Source: Paraphysomonas bandaiensis (taxonomy: Eukaryota > Protista > Chrysophyceae). From it: a DNA stretch of 58,360 nt. The notes beneath the pieces were generated by a model. That model made no database searches. It saw only the letters and a list, made by a program, of their open reading frames with translations, and had not been told where the DNA came from. Location: contig CBFFRP010000248.1 of NCBI GenBank assembly GCA_965644295.1, positions 1-58,360 of the forward strand. Reading direction: 5' to 3'. Of the stretch, positions 1 through 58,360 are shown in pieces. The translations under genes and the position numbers were made by a program. Each line of letters begins with the position of its first letter. Within the stretch, counting starts at the first letter, position 1.

Positions 1-1727
1 ATTCTATGAGTGATTATCCTTGTTAATATTTTCCTACTGACTTCAAGCAGACCAATCGGTCGGAGATTAGTGAGGGAGGATTCTCCTGGTTTCTTGAGAA
101 TGGGAGACATTACCCTGTCTCTCCACCAAATGGGCACATGTTTATGTTTCCAGAGAGATCTGGTGAGGATGTAAGCCTCCCGCTGAACTACCGGTGGCCA
201 GGATTTGACCATGTTGGAGGAGACCATTGAGGGTCCAGGCGCGCGGTTGAAGGAGAGAGAGTGAAGTGTGCAGTAGAATTCATCCTGGGTGATGTCTTTT
301 GCAAGAGTAGATTTGAGTGGTGGCTGCCATGGCCAGAGGGTCTTGGTACAAAGGGCCCCGTGTAACCAGCTGCAGGAAGAGGGATTTTCGAGCGGGGGTG
401 GAGTGGTTCCTGGCATGTCGCTGAGCCCTGGATCAAGAAGGGATTTCCACCATGTAGGGTCCATCCTGGAGCTGCTGTGCTACAGGGTCAAGTCCAGGAG
501 GTTTGGCATGATGTTCACGGAAGTGCGCATTAATGCCTTCATGAATGTCTTGCGGTGTTGTGAGGATGTGTCCGTCAGTTGTTTTCACCGTGGTAAGTCG
601 GAGTGGTGTTTTGACCTTGAGACCAATTTTCTGAAGAATTGCTTGAAGTCTTTCTGCTGTAGCAGTGCCTCCATCTGATTGGTGCGAGCCGTGAGTCTAG
701 TCCGCATTTCTGTCCTGGCTCTTCCATGAAGAAGTCCTCTCAGTCGTGCAAGGCACTTCGGAGAAGGTTTTTCTTGGTGGCTTGCTTTTCGTTCCAACCC
801 AGGATTACCGTCGTGGGTCCGCGTCGCGATGGCTGCACCAGAAGTTGGTGTCTGATATGCCTTTGATGTGGACCCCGAGAACTCCTGCAGATAGGAGTCC
901 CATCGGATGAACCATGCAGTGATGATTTCGTGGGTGGGGGTGGTTGGCCGGGGGCCGCGCCATCCATGCCGTTTGTATCCGGCAGAATTGAACATCTTTT
1001 CGGATAATCCGCAAAACCATGATCATTCCTTCCTGTATTACTCTCATTTCCGGGGAAAAGCCATTCTTGAACTTTGAGCGTTTGCGCTGACAACGTTCGT
1101 GTAGTCGTGTGCTATAAGTACATGCAGGACGCTTCGCCTCGAGCGAAGCCTGGAGGGTTATGTGATGGATGGCCGCTAGTCTGTCGGCTGCCACCCTCAG
1201 GAGGGAGTATGGCAGACGATCCGTTGTCAAATGTGGTAGTTGTGCATGAAGTTGGAGGAGTCTTGCGGTGTATACCTGTACTTCCTTGGAGTCCTTCGGG
1301 TTTACATTGAGACGGGGGGGGATTCGGAGGTGCGACTCAGGTGGTCGAGGGTCAAGATTGACTGGTACAGTGAAACCGACCCAGACCGGTCGATGATCGA
1401 AGGCTGCTGCGAGTAGTGAGGGGGAGTCAAGGCAGCCAGTGTCCGTAACAGACATGTTCGGAAGTAACGGCGTGTGTAGAATATGATCGATCCGCGATAT
1501 TCCTTTGTCTAATCTGTGGAAGGTAAGTGATATGTTTTCCCGGGTAGGAGAAGCTCATGAGAGTGGTGCAGCCAGTTGGAGTTTGTCGGCAAGTGGTCGT
1601 ATGTCTCTGCTCTTCGGATTTGTCTCCATGGAGCTTATTGAAGTCGCCGGCGACAATGACAGTATGGTCCTTGGCTCTGGCTTTAGTGACCCATTTCGTA
1701 AGGATGTTGCATAGGAGCTTGTAGGGG

Positions 1728-4700
1728 TCAGCCGTACAGATACCACGGGACGCTCTCCCTAGCTTGGTCAATTTGCTCCATAATGTGCAAGAGCCTGGCG
1801 TGGATGGCTTCGGGGGTAGATAGACGCTTATTAGTACTAGGGGTGTGCGCCACCGACGTTTTGAACTCTAGTCGGCTCACTAAACCAAGTCCCGTAAAGT
1901 CAGCCTTTGTGAAGGCGAGACGGCGCTTCCAGTATTCGCTGATTATGACTACTGTACCCCCCATTAGTGGGTCTCTTGAAGTCAGTTTTGGCTGCTTGCT
2001 GAGGAAGAGGCATATTCTTGATCCCTGGATTGCATCTTCTATGATACGTGTGAAGAAGTTGGCCTGAGTTTCTGTTAGACGGACATCCTGTAATAGGAGC
2101 ACGTCCAATTTTTGCCGCTTAAAGTGTCGGATGATAGCTTGGACTTTGCCTGTGTGAGATGCCGGATTGCCATTTGTGTTCCATGTGGAGAGTCGGAGTC
2201 CCATGGCTGCTCCCGAGGGAGCCTTGGGGATGCTGCTGGAGGTCTCTGTAGGAGTTCCACTCTTGTCTGCAAGGAGTCTGTCCCATACTGCTTTATTGGC
2301 ACCGCCTATGTCGCTGTCGTACGCAGCCCTGGCTTGGATTAATATCTCAAGTGGCCAGCGTTGATCACACCAGTAATGATGCCCGTAGTTGATGAGAAGT
2401 TCTTCATCCTTAGCAATGGGACGTATTGTACGGACATAGAGGCGTTTATTTTTCGTGACAAACTTGACATTAGCCATGTTTGTGGCTAGGGGGTCATTAA
2501 TATACCCAGCTTCGCATGTTACACATTGTCGGACTTGGTCAAAGCCATCTATTGCGAAGGTACCAGTACTGTCTTGAACTATGTAATCAGAACGCCTTGC
2601 AGACTGACTCAGCTTTGTTAGTGGATAGCGTTTGCCTTTGTACTCAGCAATGATGACGTCTGCTGGGAATGTGTTCTTCGCATAAAGGGATAGTCCTTTG
2701 GCAGTGTTATCGGCGTACGCAATGTAGAACTTTCTTGACCAGTCCTTGTCCCAGCTGGTGGTATCAAGTGCTGGAGTTGGTCTGATCGTTCGTGTGGTCG
2801 TGGATTGGTGTGAGTTGTGAAGGTTCGTTGGTTGGTCACTTTCATCGTAATTTACGACCTTTTTGGCTTTCCGGGTTGGCTGGCATCGACTTGTCAACGC
2901 AGTTTGGGCGTGTTTCAACTGCATCTTCCTGTGCGATGGTAGTGCTCCAGGGGTTGAAGCCTGCAGAATCTGTCGATTTGTTCGTGCTAACTTGGTGCTG
3001 CTGGACGAGGTTGTTCTGGTGCTGGTCGTCTTTGATGTCCTATTGTTGTTCGTGATTGAGTCCGCGGGAAGTGTAGGTGGAGCGATGGGGTCAGACGTTG
3101 AGAGTATACTGGTGGCCAAGGTGTTTTCAAGAGATAGTAGGGCGTTGTCTAGGGCAGTAGAAAGACCGGCAGGGTCTAAGAGGAAGTAGTGAGCATCTTG
3201 TAGTATGACATGGTAGTAGTTATCACGAATAGCGTTCCTAAGTTCCTCCACCTTCCATGCGATGTTATAAGCTACTTTGTCAGTAGGGATACCTACAATG
3301 CTGAGATAATTACCATTTTGCGCCCACGTCGTGCAGGGGTTGATAGTAGAGGCTAAAAGGTGGACCTCTCGCACTGAGAGCCAGTGAGTTATGTCGTCCT
3401 CCGTAGTGTATGTTGTTTTGGCAGGTATTAAAAGTGCGGCCTGTGCGTGATCCAACTTATGTCGTAGTGGCTGAAGTGTGTGATGGGCCATGCACTCCCG
3501 TTGCATTGTGTCGAACGCTTGGGTGCCTAATGTATTTATAAAAGATGCTAGCGTGTGACGGTCCTTGCGTTGTTTGAGGTCTAATTTCAGACAGGAGCGA
3601 GTGTGTCGCCTGCTTGAAGCAAGAATGTGCAGATGATAGAGTGTGCTGTATGCGCAGTATCCATCACTTGGGATATGTTGTTGTGTGCGAAGGGCTGAGG
3701 GTCTGAGGGTGAGGCGATAGACTCTGCTCATGTCGCACATATGGAGCCTGAGTTGTCGACGGTCCGTGGGGTTCATCTGCCGTAGTTGACGTCGAGCTCT
3801 CGGTGACAAGGAGACTGCAATTACTTCCCTCTGTTCCTGTTGCTCTCTTTGCTCATGTAGCATAGATGGTACAGTTGACGGTTCCGAAGTCCAGATGATG
3901 TTGGTGCTCTGTCTGGAGGTCTGGTGTTGTAGAAAACAGGATAGCCGCTCCTGAGTTCGTGTTAGAGCGTGCATGATGGAGGTGGGGATATTTGTTGCAT
4001 TTAGTATGTGAAACCCATGCTGGCTGCGTATGATGTCATGGGTTACCACAGTGTTGGTAGAAGCGTGCACTGTTAGTGCCTGTCTGGAGAATGGTGATAG
4101 CTGTGCCCAACCAGGCGCCAGGTGCGGTTGAACAGCGTCCCATAGTCTGTATGGTATGGAGAGAAGATCGAGTAGCAGTTGGAAATCCTCCGTGTCTAGA
4201 TGTAGTCCTGTGTGTGGATTCGAGGATTCATATTGCATAAGTGTCTTACGGAGAGTGACAGTGGCTGTTGAGGGAATACCCTTTGTCAGGCAAAGGGTCC
4301 GCACATGCCTAGATACAACATGAGTGGAGTCTGCCCAGGGTTTGTTGCCATTCGCGAGATGCTGGGCAACTAGTAGGGCGCTGTGCGTGGTGTCCAATTT
4401 GTGCTCTGGTAGCGTGAATGATATCATGAGATCATAGTTGTCCGTCCTGGAAGCCTTGGCTATGAATCCTTCCCATATGTCTAAACAGGCAGGGGATAGC
4501 ATGTGTGCGTATATTTCTTTTAAAAGGTTTCCCTGTGGGGAGGCAGCAATGGTTTGGGTTTCATCATATCTAACCCAGTTGTTCGGCAGATCGGAGTGAA
4601 AGGGCGTGTGACCCCGGCCCTCTGTGTAGTGTAGGGGGTATGTGGCAATATCCTTGGGCAGTACATCCGGCCTGAGGTCAGGAGTGGTAGTGGAGAGTGA

Positions 4701-5996
4701 GGATGGGCCGTCTGGGGCTAATGCTGGAGTTCCCATGGTGTTCAGTTGAGTAAGGTTGGTGGTAGGTGGCTTCCGTTTGACTGGGAAATAGTCAAATAAC
4801 GTTGCATACGGTGTGGTGGCATCCTTAGTGGGTAAGGGTAATGTGTGGGTGGATTTGCTGGGTCCGTCACCGCTGTTATCGGAGGAGAATTCCTTCCCCT
4901 GAAGGGCGTGGGAGGGATGGTTGATGGACCTGGCACGGTGGACTCCTTGCATTCCCTTGGAATGACATTGCAACACATTTTGGAGACGCATGATGACGAG
5001 GTCAGGAATTCTCTCGAGTAGCGCGTGTAGTTCCAACTCCACCGGGTATTTGGTGTCCAGGAAGAAGTGATCGTTGGAGCAAAACACATCATAAGATGGA
5101 AGGAATTGAGTTTGTGGAAGGAAGGAGGAATAGTGGGTGGACCAGTACGCCCAGTAAGGGAGAGGCGATAGTTTGTCTGGGGGTTTTCTAGGAGGAGGTA
5201 GAGTGTACTGTGTGTGTGTATGACACTGCAGTGGTGTTATGAGTGTGTTGGACAGAGAGAGAGAGCTGGTGATGTGTCCAACAGTACAGGTAGACAGGTA
5301 CATGGACATGGTGATGTGTCCAACAGTACAGGTAGACAGGTACATGGACATGGTGATGTGTCCAACAGTACAGGTAGACAGGTACATGGACATGGTGATG
5401 TGTCCAACAGCAGTAGAGGTATACACGGAATGGTATACATCCTGTAGGACACAGTAGTACAGTAGTCGAGTATACCGTATGCGGAATACAGTGTCTATCC
5501 AATGAGATGGATGGGCTGTGGGGGTGATAGGTGAACAGGGTGAGGGGGTAGCCTGCTGGGTGGATGGACCACAGACAAACCATGTTGGGTTGGGTTGAGT
5601 GGGCGGCAGAAGGCAGCCCTGTTGCACAGTTGAGAGGGATCGAGAGTATTCAGTGATTGCATAGGGGGTCCATGGGGGTCGTTTTCGTGAGCCTGCTCGC
5701 ACGAGCCATGTTCTGAGAGGTTGTAGCCGTAGAAAGCGATGGGTGAGACGAAGTTGTCTGCTGAGGGGATAGCACGTAGGTGCGGTCAGCGCTGCATTGG
5801 TGCAGGCACGTGGTTTAACTGAAGTAGTTGAGTAGGGTGAAGGTTGCAAGGCCAGGCAGGGGGGCTTGGAGCGTGTACAACATGGTGTGACAGGTAATTT
5901 GTCGGAAGCGTGGTGGTCAACAAAATGCAGCAGTAAGGGAGTGTAAAAGGCCCTGGGCACACTGATGTGACTCAGCCACAGTCTCAATAGAGACAT
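1728..5996 (-). CDS. LINE polyprotein N-terminal ORF (1422 aa): OTU-like protease (~3180-3680), SET domain (~2370-2730), APE N-terminal half
   Basis: OTU-like IPSDGYCAY...QDAHYF. SET: KGLSLYAK...IAEYKG...AGYINDP...NVKF...IRPIAKDEELLINYGHHYW. Then MGLRLSTWNTNG. The true start may be downstream of 5996. Confidence 0.85.
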   Translation of the reverse strand: MSLLRLWLSHISVPRAFYTPLLLHFVDHHASDKLPVTPCCTRSKPPCLALQPSPYSTTSVKPRACTNAALTAPTCYPLSRQLRLTHRFLRLQPLRTWLVRAGSRKRPPWTPYAITEYSRSLSTVQQGCLLPPTQPNPTWFVCGPSTQQATPSPCSPITPTAHPSHWIDTVFRIRYTRLLYYCVLQDVYHSVYTSTAVGHITMSMYLSTCTVGHITMSMYLSTCTVGHITMSMYLSTCTVGHITSSLSLSNTLITPLQCHTHTQYTLPPPRKPPDKLSPLPYWAYWSTHYSSFLPQTQFLPSYDVFCSNDHFFLDTKYPVELELHALLERIPDLVIMRLQNVLQCHSKGMQGVHRARSINHPSHALQGKEFSSDNSGDGPSKSTHTLPLPTKDATTPYATLFDYFPVKRKPPTTNLTQLNTMGTPALAPDGPSSLSTTTPDLRPDVLPKDIATYPLHYTEGRGHTPFHSDLPNNWVRYDETQTIAASPQGNLLKEIYAHMLSPACLDIWEGFIAKASRTDNYDLMISFTLPEHKLDTTHSALLVAQHLANGNKPWADSTHVVSRHVRTLCLTKGIPSTATVTLRKTLMQYESSNPHTGLHLDTEDFQLLLDLLSIPYRLWDAVQPHLAPGWAQLSPFSRQALTVHASTNTVVTHDIIRSQHGFHILNATNIPTSIMHALTRTQERLSCFLQHQTSRQSTNIIWTSEPSTVPSMLHEQREQQEQREVIAVSLSPRARRQLRQMNPTDRRQLRLHMCDMSRVYRLTLRPSALRTQQHIPSDGYCAYSTLYHLHILASSRRHTRSCLKLDLKQRKDRHTLASFINTLGTQAFDTMQRECMAHHTLQPLRHKLDHAQAALLIPAKTTYTTEDDITHWLSVREVHLLASTINPCTTWAQNGNYLSIVGIPTDKVAYNIAWKVEELRNAIRDNYYHVILQDAHYFLLDPAGLSTALDNALLSLENTLATSILSTSDPIAPPTLPADSITNNNRTSKTTSTRTTSSSSTKLARTNRQILQASTPGALPSHRKMQLKHAQTALTSRCQPTRKAKKVVNYDESDQPTNLHNSHQSTTTRTIRPTPALDTTSWDKDWSRKFYIAYADNTAKGLSLYAKNTFPADVIIAEYKGKRYPLTKLSQSARRSDYIVQDSTGTFAIDGFDQVRQCVTCEAGYINDPLATNMANVKFVTKNKRLYVRTIRPIAKDEELLINYGHHYWCDQRWPLEILIQARAAYDSDIGGANKAVWDRLLADKSGTPTETSSSIPKAPSGAAMGLRLSTWNTNGNPASHTGKVQAIIRHFKRQKLDVLLLQDVRLTETQANFFTRIIEDAIQGSRICLFLSKQPKLTSRDPLMGGTVVIISEYWKRRLAFTKADFTGLGLVSRLEFKTSVAHTPSTNKRLSTPEAIHARLLHIMEQIDQARESVPWYLYG
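5267..5410. repeat. 42-bp tandem repeat (~3.4 copies) in LINE 5' region
   Basis: The unit TGGTGATGTGTCCAACAGTACAGGTAGACAGGTACATGGACA starts at 5267, 5309, 5351 and 5393 (partial). It is frame-preserving (TCTVGHITMSMYLS). Confidence 0.95.
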
Positions 5997-6169
5997 TGGG
6001 CTTGGAGCTGGTTAATAGAGTGAAACTTTATGTTGGACTGTATTTGCCATCGTAGGGCAGAGAATTTTTAACATGTAGACTTATTGTTTGGATTCTTATT
6101 GGAAGAAGCCTTGCCCATATTGAGGAATGTCATGAATACCTACTATTTTTCGCAGGATATAAGATATAC

Positions 6170-7711
6170 CAGGGCCTGGTAACCATTAATGGCCCATTAA
6201 TGGTATTCCAGTTCCCCGCAATTATAATGGCATTAATGGCCTATTAATACCTACTAACTTAAAGTAGATAGCACCACTCATATAATAGATGGTGTTGTGC
6301 TCCCTTAATTACTAATTTTTAGTTAAATATTAGCAGACTACAAATTTTAACTACTTCTCGCTCTCTACTGGCACATCAGGACCTTCTTTCAGGGCTTCAT
6401 GGAGGGTATAAACATCCCACAACATGGAATTGGCTCGTAGAAATAGCAACGATTCTAGACGGAATGGATTCATGTCTCTACGCTTATAGGTGTCATAATT
6501 AACTTTGCACGACTAAAGAGCCTCTCAACAACATTAGATTGTGCTTCAATATGAAGCAAGCAGCGGTAGTTGGACTCATATGTACCAAGTCGAGCTCTCT
6601 TGGTGACCTCGGCGCTGTCCAGAACACGCTGTGCAAAATCAGTTCCTTCAATCTCGTCCTCGTTATTTCTGTCGGGTACACCAACCTCCATGGATGAATC
6701 CAGTTGCAAATGTCTAACTGCTCTTCTCTCATTGCCTGTCAACTCTCTTTCATCGTTCCCTTGAATTTTAGCCACTGCCTTCTCAATATTTGCACTGGCA
6801 ACAAAATGCTTGCATTCGGGGAAAGGTATGAATGCAGCTCTGGAAATTCTGGCGGGCTTGGTACAAATTTGTTCCATCTCTTTGTAAGGCCAGCGTAGCA
6901 CTCTCTAGAATTTTTCAAGTTGCGTCAAAAATTGTTTCAGCTTTCAAAAGTTAGTTGGAGTTAGAATCTGGAGTAAGGAGATACTTTCTTTCTTATAAAA
7001 GACAATAAATCGCCAACGTGAAGTCTTTCATTTCCCGAAATTCTCTCGAGTTCCTCTCGCCAAGAAATATTTGGCGCCCTTCTTGGCTTTATGATTCTCA
7101 CAAGTCGTGTAACCTCGCTGTATACTTTGTTTAAGGCGATCATTGCACAACAAACAAATATGATACAGAGCACTGAGAGAATTCTCTGAATCCACTCGGA
7201 AGTCGGAAGAAGACTCAGACTGTAAATTACACTGCCATCATCGTTGCTAATATATGCTATGTATGGTATATGTACAGAGTATACTTTCTTTGCTTAGTTA
7301 GCTTCTTTCAACTTTGGGGAAAAATAGTGTTTTTATGAATGTTTTTAGGCGAAATATGCATATTTTCAATGATTATTTTAGAGTTTTATGGGTACGTTGC
7401 TATGAATATCGCACAGGACACTATTCTCTGACTCTAGAATGCATTTAGAAGACAATGAACAAAGTTGCCACAGAGTGCCAGTAGAGTTGCATGAACATTG
7501 TTGTCTAATATTGTTTAGAGTTTCTTCGGAGTGTAGAGGAGATACTATACTCTTAAGAACACTCAGTTCTATGTATAGCAGTATAGATCATTAATGGTAG
7601 TCCTGTTCCCGGCAATTATAATGGCATTAATTAAAAATGTCCCGGCAATTATAATGGCATTACCATTAATGACCCATTAATGCCATTACCATTATTGGTT
7701 ACCAGGCCCTG
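6170..7711 (-). mobile_element. hAT DNA transposon, internally deleted non-autonomous copy (family A, copy 1)
   Basis: TIR CAGGGCCTGGTAACC...GGTTACCAGGCCCTG with a perfect 8-bp TSD AGATATAC (6162-6169 / 7712-7719). Subterminal CCATTAATGG / ATTATAATGG repeats. Transposase remnants include the hAT C-terminal QSNVVERLFSRAKLIM and an N-terminal CxxC...GY...H BED-like finger. Confidence 0.93.
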
Positions 7712-8287
7712 AGATATACTTTTACATAGCTGCTTAGGAACACAAAGAGCAAGCTACGAGCAGTTCGAGATCCTGTCGTTACTGGATACAGGATTTAGTC
7801 TGTATAGAAGTGATATTGCGAGGCATAACGATTGCAAGAATTTTCTCCGATTACGATTGTACAACAGTCCCCAACCTTGTCAGTCTTAGCACTGCTGATA
7901 TGCACAGAACTGTATAGCATTTCTATTTATAACGTATTCTATTGATAAATTACAACAGGTTCGAAGACATGCTCTGTGGTATGTTTCAAGCGATTCCTAG
8001 AAGTGTCAATTTGACCTGGTTGACGTACTACAACATAATTATACCATATGTGATTTGAAGTGGAATATTATTTAAAAGAATTAACGTTTATTCCAGTTCG
8101 TATTCAAGTCTATTTCAAGTTTTCCAGACAGCGTACATCAATCACAAGAATCGATCAACTCGGCATGCGTGTGGCCCTCACATTAAGACAGTATCATTGC
8201 AAACAATAACAGTGTGGTGACAGGTCCATGCGGTACATCTCTGTGCATAGAGTCGTATTTCTATTGAGCAATATGATCAGCACTGCC

Positions 8288-8406
8288 ATGGACGGTCATA
8301 CAATGCAAACCGCACCCGCTCTCGTTCCGCTCGCGGAAGTTAAGTTGCATCTGGCCCGGTTAGTAGTACGGTGGGTGACCACGTGCGAAGTCCGGGTACT
8401 GTCCGT
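8288..8406 (+). rRNA. 5S rRNA (single dispersed copy)
   Basis: 119 nt: ATGGACGGTCATAC...GGAAGTTAAG...GGTTAGTAGTACGGTGGGTGACCAC...GTACTGTCCGT. The terminal helix ATGGACGGT/ACTGTCCGT pairs, the A- and C-box-like elements are intact, and a T-run Pol III terminator follows. Confidence 0.95.
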
Positions 8407-8769
8407 TTTTGTCACGTATTTTATTGTAGCATTCGAGAATATATTGAGAACAACGACTTTAAACGTACAGTATGGCTAAGTGTTCAGTGCTGTGAGTGTG
8501 GTGTGAGATGAAGATACCAGCAAGATACGGCACGACTCAGAGGCAGCATGCCTGATTGACACCATCATGATGCTGTCCATGTGGAATACGGCCCCTACAG
8601 TTGTATTTTGTGTTCTTATACCATTCTGCACTGTGTCTGTATACGTATGTATATGTATATATGTATATACCTGTACGCCTACACGTGTACGTCCCTGCTG
8701 TGCATATACACGCACATCTATGTACAGACAGCCTCATAGCATACATCAACATAACAATCGACAGTGATC

Positions 8770-9791
8770 ATGCGCCGGCTCCTGTCCCAGTCCAGTGTGC
8801 ATGCAGCAGTGTCATTGGGTCTCTGTGTCCCTGTAGTGTCTCTCAGTGACCCTCAACAACCCCCCGCTGTCCCTGCTGGTTCTCCTGCCTCTGATAAACC
8901 TCCTGCTCCTGCTCCTGCGAGGTGCCCTTTCGCTCATCTATGGGAATGGACGGGCTCTCTGTCCCTTCCTTTCGGTCACCCCTCTATCACAGACATCAGA
9001 GAGGATCCTGTTGAGTATAACAAGAGCCACTATCCCTCTGGACTTAACGCCATCTTCTTATCTGATGATGTTAAATCATATGAGAAGACATTCGCAGGTG
9101 ATGAGGGACTGCTTGAGAACCCTCAGGATAGAGAGATCGTCAAGTACGCCAACAATATTATCAGTACGCTGCAGGAGCATGGTCTTAGGAGAGGGAGTAG
9201 TGTGGCTGATATAGGGGCAGGAACCGGTGAGTATATTAGAACTGTATTCTGCTTACACTCTAATTGGAACGGTTCAGGATACATTACTAGGATGCTTGTG
9301 TCAGCTGTAGGGACTGAAGGTGAAGTATGGGCACAGGAAATATCACCAGGGTTCATGTCTATGTTGGAGAAGATGAAGACCAATGAAGACCTCGAAAACA
9401 TGCACATAATTGAGGGAAATGTGAAAGATTGCGGATTGCCTGCTGATTCACTTGACCTGGTTCTCGTATGTGATGTATACCACCACTTTGAGTATCCCCG
9501 CACGATGTGTCGGTAGGAGACTGCGACTGTGCTTTGCTGGTCTGACACTTTTTCAGGTCCATTCATAGTGCACTTAAGAAAGGCCCCAAGAAAGGCAGAC
9601 TGGCAGTTATTGACTTCCACAGGGATGATAGTAAGATATGGAGCCGCCCCAAAGGCTGGGTAATGGAACATGTCAGAGGCAACCAAGAGGACTTCAGAAA
9701 AGAAATCGAATCTGCAGGATTCCGCCTTGTGAGTAATCCAGCCATCCCTGGAATTACAGAGAACTACTGCATGATATTCGAGCCTGTATAA
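8770..9791 (+). CDS. Class I SAM-dependent methyltransferase (3 exons; introns 9227-9277 and 9513-9556)
   Basis: Motif I VADIGAGTG; WAQEI; DLVLVCDVYHHFEYP. The spliced C-terminus reads GRLAVIDFHRDD...WVMEHVRGNQEDFRKEIESAGF...ENYCMIFEPV*. Confidence 0.9.
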
Positions 9792-9995
9792 TTTATGGTG
9801 TGTGTTAGCTGCATGGTTATCAAATAAATAAGAATGTAGGATTTACTACTATTCTTCCATGAATGGTATCAGGTTCTTGGTTTTGGTCAACATCTATAAT
9901 AGCAAGAGTGCTCATACGACGAATGCATGAATGGATTTACTCTTTTCTGAGCATGGTAGCTGAGAGCAGTTTTCAGTTTCGAACCTGACATTCTT

Positions 9996-11047
9996 AGGAT
10001 CTATTTTTCGACCTAGTCAATTTAGTGGAATTTCCTAGTCACACCAATGTTGGTGTAAAAACCCTTGTGACCCGGTACTGCTCTCGCAAATGTCTCAACA
10101 TAGCAGGAATAGATACCTCTAGAAAATGTGACATAACCGCTCTCTCCTGTATCTGTAGCTTAATAGATCGAAATATTGACTCCGAGGTATTTTTCTGCGG
10201 GGCGTGGCCAGGTATGCCCGGTGCCCCAAAGTTGAATGTACCCCCATTCCACTCCTCAGCGAGGTATACGGAGTTCTGTCAACGACCTCGTTCACCAACA
10301 CGTCCTCCTCTGAGGACTGACTCAAAGAATCCATAACTAACTAGACTTATATATACTAAATTGCATAAAGTGTCTTTTATTATACATCAGATTACTTGCG
10401 GAATGCTTGTTTATAATATGCGCTCCTTCACCCAAGCCACTAATATTTCGGAGCAAGTATCTTGTACAGTCACAATGTTTCAGCTTTGATGCATTAAGCA
10501 AACTGCAAATCCTTTCAAGATGCGATTTGGTTTCCAAACCAGTTGTTTTCAGTGTGTGTAGAGTGGTGTGTAAGAGGTTGTAGCGCGTTGTTGTCATACT
10601 TGTGCCTAATAATTCATAGTTAAATAAGTGATGCTGATAGACCCCCAGAGAGTAAGATTTCATCGATGTTTTCAAAGGTAACTGAAGGACATGCATGAAG
10701 ATTGTGTTGAGAGAAAGAATGGTTTACCAGCCTACTTCAGCATTCAAGAGAGCGATGGAGTCCTGCCTATGCTGCTATATACCGCTCTTTAGCTTTGTTT
10801 TGACCTGATGTATGTTGCATTGGTTCTACTTCACCTGCTATGACCTCATGCTTCTGTAATGCGTAGCTATATATATGCCTGTAATGTCAAGCTATAGGCC
10901 TGTAACGCGTAGCTATATGCGAGTAAAAACTAGGTTTAATACTATATTGGCTAGGCTGAGTCATTTATTGCTTTGACTAGGTTTTTACACCGAAAATAGT
11001 ATGACTAGGAAATTCAACCTAATTGACTAGGTTGAATAATATATCTC
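9996..11047. mobile_element. Mutator-like (MULE) non-autonomous element
   Basis: Imperfect TIRs of ~65 bp (9996-10063 vs 10980-11047, core ACCTAGTCAATT...AATTTCCTAGTCA...GGTGTAAAA). Flanked by a 9-bp near-perfect TSD GACATTCTT / GACATACTT. The right end reads GAGATA on the minus strand. Confidence 0.75.
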
Positions 11048-11602
11048 GACATACTTTCTATGTACTTCTGCGTTATCCACGTCTTTATACCAGCAGGGAT
11101 GGGTAACAAGATATTTCAATACTCTATAAGCGGTCCAACAATATTATTGCAATATATTCGTATCATTAATCAACAGTTGAATGCATGCGTACATGTATAT
11201 TCCATTTTGTGATTGCCTCATGATTACCAAATTCCATATCTTGAATCGTCATGATACGAAACTTCAGTTTCACAGTTGTAGCTATATGTATCTTTGGCTA
11301 TGTATTACTGATTTTCACATTGTATTTAACGTACTATCTACAGAACTATCTTACAGAACAATACGTATTCCAACAGAACAATAGGTGCATCATTGGTTGC
11401 ATCTTTGACTCGCTACATTTCCATCTATTTAATTAGCGAAAATCTGGGCCGCAATAATTACATTATTCGTTCAGTTATAACACGGTAAGTAAATATACTT
11501 CGTATAATCGCAATCATCTCAAAAATAAGGCTTACTTGATTCGTAATCCTGTATTCTAATACTGTAAACTATAAAAACTATTGCATTTCGGTATATAGCA
11601 TT

Positions 11603-14600
11603 TCATGATATATGATCCTTTATAATGTCGTATTCTTCAGAAAGGTGGTTCACAACTGTGCCTGAAACCGCAGCCGCCGACGGCAAAGTAGACGTCATGG
11701 CTTTCGCCACGAGTTGTGTAGTATTCTCCGCCTCTTCAAATTCCTTCTCCGCATCAAGCCTCTCCCTCTCGTCCAAATGCTCTCCTTCATCGTCCATGAG
11801 CACGTGCTGTAAATTGTCTATGGTCCGAATGCTTTTCCACAACTTATTGTAGACATCTTTGAGCACGGCATCATCTTGTATCACATTTACCTGTGTTCCT
11901 TTCAGTAATGAAAATGATAAGTTTTTAGTCTTACAGTGTGATTTATATTCATATTAAGTCGATCTTCCTTCGTGAGGTCGTGTGATGCAGTGTCAACGTA
12001 CTCGAACTCTTCGTCTGTATCGGAGGAATATCCTGATATATGCGCCCCTACTTCCTTGCTTGTGTAATGATTCTTAGGCATCTGGGCATCTACAACACGT
12101 GCTGCTACACTCAGCTTCGTGATTTGCATCTTATAGACCCTCTCCTCCATGGTATTAGCCGCTACCAGTCTTTGTGAGAAAGTACGCATATAAATTAGGA
12201 CAGTAATTTGAATTAATGAAGTCATGGAGCCTCCTACCGGTATATAAATGTGGGCTTCAATTGACCATATCTATAGCACCGATATATAGCCTGGAGGTCA
12301 TTGACAGGGTTCCTACAAGTTCAATGAAGAGGATATCAGAGTATATAGCTTCAAACACACCAACACGTGTCGAAAATGATAACTCGGTTAGCAGACGGTA
12401 GATTAATACCCATGTTTCCCGCCATGGTAGATATCAAAAAGAGCTGACAGTGGGATGACCTACACATTTGTAAAATTGATATGTTCGAATACGAGATCTT
12501 ACTCATTAAACTTCTTTATAATGTCCTGTCGCTTTGACGACTGAACACTTCCGTCGAGTCTCTGAAAAACAAATAAAAACACACAAGTCAAAGTTTCAGC
12601 ACACAAGCTCTACATTACAATTACCATGTACTGATTGCCTCTACTCCAAAATCGCCTGGCCAACATCTCTCCATCACATGTCGCATGACAGCAGAGAGAT
12701 TGCCCATCTCTAAGAGCAGACCTTGACTGATTTATTGTATCCACTGTAGCCCCCCAGTCAAGACTCAGTATCGATTCCAGTACATCCAGCGCAACAAGAC
12801 TCTGCAGAAACCGTGAAAGCATAAATACACTGCTACATGCCCACACAACTCACACCTGACTAAACAGTACGACTTTGTCTCCAATAGATATGCAGTTAGA
12901 CAAAATGGAAAGAAAAGCGATCACCTATACAGAAATTAAAATTAACAATGTGATTTGAAATGGGGGCGATTGCCTTGTTTCCAGACTCTAGTAACTCATG
13001 TTCTGAATAATTTACGTCCGAGGATTCGTTGGTGTCGCTCCTCCACCAATCATCCGCTCCCTCACCGGTATCCTCCATATTTTCGTCCACTTCACCGAGA
13101 TTATTTTCATAATCATACATGCTCGCTGCTCTCTCTTCTTCCCATTCGCTTGTAAGGGTCGATGAATTACCCAACTGATACTCATTATCAATCCCTTCAA
13201 GCAGTTGCATATCAGTGGTCGCAGCATCAGTTGGGGAAACTTTCTCAGAGCTCTTTTCAACCTTTATAGCATATGAAACAAGCTTGATTGATAATAATAC
13301 ACTCACAGAAGAACAAATAAACTTAGCATACACAGGGCGTAGATAATCAACCGCAGTAGACAACTTCTTTATTGCCTGTCAAAAAAACTTATATAGCTTA
13401 TTCAACAATACAATGAGAAACCTCTATTTCGCCAGTTTTAAAGTGTTGGAGATTAAAAGGAAGACATGCGGGGTGGTCCCACACTCTCATACCTCTCTTA
13501 AAAGCCTTCAAAGAAACAAATAATCACATAACACTATAGTAAGATTATACACTAACTTCAAACTGCCTTAGTGGCCCATTCATTAAAGTGTTAATGGATA
13601 TTTTGTACAAATACTTTTGGAACGGTGTCAACCGTATGAAAATCGCATATTCCCTATATGTAACATTTAACCCCGGGACTACTAATTTCGGGATAATACC
13701 TCTTCGGCTTCAGGTATGCGGTAAGTACAGTTTCGTTTCGTCGAGCTATTATACTCTGAAGTTTTTTATTTAATACGTGACTCTTGCGTTTCATTATCTT
13801 CCTAGCTTCATCGCTCGCATCTTTGGCTCCACCATTCTGAAACCAAATTTTAGAAGCTACAAAAGAACTTCACAAGGGAGATTTGAGAATTGGCCTACCC
13901 GAATAGGGGTTACGAATTCGGACTCAAATTTTTTCCAGCCCCTGAGGTATTTAGGACAAACGAATTCTACCATTGAGAAAAGCTCACGCAGATTGTTTTG
14001 TATTGGCGATCCCGTCAGACAAATTCGTCTTCTAGTGCGAATGTTGCTAAGATGTTTAAATAAACGACTATCTACTTTCTTCACATGATGTGCCTCATCA
14101 AATACAACGACGTCAGGGCCTATGACGATAAGTAACAACCAGAGTTGACAAAATAATTCTATTCCACCTGGATTATTCAGATATTTCAGAACTTCTTCCG
14201 CATAGTTTGGTGCCAATGAAAACTCAGTATCACCGGTCCGTGCTGTGTTCTGGGCCTTTTCGGCATGATCGAGTAATTTACAAAACAGGTCCTTTCCAAC
14301 TATGAGAACACTTGAAGTTGACATGAACCACTTCTTCAACAATTGATATCTACATTAAAATTTATATGACCCAAGGACAGAGTTTTTATCAAACCTTTCT
14401 TTTGGGGAAACGGATGAAGTAAGTAAGAATACTTTCACTTTGTCCTTGATGTTATAGGGCATCCACTTCATATATTCCAGCCTCCAGTTCGCAACAACAT
14501 TCACAGGAGCAAGGATGAGTATCCTGAAATCACTTGAGTATGAGTATAGTTACCATATCACTTACCTCTGAATGAGGGGCGCTGTGTTCGATCGGGACGG

Positions 14601-17365
14601 CTTTTTTATGCGACGTAGGAGCGGGTCCGTCAAGAGAGTCGAGGTGAAGGCCACCGTCTACAATACATAGTAAACAACTAATATCAATGATTTCTGGCAG
14701 CATCGCACCGACAAAGACTTTCCTGGTGCAACATCGAGTTACAACAAAATATTTATGAAGAGAGTGCAACTTTCACCTGAACCCATGCAGTGGGCGATAA
14801 TGCAGCCGCTTCCATCAGGTGGATCTGAAAGAGTTATGTCCTCAGTGCATTCTGCTTTGACCTTCTCATTACTATATTTTATAAAACCTGTAGAAAAAAT
14901 CTCTGACATAGTGGTCCTCCACATCAAACTCACCGCTTCCTTCTGATGCTCCATTAATTTAGTAGAAAAAAAATTGTGCAGATAAATCGGGGGGGCGGGT
15001 TTTATGCTCAGACTTACGCCTGTAGGTATTAATTACTGTCAGGATTATCAGTACTTGTTCTACGTACGCTGCGTGCCAGGTGGTATGAGACTCATAGCAT
15101 CAGAATCAGGGTAAAAATTTACACTTAATGTGGTGTCTGAAGAATCACTATCACATAGATCTATGGGGTCTTCGAACGATCCAGTGGAATGCTGTGGTCG
15201 GCCCTGTAAATACATATTCACCTTTCCATCTTCATCTTTATGTAACTCCATGTGAAGCCCCTCGTCAGTGTCGTCCCTCTCTGTAGGTTTCTGTTCATTT
15301 GCAGCGCCTTGCTCGCAAGCATCCGGTGGGGCAATAGGGAGGGGCTCTGAGCTACTGCTGCTGAGTCCCCAACCCTCTAATTTTTTACTCATCCCAAGTC
15401 CATTAGCAACACCATTCTCCTTCTCATACCTCAGCTCTCGACGCCGTTTGTGTTTTAGAATGATGTGTGCAGACATGTTGTCCTCTTCAGAAGCCGCTGA
15501 GCTTTCTGATTTCCTTTTTCTACCAAATGTCCGCCGCCTAGCTACTATCCTTTTTATCATACGATCTTCGTCACGATCCTCTTCATCAGCGTAGGACACC
15601 AGTTGTTCACTCTCTCCTCTTAACAGCTCTTCCATACTGTACGGTGGGTCACAGCGGCTGTACACATATAAATATAGTGAAATTCTGCTTATCGTGCACT
15701 TACGTGGGCGCATTTTCACCAAAGATTTGTGTCTTGTAATTCTCACTAATTCTACGGATATCAGAGGTACTCCCAAAGTCATGAATAGCGTCGATGTCGT
15801 CTATTATATCAAACTTTCTTTTAAGCAACGCCACCTCACTAGGATTTTCCCTAATACGATACTAGTTACACTTCCAGAAATTAATGCTGTCATAAGCTCT
15901 TCATCAGAAATCCAATTCAGTTTACAATATAACATACCACATTACAACATATCTAAAATATATAGCAATATATAGTAGTAAACATACGTCAGAAGCAGAG
16001 CTTTCGCAATAGCGGGATGCAAGTCCATACGCTTATCACTCGTCAACAAGTCAAGACTTAAAGGCAAATAGCGCATCACAATCCGCACTTCCTGTGGCAC
16101 TTCGTACATCTCCTCCAGCATCTGCCTACAACTTAAGTCTTTAATAGAGAGGGCATTTAGTACATCTACTGGAGTCTGTCGTTTGAATGATGGAGGGTAA
16201 ATATCAGTAGGGAGAGTAAAAGGGTACGAAGATATAATGCCTTTGAGGGTGTCATCTGTCGCAGCTATAGCATTTAGTCTATACAGCTTGGCTTTGTCGT
16301 CATGAGACTCCTCTAATTCATCCTCATCATGACAGTAGGTCAGTGAGGATGATGTAGAAATGGCTTTTTGATGAGATGGAAACTTTACACCAGAAGGAAC
16401 GACAGCACGGCTCCATAAACTCTTTAGGAATGTCTCATCTACAGAGCTGTATTTGTCTGTGTCCTCTTGTGGAGATTTCTCATTCTCATGCTTTTCCCAC
16501 AGCTGGTAAAATATGTCAACACATCCACCAATCTCATCTAGATGCTCTTGCAGCTCCTCAACTCTGTACTCTAGCAAAACCATGTATTCTTTCCACAACT
16601 TCTTCAGCTCCTCCGTATCAGAAGCAAACTCCTCCCTGAAAAGAAAAAAAATAGAAAACGTAGTTATACAAGCGGTAAAACTATAGATGAGTCATACTCT
16701 GTTCTAAGGTCCTCAGCACACTGATTTCGTTTCTCAGTTAGCATAGCACTAATAGCATCAGTGTCTAGCATACGGTGACATTCTTTAAGCTTCGTTTCGA
16801 TCGACCAAAGGAGGTTCTCAGTTTCTTCTTTGGATTCAGGAAATTGAGAAGAAGATGAGCACTGATCTAGTATCTCTTGATATTTCAGAAGCGGGGTGGG
16901 GTCGCAACTAAAGCAGTTCCAAGTTGTTGCCTCTATAATCGCATTGAGAGCATCTGAGCCGCAGTGCTGCCGTATACAGTCCTCACAGAAGCTGCAGTTG
17001 CATGAATCACACATCACTAACGTTCCGCCCTGAGCACACCACATGCATTCATCGACCTCGTCGTCTTTGTCGATGATGTCGCTCAAGTGTTTTATCTCAT
17101 CGAAACATTTGGCGCATAGAGGAACAGGAATCACAGGGTGCTCGCAGACCCTCTCGAGACGATCAGCGCACTCATCAAACTTATAGCTGCATATAGTGCA
17201 GTAGATATCCATCTGCAGGTATGTGTATGCGGTGACGGGGCGTGTAAGTGTCGAGCTGATGATCTGAATGGAATTCAGGTGGACTTTTTTTCTGTGTCTC
17301 GACTTCAGTCTGCAGAGTTCAGTCGCAGTGGAGAGCGACTTGGATGCTACTCGTGGTGGTGTCAT
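11603..17365 (-). CDS. ATRX: ATRX-like chromatin remodeler (ADD zinc-finger domain + SNF2 ATPase/helicase C), multi-exon
   Basis: ADD: CTIC...[12 protein letters not shown]...[25 protein letters not shown]...WNCFSC. SNF2 motifs [53 protein letters not shown]...[19 protein letters not shown]. Start and exon limits approximate. Confidence 0.88.
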
Positions 17366-17706
17366 GTACAGCAATGTACAGCCCACCATATCTATGGACT
17401 CGTTCAAATGCTACTGTATACCAGTATGTACAGCAGTATATTCTGGCTGGCCGTCCCGTAGCCGTTAGCCGGCCGTTAGACCGGATCAAGTGAATCCAGA
17501 GTGATATACACACATCTAGCTTATCTCTCGATCTACAAGTCAGTGCGATTGACGAGACGATAGATACTGCTGTGGTGGGTGCGATGCATACATATTCACG
17601 TTCTGCTGACATTCACTGAGTGGAAGACAAAACAACCAAACGACTACCATATCTCTGGTCCCAGGTGAATATCTCTATCGTTTCATTGTGAAGCTTTCTG
17701 TTGCCA

Positions 17707-18805
17707 ATGAATGTATCGGCGACTGTTATTGGTCAATTCGAGGGAGTAGACGTCCATGAAATCAGTGTATGCAATGCTAGTGGTTTCCGAATAACCTGTT
17801 TGTCTTATGGAGCAACAGTTAGCAGTGTTTTATGTCCGGATCGGAGCGGCGTGTTAGATGAAGTCATCTTATGTGCTAATTTTCAAGATCTCTTATCACC
17901 AGACTCTCAAAAGCCCAAGTATGTCGGCACAATAGGACGAGTGTCCAACAGAATCGGCCGCGGAAAATTTTCTATTAATGATGTACAGTATAGTCTTGCC
18001 ACGAATAATGGCGAAAATCACCTTCATGGTGGTTCACGGGGCTTTGATAAGGTTGTGTGGAGCTGGTGCCCTGTCAAGGAAGATCAACGGGCAGGAGTTA
18101 GATTCAGATATCATTCGTATCACATGGAAGAAGGGTATCCTGGAGAAGTTGATGTAAGATTACAGTATGCCTACCTAAAGTGTATCATGTTTTGTATAGG
18201 TGTGTGCAGAGTATTGTATTACTCCAGATAATGAAATGACAATGACTTTTACCGCTGTTCCCAGTCAGTCCACGCCCATCAGCATCACCAACCATGCAAT
18301 GTGGAATCTTAGTGGCGGTTTCACATCAGATATAAAAAATCATACCTTAGAATTATCATGTACACATTATCTACCAGTAGACGATGGGCTTATTCCCACT
18401 GGGGAGGTTGCTGCAGTGGAAGGAACTGTATTCGATATGCGATCTGCTGTGAAGTTGGAGACTATAATTGCCGCTATCGGACATTGTGGCATCAATGGTG
18501 TGGATCACAGTTTCGTCGTTAGTGCCCACGATGTTGACGAGATTCTGCCACATGTGGCAACACTCACTTGTTCCAGCAGTGGAAGACAGCTCGTTGTCAA
18601 CTCTAACCAACCGGCAGTACAGATATATACTGGTAACTTTTTATCAAGTAATTTGGCTGACGCTCCGTTTTGTCAACACTATGGGGTGTGTATTGAAAAC
18701 CAAGCCTATCCTGACGCAGTCAACAAACCACACTTCCCAACAATGATTGTCAATGAGGGTGAAACGTACACACATCATGCCGTGTATAAATTCAGAACCG
18801 TTTAG
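17707..18805 (+). CDS. GALM: Aldose 1-epimerase (galactose mutarotase); intron 18154-18199
   Basis: TIGRVSNRI, NHLHGG, EEGYPG, TNHAMWNL, IPTG, DHSF, QIYTGN, CIENQAYPDAVN. Confidence 0.95.
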
Positions 18806-19980
18806 TTGCTGTAGGTATCTGTCTAGGTAGAATTATGAACTCTCAACACATGCTGTAATCAGTCAAGTATTTAATGTACTACAAAACTGTGTCTCATCGA
18901 TTAAGTCACCTACGATAGGCAACGCACATTACTCGTGCAACTAACCTGATCTGATAAGAAATTGCGCATCGGCTACGTTATACAGTATGGAGTTTATACG
19001 TTTATACCTCGTATTATGATGAATATAGAAAGTGCACCCAGTTGTACACTGTAGTTTTACAATGAGTGCTTGAATATAATGATTGCTCATGTTCGCCTAG
19101 TAAGAAACAATCAACTAATTACTGGCAAGAAGTAAAGGTGGTAATTTTATGACGATTATTGGCTATTGTAATTCAACTTCTAACTACAGTCTCCTCTCAG
19201 TACGCAATTCTTGCAATTGATTTATTCAAAAAATTGGACCAGCTTGACTATTCCGAATTATCTGGAATACAGTGCTGCAAAAACTTATGAGCATACGAGG
19301 GGAACAATTCCAATGCATCACCTGCCAATGACAACAAATATCATAAATCCGAGTAGGACTGGGCCAACCGTATACCCTTGATCTCGGCGCTGTAAGAATA
19401 ATTATACGCAAATGCTTGTAGTCTGCTAAGTTACCGCCGCAACGCCAATCGGCACGTTTCCTCGCCTCGTAATGTTTTGATTATACTTTTCACTCTTCAA
19501 CCTCGTTTGGCGACTGGATGGCTACAATCACAAAAGTCACACACAGTTTACATCATTACGCAATACAACCATTTCTCTTTGATGTGATTGCAAATAGTGG
19601 ATTGTTTCTGGGCGCCAATGCCAATGAACTGATTCGCTTAATGTGAGGCGAGCCTTTGCAGTGAAATTTTATATCGACTGAATTGCAGTGAGACATTCAT
19701 GCACTGCTGTACGTTGTGTATATACGTATATACCGGTATATAGTGGTACAGCAGTACCAGTTGCCTAAGTGTGTAGAAGTACGAATTGGATATAGGTACG
19801 AAGTGGATATACAGCAGTACTCTATATACAGTGTAGTGTGTGTGGAGTTCATGTATATGTCTATAATTCTGTGTAGATGTCTGCATACAGCACAAGCACA
19901 TACACACACTGTGGAGAGGAGAGTATACGATATCTAACGCATGATTGCCCTGTCCTCCCACCGGCTGCTTCTTCTTGATC

Positions 19981-20955
19981 ATGAAAAGAAGGGGGAAGGG
20001 GCCTTCCCATCAGTCCAAGATATGGAGTTACTTGCATAAGGGAGGAGGAAGGGGTCAGAGTCTGTGCGAGTGCCCTGTGTGCGGTGTCAGCGTCATGCAC
20101 AGCCTCATCAACAGCCACGTAGACCTCTGCTTGGCGAAGAAAAATAATACAGAAACAGTGAAAGCGAAGCGCCCGAAACTGTTGGAAGAGTATTTGGGTG
20201 ATGCGGATGGCTCGAGAGTCATATCACGCACTGATGTTCCTGGTTTAGTCATTATATATGAATACATCTCTGAGGAAGTCGAAGATTTGCTTATTCTGCA
20301 AATTGATAGCGATGAACGTACACCTTGGCACTACTCTACTTTCAATGGACACTGTATGTCTAAATCTTATGGAGTGAAAACTTTGTTCGGTCTACCTGAT
20401 GAAGAGCGACGGGTCCGCAAGTTCGACGAATCAAAAGGTAATTGTGCATGCACGACGTGTGTAGAATGTGAAATTTTGTGTTACTGTAGGGGAGTATGAC
20501 GTACCAGCTTTTTTGAGAGAAATTCCGCAACGGCTACCTGCCCTGACTCCATTGCTCAAAAATGCACCGTTGGAGCTGCACACGTTCACTCCTAACGAAT
20601 GTAATTGCAATAGCTATGAAAGTGCTTCTGGACACTACTTAAAGGCACACTTTGACGATAGAGCTTTATCCGGTCCCATACTTATGAACCTCTCTATGGG
20701 GTGCGATGCCCACATGACCTACCACAGCCCTCACGGTGAAGAGATTTCTGTTAGCATTCCTCGCCGGTGAGTTTTATGCGCTGTGTCATTTGGAAGGTGT
20801 ATCATTACGTGTTTAGATCTCTACAGCTCGTCATGGGTCCTTCCAGGTGGACTTATATGCATAGTATTAAAAGTACTGACATATCTGGTCCTCGACGAGT
20901 GTCAGTGACGTGGCGACAGGCTGGTAGCCGGAATTATGGTATTCGTAACAAATAA
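19981..20955 (+). CDS. AlkB-family 2OG-Fe(II) dioxygenase with N-terminal UBZ-type zinc finger (3 exons)
   Basis: UBZ4-like CPVCGVSVMHSLINSHVDLC; HxD motif HFDD; LSMG; PRRSLQLVMGPSRWTYMHSI; RRVSVTWR. Introns at ~20438-20489 and ~20768-20816. Confidence 0.88.
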
Positions 20956-21834
20956 CACAGGTTTCTGTAGTTGCAATCGTGAGATGTACTGAGGTAGGCA
21001 ATGTATATACCCATGACTGTGAAGTTGTAGTTAACCCATCTCCTTTGAAGGCCGTGCAACAAAATGGTGATAACTTCAGGTCGTGAGAAAGAAGCACTAT
21101 TGCCGTTATCAAGGGTATAGACCTCGAAGCGACTTCACTTCATTGCAGTTAATATCAACTATTCTATTGAGCAGGGTTCTACGTTCTGCCAGTAATATAT
21201 TTCTTGTATGTAGTTTTGAAATTTTCGCTTATTCTTTTTCTATACCGCTGTGATACGCACCTTGCTGATTCAGTTGCACAAGAAAGTATGATTGCATAAG
21301 ATCGTGACTATCAAAGATCCGATAATATTGATTGGTAGTTGAAATGATATAAATCTTGTGATAATAAGACATATTGATTATAATTTCACTAATTGATTAT
21401 TGAGGTGGATATGAAAAGCTTGTTTGATCTGGATGATGTTCAGGTACAATTGTACAATTTGATGATTTAGTTCGACAGAACCCTGCCTGGTTTAAAATGC
21501 CACCTGAATGTTTGATACAGATGCTTATATTGTAGATAAAATTTAGATTTCAAAAAGCAGTAGTCAAGAAGAAAGCACAGGGGCGCCGCTATTGAATAAA
21601 ATACTGTACCTGCATACGAAGGTGAATTCGATGAAGAGAAAGATGATGAGGAGGACCCTCAACAAAGTCGGTCTCGCACCTTTCGTGGTGTTCTGGGGGA
21701 GAAGTGCCGGAGATATTGTTCAGGGAAACTAACGTGAGCCGCATATATAGTCAGCAGATGCTTAATGCTTGTATGGTACAAGGGACACTAATTAGTGTCA
21801 CTTGTGTATACGTCTTTGGGCCTTGAAGTGTATA

Positions 21835-21985
21835 AACAGGCATCCGGGAATGTGCCCACCTCAAGGGCATCCGGAGTATTGGGCTGCCTCTACTGAAGTC
21901 AAGCATCCGGGCGGTTCATTTCAAGGGCATCTAGGGTATTGGGCTGCCTGTTGAAGCCAGGCATTCGGGCTGTTTACCTTAAGGA
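21835..21985. repeat. Short GC-rich degenerate tandem repeat (GGCATCCGG core about every 28-30 bp; dimeric ~59-bp unit)
   Basis: TCAAGGGCATC(C/T)(G/A)G..TATTGGGCTGCCT occurs twice, alternating with GAAG(T/C)CA(A/G)GCAT(C/T)CGGGC. Confidence 0.7.
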
Positions 21986-22859
21986 TACAAAAAATCTGAA
22001 GTCAACGGATATAAGGTATAATATTATCATCATTCTGCTTACACACTGCGTTTTTTGTTTTGAGTGATAAAGCAAAAGTAGTTACACGTTGGTGCTTGCG
22101 GTGATGTACAAGCAGTTTTCGTAGTAGAGGTAAATAGTGGAATGTCAGAGCTAAGCACTAGATAGTAAAATTGCTACATTAGTCCTGACTCTTGCACGTC
22201 GATCACTAATCTAATAAGATATTCACTATTATACATGATGAGGAAGATGAGGCCAAACATTTAATTAAGGATAGCACTCATCAATCTTCTATCACGATAT
22301 CATGCACGAAGTATTTGCATAGCACTGTCAATGTTTATGATAGGTTGTTTAACAGTGTTGTGCTAAGATTGCTATGACTGATTTATGCTAGCAAATGGAA
22401 CCTACACACCTTGAAATATTCTGTCGGGAAATCGGCATCATTGGGATGAGATTGTCTTACAAAAGCCTATACAATAAAGAAATAGAATTGAAGGTAATTA
22501 ATTGTTACACTCAAGCCTGATTCATAAAACTATACAATAGATCAATAGATACATATACATCGCTACAAGTAAGGCATTAAATTGCTAAATGCTCTATGAT
22601 AAAGGAAAAGAACTACTACAGTGTACAAAATTTGATCGGACAACGAAAATATCCATTGTTTGTATAAGCAACTAAAAGCTGTATGTCTAAGATATTTTAA
22701 TTTTGACCGTTACTTGAAGAATACAATGGTGGAAAACAGTATATTATTATATTATATTTTATAAACTAATGGTATGATAGGAATTATATTAGTGAACTGA
22801 TAATATTATATTGGCTGTGTCTACTATTATATATATGTAAGATCTGATAATATATGAGT

Positions 22860-24793
22860 GGTAGTTGAAAGTTTAATGGTAATGATGAGAGATGACTATA
22901 GTTTACTTGGGGCCACCTTATACGGAGCTCTTCGAAAAAAGAGCAACAAGTCTTTTCTCTCGGCACCGTCCGAAAATACGGAAATCACCTTATACGTACT
23001 GGAAGGAATGAAATCGATCCAACCCAACGCATTATCCACCGAGTTCATTGGTGTATATTCGACAATGAATACCACTGGTGGCAGAAAGCCTGCAATTTAT
23101 GCTTTATGGGGATAGGCTCTCAAGCTTACTAGTAAAGATAGTTTGAATTACTTATCGTGAGACAACGTTTTAATAAATCAGCCTAAAGTAAATCTTCGAC
23201 ATCAGCATCATCACTCAGTTCCATACAAATGTCAGCAGCAATCATTTTCAATGCTATATCCCTTAGTTTCGCATTATTTCCTCTCTTGTTATTTTCACGA
23301 CTGAATAACGTTATATGGCGTAAACGTAAGGATCTCCAAACTGAGCAGAAATGTAGCCATTCTGCTCAAAGGAATCTCATGGTCCTGCTGCCCAAATGCG
23401 TGATAGTTGCTGAAGATTTTACTCAAATGCGTGCGCATCTCTTTGAAAGTTCGCTCTATTCAGACCGCATCTCGTATATAGCTCTCTCCGAGCTGTTGAG
23501 TTCAATGTAGTATACTCTAGCGGCGATTTGTTCATGACCCTCAACTGCAATATATAAGGATCAACTTGTACTCCAGCTTCATACTTGTTTGTAGCTCATT
23601 AACGTAAATAGCAATCAAACGGTTAGCTGAACCCATTTTTATACTGAAAATAATATATTAATTTGCAATATTAGTCAATAATATATTATATCAATACAAA
23701 TACAGAGAACTATTTACTAGCTAGTTTTAACAAGAGGATTGCACCGTACGTCAAAAAAGTGGAAAATTTATTTTCGCACGTTTGCATATATTTTGTTTAG
23801 TTTTGACTGCCTTGTTGATGTATAAGCTTTAGGGATCGTTATACATTTGAGCCAACACGGCAAGGGGGTTTGTGCGGTTCGGATCATCCAATTCGCAACG
23901 ATCCAATAATGGAGTTATATACGCTGTCCAATACGCTTGTGCTTCAGGATCAACAATCAAATGGAGAAGCCTGTAGATATACAGCGACACCACAATAGAC
24001 AATGGAATGGGTACTATCTTACCTACAACGATCATGTTTTGTGGTGTTTGACGACCAATAAGGACCTTCTTGAGATTTCGCTTGTTCAGTTGTGTTGCGA
24101 CACGGCTAATCACAAGATTTTTAATTCTTGGACTTAGGGAATGAAATAAAGCTTGTTCCTTGTTCTTTTGGGGATCAGAAAGCTTGTTCCATTTCACATA
24201 TTTCTAGTAAAAAGTTTTTCCATTCGGACAATGTTCAGGTTCTATAGCTGATCAAGGACGTACTGAGGGTCGCACACTGGCCATTTCAACGACTCCGCAT
24301 TTACAGTTGAGTTTACAGAGAGTCAACATCAATGACACTTTGATTTACGTCCTCGTTGCTATCGCTCGCAGACGTTGTTGTATTGCTTTATATGTATTAT
24401 ACCTTTATTAAAACAGAGATTAAAAGGAAAAGGGAAAGGTTGCATGACATCCTCTCCCTTTCAGACGTCATGAGACCATCCCTTTTTTCGTATAAGGTGG
24501 CTTTTATTGATAAATGTGCGAGTTCAACATTCACTAATCAATTATTCAAAAAGTTGATACCTCGTTTAACGTTTAATGTTATGACTACCTCAGTCGCAGC
24601 TACGATCAGGAGAAGGGCCTGTCTCAGGAGAGCAGCCAAGAAGTTCAAAAGAATGCAGCGGAACGAAACGATGTATGTTTTTATTCAAAATATGGCAAGA
24701 AAGACCTGCACATCACGATGCCCGGAGCAAAGTATTTGGAAACGTTTATCTTCCTATTCATTCCACAACATAAGAATAAAAGTAGCAGTGTGA
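22860..24793. pseudogene. Decayed ORF remnants of unknown identity, possibly a transposon relic with divergent ORFs
   Basis: Protein-like fragments interrupted by stops (e.g. 23829-24197 minus AYWTAYITPLLDRCELDDPNRTNPLAVLAQMYND; 24356-24793 plus) in an AT-rich gene-free gap. No termini found. Confidence 0.25.
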
Positions 24794-25325
24794 CAGTGTA
24801 TTAGCAATTACTGATGAGAAGAGTTGGATCCTGTGTCAAAGCGTCATTACTTACAACTAAGAAGTTCTTCTATCATGGGTTGGAACACGTATGTTCATCT
24901 AAGTTTGTCCTGTAGAATACGTTAAATAAAATGTTAGAGAAACTGAAGATACGGGAATTGATCAGTGGTTGACACATAATTATGTTGTTGATAACACGAC
25001 AATACACGACTTCCCATAATAATTATCTAACGACATAATTTCTTTAACGATCTCAGGTATAAAATGACCAATTGCTGATATCGTATTCACAAAACTCTGT
25101 AGGCTGTAGTTCTCTGCTGAATAATATTTAGCTTGTCATCGTAAGCGTTCTCATTTATGCTACAATTTTGTTAACATTTCTGTTGCACTATATTCAAGCA
25201 TAAAAATCAAGTATAAACCAATACCAAGAAATATTACTTTTCCACAACACTAATTAAAGAAGTCATTACATTTACTAGATCACGTTAATGCGGCACCCCA
25301 AACATACGAATGTTGGATTGGTCGT

Positions 25326-28300
25326 TCAATTAGTTTTAGCGACTAATTTTCTTTTCTTTGGAGGAGGCATGACCGTTACACCATAATCCAAATCCACGCT
25401 AACATCCTGTAAAGACAATGTCAGAAACACAAATCATTCTAATTGAACAGTCGAGGCACTGTGTACGAATGTATGCCATAGAGATAGCATTGCAGCAGCA
25501 AAGTACCGAAACGGCACATGTTAACAAAACAACAGCTGTAAAGCGCAACACACACAACATGACACCGCGAAAACAGTCGAGCCAAAACGGCGACGACCTC
25601 CTTCCTATCAATTTTCCAGAATCGTAACGAGACAATTGAAACTGAAGCCCAAAGGCATTCAAAAGCTCTGACTAAATTCTGGACACACTGACACTAAATG
25701 TGGCTGATAACTTACCATGGGAGCATCAACATCAAGGTAGGAGTGCAGCCTTCTGGAGTTATTGTCCTCTGGCTTAGGAGGCTGATATTCCACACTGGGT
25801 CGAGGTACTTGTCCTCTTCCACCATCGCCAAAACTATGTCTCTGCGGTGGACGCCGCTCAATACCCCTTCCTCCACTCGAACCCTCTTCGCTCACATCAC
25901 TATATCTCCTCTCCCGTGGAAAATCTCCACTGAACCGGCGCCTATCCCTCTCTCTGTCATCAAAGCCGTAGTCAAATCCACGACCTCTGCCTCTTCCCCG
26001 GCCCCCAGATCTCCTACCACCACCCATTTGGTGGTACTGCGGAGGAGGGGGGACTTGGCCACCAGGCAGTGGCATGTGGGGCGCTCCCATGGAAATAGCA
26101 CCACCACCCGGCACTGACGGAAGAACATGGACGATATGTTGTACAGGCCCTCCCGCACCTACCAAACGGCTCTGTGCGTCCTCATACACGTCCTTCACAC
26201 TATGCAACTCCAATCCGGCGCTCGTTTCGACATCAATGGGAGGTAATGGACGATTCACAAGATCCTCCGCGTTAAAACGGGCACTCATATACTGCTCGGC
26301 CACACGGACCAAGCGCTCAAGAGCCACGTCCGGATGCTTATTCTTAATATGTTTAGAGAGGAATTCCTTAGACTTGAATAGTTTGTTGCACCAGACTAAG
26401 CCACACCGAGCCTTACCGTCTGGTTGCATATTGCAATTTTCATTTGTGACTTGTTCCATAACCTTTTCCTGAGCTCGAGAAATCGCAAGTGCATCTTCCT
26501 CGTCAACAGTTCTCGGTAACTGCTCTACACCATCCGTCTCTATAGATTGCTGCTTTCGAGCAACGCGACGGCGCAGATCTACAATGAAATCTGCAACCCG
26601 ATTATCAAGATTTATGGAAGCGGGATTACTTCGGCCACGGAATGGCCTCGTGACATCTACCTTCACAACTCTGATAGCCACTGGAGGAGTGGCTCCGGGT
26701 ACCTCTTCAACGCCGACAGCTTCATCAGTGCTATTGGCGACTGACTCATCTGCAGCAGTAGCAACATCGACATCTGTCCCAGCAGCAACATCGACATCTG
26801 TCCCAGCAGCGGTAACACTTTCACCAGTACCCGTGGGCTCAGAGTCTGTATTGTCCCCAGCAGGGGGATCACTATCTTGTGGCCTCGACTCAACCCCCGT
26901 CTCCTCAGTACCTTCTTCACCGAGAGAAACTTCCGAAGCTTGAGTATCTTCCTCTGCACTACCAGCTCTAGACCTCTTTTGTCCTTTCGTTTGACTCGGA
27001 TTAGAAGGCGCAGCAATTGTGGGGGCGCTACGCATGACAACACCAGACGACATTGCAAGGAGATGTGCCTCATCTCTGAAGCGCTTCCCACTATAATACA
27101 CAAAGAAATGCACCCGGCGCAGATACGCGACAGCAATGTCTAACTTATCCGAACATTGTAACTTGAGAGGTCCATCAGTCCCTTGTTCTTTTTCCATCTT
27201 AAGAAGGACGCCTAAGGTAGTAGCAAGATTGCTCTCTGTCGGAACACCTCTTTCTTCGTCCAGCAAACTTGCTAGTTCAATGGCACGTACCGTGTCAAAC
27301 CCCACTCGCCTGGTGGCGCTGAAGAGGTCAGGTAGAGGCGCAAGCTCTTTTACAGTATGAATCGTACACTGCAGTTTGAATGATATACCGGCAGCCGGTT
27401 CTCCAGTCGTAGAATCCGATGGAACAGGCCCAGGAATAGGGATACGCAAGTCACGAAGGCATCGAAGAGCCCCTGGAAGGTGGCAATCCTCGGATAGCGT
27501 CACCCAGGCTGTACGATCAAAACATTGCCTACCCAAACGGGAATTCCAGGTTGGCTGTGCCAACGAAAGTCGCTCAAGGGAGCCCACAGGAGAGTTATTA
27601 GATGCCGCATGGGCCAAAGCAGCTTTAACAGCTTGAGCCAGAATAGCCCGTGAACAGGTTGCGGGAATGCCTGTCAAGTAAAGAGTACGTTCACGATGGC
27701 CATCGAAGTGGTGACCAGAAGCGGGACTAGCTGCAGCAGTACCTGTATCGCAACTAATGTGAGAGATTTGTGTTGATCGATAAGTTTAGCTTACCTGCAG
27801 AATGTACACCAGGACTAGGAGTATTTGAAGGGCCAGGAGCAGAGGAAACTACAGTATCTCTGTCCTCTTTATTATAGTCCTTAGTTTGATCCATTTGGGC
27901 TTCGGCACTATCTGAGTGGACCGAGTTTACTTCTTTGCCTTCGACAGAGGCTTCTGGTGGAGGGGGAGGGGCCTCTTCTGTGTCAGCCACACGCACAGCA
28001 CCCCTGCGATCCGGCATATACAGTCGGAAACTTTCCACTGCCGCCACAGGATTGTCAACTATCATTTGATGAATGCGCTGGCTCTCTTTTGCTGCCCATG
28101 CCCTGGCTTCCGCTTCCATATTCTGCTGTACCAAAGGGTCATAACGCTCCCTAAACCACTCCTCGCACTTGTTCTTCTCGAAGAAATAGTTCGACATATC
28201 TTTTGTGTATTGAATTCTGTATTCATTATAACGACGTTGAAACTCTTCTGGGGGCGCATCGTCGTCGGGTTGAGTTAGAATAAAATTTTTGTATGACTTC

Positions 28301-28860
28301 ATGGGATCTAGACGAGGACGATTAAATCTAGGAGGAGATGCACTCCTCGCAGATCGAAAAGATCCATGACCGCCGTGTCCATCATACCTGGCTAGAAACA
28401 AACGCATCAGCTCAAGATACAAATGGCTCACACACATACGTGGAGGTCTGCCCCTACTATTGTTGTAGTCTATGTCTCTGTGGTGTCTACGGCCATGGTC
28501 ATAGGATCTCGCCCGGTCTCCATCACCATGGTGCGCATGTCCGTAGCCTCTACCAGACCACTCCCTGCCTCTGCCCCTCCCACCTGCTCCTCCTCCTGCC
28601 CAGTCTCTTGATCGAGGAGGGGGTCTGCGGCGGTACTCTCCTCCACGCTCACTGTCTCTATGGCTATCTCTGACATGGCTGTGGCTGGTATCGTCAGCGT
28701 GGCTGTCTCTGTGGCTGTCAGCAGCAGAGTGATCATCGTCCTCTCGGCGCCGCTTCTGAACCACTCTCCCGAAGCTGTCAACCTCAGGATCTGGCTATAA
28801 CCAACATACACCCAACAATTAAACTTGATATCAAAGTTTGATATTGTGCTATATTACCAT
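25326..28860 (-). CDS. SRRT: SERRATE/ARS2 RNA effector (multi-exon; ATG-only first coding exon)
   Basis: MKSYKNFILTQ...RYNEYR...FFEKNKCEEWFRERYDP; LDIAVAYLRRVHFFVYYSG; C2H2 CGLVWCNKLFKSKEFLSKHIKNKH; C-terminal SYLDVDAP. Model: ATG 28858-60, intron 28795-28857, then PDPEVDSFGR. Last exon DVSVDLDYGVTVMPPPKKRKL* follows intron 25407-25715. Confidence 0.93.
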
Positions 28861-29030
28861 TTTCGCGGATCAATAAGATATGAGCCCCGCCATACACTGA
28901 CCCTCTATGCGACACACTTCTGGTCAACAACACTCTCTGCAGATACACCAACAGCCGCATATAACATAACACATCACACTTTCAATGACAGTATCTTGAA
29001 TAGACACTACCTTCAGTTCTGTCCGAGTAA

Positions 29031-29256
29031 TACATACATGCATACATACATACATACATACATACATACATACATACATACATACATACATACATACATA
29101 CATACATACATACATACATACATACATACATACATACATACATACATACATACATACATACATACATACATACATACATACATACATACATACATACATA
29201 CATACATACATACATACATACATACATACATACATACATACATACATACATACATA
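29031..29256. repeat. (TACA)n microsatellite (~56 units)
   Basis: Directly visible; lies between the divergent SRRT and UBL-TM genes. Confidence 0.99.
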
Positions 29257-29362
29257 AGTACAATATGCGAAAGTGGTGAGCTGAATAGCAGTATTCTACG
29301 TTTCACAGCAGGTGCGGTCATTTAGGCAGATTGATTGAACACCTCTTCAACTTTTGTACAAT

Positions 29363-29797
29363 ATGGATGATACTGTGAACATTCGTGTAAAACTGAGTGA
29401 AACAGACCAGCGGATGAAGGTCCAGCGGGATGAAACTGTTTTGTCTTTCAAGCAACGAGAGTTTCCGAGCCAAAGTGTTAGATTAATATACAAGGGTAGA
29501 GAAATAAGTGATTCGGAAACTTTCAGAGGAGCTAATATTGCGGAGAATGATATATGTCACGCCATTGTTCGTTCTCCATCTCAATGCCTGCAGCGAACTC
29601 TACCTGTTGAAGGTGGCCATGCACCCCCTCTTAGCGGCTGGGATATACTTTTGCTTGTTCTTTTCATGTCATGTGTTCTTGCATGGATGGTGGCGTATTC
29701 AGTCCCGGAGATAATGTCATCGTCCTCTATGACATTGATTATTTCCATATCTACTGTACTGTCGGCCGTATGTGTTATTAGGGTTGCCAAATCATGA
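29363..29797 (+). CDS. Ubiquitin-like domain protein with two C-terminal TM helices (TMUB/Dsc3-like)
   Basis: Ubl fold VNIRVKL...ETVLSFKQREF...VRLIYKGREISDSETF...NIAENDICHAIV, followed by two hydrophobic segments. Confidence 0.8.
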   Translation: MDDTVNIRVKLSETDQRMKVQRDETVLSFKQREFPSQSVRLIYKGREISDSETFRGANIAENDICHAIVRSPSQCLQRTLPVEGGHAPPLSGWDILLLVLFMSCVLAWMVAYSVPEIMSSSSMTLIISISTVLSAVCVIRVAKS

Positions 29798-29970
29798 ATT
29801 AAATACTGTTCCATATTGAAAGTTGATTTTCTATGTACAAATAAATAACCCGTTATACAATTTAAATTTCATTACTGTGTGCGTTTGTTGATTTTGATTG
29901 CACAAATCATTATCTTTGGGAATTGTACCTTATCGGTTTACGGTTTACTATGTGCTATGTGCCCTATGGG

Positions 29971-30592
29971 CAGGGCTCCGTAACAAGTAATTGCCAATTA
30001 TTGGCATTACAATAATTGAAATTGGGACAGCTTGATAATTACAATCATAATTGCTTGTCAGTTACTCTATTTAATTGGAATACTCTTAATACAATAAAAA
30101 TTCAGTGCGTATATTAGTTACTTAGTTGCTGGTTACATCACGTCATCATAAGCGGTACGAACTACATATAGCTAGTTAAAGATTTAATCTTACTGAATAG
30201 TCATTAACATGTAGTCTAATGTCTAATGTCTAATGTGTACATTCTGAAACTGGGGGACGGAGTATACATTTCGATGGCTGCTGAAAAGAAGCTTCGTTGT
30301 CGACGTCTACCAGAAAGTCAGACACCTGGAGGAGCAGATCTAAAACAATTCGTGATAGTGCATCGCCATTTCTCAACATCGGCATTGTTTTAATGTAAAT
30401 ATAGTTATGACACATTGCAATTTTTGATATGTTGGTAGGTAATGTATAGCTACATACTATATACTATATACTTACGTAGTTTAGTATCAATTAATTGCAA
30501 TACAACTAATATGGACGGCAAGTAATAGTTGCAATATCAAAATTACTACAACAAGCTCCAATGAATTGACAATTACTTGCTATGCATCCTTA
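29971..30592. mobile_element. hAT-like MITE (family B, aged)
   Basis: Left end CAGGGCTCCGTAACAAGTAATTGCCAATTATTGG matches the right-end reverse complement TAAGGATGCATAGCAAGTAATTGTCAATTCATTGG. 8-bp TSD CCTATGGG / GCTATGGG (7/8). Confidence 0.7.
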
Positions 30593-30838
30593 GCTATGGG
30601 TGCAATGTTTGCTCTTCCTTTCAATGTTCGAAGTACACATAAACAGTGAAACATATATTGTGCAGTTTCTCTCTGCTATTCCTCGTTATATGTTATATAT
30701 ACAACATTTTTTCCCACTACTGCTAACTAGCTTTTCATCAGAAGATAGATCTAAAAACATCCTGTTTACTCCTATTTAAAGTATTACCAACATCCAATAC
30801 ACAGTTTTCTAAATGTTTATAGTATCACACAAATTTTG

Positions 30839-32506
30839 TCAAAGTGTTGCATTGTAATGTTGCTGACTGGCAGACATTATAAGTGAACTTCCTTCGGATA
30901 AAGGTATCGAAGAATACATCCCGTTATCTCGTTCATTTTCAGTTACGGCCTGGTAATGAGCTCCCACACAATGGGCACAAGTGTAAAATACTAGAGTTAG
31001 AAGCACCATACAAGCCACAGATAGAGGGAATGCTCTGGGGCCGGTGACAGCAAGGAGGGTGCCGATACAGTACGGAAGTAAGCATTCTCCTGCAGTACCA
31101 GCGAGAAGCAGTATGCTGGTTGTGAACGAGTTCCTGTCCGAAATATCACACCACGTATCAAAGCAATAGTACGACTACACATATACGATACACTTCGTAC
31201 CAGTTGCACACAGTGAACTTACATAGTAAAGCCATAGTCATTCGATAGTACCATCACAAGGCAGAAGGTGCTACTTATCCCATACCCCACCAGAGAAGTG
31301 GCTACTGCCAAAGAAAATAAAGTAAAATCTGGCAATAACAAGAGTGTAGCAGCTCCGGAAACCATGCATAATATCTGCCCACGCAACATTACTGTCGTAG
31401 GTAGGAATACTGACAGCAGCACGGATGTCAGGGTACCGACAAAAAGAGACATGTAGTACACAGAGGCAGCTGCGGCGGCTTCGGAGGAGGAAGTAGATAT
31501 GCCACTGGCAAGAACGTATGTGGGTATCCATCCTCCGTACGCATAGTAAAGTCCATACAGGAGGCAGTACAGGAGTACAAGCGGGGAAATGAACCACGAA
31601 GGAGGGGATAACACCCTTAACTCCTTTGCCACTTCGAGAACAGGAGGAGTAGCGAATGAAAGGCTTTTTCTCACTTCAGGGGGACGTACAAGAACATCGA
31701 GTGAGCCCTCGGAGAGACGCGTCGCAATTTGCTCGACAGCCTTTAGTTCTTCGGAGAAATAATCCTGGGTTTCACCGACACTTAAACCGGACGACGTGCG
31801 CATTACGGCAGGAATCCCGGTATTCATGTCCCTGCGGTACTGCACAAAGATAAAAGCATGCTCAGCCAGTAAGCCGAGTAAACATGAACAGCATAACACG
31901 CTTGCTAGGGTAAAAGCTGGCTTGTATCCATAGGAACTCACAAGAATGGGACCCAGGATTCCTCCTACAGAAACGCAGGCGGACTTGATCTGTAGGTATG
32001 GCTGCTCAAATACATCAGCCAATATTCAGTTTCTAATCTACAAAATAAACCTGTACTCTGAGCTCCCACATTTCAGATAAACCAACAATAGCAAACGAAT
32101 CAAGTCCTGCAAACCCGATTCCCATGGAGTAGGCACATAGATTTACTTCTATCAGAGATGAGGAAACTGCCATAACCAACGCTGCTGGAGCTGAAAAGAT
32201 GATTACAAACAATGCAACCACAACATGTCGCGGTATCTTTATATCGAACCTCTCCATTAAAACAGACGACACCACCACTCCGGTGAAGTAGCCGAGACCT
32301 TTCGACACAAACAGCTGTCCAAGTTCTTCTACTGGCACAACAATACTGCGAGACATTTCAGGAATAGCAGCCCCAACTATAGCAAGGCAGGCTCCGTATC
32401 CTAGACTACACCCATACACGGAGAAGCTGGCGAATAGACGGGGAATATCGGTATAACTGAACGAGCACCCAGCAGCCTGCGGAGTTCTCTGCGTTCTCTG
32501 CGACAT
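30839..32506 (-). CDS. Major facilitator superfamily transporter (MFSD4/FucP-like), 3 exons
   Basis: Multiple TM segments; VGAAIPEMS...ELGQLFVSKGLGYFTG; GGILGPIL; YAYGGWIPTY. The last exon translates ...AGTAGECLLPYCIG...NATL*. Confidence 0.85.
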
Positions 32507-32929
32507 AGATGTCAGGTTCGACGATATCTGCCGAAAGAGTGTGGACAGTAACTGTAGATGAGGTTATGCAGAATAGCCGAACATGCGATGCGATGCGACG
32601 CGCTGCTGATACCAGAGCTTGCTATGGAATTACAGGACTGAGAAGAGAAGTGAAGTGGACTACCCAATCATTGACTTTTCCTACATATGTACACATATAC
32701 AGCAGTACATGTACATGTGTACATGCTACATGCAGTATGGACACCACTACAGAACCGCCGTATACAAAACTGTACTCGTCTAAACGCAGTATACAGCAGT
32801 ACATGGCAGTGAATACAGAGCACTGCTGTACAGCGTGGTACAGCAGGGCGGATACCATACGGATATATATGCATATACACGTATATATATGGCTAGCTCT
32901 TAGTTCGGAACTGAAGTGGAACACCATCA

Positions 32930-35668
32930 ATGGAGTACGCGGCGTGTATCGGGCACTCAGTGTCAGTGAAGGGGTATCAGCAGGGCAATGTACTGCACCT
33001 GACTCGCAGTGTTCGCGATGTGGACCGCGACTCGAGCAGATCCTTTCACTGTCCTCTGCTAATAGACACTCCTTCCGCTCAGCTCAGACCAGTGGGGTCA
33101 CCTATTGAGGTATCGAAGAGCGATATAGACGCATGCTCTGTGTCGTCACTGGTGCAGGTGAGAGCTGCGACTGTGGACGGGTCCTCTGCTATAGAGGTGT
33201 ATCGCGGGGGCTCATTGACCCTCAAGATAGATGCCACCGAGATACATGAGAAGATAATCGGTGATCAATGGTTCGGTGGGTACAGTTTTTCTCCGGATGA
33301 CAAGTATTTTGTGTATGTCGCTGGTAATAATAATGTGCGCATATTTGTTCTTAGTTTGATTTCTTTAACGCAGTCCCCAAGAAACCAAAAGCCACAAGTT
33401 TTTTTGATGAGCTCAAAGCAGAGAGTAGTGTTGGTATGCACTTGTTATATAATGTGGTACATGGTAATACTAACTGCACTGTGCACAGGCACTAAGGTAC
33501 ATGACGCCAATAAGTTCGACGCTCAGCAGGATTGGGGAGAAAAATACCGTGGAGTAACAGCTCTGTCGCTTTTTGTGTTGGACTTGTGCACAGGGGATAT
33601 CCGTATGGTTCGCGGCATATCTCCAGTGGATACAATTGGACAACCAGCTTTTAGTCCTTGTGGCAGAGGGTTGGTATACACGGCTTGGCGATCACCATCT
33701 GGTGCTCCCCGCAAGCTCGGCATGATTTATTGTTACCAACGTCCATGCAGACTCGTATATGCTCCCGCGGAGACATGGACAGCGTGTTGCGATGCAAAAG
33801 CAGAAGAACTTGCTCGATTACATATTTCACTCACTAGTCACATGAAGCTGGCCCGCTTCCCTCGATTTTCTCCAGTTATGGGCACTGAAAGTGGCAGCCT
33901 GGTGTTCCTCTCTTCTGAGCATGGGTTTGACATTCACAATTCCTCATGTGCACTCACTGCATTTGACTGGGGGAAGTTTGTTTCTGAATATGAACAGTCA
34001 AAAGATAATTGCACTGATATGTCAGACTTGTGCTTATCTTGTTGTCGGACGGTCGTGGCTGACTGCTCTGACCCAGTTGTAATTGCGCCCATGCGGGAGA
34101 ATTGTCCAGTGTGTGTTGGCCCCTTCCCGTTCCCTGGATTGTACTGTAATAATCTACCTGCCCGTCCTTTTGTTTGCAATGAAGTATTGCTTCTAGATGC
34201 ACAGTGGAGATCTGTCGCCGTCACTTTGGCGATTGATATCTCATCAAACCACATCAGAGTGGTCTCGTATTCTGGAGATAATATTCGGCTGTCGGCCCCG
34301 TTTACTTGCCTCTCTGCTTCTACTTCGTCGTATTCTGTTCCCTCGGATCCTTATAGAGGTACTTTTTCATGGTTGGGATCATGCCCATTTTCTACTTCTG
34401 TGGTGGATTGTCACCCTTCGCATGGCGTTGCTCTCCTGGCTTCTGATCCCTCCTCCGAGCCAGTGTTACTACATTTCAGAACAGACCATGTGATATGGAA
34501 ACAGAGCATGAATGATGAACCTTTTCCAGTATCGCGCTACGGCCCTTTTCCTCCTATGGCTATAGCTGCACTGAAGCTCTCTAACAAGGAAGATGTAAGA
34601 AATGCGCATGTGCGCCCATCGTGTGCTGCTGGGAGCCGGCTATCCAGTCATATTCTTTATACCAGAGTGGAACCCGTAGGGGATGCTTCCTCTGCCTGTC
34701 CTGGACACGACGTCATTGAATCTATTCTGCTTCTTCCTCCTGTGCGTCAGGGGAAACTACCTCCTTTGGTAGTGTCCCCACATGGCGGACCGCATTCGGC
34801 TTTTACAACCGCGTATTCACCGCATTGTACGTACCCATGTCTTATTATTCCCTCAACTAAGTGGCGATACTTATTGCAGATGCTGAGTACATGTGTAGAG
34901 CGGGCGGATTTGCGGTACTTCTAGTTAACTATAGGGGTTCAACGGTGGGTCCAGATTCAAAATTAAAATCCCCATTTCACTTATTCTCACGATATAATAG
35001 GGATTCGGAAGTCATGCCCTGTTTTCTCTTCCCGGCCGAATTGGTACAGTGGACGTATCAGACGTCGTATCCGCCACGCAGTCGATAAAGAACCTTTCTC
35101 CCGCTTTGGTCAGCGGAGCAGCTTGTGGTATTGTTGGGGGTTCTCATGGGGGCTTCCTGACCACTCATATTGTGGGGCAGTACCCTGATATGTTTCAAGC
35201 TGCGGCTGCACGTAATCCAGTAACTAACTTGGCGTCCATGTTTACAACTAGTGATATTCCTGACTGGACTGTGGTGGAGGCTTCTGGAGTGGGATCTTTT
35301 AGCTTTGATAGATACCAGGTGCCGGACGAGAACAGACTAAAGGAGATGTATCTTTGTTCTCCTATCAGGTACGAAGTGAACGATATAATACCGTGAGAAT
35401 ACCTTACGATGTATGTACCAGGTATGTAGGTGCTACGATAGCCCCTGTTCTAGTATGTCTAGGGGCGAAAGACATGCGCGTCCCCTACTCTCAGGGTATG
35501 GAATACTATTATGCGCTCAAATCGCAACGGTCGGATGAAACTGAAGGAGAGGAAACCGTGAAGCTTAGAGTTTATCCAGAGGCGGACCACGCCATCGATA
35601 TACCGGCCAGTGAAGCTGACCAGTGGATCACAATCATGAATTGGTTTCGTCGTTTCTTAGCTGCATAG
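32930..35668 (+). CDS. APEH: Acylamino-acid-releasing enzyme (peptidase S9C), multi-exon
   Basis: QDWGEKY, RKLGMIYCYQRP, FPGLY, PHGGPHS, VNYRGS, catalytic GGSHGG, RNPVTN, SDIPDW, DMRVP (Asp), ADHAI (His). Confidence 0.93.
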
Positions 35669-35727
35669 TTGTTGATAAGCTTCACTTACTCCCACAACCA
35701 CGTGATATGCAAAGTGTATGCTCTGCG

Positions 35728-35778
35728 GTTGAAAGATAAACTGAACTATGAGTTGAAAGATAAACTGAACTATGAGTT
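35728..35778. repeat. Perfect 24-bp tandem duplication in APEH 3' region
   Basis: GTTGAAAGATAAACTGAACTATGA x2. Confidence 0.9.
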
Positions 35779-37528
35779 CTCCGTAAAAACAATTCGCAAT
35801 AATTGTGTGTGAGAGAGTCAATATTTCAATAGTGGGATGTACAAATAAAGGTTCCTCACTTAGAAGAAGTATATAGACATCACTACAATTCCAAGCATAT
35901 TTTAGTTTTTTATAAATAATTGCTGTGAGCTACATCATGAAGATCTCTATACCTAAACTTAAGAAGGCAGTCATCTTGACTATTGCATAGAATTTAGCAT
36001 TAAGCCTATAGTAGGTAGATGTGGTACTCAGTGTTCATTGTCGTTTACAACAATACCAGGACCAGGTAAAAGTATATTGGATTGCTATATAATTATTGCA
36101 ATTATTTATTTTTGCTTGCTACAATAAATTGATTATTATTTAAACAATATTTAGCATCGCAATATATTGCAATATATATATATATTGCTCATACTTGTGT
36201 GTCTTAGAAATATATTAGATTAACCAGAAATTGCTCTTCGTATTCACATACATATTTTTGTTGATGAACATATGAACATTAAGGCTATTTGCTTTTGATA
36301 CATCGCAATTCACAGTTCCCAATAAAGTTATAGATTAAACTTTAACAAGGAATTGACAGCACTACCAGATTTTGTACCATGTATGTATGTAAACACATTG
36401 AACATTTATTTCGACGATACTATATTAATCTTCTCCTACCTAATTTATTATTTACTTACAACTACTCCGTGGGTGCTCCACAGTGGTGTATGACGTGTAT
36501 TGGTTGTGTAATTTTTATGTTGTACAGCTATACTGCAACACGTGTGTTTTCTTGTTGAGCTGAGGTTGCAGCGAGAGATAGTGAATGATGTGTATTAGTT
36601 GTGTGATGGCTATGGTGAGGATGAAATACAGTTCAAAGTGGGTGAGAAAGTGATAAGTATTCATGGATTTAGTGTGTGTAGTTACTGTAGTGAATGGAAA
36701 GTAATCTGATATATTATAACATAATAATATTATAGTGATGGTTGTATTTAAGATCACATCATGTGGTTAGAAAAAAAGTAGATATATCTATGAGCAGGGC
36801 AATGATCGCTGACAGCTACACTTTTGTTGCTCATCATGATGATCAATGGGGGTTAACAGTGTGGTAGCATGAGGGCAGATATCGTGGTTACAGGTAGTCG
36901 ATACCGTGCTTCTGTTACATCCCATAAGACTTAGATGTTAATAAAAATATTACTTTTTGTTGACTCTCTGTTTAGTACTACAAACAGAATTACTTTTTAA
37001 TTGTTTTACTTAAAAATAATATATATCTATTATCGTAAACTTCCCATGTTTGCTTGATGTTTAATATTTACCTATGTTGTTTATATTTAACTTATTACAT
37101 CATAATAAACAATCATATTGTCAAACCATACATATTCATCAGATCTTGAGCATACATATGCAATTTTAAGCTATATGATCAAATAGCATTACTTTCAGTT
37201 TCACTCAATACTGGTACTAGATACATATTATAAGTATTGTACGGTATTATTCACTGCATGTAAGACCGTTTATAATTGAATCTTAACTGCTACTTCGATG
37301 TGAAGTGCAATATTTCGTACATCACCAGCATAATTTAGGTTTTTTCAATATCTTCAGTTGTCACGATATTTCAATTTTAAAGCTATATACAGTATATATA
37401 TAATATATTATTATGTTGACTGCATATTGTGTGTACCAAAATAATACAGTTCTATTTAGAGGAACATACTTCTTCCAACAGATTTGGGTGTGCAGAAATA
37501 TTACCAATATAAGTAATTTGGTATCTAA

Positions 37529-38108
37529 CAGGGCCTGGTAACCGTTAATGGAAATAATGGCATTAATGGTAATGACCTGTACTGCTATATATACACTATA
37601 GAACTGAGTGTCTTAAGATAATAATACACTATCTCCTCTATATCCGAAGAAATTCTAAACAATATTAGATAACAGTGTTCATGCAACTCTACAGGTACTT
37701 TGTGGCAACCTTCTTCACTATCTTCTCAATGCTCTCTAGTAGAGTTAGAGAATGGTTTCCTGAGCAATATATATATGCAGAACAACGTACTCCGTACTCA
37801 TGCTCATGTGGTAACCAAAAACTCTAAAATAATCATTGAAAGAAGCTACAGTACGCAACTAAACAAAGCAATTATACCCTGTATTTATACCATACAGTCA
37901 GTATATTATTAATTACACTATGATGTCAGTGTAATTTACAGTCTGAGTCTTCTTCCGAGTGGATTCAGAGAATCCTCTGCTCTGTATCATATTTTTTTGT
38001 TGAGCAATGGTCGCCTTAAACAAGATATAAAGCGAGGTTACACGACTTTTGTGAATCATGTAACCAAGAAGGGCGCCAAACATGCGGATTAATGGTTACC
38101 AGGCCCTG
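37529..38108 (+). mobile_element. hAT family A, 580-bp MITE-sized derivative (copy 2, opposite orientation)
   Basis: Same CAGGGCCTGGTAACC TIRs; perfect TSD GTATCTAA (37521-28 / 38109-16). The interior is the reverse complement of parts of 7070-7710. Confidence 0.93.
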
Positions 38109-38584
38109 GTATCTAACACCTATCAACTAACTTTAAGAAAATCGCTGAGCTAATAGGCTAACACTGCCTGAATCTACTCGTATATGGATCTGCTACTACT
38201 GCACATATTTATAGGACGATGGAGGGCAACAAGCTAAGAAATTCTATGTATACGTGTGTCCCTCTTGGGGTGATCCAACGTCACTAAAATGATCCATATT
38301 CCATATGATATATCTTGTGTACAATCAGATGGCGCGGGCTCATTAGTATGTCTCAATGTAGAATATATGTGGTTTGACGTGTAAATCTCATCTGAAGACA
38401 ATCAACACTAGAATATAAGTAATCTTTCTCAGAAGAGTCATATTAAAAAGACATTACGAGTGAGCACAGTGATATCTACAGTACAATGTGTCATTTTTAT
38501 CATAAGTAAAACCTATTCGAGAAAAACAAGCAGTTCGATGCTATCGACACTGACAAATCCCAAAACTATCAAGAGTGTATACAC

Positions 38585-41500
38585 TCATATCGTGGATCGG
38601 GGTGGCGAGCACTGCTGATGGTGAGGAGGAACAGTGCCACTGGATGCCGATACCTGGCTTGGTTGCTGTTGAATTGCTTGTTGCATTGTCCACGCATCAT
38701 AACTCTGTCCCTGCGAGTGATGAGCAGGAATATTTTGAGTCTGCGGAGGATGAAATGGAATTGTGCCCTCCCTCAGCATGCTAGTCATGCTGCCTTCACC
38801 GTGATGCTCCTGAGTTTGTAGCTGTCTCGCTAACAACAACTGCTGTTTCCGCATCCTCCTCTTTTCCCGTCGTGCCTCTCGTAATGCCTGTGCGACACTC
38901 GCAGATCATATATAAGCGCTCACACTGTAAATATAGACGCACCTCAACTTTCTCCTCAAACTCCCGCTTGGCCTGAACCATTAGCTCATCTTTTTTCTTC
39001 AGGGCCTTCGCTTCACTCTTATCCAGCTGCGAACATTGTTGGGTGTAGCCTGCCTTCACCTTCTGCAAATCCTCTTCACAAGTTTCTTGGATAACTTTAT
39101 GTTTGTGAATGCGTTGTTCGAACACTCGCTTGGCTGCACGGCACTCCTTAGCGATCTTCTCAGTCTCTTTAAGATACTCCGCGTAATCTTGCACTTCTGC
39201 TTCAGATGCGTCTTCACCGGGTGGTGGAACCTCCGGGATAGGTTCAAGCATATCACATGCACCCCCCCGGTGCCCCCCAGTGTCCAACGAGGAGAGGGAG
39301 TTATTGCTTGTAGATTGAGTGATAGTATTATGCTCAGAGCGATCCAAAGGACTCCCAGTGGCGGACACGTGGGAAGATTCCGGAGAGACACGAGAACGGT
39401 CCCCTTCTAGCATCGATGCTGGAGAAATGGGGTTTGAGTCCGCCGTCACTGTTTGACTGCCTGCGGATGTGGTGCTATTTATGGAATCGGCACTCTCGTC
39501 GCGACCGGGGCGCAGAGTTGCTAATGAACCCGCGGCTGATGCACCTGCAGGAGTTGGAGTAGTATCATGAGGATGTAGATGTACTGGACTCTCTGTTGTG
39601 CGGGCCATGGAATTAGGGTGAACGGGAGGAAGGCCAGGAGAAGGCGTCTTCAACAGTTGCTCATCAGCTGCGCCAGAAGATGATACTGAAGCCGGGGTAG
39701 GATGAGAACTAAAGGAAGCCGGCGTGACAGCCCGAATCTGTTCTAGCTCTTGGCCAGAGCCGTCCATTATATTCGTAGCTGAAGTATCAACACCTGAGGC
39801 ACTAGGTGCAGTATTCATTTTGTTTCGGCAGTCATCCCCGCTCTCACTTGCATCCGTAACTGTGATACCATAACCTGCCGCAGCGAGCAGAAGAGTCTCA
39901 TCGTATTGAGTAGATGAATTGCCTGAGCCAGTCTCCTCTCCGCCGCCTTCCAGGTCATCTTCACGGGAAGAGTCCAACTGGGCCACACTATTCACCTACA
40001 ACAAGACAAGTTACCAAGAAATAATGGTAATAATTGTAAACCCTAAACCAGTTACTCGTGTTTAGGTCTAAGGTGTGACATGCACATATTTAATCCACTG
40101 CACAATGCTCAGTAAAAGAACAACCTGTAACTGTATAAGTGTCGAGAGCTGCTCTGTCGGGATGGTAAGGTTGAGTTCTTCTTTCATCTCGGTTGCAACC
40201 ACCTCAAAGTTGTCTTTCTCTGTGTTAAACAGAAACTCAACGTCCTTTATGATACCGTCACTGGTATGTCCCTCTGCAATACGGAGTTGCACTGCTACAA
40301 CGGGTGCTTCTTCTACACTTCTCGTGCCTTCCGTAGTGTTAGTAGAGGTCGCGTTCGGAACGGCACGTATGGTAGTAGGGGTACCGGAGGGGCTCATCGC
40401 TGAAAATGATGGAGGTAATACAGGATTACTCAAACTACGTTGGTGTGTATGTGCATGAGATGACGACGGAAGTGGTTGTGTCGCACCGCTAGGTGGAGGA
40501 GTGGCTATAGCAGCGGGAACTGAGCTAGGGAGAGACGGAACACTCTGGCTGCGGGTATGCGGAGATGGCTGTGGCTCGACATCTTCATCTTTGTCCCTGC
40601 GGCCATCATGGATTCCCTTGTCCTGCACAACGATATCAAAGCCCACAAGCAAAATCATATTGATTCACCACATTATGCAAGACATGTATCGCACTTACCC
40701 GGTGGACATCTTCGCCTTTGCTCAACGCCGCTAACTCTTTGTCCAGTCGGTTGAGTACCGGCTCTCCCACTTCGGTTTCTGTGTCGATACTTAGTGCCAA
40801 AGGTGGTCCTGTTACCGGTGTAGATTCGACAGTATCTAAGGGCAGCTGAGTGACAGGAATGTGACCAGGAGCTGCGGGGCTGATATTGGTATATATCTCA
40901 GCTGGGACAGTGTGTAGAGTGTCACTTGCGGTGTGTGTACGACTAAGCAACTGGTGCGCAGCTTTCTCGCCCTGTACTATGGAGTGCCCGGAAGAACTAT
41001 GGGCTAAGTCTGCTCCTGTATCAGCTCCTCTGCTACTTAGTTCAGACTCGCTCAGCTGCCGCGCCTCATTCACAGTAGACAACGGTACTGTTGAGATAGG
41101 GTCCTCAGCATCATATTCAGCTAACTGTTCAGCTGTGAGTTCGATAGGAGGACCAATAGTCACTTCCTTGTCGTCGTCATCAGTTTCTTGTAAGAAGTGG
41201 TGATCTAAGAGTTCTTCGGCAGAGAGACGATCGGCGGGGTTCATATGTAGACAGGCCCGAATGAATTCAACTGCTGGTGGGTATTCGACACGTGACAATG
41301 ACACGGGCAAAACCCCTCGTCGGGTACATCGCGCAATGCGCGCTCTATCACCCCCGCACTCCCCATAGGGTTCTTCCCGAAAAATCATCACCAAAACACA
41401 CATACCAAAAGAATATATGTCTGTCTGTTAAGATAAATTCAGTCATTTAAGCACTTCATTAGAGCCCATGCATTTTTAATCTACACACCTTGGTAGTTAG

Positions 41501-42360
41501 AGGAAGTTTTTCTGTGATTTCAGGAGCAATATCTGTGTTATATTTAGAATTACTTGTAGCGACCGAAACAAATGTAAGAAACTTACAGGCAGGTGAGCCC
41601 TCGTAATGTTCGCTTAGCGCATCGGAAACACTAATTGGATCAGCTGAGTCGGTAAGGATGGCTGAAAGCCACATGCCCCCAATATACAGCTCCCCTAATC
41701 CAGGGTTTACGAACACACTTGTCCATGTAAGGTTCCGGTGTATAATACAAGGATCAGAAGTGTGAAGATAGTGCAGACCTCTACCGTTGGTATATAATTG
41801 TTACGTAATTACCGACCAACCAATGACAACCTATATACCTCAATATATGACGACACCACTTCTTGACGATTCGCCACCGAAGTGTCTTCACCTTACCAAT
41901 GAACCTACAGTAAAAATGGCGTAAGCAGAAACGCTTGAAAAAATAAATCCACTACTACTTACTGTTTCAGGGAATCTAAGTATGTGGTGATCAAATTTAG
42001 AGTTCGGGGCTCTTCGATAAGCCATATTGCGAGATATTCCATGATATGCTTGTGCTGAACCTCTTTCAAATAATTCGCACTCCGCGATATTCTCTCCTGG
42101 TCTGATTCACTGAGATCACTCATATTAATCTTCTGCCAGACCACTTCAGTGCCATTCCGCGTATCAAACGCTTTGAATGAAAACTTGATGTTTCCCGTCT
42201 GACTTATGAGCTCCTCGAAGCGGATGTATCTCTTGTTAGGAGATATCTCTGAATACTTCTGACGGACCTCTTCGCTATCTGTGCTTACTTTCTGCTGCTG
42301 ATGGTGCTGATGAAGGCCCCCATCACCCGACGCATGTTTATCTCTATCCGTATCGTTCAT
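38585..42360 (-). CDS. WNK/NRBP-family protein kinase-like protein, probable pseudokinase, with CCT/OSR1-C-like domain and C-terminal coiled coil; multi-exon
   Basis: RYIRFEELI...FKAFDTRNGTEVVW; IVKKWCRHI; GLHYLHT...IIHRNLT; APE; DIYSFGMCVLVM...EEPYGEC; DVEFLFNTEKDNFEVVATEM. Confidence 0.85.
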
Positions 42361-42520
42361 ATCCGCTATCAGTCAATGCACTATCAGTGGACGTCTACTA
42401 CCAGAAAACAGCCACTCAGAGGCCGGTCAACACATCAAACATTATTGCGAGTTCTTCTCTTCGATCTCATGCTACTGGTTAAGACTATGTATAAGCAACC
42501 CTCTGCTGGAGATACTGCTG

Positions 42521-42805
42521 TACATACATACATACATACATACATACATACATACATACATACATACATACATACATACATACATACATACATACATACA
42601 TACATACATAGATACATACATACACATACATACATACATACATACATACATACATACATACATACATACATACATACATACATACATACATACATACATA
42701 CATACATACATACATACATACATACATACATACATACATACATACATACATACATACATACATACATACATACATACATACATACATACATACATACATA
42801 CATAC
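42521..42805. repeat. (TACA)n microsatellite (~70 units, two interruptions)
   Basis: Directly visible; lies between the divergent WNK-like and PC-esterase genes. Confidence 0.99.
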
Positions 42806-42916
42806 AGGAGTACTTCACAAACCATACACTCTGGCCGGTGTAGGAAGTGGCAGAGCCATTGAGCAGTTTGGACTGGCTCACAGGCCTCATCACCACTAAT
42901 CAATTATTTAAGAGGC

Positions 42917-43909
42917 ATGGTTGGATATGGGAGATCTGTTTTCGTTTTGTTTGTGTTTTTATGTCTGGATATTCTGAGATGCAGCAGTGGTGTGGTTACT
43001 ATGACGGAACTGTGCAAGCATCCTAGTGCTGAGAGTGAAATGAGGGGACCTATTATATGCCCCAAAGTTGCCATGAGCATGTGGACTTGCAGTAGATATG
43101 CTTCGCTAGAATCAGAGGTAAATACTAGTATTCCGAGTGACGGATGGGAAGTGGAACTAACTAACCTTGCGAATCTTCTCTACAAGAATAATCACAAAAT
43201 AGCCTTTGTCGGTGATTCCATATCACTTCAGATGAGAGAGATGTTTAAGTGTAGTGTTCTATCTACAGGAAAATACGAAGGTGATTTTAATAAGTATGTG
43301 ATATTTCATCGATCTCCTCTATTAAGCCGCTTACCAGAAGATTATACTTACGGTCCCAGTGACTATAACCTTGACTGGTTAATGTCTGATCTTTGGGCTC
43401 AATATGCTATATTTGATAACGTGAAATATATAGTCATCAACACAGGGGCATGGTGGGGTTATCCACGACTTCATAAATGGAATCAACCAGCGCTGAAGAA
43501 CACAATACAAGTGGCGAAACTATTGAAAGAGCACTTTAAGGTTGGCGGGAGACTGTGGACTCTATTAACTGATCTACAGATGATTTACAATATGACTATT
43601 ATATGGCGAGATACTGCGCCAGCAGGAATATGCGACCTCCGTAAAATGAAATTCAAGAGTACGAAGTATCATTATCATGAAGGATTGTCAATGCTAAATG
43701 AGGTTGGACGACAGTTCATAAGTGATCTAGGTGGTTTAGTCATTCCGAATATATGGGAAAGCTCGATTCACCGATGGCGGGAACATGTCGGTGATCATGA
43801 CCGGATGCATTGGTGTCTATATCAGTCCTCTAGCGTACCAGCTGCGTGGAATCATGAGCTGGCAAAATTATTGTATAAATTTTATAACCGAAAAGACCAA
43901 AATAAGTAA
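42917..43909 (+). CDS. Secreted/membrane-anchored SGNH-type PC-esterase (TBL/Cas1p-like O-acyltransferase), intronless
   Basis: N-terminal hydrophobic signal; IAFVGDSISLQM (GDS); VINTGAWW; IWRDTAP; DRMHWC (DxxH). Confidence 0.8.
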   Translation: MVGYGRSVFVLFVFLCLDILRCSSGVVTMTELCKHPSAESEMRGPIICPKVAMSMWTCSRYASLESEVNTSIPSDGWEVELTNLANLLYKNNHKIAFVGDSISLQMREMFKCSVLSTGKYEGDFNKYVIFHRSPLLSRLPEDYTYGPSDYNLDWLMSDLWAQYAIFDNVKYIVINTGAWWGYPRLHKWNQPALKNTIQVAKLLKEHFKVGGRLWTLLTDLQMIYNMTIIWRDTAPAGICDLRKMKFKSTKYHYHEGLSMLNEVGRQFISDLGGLVIPNIWESSIHRWREHVGDHDRMHWCLYQSSSVPAAWNHELAKLLYKFYNRKDQNK

Positions 43910-45605
43910 CAGTTTCAGCATAGTTGATATATTAGCAATAATATTACTTTTAGAAGTGTGTGTCAAACATCCTGACAACTGACAACACATTATCTCTAAA
44001 TATATTATCTTCGAACACCTGCTTCTGTCACTGATGACTCGAAAGAATTCAAGAGTATTAGTAATATAAAAAAGCAAGCAGTATCGTTTTGCCAAACCCC
44101 AGACAGCCTACAAAATAAACCCAAGGTTGTATGTGTCATGACGTTCTCTGAAATGCCGATGTTGAGGCTAGAATACGAATTGCCTGTTGGATAATGTTCA
44201 TTCTTTACCTAGATCTCAGAAGGAATTTGTCGTTAGACTAGATAGATTAATTAATGTCGTTTACAAACAACACACACTTATTTTGCTCCTTGTGTGTGAA
44301 CCTTTCGCTACTAAACATATCTTGAACCTTCAGTTTGCTTCTCAATATTATAACAGCATTTGTACATCACCATACTTCACTGTATTCTCCTACATTATCT
44401 TCACCTGACATAATAAATATAATAGAATATAATCCATATTCTAATATTGCCTTAAGTTCTTGACGAAGGCAAAGAACATATGGTGCTCACTTTCGCGAGC
44501 CAATCTCCTCAAGTGTAACTCTACGAATTAAACTACAATATATATTTTAAATGATAGCAAGTTCTATTCACGACTTTGAGTTTTACCCCACCGCTTAGCG
44601 GCATATGTTGTGTGCATAAAATTACATGTTGACAGTTGAGTGCAACGCTTAGCTAATAGCCTCACAAGCTCATGTAAGAGTAATATAGATTGGAATATAG
44701 ACGGCTAAAACAGGATTTCGAAGTGCTTGATACAGAACTATGTATGGCTGGCTCTCTGTTTCAATAATATTGCTACTACAGCGAACTTTCAGAACGATGG
44801 AGCGCGATATTGCTACGTGATTGGAGTTGATGAAACGTGCATATTCTATAGATTTGTACCAAATTAACACCATAAGTACACATAAAGGCAGTCCGTTCGT
44901 GTAGGATGTACTTCTGGTAAAATATTCCACTAAATTGTCAGTTAGACATAGCTCTCGTCTTATCATCATATTACAATACTCTCTATACATCTCAACACAC
45001 AGGCGAGTCAGAGCAAACTTCAATCGATCCTAATCGCCTCTGACCTTAACGGACTTTCAGTCTCAGCGGTCCAGATGTATCAATTCTTGTAACTTCATTA
45101 TACAATACCACCCTAAACATGTCCTCTGATTCCCAGCAACCTCTCTTGACATACACCATCATGGCATCTGAGCGAGCGAATAATATCTAGCCTAGATATC
45201 TATACAAACGCGGTATATCTTGTATACGGTACTGTATACCTTACAGAGCTGGAAAATTTACCAAAAGAATGTTCATAAACGTATAAAATAAAATACAGAG
45301 GCAGTAGGAGGGATTCCCCGCAATACAGCAGTATACAGCAGTATACTGTTCAGCGATATCGTAGGACATACTCCCAGCTCAGTCCTGAGACACACTCTTC
45401 GCAGACACTGGCAACAGCTCGACAGAATATACAGAGTGCTGTGACGATTGTCACTTCGAAAACACGCATTATGCTCTCCATTTAGAGAGAGTGATATCTG
45501 CGTAAGAGGCTGCTGTGTCTCCTCTGTATATCGTATATACATGCCCTCTCTTGTTCCTCACTCAAACTGTGTATCTCGGCGACTACATTCTGACTGTAAC
45601 TGACA

Positions 45606-46551
45606 ATGGGGTGCACACATTCGTCTGAATTGGAGGAACGTGTGACTGAAGAGGACATTTCTCTTGAGTGGCAATATCAACTTGATGCACTGGACCTTGC
45701 AGACTCTGAGACCATCTTATTGAAAGAGTTGTTCGATTCTCTTTCTCAGCGCTCAGGAAGGCTTGACGTCAAGTGCCTGCTGAAGAAATTGAAATATGAA
45801 AATAATGTATTTATTGCGAAGGTGATGGGCATGCTTGGTGACTTTGTGAACTTCAGGGATTTTGTTCTCATTGTGTGGAACTACTGCACCCTGAGTGAGA
45901 AAGAATTAGGTACGCTTGTGTCAGTTCTATTATGAATCTAATTTGAAATAAACCGTAGTCAAGTTATCTTTCGAATTATATTGTGAGCCCCAAAGAGTGT
46001 TGAGTTTAGAGGGGTTGACTTCTCTCGTGTGGGATATATGTGGGGACGATATCGCTCAATTTGCTGCTCATGATTTAATCGAAAACGTTCGATGTGGCCA
46101 AATTGACCTTCCTTTGAGATTATTTTACAGCTACTTTATGTTATACGCTGAAGTATTTAGTCCAATCAAGGTGTTTCAAAACAGCCTATGCGAATTTTGT
46201 TTTGGGTGCGAAGTGACATGTCCTGCGGCTGCCCGAATGCGTGTTACCAGGGCTGAGATATGTTGCGGCAAATATATACCCCTTCCCGACTTGGTAACTC
46301 TTTTAGAGCGTGACCCTTTTGAAGAAAAGCCACCTTTAATCCTGACCGCAAGTCAGCGAAGGCTTCAACTGCTGACTCATGAAAACTCTCTGTGTTCTTC
46401 AAGCGACAGCCGTCTCTCCATCGAGAACGATGTCAGCATATCGGAGAGAAGCAGCACAACTGATCGTATCGTTCCAAGTGCTAGGCGTGCACTGATAATG
46501 GCTACCCGAGAAATATACAGTAGAAATTGCAGTGACACTAGTAGCACATAA
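45606..46551 (+). CDS. N-acylated degenerate EF-hand (calcineurin-B-like) protein, 2 exons
   Basis: MGCTHS myristoylation/palmitoylation signature; VNFRDFVLIVWNYCTL; intron ~45910-45958. Confidence 0.6.
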
Positions 46552-48110
46552 GTCGTTCAAATGTACTCATTGGTTTGAGCGTATCCAGTGGAAGTTACTC
46601 ACTCGTCTCGGTGACATACAGGAACTAGAAAGCAGCCTGCCGACACTGCATGAGAATATGGACCTGTGTTATCATACCGATTGGTGCCGTACAATGATCT
46701 CTTCATTTATTGTGCGAATATTCGTTTTAAAAGTACGATATCAGAGGAGACTAGCTTATATTGGAGGTAGTCTTCAATACCCCCCATAATTCTCAGAAAA
46801 ACTTACGAAATTCTTCACAACGCGTATGGCGATAATATGTTCTACTTCATATCTATTAATCTCATGGTAACTACTCAATTATACAACTTAGTCAAAATAC
46901 TCCAGTATGTTGAGCTTTGCTTATTTGTAAGCAATTGAAAGCTGTCTATTGAGTTTTTAAACTTTTGTGAACGTTACTTGAAGAATAGAAACAGTTTCAG
47001 GGCTTGACATTAGTAGTGAATGTCTTATTATTAGCAATAGGCTTTTAAATGTAAGTGCTAAACTCTGATATTCTACAATTTTAGAACGCTACGACAGTTG
47101 CTTATGCATATTACCGCAAGTACCAAGGTGCAACCACTTTCGCTCTATCACTCAACGCATATACAGTGAGCAAGCAGAATGGTTATACTCCTAACAACTG
47201 CTGACTTGTAAGTGTGAGAGCTTCCCACGGACGTGTAGTCCTTCAGTGTCAAGATGTGCGGCTAATCAGAGAGGCGTCTTTTTGGGGTAGATATCCGCAA
47301 AGCTTAAGGGAGGGTCAGAATTGTATGTAGGTGCGAGGATCGTGTTCCATGGGAGAGTGAGATAGTACGAGGTGAAGGCATAGAATCTGTAGAGTTTCAG
47401 GGTACAGCTGACTGCAGTGTATAAGTTGGACGTAAATAGAGATGGTGGAGTTACCCACGTTCGCGTGTGTGGAGGGCGTGAAAGTGCTAGAGGAGTAGGA
47501 GATGTGGTCATTCGCCCAGCTGTGGTTCTCTGCTCAGGCACCATCGGGTCCGAGGTGGGAGGCTTATGGGTTGTGTGGTGATAGTTAGAGGTCAAATTGT
47601 GGAGGGACCTGTTGACCGTCTTGTCACTTCTAGGAGTTGGAGTTTTTACCCGCGGTTGTCTTTGCCGGATTCGCCGCTTACTACTTGTTCTGTGAGGAAG
47701 TCTGTGTGGAACCCTAGAGGTAGCAGTGTAGCGTTACAGCGATATATATAATCTGCTATAAATAATTAAGTATTTAGATATAGTATCTCCTCTATTCTCT
47801 GAAGAAGCTCTAGACAATAAGTTGATCTTCATACAACTCCACAGCATTTTGTGGTATCTTTATCAGCGGTAGACCTAAAACTATAAGTGTGTTGTGTTTT
47901 GTGAGCAACAACATACTCGCCTATTGGAGTGCCTGTTTTGTGGTGTTCGCAATTATTAACTCTTTCATTGTTTTATGCACGTTGTACATAATATTATAGT
48001 ACATATATATATATGTTCTCGGGTAGAGTAATCATAGCTCACCATACAGCAAAGCGACTGTCATATTATTCATTCTGCATCAACCCAAATTCTGATATAC
48101 TCGTATATAG

Positions 48111-49442
48111 CAGGGCCTGATAACCATTAATGGTGGTCCAGTTCCCGGCAATTATAATGGCCATTAATGGCCTATTAATACCTACTAACTTAAAGTAGAT
48201 AGCACCACTCATATAATAGATGGTGTTGTTGTGCTCCCTTAATTACTAATTTTTAGTTAAATATATTAGCAGACTACAAATTTTAACTACTTCTCGCTCT
48301 CTACAGGCACATCAGGATCTTCTTTCAGGGCTTCATGGAGGGTATAAACATCCCACAACATGTAATTGGCTCGTAGGAATAGCAACGATAATCTAGACGA
48401 TATGGATTAATGTTTCTGTGCTCAGGTGTCATAATCAACTTTTCACGACTAAAGAGCCTCTCAACAACATTAGATTGTGCTTCAATATGAAGCAAGCAGC
48501 GGTAGTTGGACTCATTATAGGTACCAAGTCGAGCTCTCTTGGTGACCTCGGCGCTGTCCAGAACACGCTGTGCAAAATCAGTTCCTTCACTCTCGTCCTC
48601 GTTATTTCTGTCGGGTACGCCAACCTCCACGGATGAATCCAGTTGCAAATGTCTAACTGCTCTTCTCTCATTGCCTATCAACTCTCTTTCATCGTTCCCT
48701 TGAAGTTTAGCCACCGCCTTCTCAAAATTGGCACTGGCAACAATGCTTGCATTCGGGGAATTGTATGGATGCAGCTCTGGAAATACTTGTAGCAGCATAT
48801 ATATCAAATAACTGGCGGGCTTGGTACAAATTGGTTCCATCTCTTCCGAACATACTTATTCTCCACGATATAAAATGGTTCGTCGTTCATAACTATCCAT
48901 TCCAGCCTTTGAAATAAGTTCCTCGCAGCAGGAGATACTTTCTTTCTTACAAAAGACAATAAATCGCCCCCGTGAAGTCTTTAACTTCCCAAAATTCTCT
49001 CGAATTCCTCTCCGCATGTTTAGCGCCCTTCTTGGTTATATGATTAAAACAACTCGTGTAACCTCGCTGTATATCTTGTTTAAGGTGATCATTGCACAAC
49101 GAAGATACAGAGCACTGAGAGGATTCTTCTCTGAATCCACTCGGAAGAAGACTCTGTAAATTAATTACACTGCCATCAATTTTTTCGGCCATCATCGTTG
49201 CTTAATATATATATATGGTATAAATACAGAGTACTATAATTACTTTGCTTAGTTGTGTACTGTGTGTACTGGTACTGTAGCTTCTTTCGACTTTGGGGGA
49301 AATAGTGTTTTTATGAATGTTTTAGGTGAAATATGCGTATTTTCAAAATGATTATTTTCAATTATAATGGCGCTAATTACAAATGTCTCGGTAATTATAA
49401 TGGCATTACAATTAATGGCCCATTAATGGTTACCAGGCCCTG
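48111..49442 (-). mobile_element. hAT family A, internally deleted copy 3
   Basis: TIRs CAGGGCCTGATAACC...GGTTACCAGGCCCTG; imperfect TSD GTATATAG / GTACATAT. Nearly identical to 6170-7400 and retains LEWIVMNDEPFYIVENKY and SNVVERLFS. Confidence 0.9.
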
Positions 49443-49519
49443 GTACATATAGTATATAATATATACTATGTATTTTGAGCGATATTATCTAGTTACTAGT
49501 TAGTCATTGATGCTACCAT

Positions 49520-49634
49520 TATTACTGAAAATTGCCGGGACATAGTTTATTGTTTATTAGTGGCCATTATAATCGCAGAGTACTGGGCACCCATTAATGG
49601 GCCATAACTGTTACCAGTTATAGTTACCAGGCCT
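49520..49634. mobile_element. Diverged terminal relic of hAT family A
   Basis: GCCATTATAAT...CCATTAATGGGCCAT...GTTACCAGGCCTG resembles the reverse complement of the family's left end. A further diverged internal fragment lies at ~47775-47860. Confidence 0.6.
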
Positions 49635-50076
49635 GCAGCTGTAAAGATGCGTATATCAAAGATAGTCCCACTGAACCGGATTCCCTTCCCAATGGTGCCC
49701 CTGACAAACTGAAATATAGATAACTTATTAAAATGGCATACTGGTACATGATGATGAGAAAATTTATCAACAAGTTTTACTCAGATGAATACAAATAGCG
49801 ACCTCTACAGTAATTCTTCGTTCTTTATTGGATAGGTTTCTCCGAACTTCATATCTGTGGGCGCCCAAGAACCAGAAAAGAACTGAAATTTCATGACATA
49901 GCAGACATCGGGCATTGTAGTTAACCTTCAATGTAACTCTAACCCATAATTTATATTACCACATACTATATATACGCTCTTATGCAACGTACCACCTCAT
50001 CATTTCCTACATATTTACAAATAGGATTCCAAAACGTCAAATACTCTTTTATCGTCATCGCTTAACAGCATGACAA

Positions 50077-51450
50077 TCACTTATGCGCAGCTGTTTGCAC
50101 AATATCATCACACACCGAGACAAACTCATCACACGATAGCTCAGTTTTTCCTACAAAACCCAGCTTCTCTAATGTATCATCTAACAATGCCCTTACAGGC
50201 TGATCTTGTGGCTCTGATATGAACATCCATTCATCAAATAGCACAGGAACAGCGTCTATAGGAATGCATTCCAGCATTGAGCCTGCAGTAAGTCAATTAT
50301 ATCGGATTGCAGAAACGTCATGAGATTACCGGTGTAGCCCAAAAAAGCCTCAACTTGCCATCCTCTGCCAGAGTGAAATGGCGCAAGGCTATCTTTCAAT
50401 TTCGTATGTTCTTGAACCAGATACGCAAACTGTGACTGCTCCTTCAGGAATGAACTGCTCAATCGCCTCGCTTTGTCATCTCGATAGTCGTATTCTTCCT
50501 CGATGTTAGTTAGCTAGTAGAAAAAGGTAAGTCGGATATTGAACATAGTAAGAGTAGCCACCTGTAGGCGCTTGCTAGCAACTATCTGTAAAAGTGAACG
50601 ATGCTTGGCATGTAGGTCACGAATTTGATTATCAAATCGAGCTACTCAATAAATTACAGAAGAAAGAGGCTACATACTCCAGTTTTACCTCGCAACATAC
50701 TTAACTCGGACCGCTTCTCTTCAATTTCTAAATTGACAGCATCATGTGACTTCAGTTTTAAACCATTTCTCCGTGACCTCTGCTCGTGGAGAAAACCCTC
50801 CCGCTGACTTCGTAAATTTTCTTTCGCTATCGCTTCTTTTTCAAGTTTGGGAAGCACGCTACGCAGCTCAGAATTAAGTATAGTTAATTCCAACTTCAAA
50901 TTCTCTTCTTGAAATGTCGTCTTGTTAAGTGAGGAGATGTCCTGAGAACTCGAGGACTGTTTTTGGTTTCGCTCTTGCTCCTGCCACCTCACCTCATCCA
51001 TTGCAAGGAGTATATTAGCCTCCATCCGAAGGGCGGAGTACTTCTCATCATAGGAGTGTGCATCTCTCTGAAGGGCGTCTTTGTCCTCCTGAAGGTTCTT
51101 TAAAGTTGTCGACATATTTCTTATTTGCTCTCGCAGAGCAGAAATATCAGCAGACGCCATAGTGTGCTCTCTCTATAGTTAACAATGAGCGCTGTACGTA
51201 TGCCTGAATCTCGCTCTCTTTGAGCTCCTGGGCTGTCAGCGGCAGCATTGAGTGTAACCTCTCTGCATGCAGCCCTCTGTATAATGATGTGTATACGCAC
51301 TGTATATACAATATACGAATGTATGATATACCGCTGTAGGAATTCCTACGTCTCTGGTACTCCTGCTGTCGATGTAGCATCATCAGCTGAAGGTGTCGGT
51401 CGCTCTCTGTTTATCACATCTGCATTAGCTCTTCTCTGATATCCATGTAT
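50077..51450 (-). CDS. Hypothetical coiled-coil protein, multi-exon, possible C-terminal EF-hand-like region
   Basis: Adjacent minus-strand ORFs 51147-51383, 50654-51160 (heptad-rich), 50256-50462 and 50077-50277 with plausible short introns. Ends uncertain. Confidence 0.5.
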
Positions 51451-51734
51451 GGTGACTGTTGTTTGGTTGCTGTTGCAGTACCATGGAGTAGGTAGCTGCT
51501 AATTGCTTGTTCTTGCAGTTGATGGATATTGCTGTCAACCTGTTTTTTTATCTGAAACATCGTATAAAACTCTCTCGGATGAGGGAGCGAGTGAGTGAAG
51601 TGAGTTGCAAGTTGTCAGAACACACAGCGGTTTCTTTGTTCGTATTGGTTAGATGTGTAGATGTGGTCTGGAGTCTATCGTATAGATATGTATACTGCTG
51701 TATTCATCACAGTTGGGCAGTGCAAGTGATAACA

Positions 51735-53306
51735 TGAGTGGTGTATGTTCCAGCTCTTCTTATCTTACAAACGAAAAGGGAATCAACTGTGGAGTGTTTA
51801 TAGGAGGAACCCGACAAGTTAGCTCCGATGAATTCTTAACGATTTCCACCCTCATGTGCACCCACATGTATTTGAGAAGTTGTTCGATTCCTCAAGTTAC
51901 AGATAAAAGAAGAACGAGAGACAACATCATATGATCCGTTTCTTGATGTTTGCGCAGATATTGGCACCACTATAATAAAGGAACCAAATTCTCAGTTGCA
52001 GAAAATTTTGTTTGACTTGAATTCACCTGAATTTATTGGGCTAGCTATAGATGAAACTAGGGCAATGCCTTGGTTAATTACACTTATAATTGGCATGAAA
52101 ACATTAAAAGCTGCCAATAAAGAGAGTCGAGAGTCCCGCCCGAATGCATGTCAAGCGATTCATCACGCAAAGTCCCTCATGCGACGATCACTGGAGTCGT
52201 TGCATTTGCTGCAGTTGTGTGCCACATTCATTCAAGAGGTGGAGTCTTTTATCGTATCACTAGAGAAGGACCAATTCTTTGTTCGGAATTTGCAGAATTG
52301 TCTGCTGTGGCAAGAGCACTCACTCGTTTCTTAATGGCGCCACCAGAGCATCTTTGCATAAACATTGATACTTGCCATGATGATATGTGGCCAGTGTTTA
52401 AGCGTTTTACACTTCTAAGTCACGGGGGAAGTTCATTGGTGGTTAGCGAGAAAAAAAAGAGCGCGTTCGGAGCATTGTTTCCTCTCAACACGGAGAGTCC
52501 GCAGCCGGATGATGAACAGTGGATCGGGAAAGTTTTCCGAAACATTTGTATTGATGAATGTGCGCATCTAAAAGTTTTGTACGAACAATATGGTTTTCAA
52601 TTTTACACAGCATGATGGAGTGGTACTGCTGACGAATATGGTTGGTGCTAATCCAGATTCATATGACAGGAAATCTGTTCAATTTTTGAGTGCTTGTCGG
52701 GAACTAATTTCTCGACTACACAAACAAAGTTTTGTTCATGTCGCCCGTATCGAAACAGATTACCGGCTCGATATTGCGATAATACGGAGGGCAAATTTCA
52801 TAATCGACGCCAAAGGCTGTGGAAGAGTAATTTAAAGTATGGTCGCGGTAGATGAATTTTGTTTGTACCACGGGACTATTGAAACTGCCTCGCCATACGT
52901 CTCGTCAAAGTTATTGGAATACAAAGCGGGCAAAGCAAAACACGTACAGTTGCTCCATATCGATGATGCGGTATGTTTCATGCTGTGTGCATTTATTGTT
53001 CGTTTTAACTATCATGAAATCACACTTGCCATTCGAAGTGGCTCAGATCTGTTGATTATTTGGACTTCAATTTTAAATGATTTCTTTCTGAAAACAACAA
53101 TATCTGCTCAAGAAATATTGTTAATCTCGTTGGTAAAAACTTCACTGGAAATTTGCTGTGGGGCACTGCGTTATGAAAACTACGACGCTCATCTTGAGTT
53201 GACTACCAAACTAATGCGAAACTTTATTGACTTGGCCGGAGAGAACAAGATCACGGAAAAGTTGCAAGATCAAATGAAGATAGTTATATTTAACCACGGG
53301 CAATAA
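51735..53306 (+). pseudogene. Decayed ORF with REase-like segment followed by kinase-like segment (Crinkler-type architecture suspected)
   Basis: Overlapping, frameshifted ORFs without obvious introns: LIIGMK...CQAIHHA; LLSHGGSSLVV; KVF...DECAHLKVL; LHKQSFVH...IIDA; YHGTIETAS. Confidence 0.45.
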
Positions 53307-53407
53307 GGAGGCTATATCGTCCCGCGCTCAAAATTTTGAAACGAGGGCGAAAAGCCCGAGTTTTAAAATTTAGACAAGGGACGATACTCCTTATCCCTAG
53401 GTTAAAT
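53288..53407. other. ~120-bp imperfect palindrome / hairpin
   Basis: Nested complementary arms TTTAACC/GGTTAAA, ATAAGGAG/CTCCTTAT, ATCGTCCC/GGGACGAT and AAATTTTGAAAC/GTTTTAAAATTT, closing on GGGC-GAAAA-GCCC. Confidence 0.9.
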
Positions 53408-54189
53408 TGTAGCTTATCCTCATGACGTTGAAAAGTTAATATTAGATTGTATAGCTATTTGTAGCATGCTTGCTGTATTAAGAAATAGATGTTTCTTGAT
53501 TAACATGAATAACACAAATAAGAACTCATATAGTTTCAAATGAATGATATGTATACTGTAAGTGTGATAATAAATGTAAACAGTTGAAGATGAAAGAGAG
53601 GCTTCTTATTACCTTAATTAGCATCATCATCACATTTATATACAGCAGGCTTTACCTCTGCAAGTGTACCTTATCGAAGGATGTGTGTATGATATGAGAC
53701 ACACAATATCCTGGGAAGCACGATATGGCTCCAACCCTGAAAGAACTGGGTGCCACTGCTCTTAACCACCTATATAGCATCAGATATGGTACTTAAACTC
53801 TCCTGTAATATTCTTGAAGTTGTTTCGAAGTCCTGGATATGAAGACAGATCACTTGCACTGACATCGTTGTGATCTTCTACAGCAGTCGAAGGATGGAAT
53901 ATAACTTGGAGTTAGATGATCTGCTCTTGATATTTGGCTCATGATTGTGGTTTCTCTATAATTGTGTACTATAATGAAATCACGTACATTCGACTGTCAT
54001 TATCATAATGAAGATAGAAGTGAGCTTCTGTTCAACCGAATATTGAAGTTGAATGTCTATATTTGCCCGGTGGTGATATGAGCGCCCTGTTGAGCCCAAA
54101 TCAGGTCAAAAAAAGCATTTTTTGAGACAAAATGGGGATAAATTCATATGATGTTATGCATTGTTGTGGTGTGTGTATGCACAGTCATA

Positions 54190-54480
54190 TTTAGCCTATC
54201 ATACTAAAATTGCATCAACCAAAATCGTAGCGCTTGCCGTAGAATTATTCTGTTATATCTCTGTCCTCATCACCTCCTCTGGATGTAATAGAACGTGTCG
54301 CATGAGAAATTGAAGGTGTGCGAGAGATGGTTCTGCCCACTTATGGCCCGTCCACCCTTGCGCATCTACCAGGCCTTCTACAGCAAGCGGATACCCGTTC
54401 CGCTCCGTTAAATATCCAGTTACCCCACTCCAATTGGTGGCAATCACAGGAGTACCACACGCCATGCTCTCCACGTGGTA
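54190..54480 (-). pseudogene. Glycosyltransferase family 4 (Glycos_transf_1) gene fragment
   Basis: HVESMACGTPVIATNWSG...NGYPL...HKWAEPSLAHLQFLMRHV...PEE, then an intron-like segment. Truncated on both sides. Confidence 0.8.
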
Positions 54481-54617
54481 ACCCAGGGCAATTAAAAAGG
54501 AACCCAGGTGATGTTAAGCGTCCTGGAGATGTACGTATCCTTACCAGAGATCAACTTGATGTTGAAGAGGATCAACAAGGAGATGACAATCCTTTGGATG
54601 ACCTTTGAGCACAATCA

Positions 54618-57600
54618 GTGATAGCAGCTATGCGGAATTACAATGATACTTCCAGCAGATTTCGTAATGCTGTACATAGGCAAGGAATGATAATAAATAA
54701 TTGTGGTGATAAGATTAATGTGGAAATGGTTTTATTTGATTCCGGATCATCTTCGGATAATTTTATTTCATCAAATTTTGTTAAGAAGTGTGGGGACAAA
54801 TTGTTAAAGGATATGGTACATAAAAAATTGAGGGTCAAAGTAGCAGACGGACATCAGATTGAACTAAAAGGGTATATTCCTGTTACAATTGCTTTTGAAG
54901 ATGATGGTAAGACCTACAAAGCACAACTTTCACTGTATGTTTTGGACGGTTTGGCAAAGGACATTATTATAGGATTACCGGCAATCTGTGAGCATTTTTC
55001 CGAACTATTTATGAATATGATTAAGAAAGCATCACTGAGTGTTGAACAATCTGTTAATTTAAGTGAAATAGAAGTTCTTGCCAATATTGGGGATGACATT
55101 GACGAACTTAGGAGATATATGTCGTCAGGACCAGTCTGTAATCCATGGGAGAATCCAATTCCAGAACAGTCAGAGGAAGATGATATGATCCCTGAACCAT
55201 GTAGTTTTGGAAGTTTAGTGACTTTTTTGGAACAGTCAGTGGATGAGGCTAGGGAGAAATATTTTAGTGAACTAGAATCAAAAGTACATCCTGATTTCGC
55301 TCAACAAACTGATATATTGAGAGTTTTGAGAGAGGATGCAGTTGATGTTTTTGTTCCTAGAGAGTGGACTGGAATTCAGCATGTTCCTGAGTTAAAATTA
55401 AAGGTGAAAAGTACTATTCCTGATAGAATTAAACCCAAGAATATGAGAAGGATACCACCTATGTTATATGAACGTACGAAGGAGGAGTTCAATAGGATGT
55501 GCGGATACTTTTATCGTCCCAGTACGAGTCCTTATGCATCTCCAATTGTAGTAGCACCCAAGGCTACGAAACCTTTTATTCGAATATGTGGTGATTACAG
55601 GCGTGTTAATTTAGAGATTGAAAGTCCGCATTATCCCATACCAGATGTTATAAAAGAATTACATAAAGCAGCTGGGTATAAGGTGTTCATTGATTTGGAT
55701 ATATGTAATGCTTTCCATGGGATTAGACTTCATGAATCAGTTTCAGCACTGTTGTCAGTTCAAACTCCATGGGGTCAGTTCGAACCAAAGTTTATGCCAG
55801 AGGGAGTTTCTCCGGCAAGTGGAGTTTTGATGCATGTAGTGTCTGATATTTTCAATGAATTCTCAGAGTGGATGGTAGTGATATTTGACAACTTACTGGT
55901 GTTAGCGCATGACTATCAGGATGCTATTGAGAAGTTCAAGAAAGTCATTAAAAAATGTACTTATTATAACGTCGTGTTGAAATTGTCGAAAAGCAAATTT
56001 GGCTATTCATCAGTGGAATTTTTCGGCTATCTTTGTAAGGACAACACTTACCAATTAACTGAGGCCCGAAAATTATCAGTAACTGCAATTGAATTTCCAG
56101 AAGGGAAAAACAAGACGAAACAAATGCAGAGATTTCTTGGAGCGGCAATATATTTTAAACCTTTTATTCCGTTATATAGTGACCTTACTCATAAGTTACA
56201 TGACATGACGAAGAAGAATTTTGACTGGAATGAGAATTGTTGGAAAGTAAATTACAGGGAGGAATTTAGTAGATTTAAAGAGGCGATTTTAAAATCTCTT
56301 ACTCTGTATCATCCCGACTATTCTTTAAGATGGATCTTGATGACAGATGCTTCGTTTTATGCATGTGGAGGTGTGTTGTTACAAATTTTCATTGACGCCA
56401 ATGGTCAAGAATTCTATCAAGTAATTGCAATGGTGTCGAAGAAATTTTCGGAACCAACATTGAAGTGGTCCACTATTGACAAGGAGTGTTTTGGAATATT
56501 CTTTTGTGTATATGCTTTGTCGTATTATTTGAGAGGTAAAAAGTTCACGATCATGACGGATCACGCCAATCTTAAATGGATGGAAGTTTCGGTTGTTGAC
56601 AGAATAGTACGCATGCGGATGTTTATACAGAACTTCAATTTCGACTTGCTTCATTTCAAGGGAAAGTTAAACAGATTTGCTGATTGGTTATCTCGTAAGG
56701 ATCAGGAATCGGCTGTGGCTCATGTTATGTTGTTGTCCATAAGTATAGACTGTTTTCCTGAGGAGAGTCTAATATATGGGGAAATTGTTATATTTGAAAA
56801 TACAGATTTGCTACCGGAAGATCAACTGATTGAATTAAATTGTATAGGAGAATGGAGTTCTGAATCAGATGACATAGCATGTTGTGCTGTATTTTCTTCA
56901 GAGATCATAGCAGCTCTTGAAGAACTAGCGAGTCAAAATTTACGGCCTAAATCAGTTAAGGAAGCGTTTGATTTGGTTCATAACGGTCGTATGGGGCATC
57001 ATGGTACTAAGAGGACATGGTTGAAATTGTCCAAAGTATTTCCTGGACATACAATAACTACGGAAGTTATTCAAGATTTGATTGATCGTTGTCCAATATG
57101 CCAGAAACTGAATGCGGGTATGAGTACTTCATTACAAGCGCCGATTAGAGCACTTGACTCAGAGCATTGTCGTCAATTTGTAGGTTTTGATACGCTTACA
57201 GTTTCACCGCCGGACAAGTATGGACATTGTTGTATACATGTTGTCAAACAGATGCCTTCTCGTTTAATCGGTCTTTATCCAGCTAAGGATTACAAAGCGG
57301 TTGGAGTTGCACGTGCATTGTTCAGTTATTTTGTTACATATGGAATATCAGAAGTTATGATATCAGACCCTGGATCTAATATTACAGCAGAGGTTGTACA
57401 ATTGCTTTTGAAATGGTTTGGTGTGCGTTTTCGAATGTCTTTAGTAGATCGACATGAATCAAATATGGTTGAGAGAACTCATCAAGAGACGCTAAGGTTT
57501 CTAAGTGCATTGGTGCATGATGAACGTTTACAGGATGTATGGGGAGATCCAGAATGTTACTTACTGATTCAGTTCATTCTTAATGATGAAGTTAGTAGTG

Positions 57601-57683
57601 AGACTGGTTTGTCGCCATTTGAGTTTACATTTGGTACCGCTGCTATGCCATACTTTAAATTAACGGATATAATGTTAATGTGA
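54618..57683 (+). CDS. pol: Gypsy Pol: aspartic protease, RT, RNase H, integrase
   Basis: PR LFDSGS; RT YASPIVVAPK, RICGDYRRVN, DLDICNAFH, MPEG, VIFDNLL; RH TDAS, DKEC, TDHANL, ADWLSR; IN HHCC (VHNGRMGHHG...CPICQK), SDPGSN, VERTHQ. Confidence 0.95.
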   Translation: MIAAMRNYNDTSSRFRNAVHRQGMIINNCGDKINVEMVLFDSGSSSDNFISSNFVKKCGDKLLKDMVHKKLRVKVADGHQIELKGYIPVTIAFEDDGKTYKAQLSLYVLDGLAKDIIIGLPAICEHFSELFMNMIKKASLSVEQSVNLSEIEVLANIGDDIDELRRYMSSGPVCNPWENPIPEQSEEDDMIPEPCSFGSLVTFLEQSVDEAREKYFSELESKVHPDFAQQTDILRVLREDAVDVFVPREWTGIQHVPELKLKVKSTIPDRIKPKNMRRIPPMLYERTKEEFNRMCGYFYRPSTSPYASPIVVAPKATKPFIRICGDYRRVNLEIESPHYPIPDVIKELHKAAGYKVFIDLDICNAFHGIRLHESVSALLSVQTPWGQFEPKFMPEGVSPASGVLMHVVSDIFNEFSEWMVVIFDNLLVLAHDYQDAIEKFKKVIKKCTYYNVVLKLSKSKFGYSSVEFFGYLCKDNTYQLTEARKLSVTAIEFPEGKNKTKQMQRFLGAAIYFKPFIPLYSDLTHKLHDMTKKNFDWNENCWKVNYREEFSRFKEAILKSLTLYHPDYSLRWILMTDASFYACGGVLLQIFIDANGQEFYQVIAMVSKKFSEPTLKWSTIDKECFGIFFCVYALSYYLRGKKFTIMTDHANLKWMEVSVVDRIVRMRMFIQNFNFDLLHFKGKLNRFADWLSRKDQESAVAHVMLLSISIDCFPEESLIYGEIVIFENTDLLPEDQLIELNCIGEWSSESDDIACCAVFSSEIIAALEELASQNLRPKSVKEAFDLVHNGRMGHHGTKRTWLKLSKVFPGHTITTEVIQDLIDRCPICQKLNAGMSTSLQAPIRALDSEHCRQFVGFDTLTVSPPDKYGHCCIHVVKQMPSRLIGLYPAKDYKAVGVARALFSYFVTYGISEVMISDPGSNITAEVVQLLLKWFGVRFRMSLVDRHESNMVERTHQETLRFLSALVHDERLQDVWGDPECYLLIQFILNDEVSSETGLSPFEFTFGTAAMPYFKLTDIMLM

Positions 57684-58192
57684 GTAGCTCTATGGAGTAT
57701 ATTGCCAAGTTTAATGAACATCTTGAGACGATTCGTGAAATTGCAAATGAGGTTCAGCGTAAGATACAAAACAAGCGTAAATCTAAGACGCCAGCTGAGA
57801 ACTTAACCCAATATCAACCGGGCCAACTTGTATTATTCCAATTAAATCCAAAGCGCCACAAGCCTACGAAGTTATATCCTCGTTTTAAGGGACCTTATGA
57901 AGTGGCGTCAACTTATAAAGCTGATGTTACATGTGTTCATATTGTCATGCGTTTTGAAGTGGTATTGCACATGTCATGGCTTAAACCGTTTTTTGGAACA
58001 CTTGATGATGCATATCGTGTAGCCCAAATTGATTTCAACCAACATACAGTGCATTCTATCGTTGCTCATAGAGGAGATCCTGAAGTGCGCACTACAATGG
58101 ATTTTCAAGTACAGTTTGAGGATGGTTCTTTGTTGTGGATACCATGGTCCCTAGATATTTTCCTCTACTTCACATTTCCAATTATACTGTGA
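57680..58192 (+). CDS. Frameshifted Pol C-terminus: GPY/F motif and chromodomain-like module
   Basis: KLYPRFKGPYEV...VLHMSWLKPF; HSIVAHRG...FQVQFEDGSLLWIPW. Confidence 0.8.
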   Translation: MSSSMEYIAKFNEHLETIREIANEVQRKIQNKRKSKTPAENLTQYQPGQLVLFQLNPKRHKPTKLYPRFKGPYEVASTYKADVTCVHIVMRFEVVLHMSWLKPFFGTLDDAYRVAQIDFNQHTVHSIVAHRGDPEVRTTMDFQVQFEDGSLLWIPWSLDIFLYFTFPIIL

Positions 58193-58360
58193 ACAACGAC
58201 CATATCTTTTTCCGTTACTATTTACTGCTACCATGGCTAAAGCTGAACGTACTCGTATGAAGCGTATTCCTATTGAGGGAGTGTCTCCTGGTCAAACTAT
58301 TTATGTAGATTTGCGTGCTTGGGGTGCCGATTTTTATGATACACTAGACTTACCGAATTG

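Follow-up and report, generated by a model that had tools for sequence, protein, structure and literature searches.

A predicted SET methyltransferase domain precedes the endonuclease in LINE retrotransposons of Paraphysomonas bandaiensis and in their metagenomic relatives

Transposable elements (TEs) are usually viewed as targets of histone methylation and not as carriers of its writers. To our knowledge, the chromatin functions that TEs bear are mostly readers (chromodomains, PHD), together with DNA methyltransferases in some retrotransposons and domesticated fusions such as SETMAR. The window studied here (the whole stretch of 58,360 nucleotides of Paraphysomonas bandaiensis DNA that was analysed) opens inside a LINE copy, for which a sequence-only reading had proposed a SET methyltransferase domain in the same polyprotein as the APE endonuclease and the reverse transcriptase (RT). 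Is the SET domain a regular module of this element, and what could it do for a retrotransposon?

The window copy belongs to what we call family A and covers element positions 1-6019 of about 9.36 kb. Only about the first 30 residues of the Pfam RT domain are present, because the window start is also the contig start. The 5' junction was defined after comparison of three copies. The features of the copy, in window positions, are:

1..6070, minus strand: LINE family A copy, with its 5' end at about 6070; the 3' part is absent, the contig beginning inside the RT
5997..6070, minus strand: 5' UTR of about 74 nt, common to full-length copies; likeness to other copies stops at about 6066-6070
1728..5996, minus strand: ORF of 1422 aa with its ATG at 5996, encoding the N-terminal region, an OTU-like domain, the SET and the first half of the APE
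5267..5410, minus strand: in-frame tandem repeat of 42 bp (14 aa), 3.4 units, in the N-terminal coding region
3060..3707, minus strand: probable divergent OTU-fold cysteine protease/deubiquitinase (IPSDGYCAY ... HVILQDAHYF), assigned with moderate confidence
2292..2777, minus strand: SET with its conserved C-flanking helix (Pfam core 2382-2696); motifs KGLSLYA, EYKG, SDY, AGYINDPL and EELLINYGHHYW
1365..2186, minus strand: APE (exo-endo-phosphatase) endonuclease, broken by small indels, with frame changes near 1770 and 1500
331..1364, minus strand: conserved APE-RT linker with no assigned fold, about aa 1510-1900 within the linker of the intact ORF
1..330, minus strand: start of the RT with the APGP and LRPIGLLEVSRKI motifs; Pfam RVT_1 would begin at about 95, and the feature is ended by the contig start

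The Pfam SET profile (PF00856) matched aa 1101-1205 of the window ORF (window 2382-2696) with an E-value of 4.8e-9 and 37 bits against a cut-off of 22.4 bits, and the match ran over the full length of the profile (positions 1-105 of 105). The complete SET domain announced by the sequence-only reading is thus present, with all of the motifs on which it had relied (KGLSLYA, IAEYKG, AGYINDP and EELLINYGHHYW), and the APE start (STWNTNG) follows shortly after in the same frame, about 60 aa downstream. The SET family profile matched SET and PR domains of the PDB with E-values down to 2e-12. An AF2 model of the domain had a pLDDT of 88.8 and a pTM of 0.83, and a Foldseek search with this model returned 366 PDB matches at E<=1e-3. 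SET7/9 was the top match (TM 0.65, 18% identity), the MLL, SETD8 and PRDM folds scored almost equally, with MLL3/4 among the matches, and SET clusters of the Atlas gave TM values of 0.62-0.71. A word-based search with a 201-aa SET piece gave no matches, this query being beyond the sensitivity and length limits of the method.

Across an alignment of 44 diverse members, the residues Y, G, Y, N (of the NH motif), N, Y (of ELxxxY), Y and W hardly vary, and in the SET family the EELLINY Tyr and the YIND Asn are likewise almost constant. The motifs align with the GxG, NHSC and DY motifs of MLL3. The His of the NH(S/C) motif is replaced by Asp across the whole SET subtype (YINDP), and the GxG motif found in the family consensus reads G-L-S in this element, its second Gly having become Ser. 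Rea et al. reportedly found in 2000 that the SUV39H1 His corresponding to the NH-motif His is required for activity. The well-folded 160-residue domain retains the SAM-binding Asn and the catalytic-type Tyr and is a putative methyltransferase.

The sequence-only reading had described one uninterrupted ORF. This holds through the SET to the middle of the APE, but the ORF of the window copy (5996..1728) ends inside the APE, at a stop brought about by a frameshift that intact copies do not have. The APE C-terminal motifs (TVIVAGDFN, SRIDHIL and DHRPVW) and the first RT motifs (APGP and LRPIGLLEVSRKI) do lie on the same strand as the 1422-aa ORF, as had been noticed, though in other, shifted frames. 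The remainder of the APE and the RT are out of frame because of about 20 small indels near the contig end. Compared with an intact copy, the window copy has 20 one- or two-base indels and 19 substitutions in the terminal 1.84 kb, with many 1-2 bp indels throughout the APE-RT linker, versus 11 substitutions and not a single indel across the 3.5 kb upstream of this zone. Three more copies located about 5 kb or less from a contig end (C371, C72 and C269) show the same clustering, as do the copies on C624 and C176, whose distance to the contig end was not placed. Internal copies are free of indel clustering, and the recurrent indels fall in C-homopolymers. From this pattern, the indel cluster of the window copy is probably unpolished long-read sequence or assembly noise; it may alternatively come from genuine decay.

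An intact counterpart was found on contig C440 (L032). Window 1-5368 and 5309-6070 align with positions 6491-473 of this reference at 99-99.6% identity, and C440 has one unit of the 42-bp repeat fewer than the window copy, a copy-number polymorphism among copies. Being naturally intact, C440 served in place of a consensus. It encodes the continuous SET-APE-RT frame that the window copy lacks, in a single ORF of 3016 aa, where Pfam identified SET (1087-1191, 1.3e-8), Exo_endo_phos (the APE, 1257-1494, 2.4e-9) and RVT_1 (the RT, 1951-2244, 1.1e-14). The complete order is an N-terminus without assigned function, the OTU-like protease, SET, APE, RT, an RNase H-like region and a CCHC knuckle. The APE is N-terminal to the RT, as in APE-type LINEs, and the nearest solved structure to the RT is human L1 ORF2p (E 2e-5), followed by R2 (0.09). 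Families A and B share 72% identity in the linker between APE and RT (aa 1495-1950, about 450 aa). The CCHC knuckle and the TDGS, EL, DC, HPE and ADA motifs are invariant in eight relatives; the TDGS...E-L...(S/T)DC...HPE...ADA pattern is placed where LINE RNase H domains lie, and RNase H (PF00075) received no support there from Pfam, PDB-profile or hhalign searches. The N-terminal 300-750 aa gave no lead in Pfam or the Atlas, and the ORF directly upstream of the element (window 6473-6901, minus strand) matched no Pfam family.

The OTU-like domain lies about 120 aa upstream of the SET. Four relatives, at identities down to 21%, all preserve the GYC motif and two His of this domain. In an AF2 model of the region (pLDDT 69), Cys18 opens a helix (18-31) and His173 sits on a strand (173-177). 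The top 50 Foldseek matches of this model are nearly all OTU deubiquitinases, but at E>=0.04, and VIA gave Z-scores of 6.0-6.6 over about 135-140 residues, the tool's own confidence mark being about 8. Pfam OTU (PF02338) gave no match at E<=0.1, whether in the window ORF or the intact one; when the Cys motif was compared by BLASTP with the OTU of the polyprotein P0044, this single comparison gave an E-value of only 0.005. The modelled fold points, with moderate confidence, to a probable divergent OTU-fold cysteine protease or deubiquitinase.

We then turn to the family as a whole. The SET-APE junction is present in at least 40 genomic copies at 94-100% identity, many more than chance could give, so that the SET is not peculiar to the window copy. 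Target site duplications (TSDs) of 9-21 bp were found in six copies (C440, 13 bp; C11, about 10; C15, about 21; C80, about 11; C28, about 12; C386, about 11), and inspection of the copy ends on C296 and C562 gave no clear TSD. The 5' ends are variably truncated (positions 473 to 6494 in L032 reference numbering) while the 3' end is common to the copies (9830-9834 in the same numbering); it has no poly(A) tail and reads ...CATTCACTAC(TA). With TSDs, varying 5' truncation, a shared 3' end and neither LTRs nor TIRs, the copies have the features of the LINE class, and these sequence hallmarks of target-primed reverse transcription indicate that the family is a recently active, autonomous APE-type non-LTR retrotransposon. 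About 19 copies lie at contig ends, all with their 3' end facing outward. A telomere- or site-specific element was considered and rejected: the contigs stop at differing internal positions of the element and its 3' part is far commoner, the first look having yielded 1367 candidates in the genome for the 3' two-thirds of the protein. The contig ends are therefore ascribed to assembly breakage in the high-copy 3' region. Contigs from marine RNA libraries, including poly(A)-selected metatranscriptomes, cover the RT-RNH part over as much as 2.5 kb, and the APE and SET in patches, with thin coverage over the SET and possible DNA carry-over. Young, apparently intact copies of the family are probably transcribed.

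The SET was found in all family A copies that span its region, and in this genome three LINE families have it upstream of their APE. In family B (C143) it occupies residues 874-978, ahead of the APE (1039-1276) and the RT (1733-2025); family C (C644) has two SET matches, the second directly before the APE. Both are at about 71% amino acid identity or less to family A, with the domain order unchanged. The same order recurs in independent metagenome assemblies (ENA, JGI and Logan), where the SET precedes the APE in every long-enough relative, down to 31% RT identity. Six of these relatives (P0001, P0002, P0153, P0154, P0160 and P0156) carry a Pfam SET, and in P0158 and P0159 the SET was recognized by profile comparison (prob 99%); this last subclade has lost the GxG and the Asn and kept the domain. 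Between families A and B the SET is 70% identical, with pN 0.19 against a saturated pS of 0.67, and the APE, RT and RNH are 75%, 74% and 75% identical, compared with 44-47% for the N-terminus. The comparison of dN/dS across copies, which had been suggested as a check, was uninformative for the SET within family A (only 5 N and 3 S shared changes) and was replaced by this A-versus-B comparison; over family A copies, shared variants gave N:S = 50:51 versus about 3.1:1 for sites. Judged from these alignments, purifying selection on the SET is as strong as on the APE and the RT. The claim that the SET is a fixed module of the LINE polyprotein was thus upheld and can be widened: the conserved order indicates a fixed, selected module immediately upstream of the APE across the whole LINE clade. 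We are close to certain of the anatomy of the element and of the SET as a functional, selected part of it. Since a well-conserved SET sits in the same protein as the endonuclease and the RT, the lineage probably carries its own predicted chromatin-type modifying enzyme.

The subtype is recognized by the signature AGYINDPL followed by YGxxYW...P..LL.A..Y. All of its sequence relatives that we found come from environmental assemblies, and wherever the genomic context is readable it lies within a mobile-element or multi-domain polyprotein. Besides the LINEs, a Gypsy element of this genome and the polyproteins of other retroelements contain the YINDP...YGxxYW subtype, and it accompanies OTU and Ulp1 proteases in the unrelated polyproteins P0027, P0044, P0066 and P0062. 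A SET phylogeny had been proposed to separate viral or bacterial from host origins. A viral origin was rejected because giant-virus SETs are no better match than cellular ones. The tree (150 columns, most rows being context-less fragments) lacks resolution at its deep nodes; it does not tell a single acquisition from several, and LINE-Gypsy exchange is neither shown nor excluded by it.

What the SET does can be read in several ways; the sequence-only reading had suggested that it may put marks on chromatin where the element inserts, work against silencing, or act on host or RNP proteins. We consider it fairly probable that the element is an autonomous LINE whose SET acts as a methyltransferase, and put forward a specific chromatin-writing mechanism only tentatively. 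The SET would be active and accompany the endonuclease and RT in cis, as part of the element's RNP. Its substrate would be a lysine, either in the tail of a nucleosomal histone or in some other protein bound to chromatin, at the nicked target or on the new copy; this methylation would help integration to completion or protect the copy against silencing, possibly with the OTU-like deubiquitinase acting together with it. With similar caution, a whole clade of marine-protist LINEs may be 'chromatin-writing' retrotransposons whose endonuclease-RT enzyme arrives at the insertion site with an active lysine methyltransferase for histones or chromatin proteins. The SET subtype, often with OTU/Ulp1, would then be a portable cassette, directed against silencing or helping integration, that unrelated classes of retroelements (LINE, Ty3/Gypsy and an APE-less RNH-RT element) acquired or passed among themselves. 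The contig-end position and many indels of the window copy would also suit a one-off chimera (a captured host gene fragment, a misassembly, or a host gene beside a LINE fragment), to which we give virtually no credence: the junction is identical in the copies counted above, TSDs enclose whole elements, and the copy census, the intact ORF, two further families and independent metagenome contigs with the same order rule out such an accident.

Some of the observations on the domain itself would fit a non-catalytic or weakly catalytic SET that binds histone tails or chromatin and tethers the endonuclease-RT RNP to particular nucleosomes, a targeting device comparable to the chromodomain of chromoviruses and not a writer. 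These are the Asp in place of the NH-motif His throughout the subtype, the constant position next to the DNA-cutting domain, and the P0158/P0159 subclade, for which binding fits at least as well as catalysis; PR/SET domains without activity exist. However, the ELxxxY Tyr and the Asn, like the EYxG and GxG-type motifs, hardly vary among 44 diverse members, a constancy beyond the needs of binding, and the TSD-flanking targets of seven copies, compared at the level of sequence, share no obvious sequence or context. We hold a tether to be unlikely. Quite unlikely, too, is a SET that methylates non-histone proteins, either the element's own polyprotein or RNP or host restriction, ubiquitin or repair factors, and forms with the OTU-like protease an anti-host or self-regulation cassette. 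The top structural match, SET7/9, is an enzyme with many non-histone substrates, and both the element's own OTU-like domain and the OTU/Ulp1 company of the subtype in other polyproteins would agree with this proposal, but the resemblance to SET7/9 is modest and nearly equalled by the other folds.

A LINE lineage that has a selected SET beside its endonuclease would offer a natural test system for TE-chromatin questions: can a mobile element set or pre-empt the chromatin state at its own insertions, and does histone methylation help it to bring in repair for target-primed reverse transcription? Being compact, the 160-residue SET is directly assayable. Its YINDP/YGxxYW subtype was unannotated until now and is so far confined to environmental eukaryote assemblies.

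In the papers searched, we found no description of a SET in a LINE. The element agrees with canonical APE-type LINEs (L1-like, I-like) in its APE followed by an RT, in the CCHC knuckle at the C-terminus, and in having TSDs, truncated 5' ends and numerous near-identical copies. Unlike those LINEs, it has one 3016-aa ORF and no separate ORF1, about 1250 aa before the APE that include the SET and the OTU-like domain, a conserved 450-aa APE-RT linker, and no poly(A) tail. In the stramenopile Phytophthora infestans, the accessory functions of Proto-Helentron/Helentrons include a SET-domain gene and cysteine proteases of the OTU-like kind (Thomas et al. 2014, PMC4067079). These are rolling-circle DNA transposons whose SET is a separate ORF of about 153 aa, called Clr4-like (PMC4067079), whereas the SET described here lies in frame within a LINE polyprotein and belongs to the distinct YINDP/YGxxYW subtype. 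Closer in subtype are the Ty3/Gypsy element L037 of this genome (C432:235200-241200), with the order RT-RNH-SET-INT, and the metagenomic Gypsy P0120, with the order RT-RNH-INT-SET; unlike the LINE, both are LTR-class elements with an integrase, and their SETs have diverged further, with scores of 70-84 bits versus 164 bits to the family profile. In the accessible text of Grau-Bove et al. 2022 (10.1101/2021.11.30.470311), SET methyltransferases appear among the gene models fused to TE domains; that text does not split the SET-TE fusions by TE type, and SETMAR is the sole SET example that it names.

Compact SETs without pre-/post-SET zinc clusters (SET7/9, SETD8, PRDM PR, bacterial and giant-virus) share the fold and the C-flanking helix of the element's SET, with model-normalised TM values of 0.62-0.71 (0.81 on the smallest bacterial target) and 13-26% identity; it is orthologous to none of them, and differs in the Asp that its subtype has for the NH-motif His. 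Chromoviruses, the chromodomain Ty3/Gypsy elements, are likewise mobile elements with a built-in chromatin-machinery domain, but the chromodomain is a reader used for targeting whereas the SET has a writer-type fold. SETMAR, like the element, joins a SET and a transposition enzyme (a mariner transposase) in one polypeptide. It is a single-copy domesticated primate host gene that arose by exon capture, whereas the SET described here belongs to a multiplying element and is conserved across the element lineage.

The sequence-only reading had described a LINE polyprotein in which a SET methyltransferase domain stands directly before the APE endonuclease. All of the SET motifs that it listed are present in the ORF of the window copy, and the APE start (LRLSTWNTNG) does follow in the same frame, about 60 residues past SET. 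The features of this copy are as follows.

Features of the LINE copy in the window
Window 5996 down to 1728, minus strand: ORF of 1422 aa, with its stop inside APE
Window 5267-5410, minus strand (coding): perfect 42-bp in-frame tandem repeat (14 aa, TVGHITMSMYLSTC) of 3.4 units in the N-terminal region
Window 2292-2777, minus strand: SET together with its C-flanking helix, about 160 aa
Window 2382-2696, minus strand: SET domain, aa 1101-1205, full-length profile match (Pfam E 4.8e-9, 37 bits against a cut-off of 22.4 bits)

The uninterrupted frame that had been claimed runs through SET and the APE start but stops within APE in this copy; for the family the claim stands, the ORF of an intact copy on another contig (C440) being unbroken. 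Likewise, the rest of the APE motifs and the initial RT motifs lie downstream on the minus strand as described, but are split between the two other frames. The window starts at the start of its contig, C248, so that some 30 residues of the Pfam RT domain remain before the element breaks off. Against the intact copy, the last 1.84 kb of the window copy carries 20 indels of one or two bases together with 19 substitutions, and the 3.5 kb before it carries 11 substitutions and no indel. Indels are clustered in the same way in the copies on C371, C72 and C269, at most about 5 kb from a contig end, and in those on C624 and C176, whose distance to a contig end is not known. In the window (1-1840) and on C371, C72 and C269 the dense 1-2 bp indels are limited to the roughly 2 kb nearest the contig ends. 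Because the indels cluster there, are almost lacking from internal copies and recur in C-homopolymers (element positions 5072, 5175 and 5541), the frameshifts of the window copy probably reflect unpolished long-read sequence rather than decay, and an apparent frameshift close to a contig end in this assembly is not to be taken as pseudogenisation.

A 1-kb probe of the SET-APE junction had 40 or more matches in the 62.6-Mb assembly, with identities of 94-100%, so that SET is shared by other copies of the family, and the continuous ORF of the intact copy bears out the proposed SET-APE-RT order in one frame. The 3' two-thirds of the protein gave 1367 first-look candidates; this surplus agrees with the excess of 5'-truncated copies usual in LINE families, and the abundance of the 3' part of the element accounts for the many contigs that end within it. 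About 19 copies touch a contig end, all with the 3' side outward and with varying break points in the 3' part, which we read as an assembly effect and not as telomere association. The element is about 9.36 kb long, with a 5' UTR of 74 nt and a 3' UTR of 235 nt that ends in ...CATTCACTAC(TA) and lacks a poly(A) tail. Target-site duplications of about 10-21 bp flank six copies, some copies reach full length at the 5' end and others start as far in as element position 6494, and one copy is inserted in the 3' UTR of another, all of which is evidence of an origin by target-primed reverse transcription. The element has the defining features of an APE-type LINE. The nested copy (L043/L044, G000:C15:15414-19758) is 5'-truncated, lies in opposite orientation and has a duplication of about 21 bp. 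Two subfamilies are distinguished, one about 99.5% and the other about 98% identical to the intact copy, and the number of 42-bp repeats varies among copies, the intact copy having one unit fewer than the window copy. At another locus (L031, G000:C296:295553-305552), 2287 bp from the interior of the LINE (element 2617-4903, including SET) lie next to an integrase-like ORF of 1250 aa on the other strand; a separate 5'-truncated copy begins about 1 kb beyond this fragment, and the whole forms a nest of elements.

The same arrangement was found in two further LINE families of this genome.

Domain layout of the LINE polyproteins
Family A, intact copy (C440), unbroken ORF of 3016 aa: SET 1087-1191, APE 1257-1494, RT 1951-2244
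N-terminal region, first 750 residues: no domain assigned
APE-RT linker, 450 residues: no domain assigned
Family B (C143), open frame of 2795 aa: SET 874-978, APE 1039-1276, RT 1733-2025
Family C (C644): two SET matches, of which the second lies immediately upstream of APE

Searches of public proteins with the SET-APE and RT-RNH segments returned only environmental polyproteins, and SET lies upstream of APE in every one long enough to judge. It was recognized by Pfam in P0001, P0002, P0153, P0154, P0160 and P0156, and by profile comparison (99% probability) in the most distant two, P0158 and P0159 (31-32% RT identity). In this pair the GxG motif (SYY) and the Asn of the NH motif (FIDEA) are lost, and YGHEYWC and the C-flanking helix are kept; by these residues they may represent a pseudo-enzyme branch of the same LINE lineage. 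A single acquisition of SET by the LINE clade would be most parsimonious, since its position is constant and RT and SET distances run parallel. The SET tree groups families A, B and C with P0001 with full support, its deeper nodes being without resolution.

The sequence-only reading had also proposed measuring dN/dS of SET across copies. SET changes within family A are too few for this; across 4 kb, the shared variants of the family have a nonsynonymous to synonymous ratio of 50:51, against about 3.1:1 for sites. Compared by codon, families A and B are saturated at synonymous sites (pS 0.67-0.80), and their amino-acid identity is 70% in SET (pN 0.19), 75% in APE, 74% in RT and 75% in the RNH-like region, versus 44-47% in the N-terminal 750 residues and 60% in an OTU-like segment. 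SET is thus conserved at the level of APE, RT and the RNH-like region and distinctly better than the N-terminal 750 residues. It is under purifying selection and is a fixed component that lies upstream of APE throughout the clade.

Other parts of the polyprotein are conserved as well. Downstream of RT, a CCHC-type knuckle (C-x2-CG-x3-DS-x2-H-x4-C) is invariant in all eight aligned relatives, and the same eight keep a TDGS / E-L / (S/T)DC / HPE / ADA pattern at the position of the LINE RNase H. Neither Pfam, a PDB profile search nor hhalign gave statistical support for RNase H, so we name this region RNase H-like only. About 120 residues upstream of SET lies the OTU-like segment of 200 residues, with IPxxGYCAY and H...H(Y/F) motifs that do not vary among four relatives, the most distant at 21% identity. 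Pfam did not detect OTU in it. In an AF2 model (pLDDT 69) the Cys is placed at a helix N-terminus and a His on a beta-strand; the best 50 Foldseek matches in the PDB are nearly all OTU deubiquitinases (E>=0.04), and VIA aligned about 135-140 residues with Z 6.0-6.6. A divergent OTU-fold protease is the probable identity of this segment.

A 4.2-kb stretch was almost complete in DNA runs of three organisms and many marine metagenomes (a total of 14 studies), and about 58% of it was found in two metatranscriptome runs made from poly(A)-selected RNA of one marine sample. Aligned to the intact copy, RNA-library contigs of four marine libraries give continuous coverage of RT-RNH (up to 2.5 kb) and patchy coverage of APE and SET; a single contig of 263 nt takes in most of SET, and depth drops toward the 5' end. 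This suggests that the family is transcribed, with the qualification that RNA-library contigs may include DNA.

The SET domain belongs to a rare subtype. HMMER, run exhaustively against 1.84 billion representatives, gave just 224 proteins with E<=1e-3, of which the best is 38% identical; roughly 200 SET hits are fragmentary, and ten relatives looked up all come from ENA, JGI and Logan environmental assemblies, without informative names. The family alignment defines its signature as AGxGxFA, EYxG, SDY, IDA, C.AGYINDPL and ATR.I..EEL..YG..YW followed by a conserved helix P..LL.A..Y, and these motifs align with the GxG, NHSC and DY of MLL3. Near-invariant residues include the Asn in the canonical NH motif and the ELxxxY tyrosine (EELLINY in this element), the NH-motif His is Asp throughout the subtype, and the second Gly of GxG is Ser in this element. 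In this genome a profile search gave 107 matches of the subtype, which also occurs in Ulp1+SET proteins and in other retroelements.

Other retroelements and polyproteins with the SET subtype
L037, Ty3/Gypsy element of this genome: RT-RNH-SET-INT
P0120: metagenomic Gypsy element
P0027 (3923 aa) and P0044 (3532 aa), ENA metagenome contigs: N-terminal RNase H, then RT, then SET, OTU and Ulp1 (C48)

Pfam found neither APE nor integrase in P0027 and P0044, which look like a different retroelement type with the same accessory cassette. Elsewhere, P0077 (1127 aa, Logan contig) carries two subtype-related SETs ahead of a protein kinase domain, outside any TE context, and a tandem array (G000:C505:58012-62790) holds three strong subtype matches at an exact spacing of 2178 bp, two of them in open frames of only 364 aa.

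The domain has a SET fold with residues of catalytic type conserved, and methyltransferase function is predicted. As a tentative proposal, to which we give somewhat less than an even chance, SET would be an active lysine methyltransferase brought to chromatin in cis with the endonuclease-RT, where it would modify a histone tail or another chromatin-bound protein. The modification could help to finish integration or keep the new copy from silencing, possibly together with the OTU-like deubiquitinase. SET might instead serve as a non-catalytic chromatin tether, to which the His to Asp change of the NH motif and the P0158/P0159 subclade without GxG and Asn would point; we consider this unlikely. 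Methylation of non-histone targets, in favour of which are the resemblance of the fold to SET7/9 and the repeated association with OTU and Ulp1 proteases, seems about as unlikely.

The AF2 model of SET (pLDDT 88.8) resembles compact SETs without zinc clusters, namely SET7/9 (TM 0.65), MLL3/4, SETD8, PRDMs and small bacterial and giant-virus SETs, none of these folds being close enough to suggest an origin. The SET-bearing LINE architecture is a real feature, its SET function being predicted, and no description of SET inside a LINE polyprotein was found in the literature searched. A survey of gene models counts SET among the chromatin domains fused to TE domains and names SETMAR as a SET example (10.1101/2021.11.30.470311). 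The proto-Helentrons of Phytophthora encode SET as a separate ORF and carry OTU proteases (PMC4067079), whereas in this LINE SET is part of the polyprotein.

Follow-up and report, generated by a model that had tools for sequence, protein, structure and literature searches.

A candidate OTU-like cysteine peptidase domain upstream of SET in a single-ORF APE-type LINE of Paraphysomonas bandaiensis

LINEs are usually regarded as minimal elements, which supply an RNA-binding protein, an endonuclease and a reverse transcriptase (RT). To our knowledge, the accessory cysteine proteases so far described from LINEs are either Ulp1-like (NeSL/Utopia) or Josephin-like (Dualen), and mobile-element OTU domains are known only from DNA transposons (Helentron and Ginger1). 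A stretch of 58,360 nucleotides from Paraphysomonas bandaiensis (contig CBFFRP010000248.1, assembly GCA_965644295.1; hereafter the window) raises the question of whether a LINE can also carry a domain of the OTU type and what such a domain would do there. The original prediction, made from the sequence alone, had placed an OTU-like cysteine protease or deubiquitinase at 3180-3680, in the same LINE polyprotein as a SET domain. In this study, the position, fold, conservation and possible function of this domain were investigated using sequence, structure and homologue searches. We consider it rather probable that 3102-3800 (-) encodes a divergent OTU-fold (clan CA) peptidase with a Cys49/His204 pair, forming one module of the LINE ORF.

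The element is a single-ORF (approximately 3000 aa) APE-type LINE, in which the APE endonuclease precedes RT within one ORF; it is dispersed in many copies with open frames of variable length. Pfam searches of three long ORFs (3021, 2795 and 3300 aa) returned SET, APE (Exo_endo_phos) and RT (RVT_1) in this order, and an RNase H motif (FTDGS) lies downstream of RT. The full module order is an N-terminal region, one or two degenerate OTU-like copies, the conserved OTU-like domain, SET, APE, RT and RNase H. The window copy (Table 1) was aligned by blastn at 99% identity over window 1-6070 to positions 3177-9195 of L031, a full-length copy on contig C440 with an open frame of 3021 aa. The start of the contig truncates the window copy within the RT N-terminus, and its 5′ end lies near 6070. 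The intact 1422-aa part of the element ORF in the window copy extends from the N-terminal region through the degenerate upstream domain, the OTU-like domain and SET into the start of APE. The OTU-like and SET parts are intact in this copy, and the frame is broken downstream, near 1841 and 1636: alignment of the L031 protein by tblastn gave frame changes at 1842/1840 and 1637/1635, and DNA contigs of run X1 differ from the window copy by indels of 1-2 nt at 1840, 1560, 1526 and 1194. The OTU-like domain shares its ORF with SET, APE and RT, in agreement with the predicted linkage to SET, which is located approximately 135 aa downstream of it.

Table 1 Features of the LINE copy in the window
Feature	Position	Strand	Basis
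LINE copy, 5′ two-thirds	1..6070	-	blastn against full-length copy L031
Element ORF, intact part, 1422 aa	1728..5996	-	ORF list
Degenerate upstream duplicate of the OTU-like domain	3909..4604	-	alignment A3; hhalign
OTU-like cysteine peptidase domain (putative), 233 aa	3102..3800	-	alignment A1, AF2 model, fold searches, dN/dS
Proposed catalytic Cys codon (C49, in IPSDGYCAY)	3654..3656	-	invariant in A1 and A4
Central W-x4-E-[VLM] motif (HWLSVREV)	3366..3383	-	spacing as in 4/4 host OTU genes
Proposed catalytic His codon (H204, in DAHYF)	3189..3191	-	invariant in A1 and A4
SET domain	2382..2696	-	Pfam PF00856, E 4.8e-9, residues 1101-1205 of the window ORF
APE-type endonuclease, frameshifted in the window copy	1470..2186 (approximate)	-	PF03372 in intact copies; tblastn; mapped from L031 residues 1262-1499

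The element is abundant in the genome of this intron-poor marine eukaryote. In the 62.5-Mb assembly, the domain segment has at least 79 matches, approximately 38 of which are 97-100% identical to it and carry a stop-free domain; other element subfamilies are approximately 65% and 42% identical to the window segment. Element DNA was also found in marine, seawater and hydrocarbon metagenomes. Contigs from polyA metatranscriptomes, with at least 99% identity, cover 3442-3956 and other parts of the element, which suggests that the element is transcribed, with the reservation that RNA-library contigs may include DNA carry-over.

The translation of 3100-3800 (-) reads in frame within the 1422-aa ORF and contains QQHIPSDGYCAYSTLYHL, ITHWLSVREVHLLAS and YYHVILQDAHYFLLDPAGL; the strings on which the original prediction was built (HIPSDGYCAYSTL, HWLSVREVHLLAS and HVILQDAHYFLL) were recovered from it. 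The predicted span of 3180-3680 was found to run from the Cys loop to the His loop of a longer domain, and the core matched in the fold searches comprises residues 25-212 (window 3165-3728). Three motifs characterise the domain. A Gly-containing Cys loop, IP[SAG][DNK]GYCA[YL], is located at the N-terminus of a helix; the central tryptophan motif corresponds to WGxxxE[IL] of canonical OTUs; and an invariant AH[YF] follows the hairpin strand 196-201, thereby placing the His and an aromatic residue on a C-terminal beta-strand. The combined signature [DN]G.C ... W.{4}E[ILVM] ... H[YF], which was defined after the sequence had been seen, was found in 12/12 element domains and 4/4 canonical host OTU genes, in none of 200,000 shuffles of the segment and nowhere in a six-frame background of 99,175 aa from the rest of the window. 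W and His are 57 residues apart in the element domain, against 47-58 in host OTUs. From Cys to W, the element domain spans 79-90 residues versus 54-62 in host OTUs, which implies a helical insertion of approximately 25-30 residues.

The domain deviates from the canonical pattern at several positions, among them E145, which is Q in a distant relative. The Asp of DGxC, at Cys-3, had been part of the original prediction and did not hold as a conserved residue, being D, N or K across relatives. At His+2, where an Asp or Asn would be expected as the third catalytic residue, all sequences carry Phe or Tyr. Two canonical host OTU paralogues likewise lack D/N at His+2 (HYG), and A20 uses a distant Asp as its third catalytic residue, so that an Asp/Asn at His+2 is not universal among OTUs. 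D/N is conserved at His-2 and His+5 of the element domain, and either residue could be a candidate for the third catalytic position.

At the level of sequence methods, the domain is an orphan that these methods do not connect with OTU. No PF02338 match at E<=10 was obtained from Pfam, whether the whole ORF or the isolated segment was searched; the former matched only SET and PRDM2_PR, and the latter only Ish1, by chance. Searches of PDB sequences, by phmmer with the single sequence and by hmmsearch with two profiles, recovered no OTU chain. Some other PDB matches were inspected and set aside: 6gxs as a repeat-lectin artefact, the 'pseudo deubiquitinase' 6k6l as insignificant (E 0.51), and fft3/ORP1 as noise. 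The genome contains roughly ten canonical OTU genes, and ubiquitin loci are present as well. Comparison by hhalign with four of the canonical host OTU genes aligned only the Cys loop (E 0.23, with host 'DGNCLF') or the His loop (E 0.07, with host 'NHY'), and neither pairing was significant. When 1.84 billion representative proteins were searched exhaustively with a HMMER profile, no OTU was found and only two fragments of the same element were returned. Word-based homologue searches with the domain profile, and with the full protein but limited to the domain, yielded nothing beyond fragments or copies of this element family.

The evidence from structure, in contrast, fits OTU. The AF2 model built on alignment A1 has a pLDDT of 69.7 and a pTM of 0.66. 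In this model, Cys49 is located at the N-terminus of helix 49-64, and His204 opens strand 204-208 of a four-stranded sheet; this predicted layout, with Cys at a helix and His at a strand, is a papain-like arrangement. Nearly all of the best 50 Foldseek matches were OTU structures (best E 0.035), and the top 12 of 48,161 chains were all OTU when Foldseek and VIA-align were used. The first match of an ESM Atlas shape search was 'Ubiquitin thioesterase OTU' (PF02338 in 100% of members), and otubain clusters were also among the matches. In a language-model feature search, OTU was the only named family, in 49/100 matches. The papain-like alpha+beta OTU fold of the original prediction was thus recovered by four structure or feature searches that converge on OTU; the assignment follows from this agreement, each score alone being modest. 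In one such match, residues 27-212 of the model were aligned to residues 19-158 of the Taggert vOTU. By offset count from the ends of the aligned ranges, Cys49 and His204 would lie within about one residue of Cys40 and His151 of nairovirus vOTU. The modelled segment is consistent with an OTU-fold domain of the cysteine-protease type.

The same results bear on whether the domain might belong elsewhere, that is, to another clan CA fold (Ulp1/C48, Josephin or MINDY) or to an unrelated alpha/beta fold with chance motifs. No Ulp1, Josephin or USP chain appeared in the Foldseek and VIA-align match lists headed by OTU chains, the Atlas shape and language-model searches named only OTU or otubain, and the order and spacing of the three motifs match those of host OTUs. 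We regard an origin outside the OTU family as very improbable.

Conservation was analysed at two depths. Alignment A1 comprises 12 sequences from three element subfamilies with 40-65% identity, and its invariant residues include I43, P44, G47, Y48, C49, A50, Y51, W140, L141, S142, V143, R144, E145, H197, A203 and H204. The third homologue search yielded a distant relative, P0004, a LINE ORF of 3392 aa from a different Logan assembly, which shares the order SET-APE-RT with the window element and is 32% identical to it over SET and APE. Three domains stand in tandem in P0004, recognisable by a match to the A1 profile or by the motifs they have in common with it, and each of them carries P-x-K-G-Y-C and H-[YF]. 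When the window family and these three domains were aligned (A4, 14-18% identity), the only invariant columns were P44, G47, Y48, C49, W159 and H204, as expected for a Cys-His catalytic pair; W140 is kept in at least 90% of A4, and E145, invariant among the subfamilies of this genome, is Q in P0004. Cys and His are thus kept across copies, subfamilies and the distant relative, and their loss among copies, which the original prediction had named as evidence against itself, was not observed.

The OTU-like domain is under purifying selection. Its dN/dS was 0.06-0.21 in the informative pairs of intermediate divergence, and the pair L039/L041 differs in the domain by 37 synonymous versus 8 non-synonymous changes. 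Between subfamilies, the OTU-like domain is 43-65% identical, not far from SET (50-70%) and APE (50-75%), whereas the linkers and the upstream domain reach only 25-48%.

The upstream domain is itself a duplicate of the OTU-like domain. The hhalign alignment of the profiles A1 and A3 covered 161 columns, beginning at the Cys loop and ending with the helix that follows the His loop (E 1.5e-4, probability 51%). In the window subfamily, this copy has no Cys, and HGFHIL replaces HYFLL, as in a pseudo-OTU; Cys is retained in one subfamily only (GRGFCSV) and HYFLL in two. Some subfamilies carry a third, further-upstream OTU-like copy. The AF2 model of the upstream domain (pLDDT 42) was too poor for a fold search. 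The copy proximal to SET is the strictly constrained one, and this contrast with the degenerate copies speaks for its Cys and His being kept for catalysis.

The degenerate copies also suggest a different reading of the SET-proximal domain, namely an OTU-like fold that is catalytically inert and, as seems to be the case for the upstream copies, acts as a pseudo-enzyme in ubiquitin binding or scaffolding. The loss of Cys from the upstream paralogous copies in most subfamilies would fit this reading, as would the absence of Asp/Asn at His+2 and the lack of conservation of E145 and of the Cys-loop Asp in P0004. However, Cys and His stay invariant down to 14-18% identity, including 3/3 of the P0004 domains, the SET-proximal copy is far more constrained than the degenerate ones, and a scaffold with no activity could dispense with the nucleophile. 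An inert domain is judged quite improbable, and the OTU-like domain is probably catalytically active.

By analogy with other OTUs, an active domain may be a ubiquitin or ubiquitin-like (Ubl) isopeptidase, that is, a deubiquitinase. It would then cleave ubiquitin or ubiquitin-like isopeptide bonds, as cellular and viral OTUs do. One likely target would be the giant protein of the element itself or its RNP, which would be shielded from degradation; another would be the chromatin at the integration site, on which the domain could act jointly with the adjacent SET domain.

A different use of the same activity was also considered, in which the domain is mainly a polyprotein-processing protease (cf. 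tymovirus PRO and arterivirus PLP2) that acts in cis or in trans and frees modules such as OTU/SET from APE-RT-RNase H. The element encodes a giant multi-enzyme ORF with long low-complexity linkers, the ORF has no 2A-like (NPGP) motif that would otherwise separate the modules, one conserved 'ITLGG' lies between RT and RNase H (L031 aa 2371), and viral OTU-like proteases both process polyproteins and deubiquitinate, all of which favour processing. Against it, no GG, GA or GS is conserved across subfamilies in the linkers flanking OTU, SET and APE, and the remaining conserved GG sites fall within the folds of APE, RT and RNase H. Proteins of the LINE ORF2 type normally work in cis as a single polypeptide, and self-cleavage does not need tandem arrays of two or three OTU-like domains. 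The release of SET from APE-RT by the protease, which had been offered as an alternative in the original prediction, gained no positive support from these linkers, and we consider processing as the main function unlikely.

The isopeptidase reading can be extended to the whole OTU array. In the extended form, the LINE would carry a ubiquitin and chromatin toolkit, in which an OTU array with one active member and others that are degenerate or substrate-binding works together with SET. Substrates of the two activities would be histones or repair factors where the target site is nicked, or else restriction factors of the host. During target-primed reverse transcription, the local chromatin would thereby be rewritten, or ubiquitin-dependent silencing or degradation would be escaped. 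Taken in full, this joint scheme is tentative and stands on the unlikely side; if true, it would be a retrotransposon counterpart of the viral counter-defence based on deubiquitinases.

Full-text literature searches, of incomplete coverage, returned no publication that describes a LINE with an OTU domain. Cellular OTUs (PF02338; otubains, PF10275) share with the element domain the fold recovered by structure searches, the three motifs and the W-to-His spacing. In contrast to them, it is missed by the Pfam model and by profile-profile comparison, its Cys-to-W segment is longer, and its third catalytic residue does not occupy the usual place. Viral OTU proteases (nairovirus L-protein vOTU, arterivirus PLP2 and tymovirus PRO) are only 6-10% identical to the domain, which differs from them by the helical insertion of approximately 25-30 residues between the Cys loop and the W motif, by the lack of Asp at His+2, and by its carrier, a retrotransposon rather than an RNA virus.

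Among mobile elements, OTU-like cysteine proteases are carried by rolling-circle Helentrons and by Ginger1 DNA transposons (PMC4067079, PMC2836005, PMC6431247). An APE endonuclease is found in Helentrons as well, and a SET ORF in a Phytophthora proto-Helentron (PMC4067079, PMC2836005), so that the accessory modules are the same as those in the LINE described here. These elements and the present LINE have in common an OTU-type protease with conserved catalytic residues. However, Helentron and Ginger1 are DNA transposons whose OTU domains Pfam/CDD recognises as pfam02338, whereas the present element is an RT-based LINE in which PF02338 scores nothing; unlike theirs, its domain belongs to a tandem array and is fused to SET-APE-RT within a single ORF. 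Among non-LTR retrotransposons, NeSL/Utopia elements contain an Ulp1-like cysteine protease (PMC4640811), and Chlamydomonas Dualen contains a Josephin-related one (PMC9977147). NeSL/Utopia and Dualen resemble the present LINE in having a cysteine peptidase of the ubiquitin/Ubl-protease type embedded in a LINE ORF, but their peptidases belong to other families (C48 Ulp1 and Josephin) in RLE or dual-endonuclease clades, and none of them is reported with SET or as a tandem array.

The findings describe a selected OTU-fold domain with an intact nucleophile, often in a tandem array and directly upstream of SET, in an abundant and apparently transcribed LINE of a marine protist. They would extend to APE-type LINEs the connection with the ubiquitin system that recurs among mobile elements, and the layout is shared by P0004. 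Sequence annotation misses this domain family, for which Pfam has no model, so that modules of this kind may go unnoticed elsewhere. With 233 aa and a clear Cys/His pair, the domain offers a tractable family for studying deubiquitinase-like domains in transposition.

The OTU-like domain was found in tandem copies in the LINE family of the window. A degenerate duplicate lies upstream of the domain; its catalytic Cys is gone in the subfamily of the window and is retained in another subfamily (GRGFCSV). Some LINE subfamilies carry a third OTU-like copy still further upstream. Tandem copies were also detected in P0004, a distant LINE relative whose SET and APE regions share 32% identity with the LINE of the window. 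Three OTU-like domains (aa ~270-495, ~650-870 and ~975-1195) precede SET-APE-RT in this protein, and P..GYC and H[YF] are present in all three. The giant variant L032 contains two SET matches and an additional Cys-loop motif, TPGNGFCG, far upstream.

Coordinates of the LINE variants and of features in the window
Feature	Location	Strand	Description
L032	G000:C644:2500-12400		giant LINE variant, open frame 3731 aa
P0004	L062:659-10837	+	3392 aa, another public assembly
Degenerate OTU-like duplicate	window 3909-4604	-	tandem, upstream of OTU-like domain
42-nt tandem repeat	window 5267-5410		perfect, 3.4 copies, N-terminal coding region of LINE
SERRATE/ARS2 homologue	window 25659-28764	-	host gene, divided between two adjoining ORFs
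Acylamino-acid-releasing enzyme N-terminal domain protein	window 32930-34924	+	host gene, near SERRATE/ARS2 homologue
1021-aa ORF	window 54618-57683	+	RT, RNase H, integrase zinc-binding domains

The 42-nt repeat encodes peptide repeats of VGHITMSMYLSTCT, and its copy number differs between the LINE of the window and the full-length copy L031. Near-identical matches to the LINE DNA (window 100-6070) were obtained from marine, seawater and hydrocarbon metagenomes in several studies, and contigs from RNA libraries showed far greater depth at the 5′ part of the LINE (4850-6070) than at the OTU/SET part.

Elsewhere in the window, the 1021-aa ORF is the pol of a Ty3/gypsy-type LTR retrotransposon unrelated to the LINE, and the split of the SERRATE/ARS2 homologue probably reflects an intron or a frameshift.

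The motif QRAITLGG[ED] is conserved in the stretch that separates RT from RNase H (aa ~2365-2372 of the L031 protein, outside the window) and constitutes the sole conserved Gly-Gly of the LINE protein that is not within a folded domain. This motif of L031 is a possible candidate for a ubiquitin-tail-like cleavage site.
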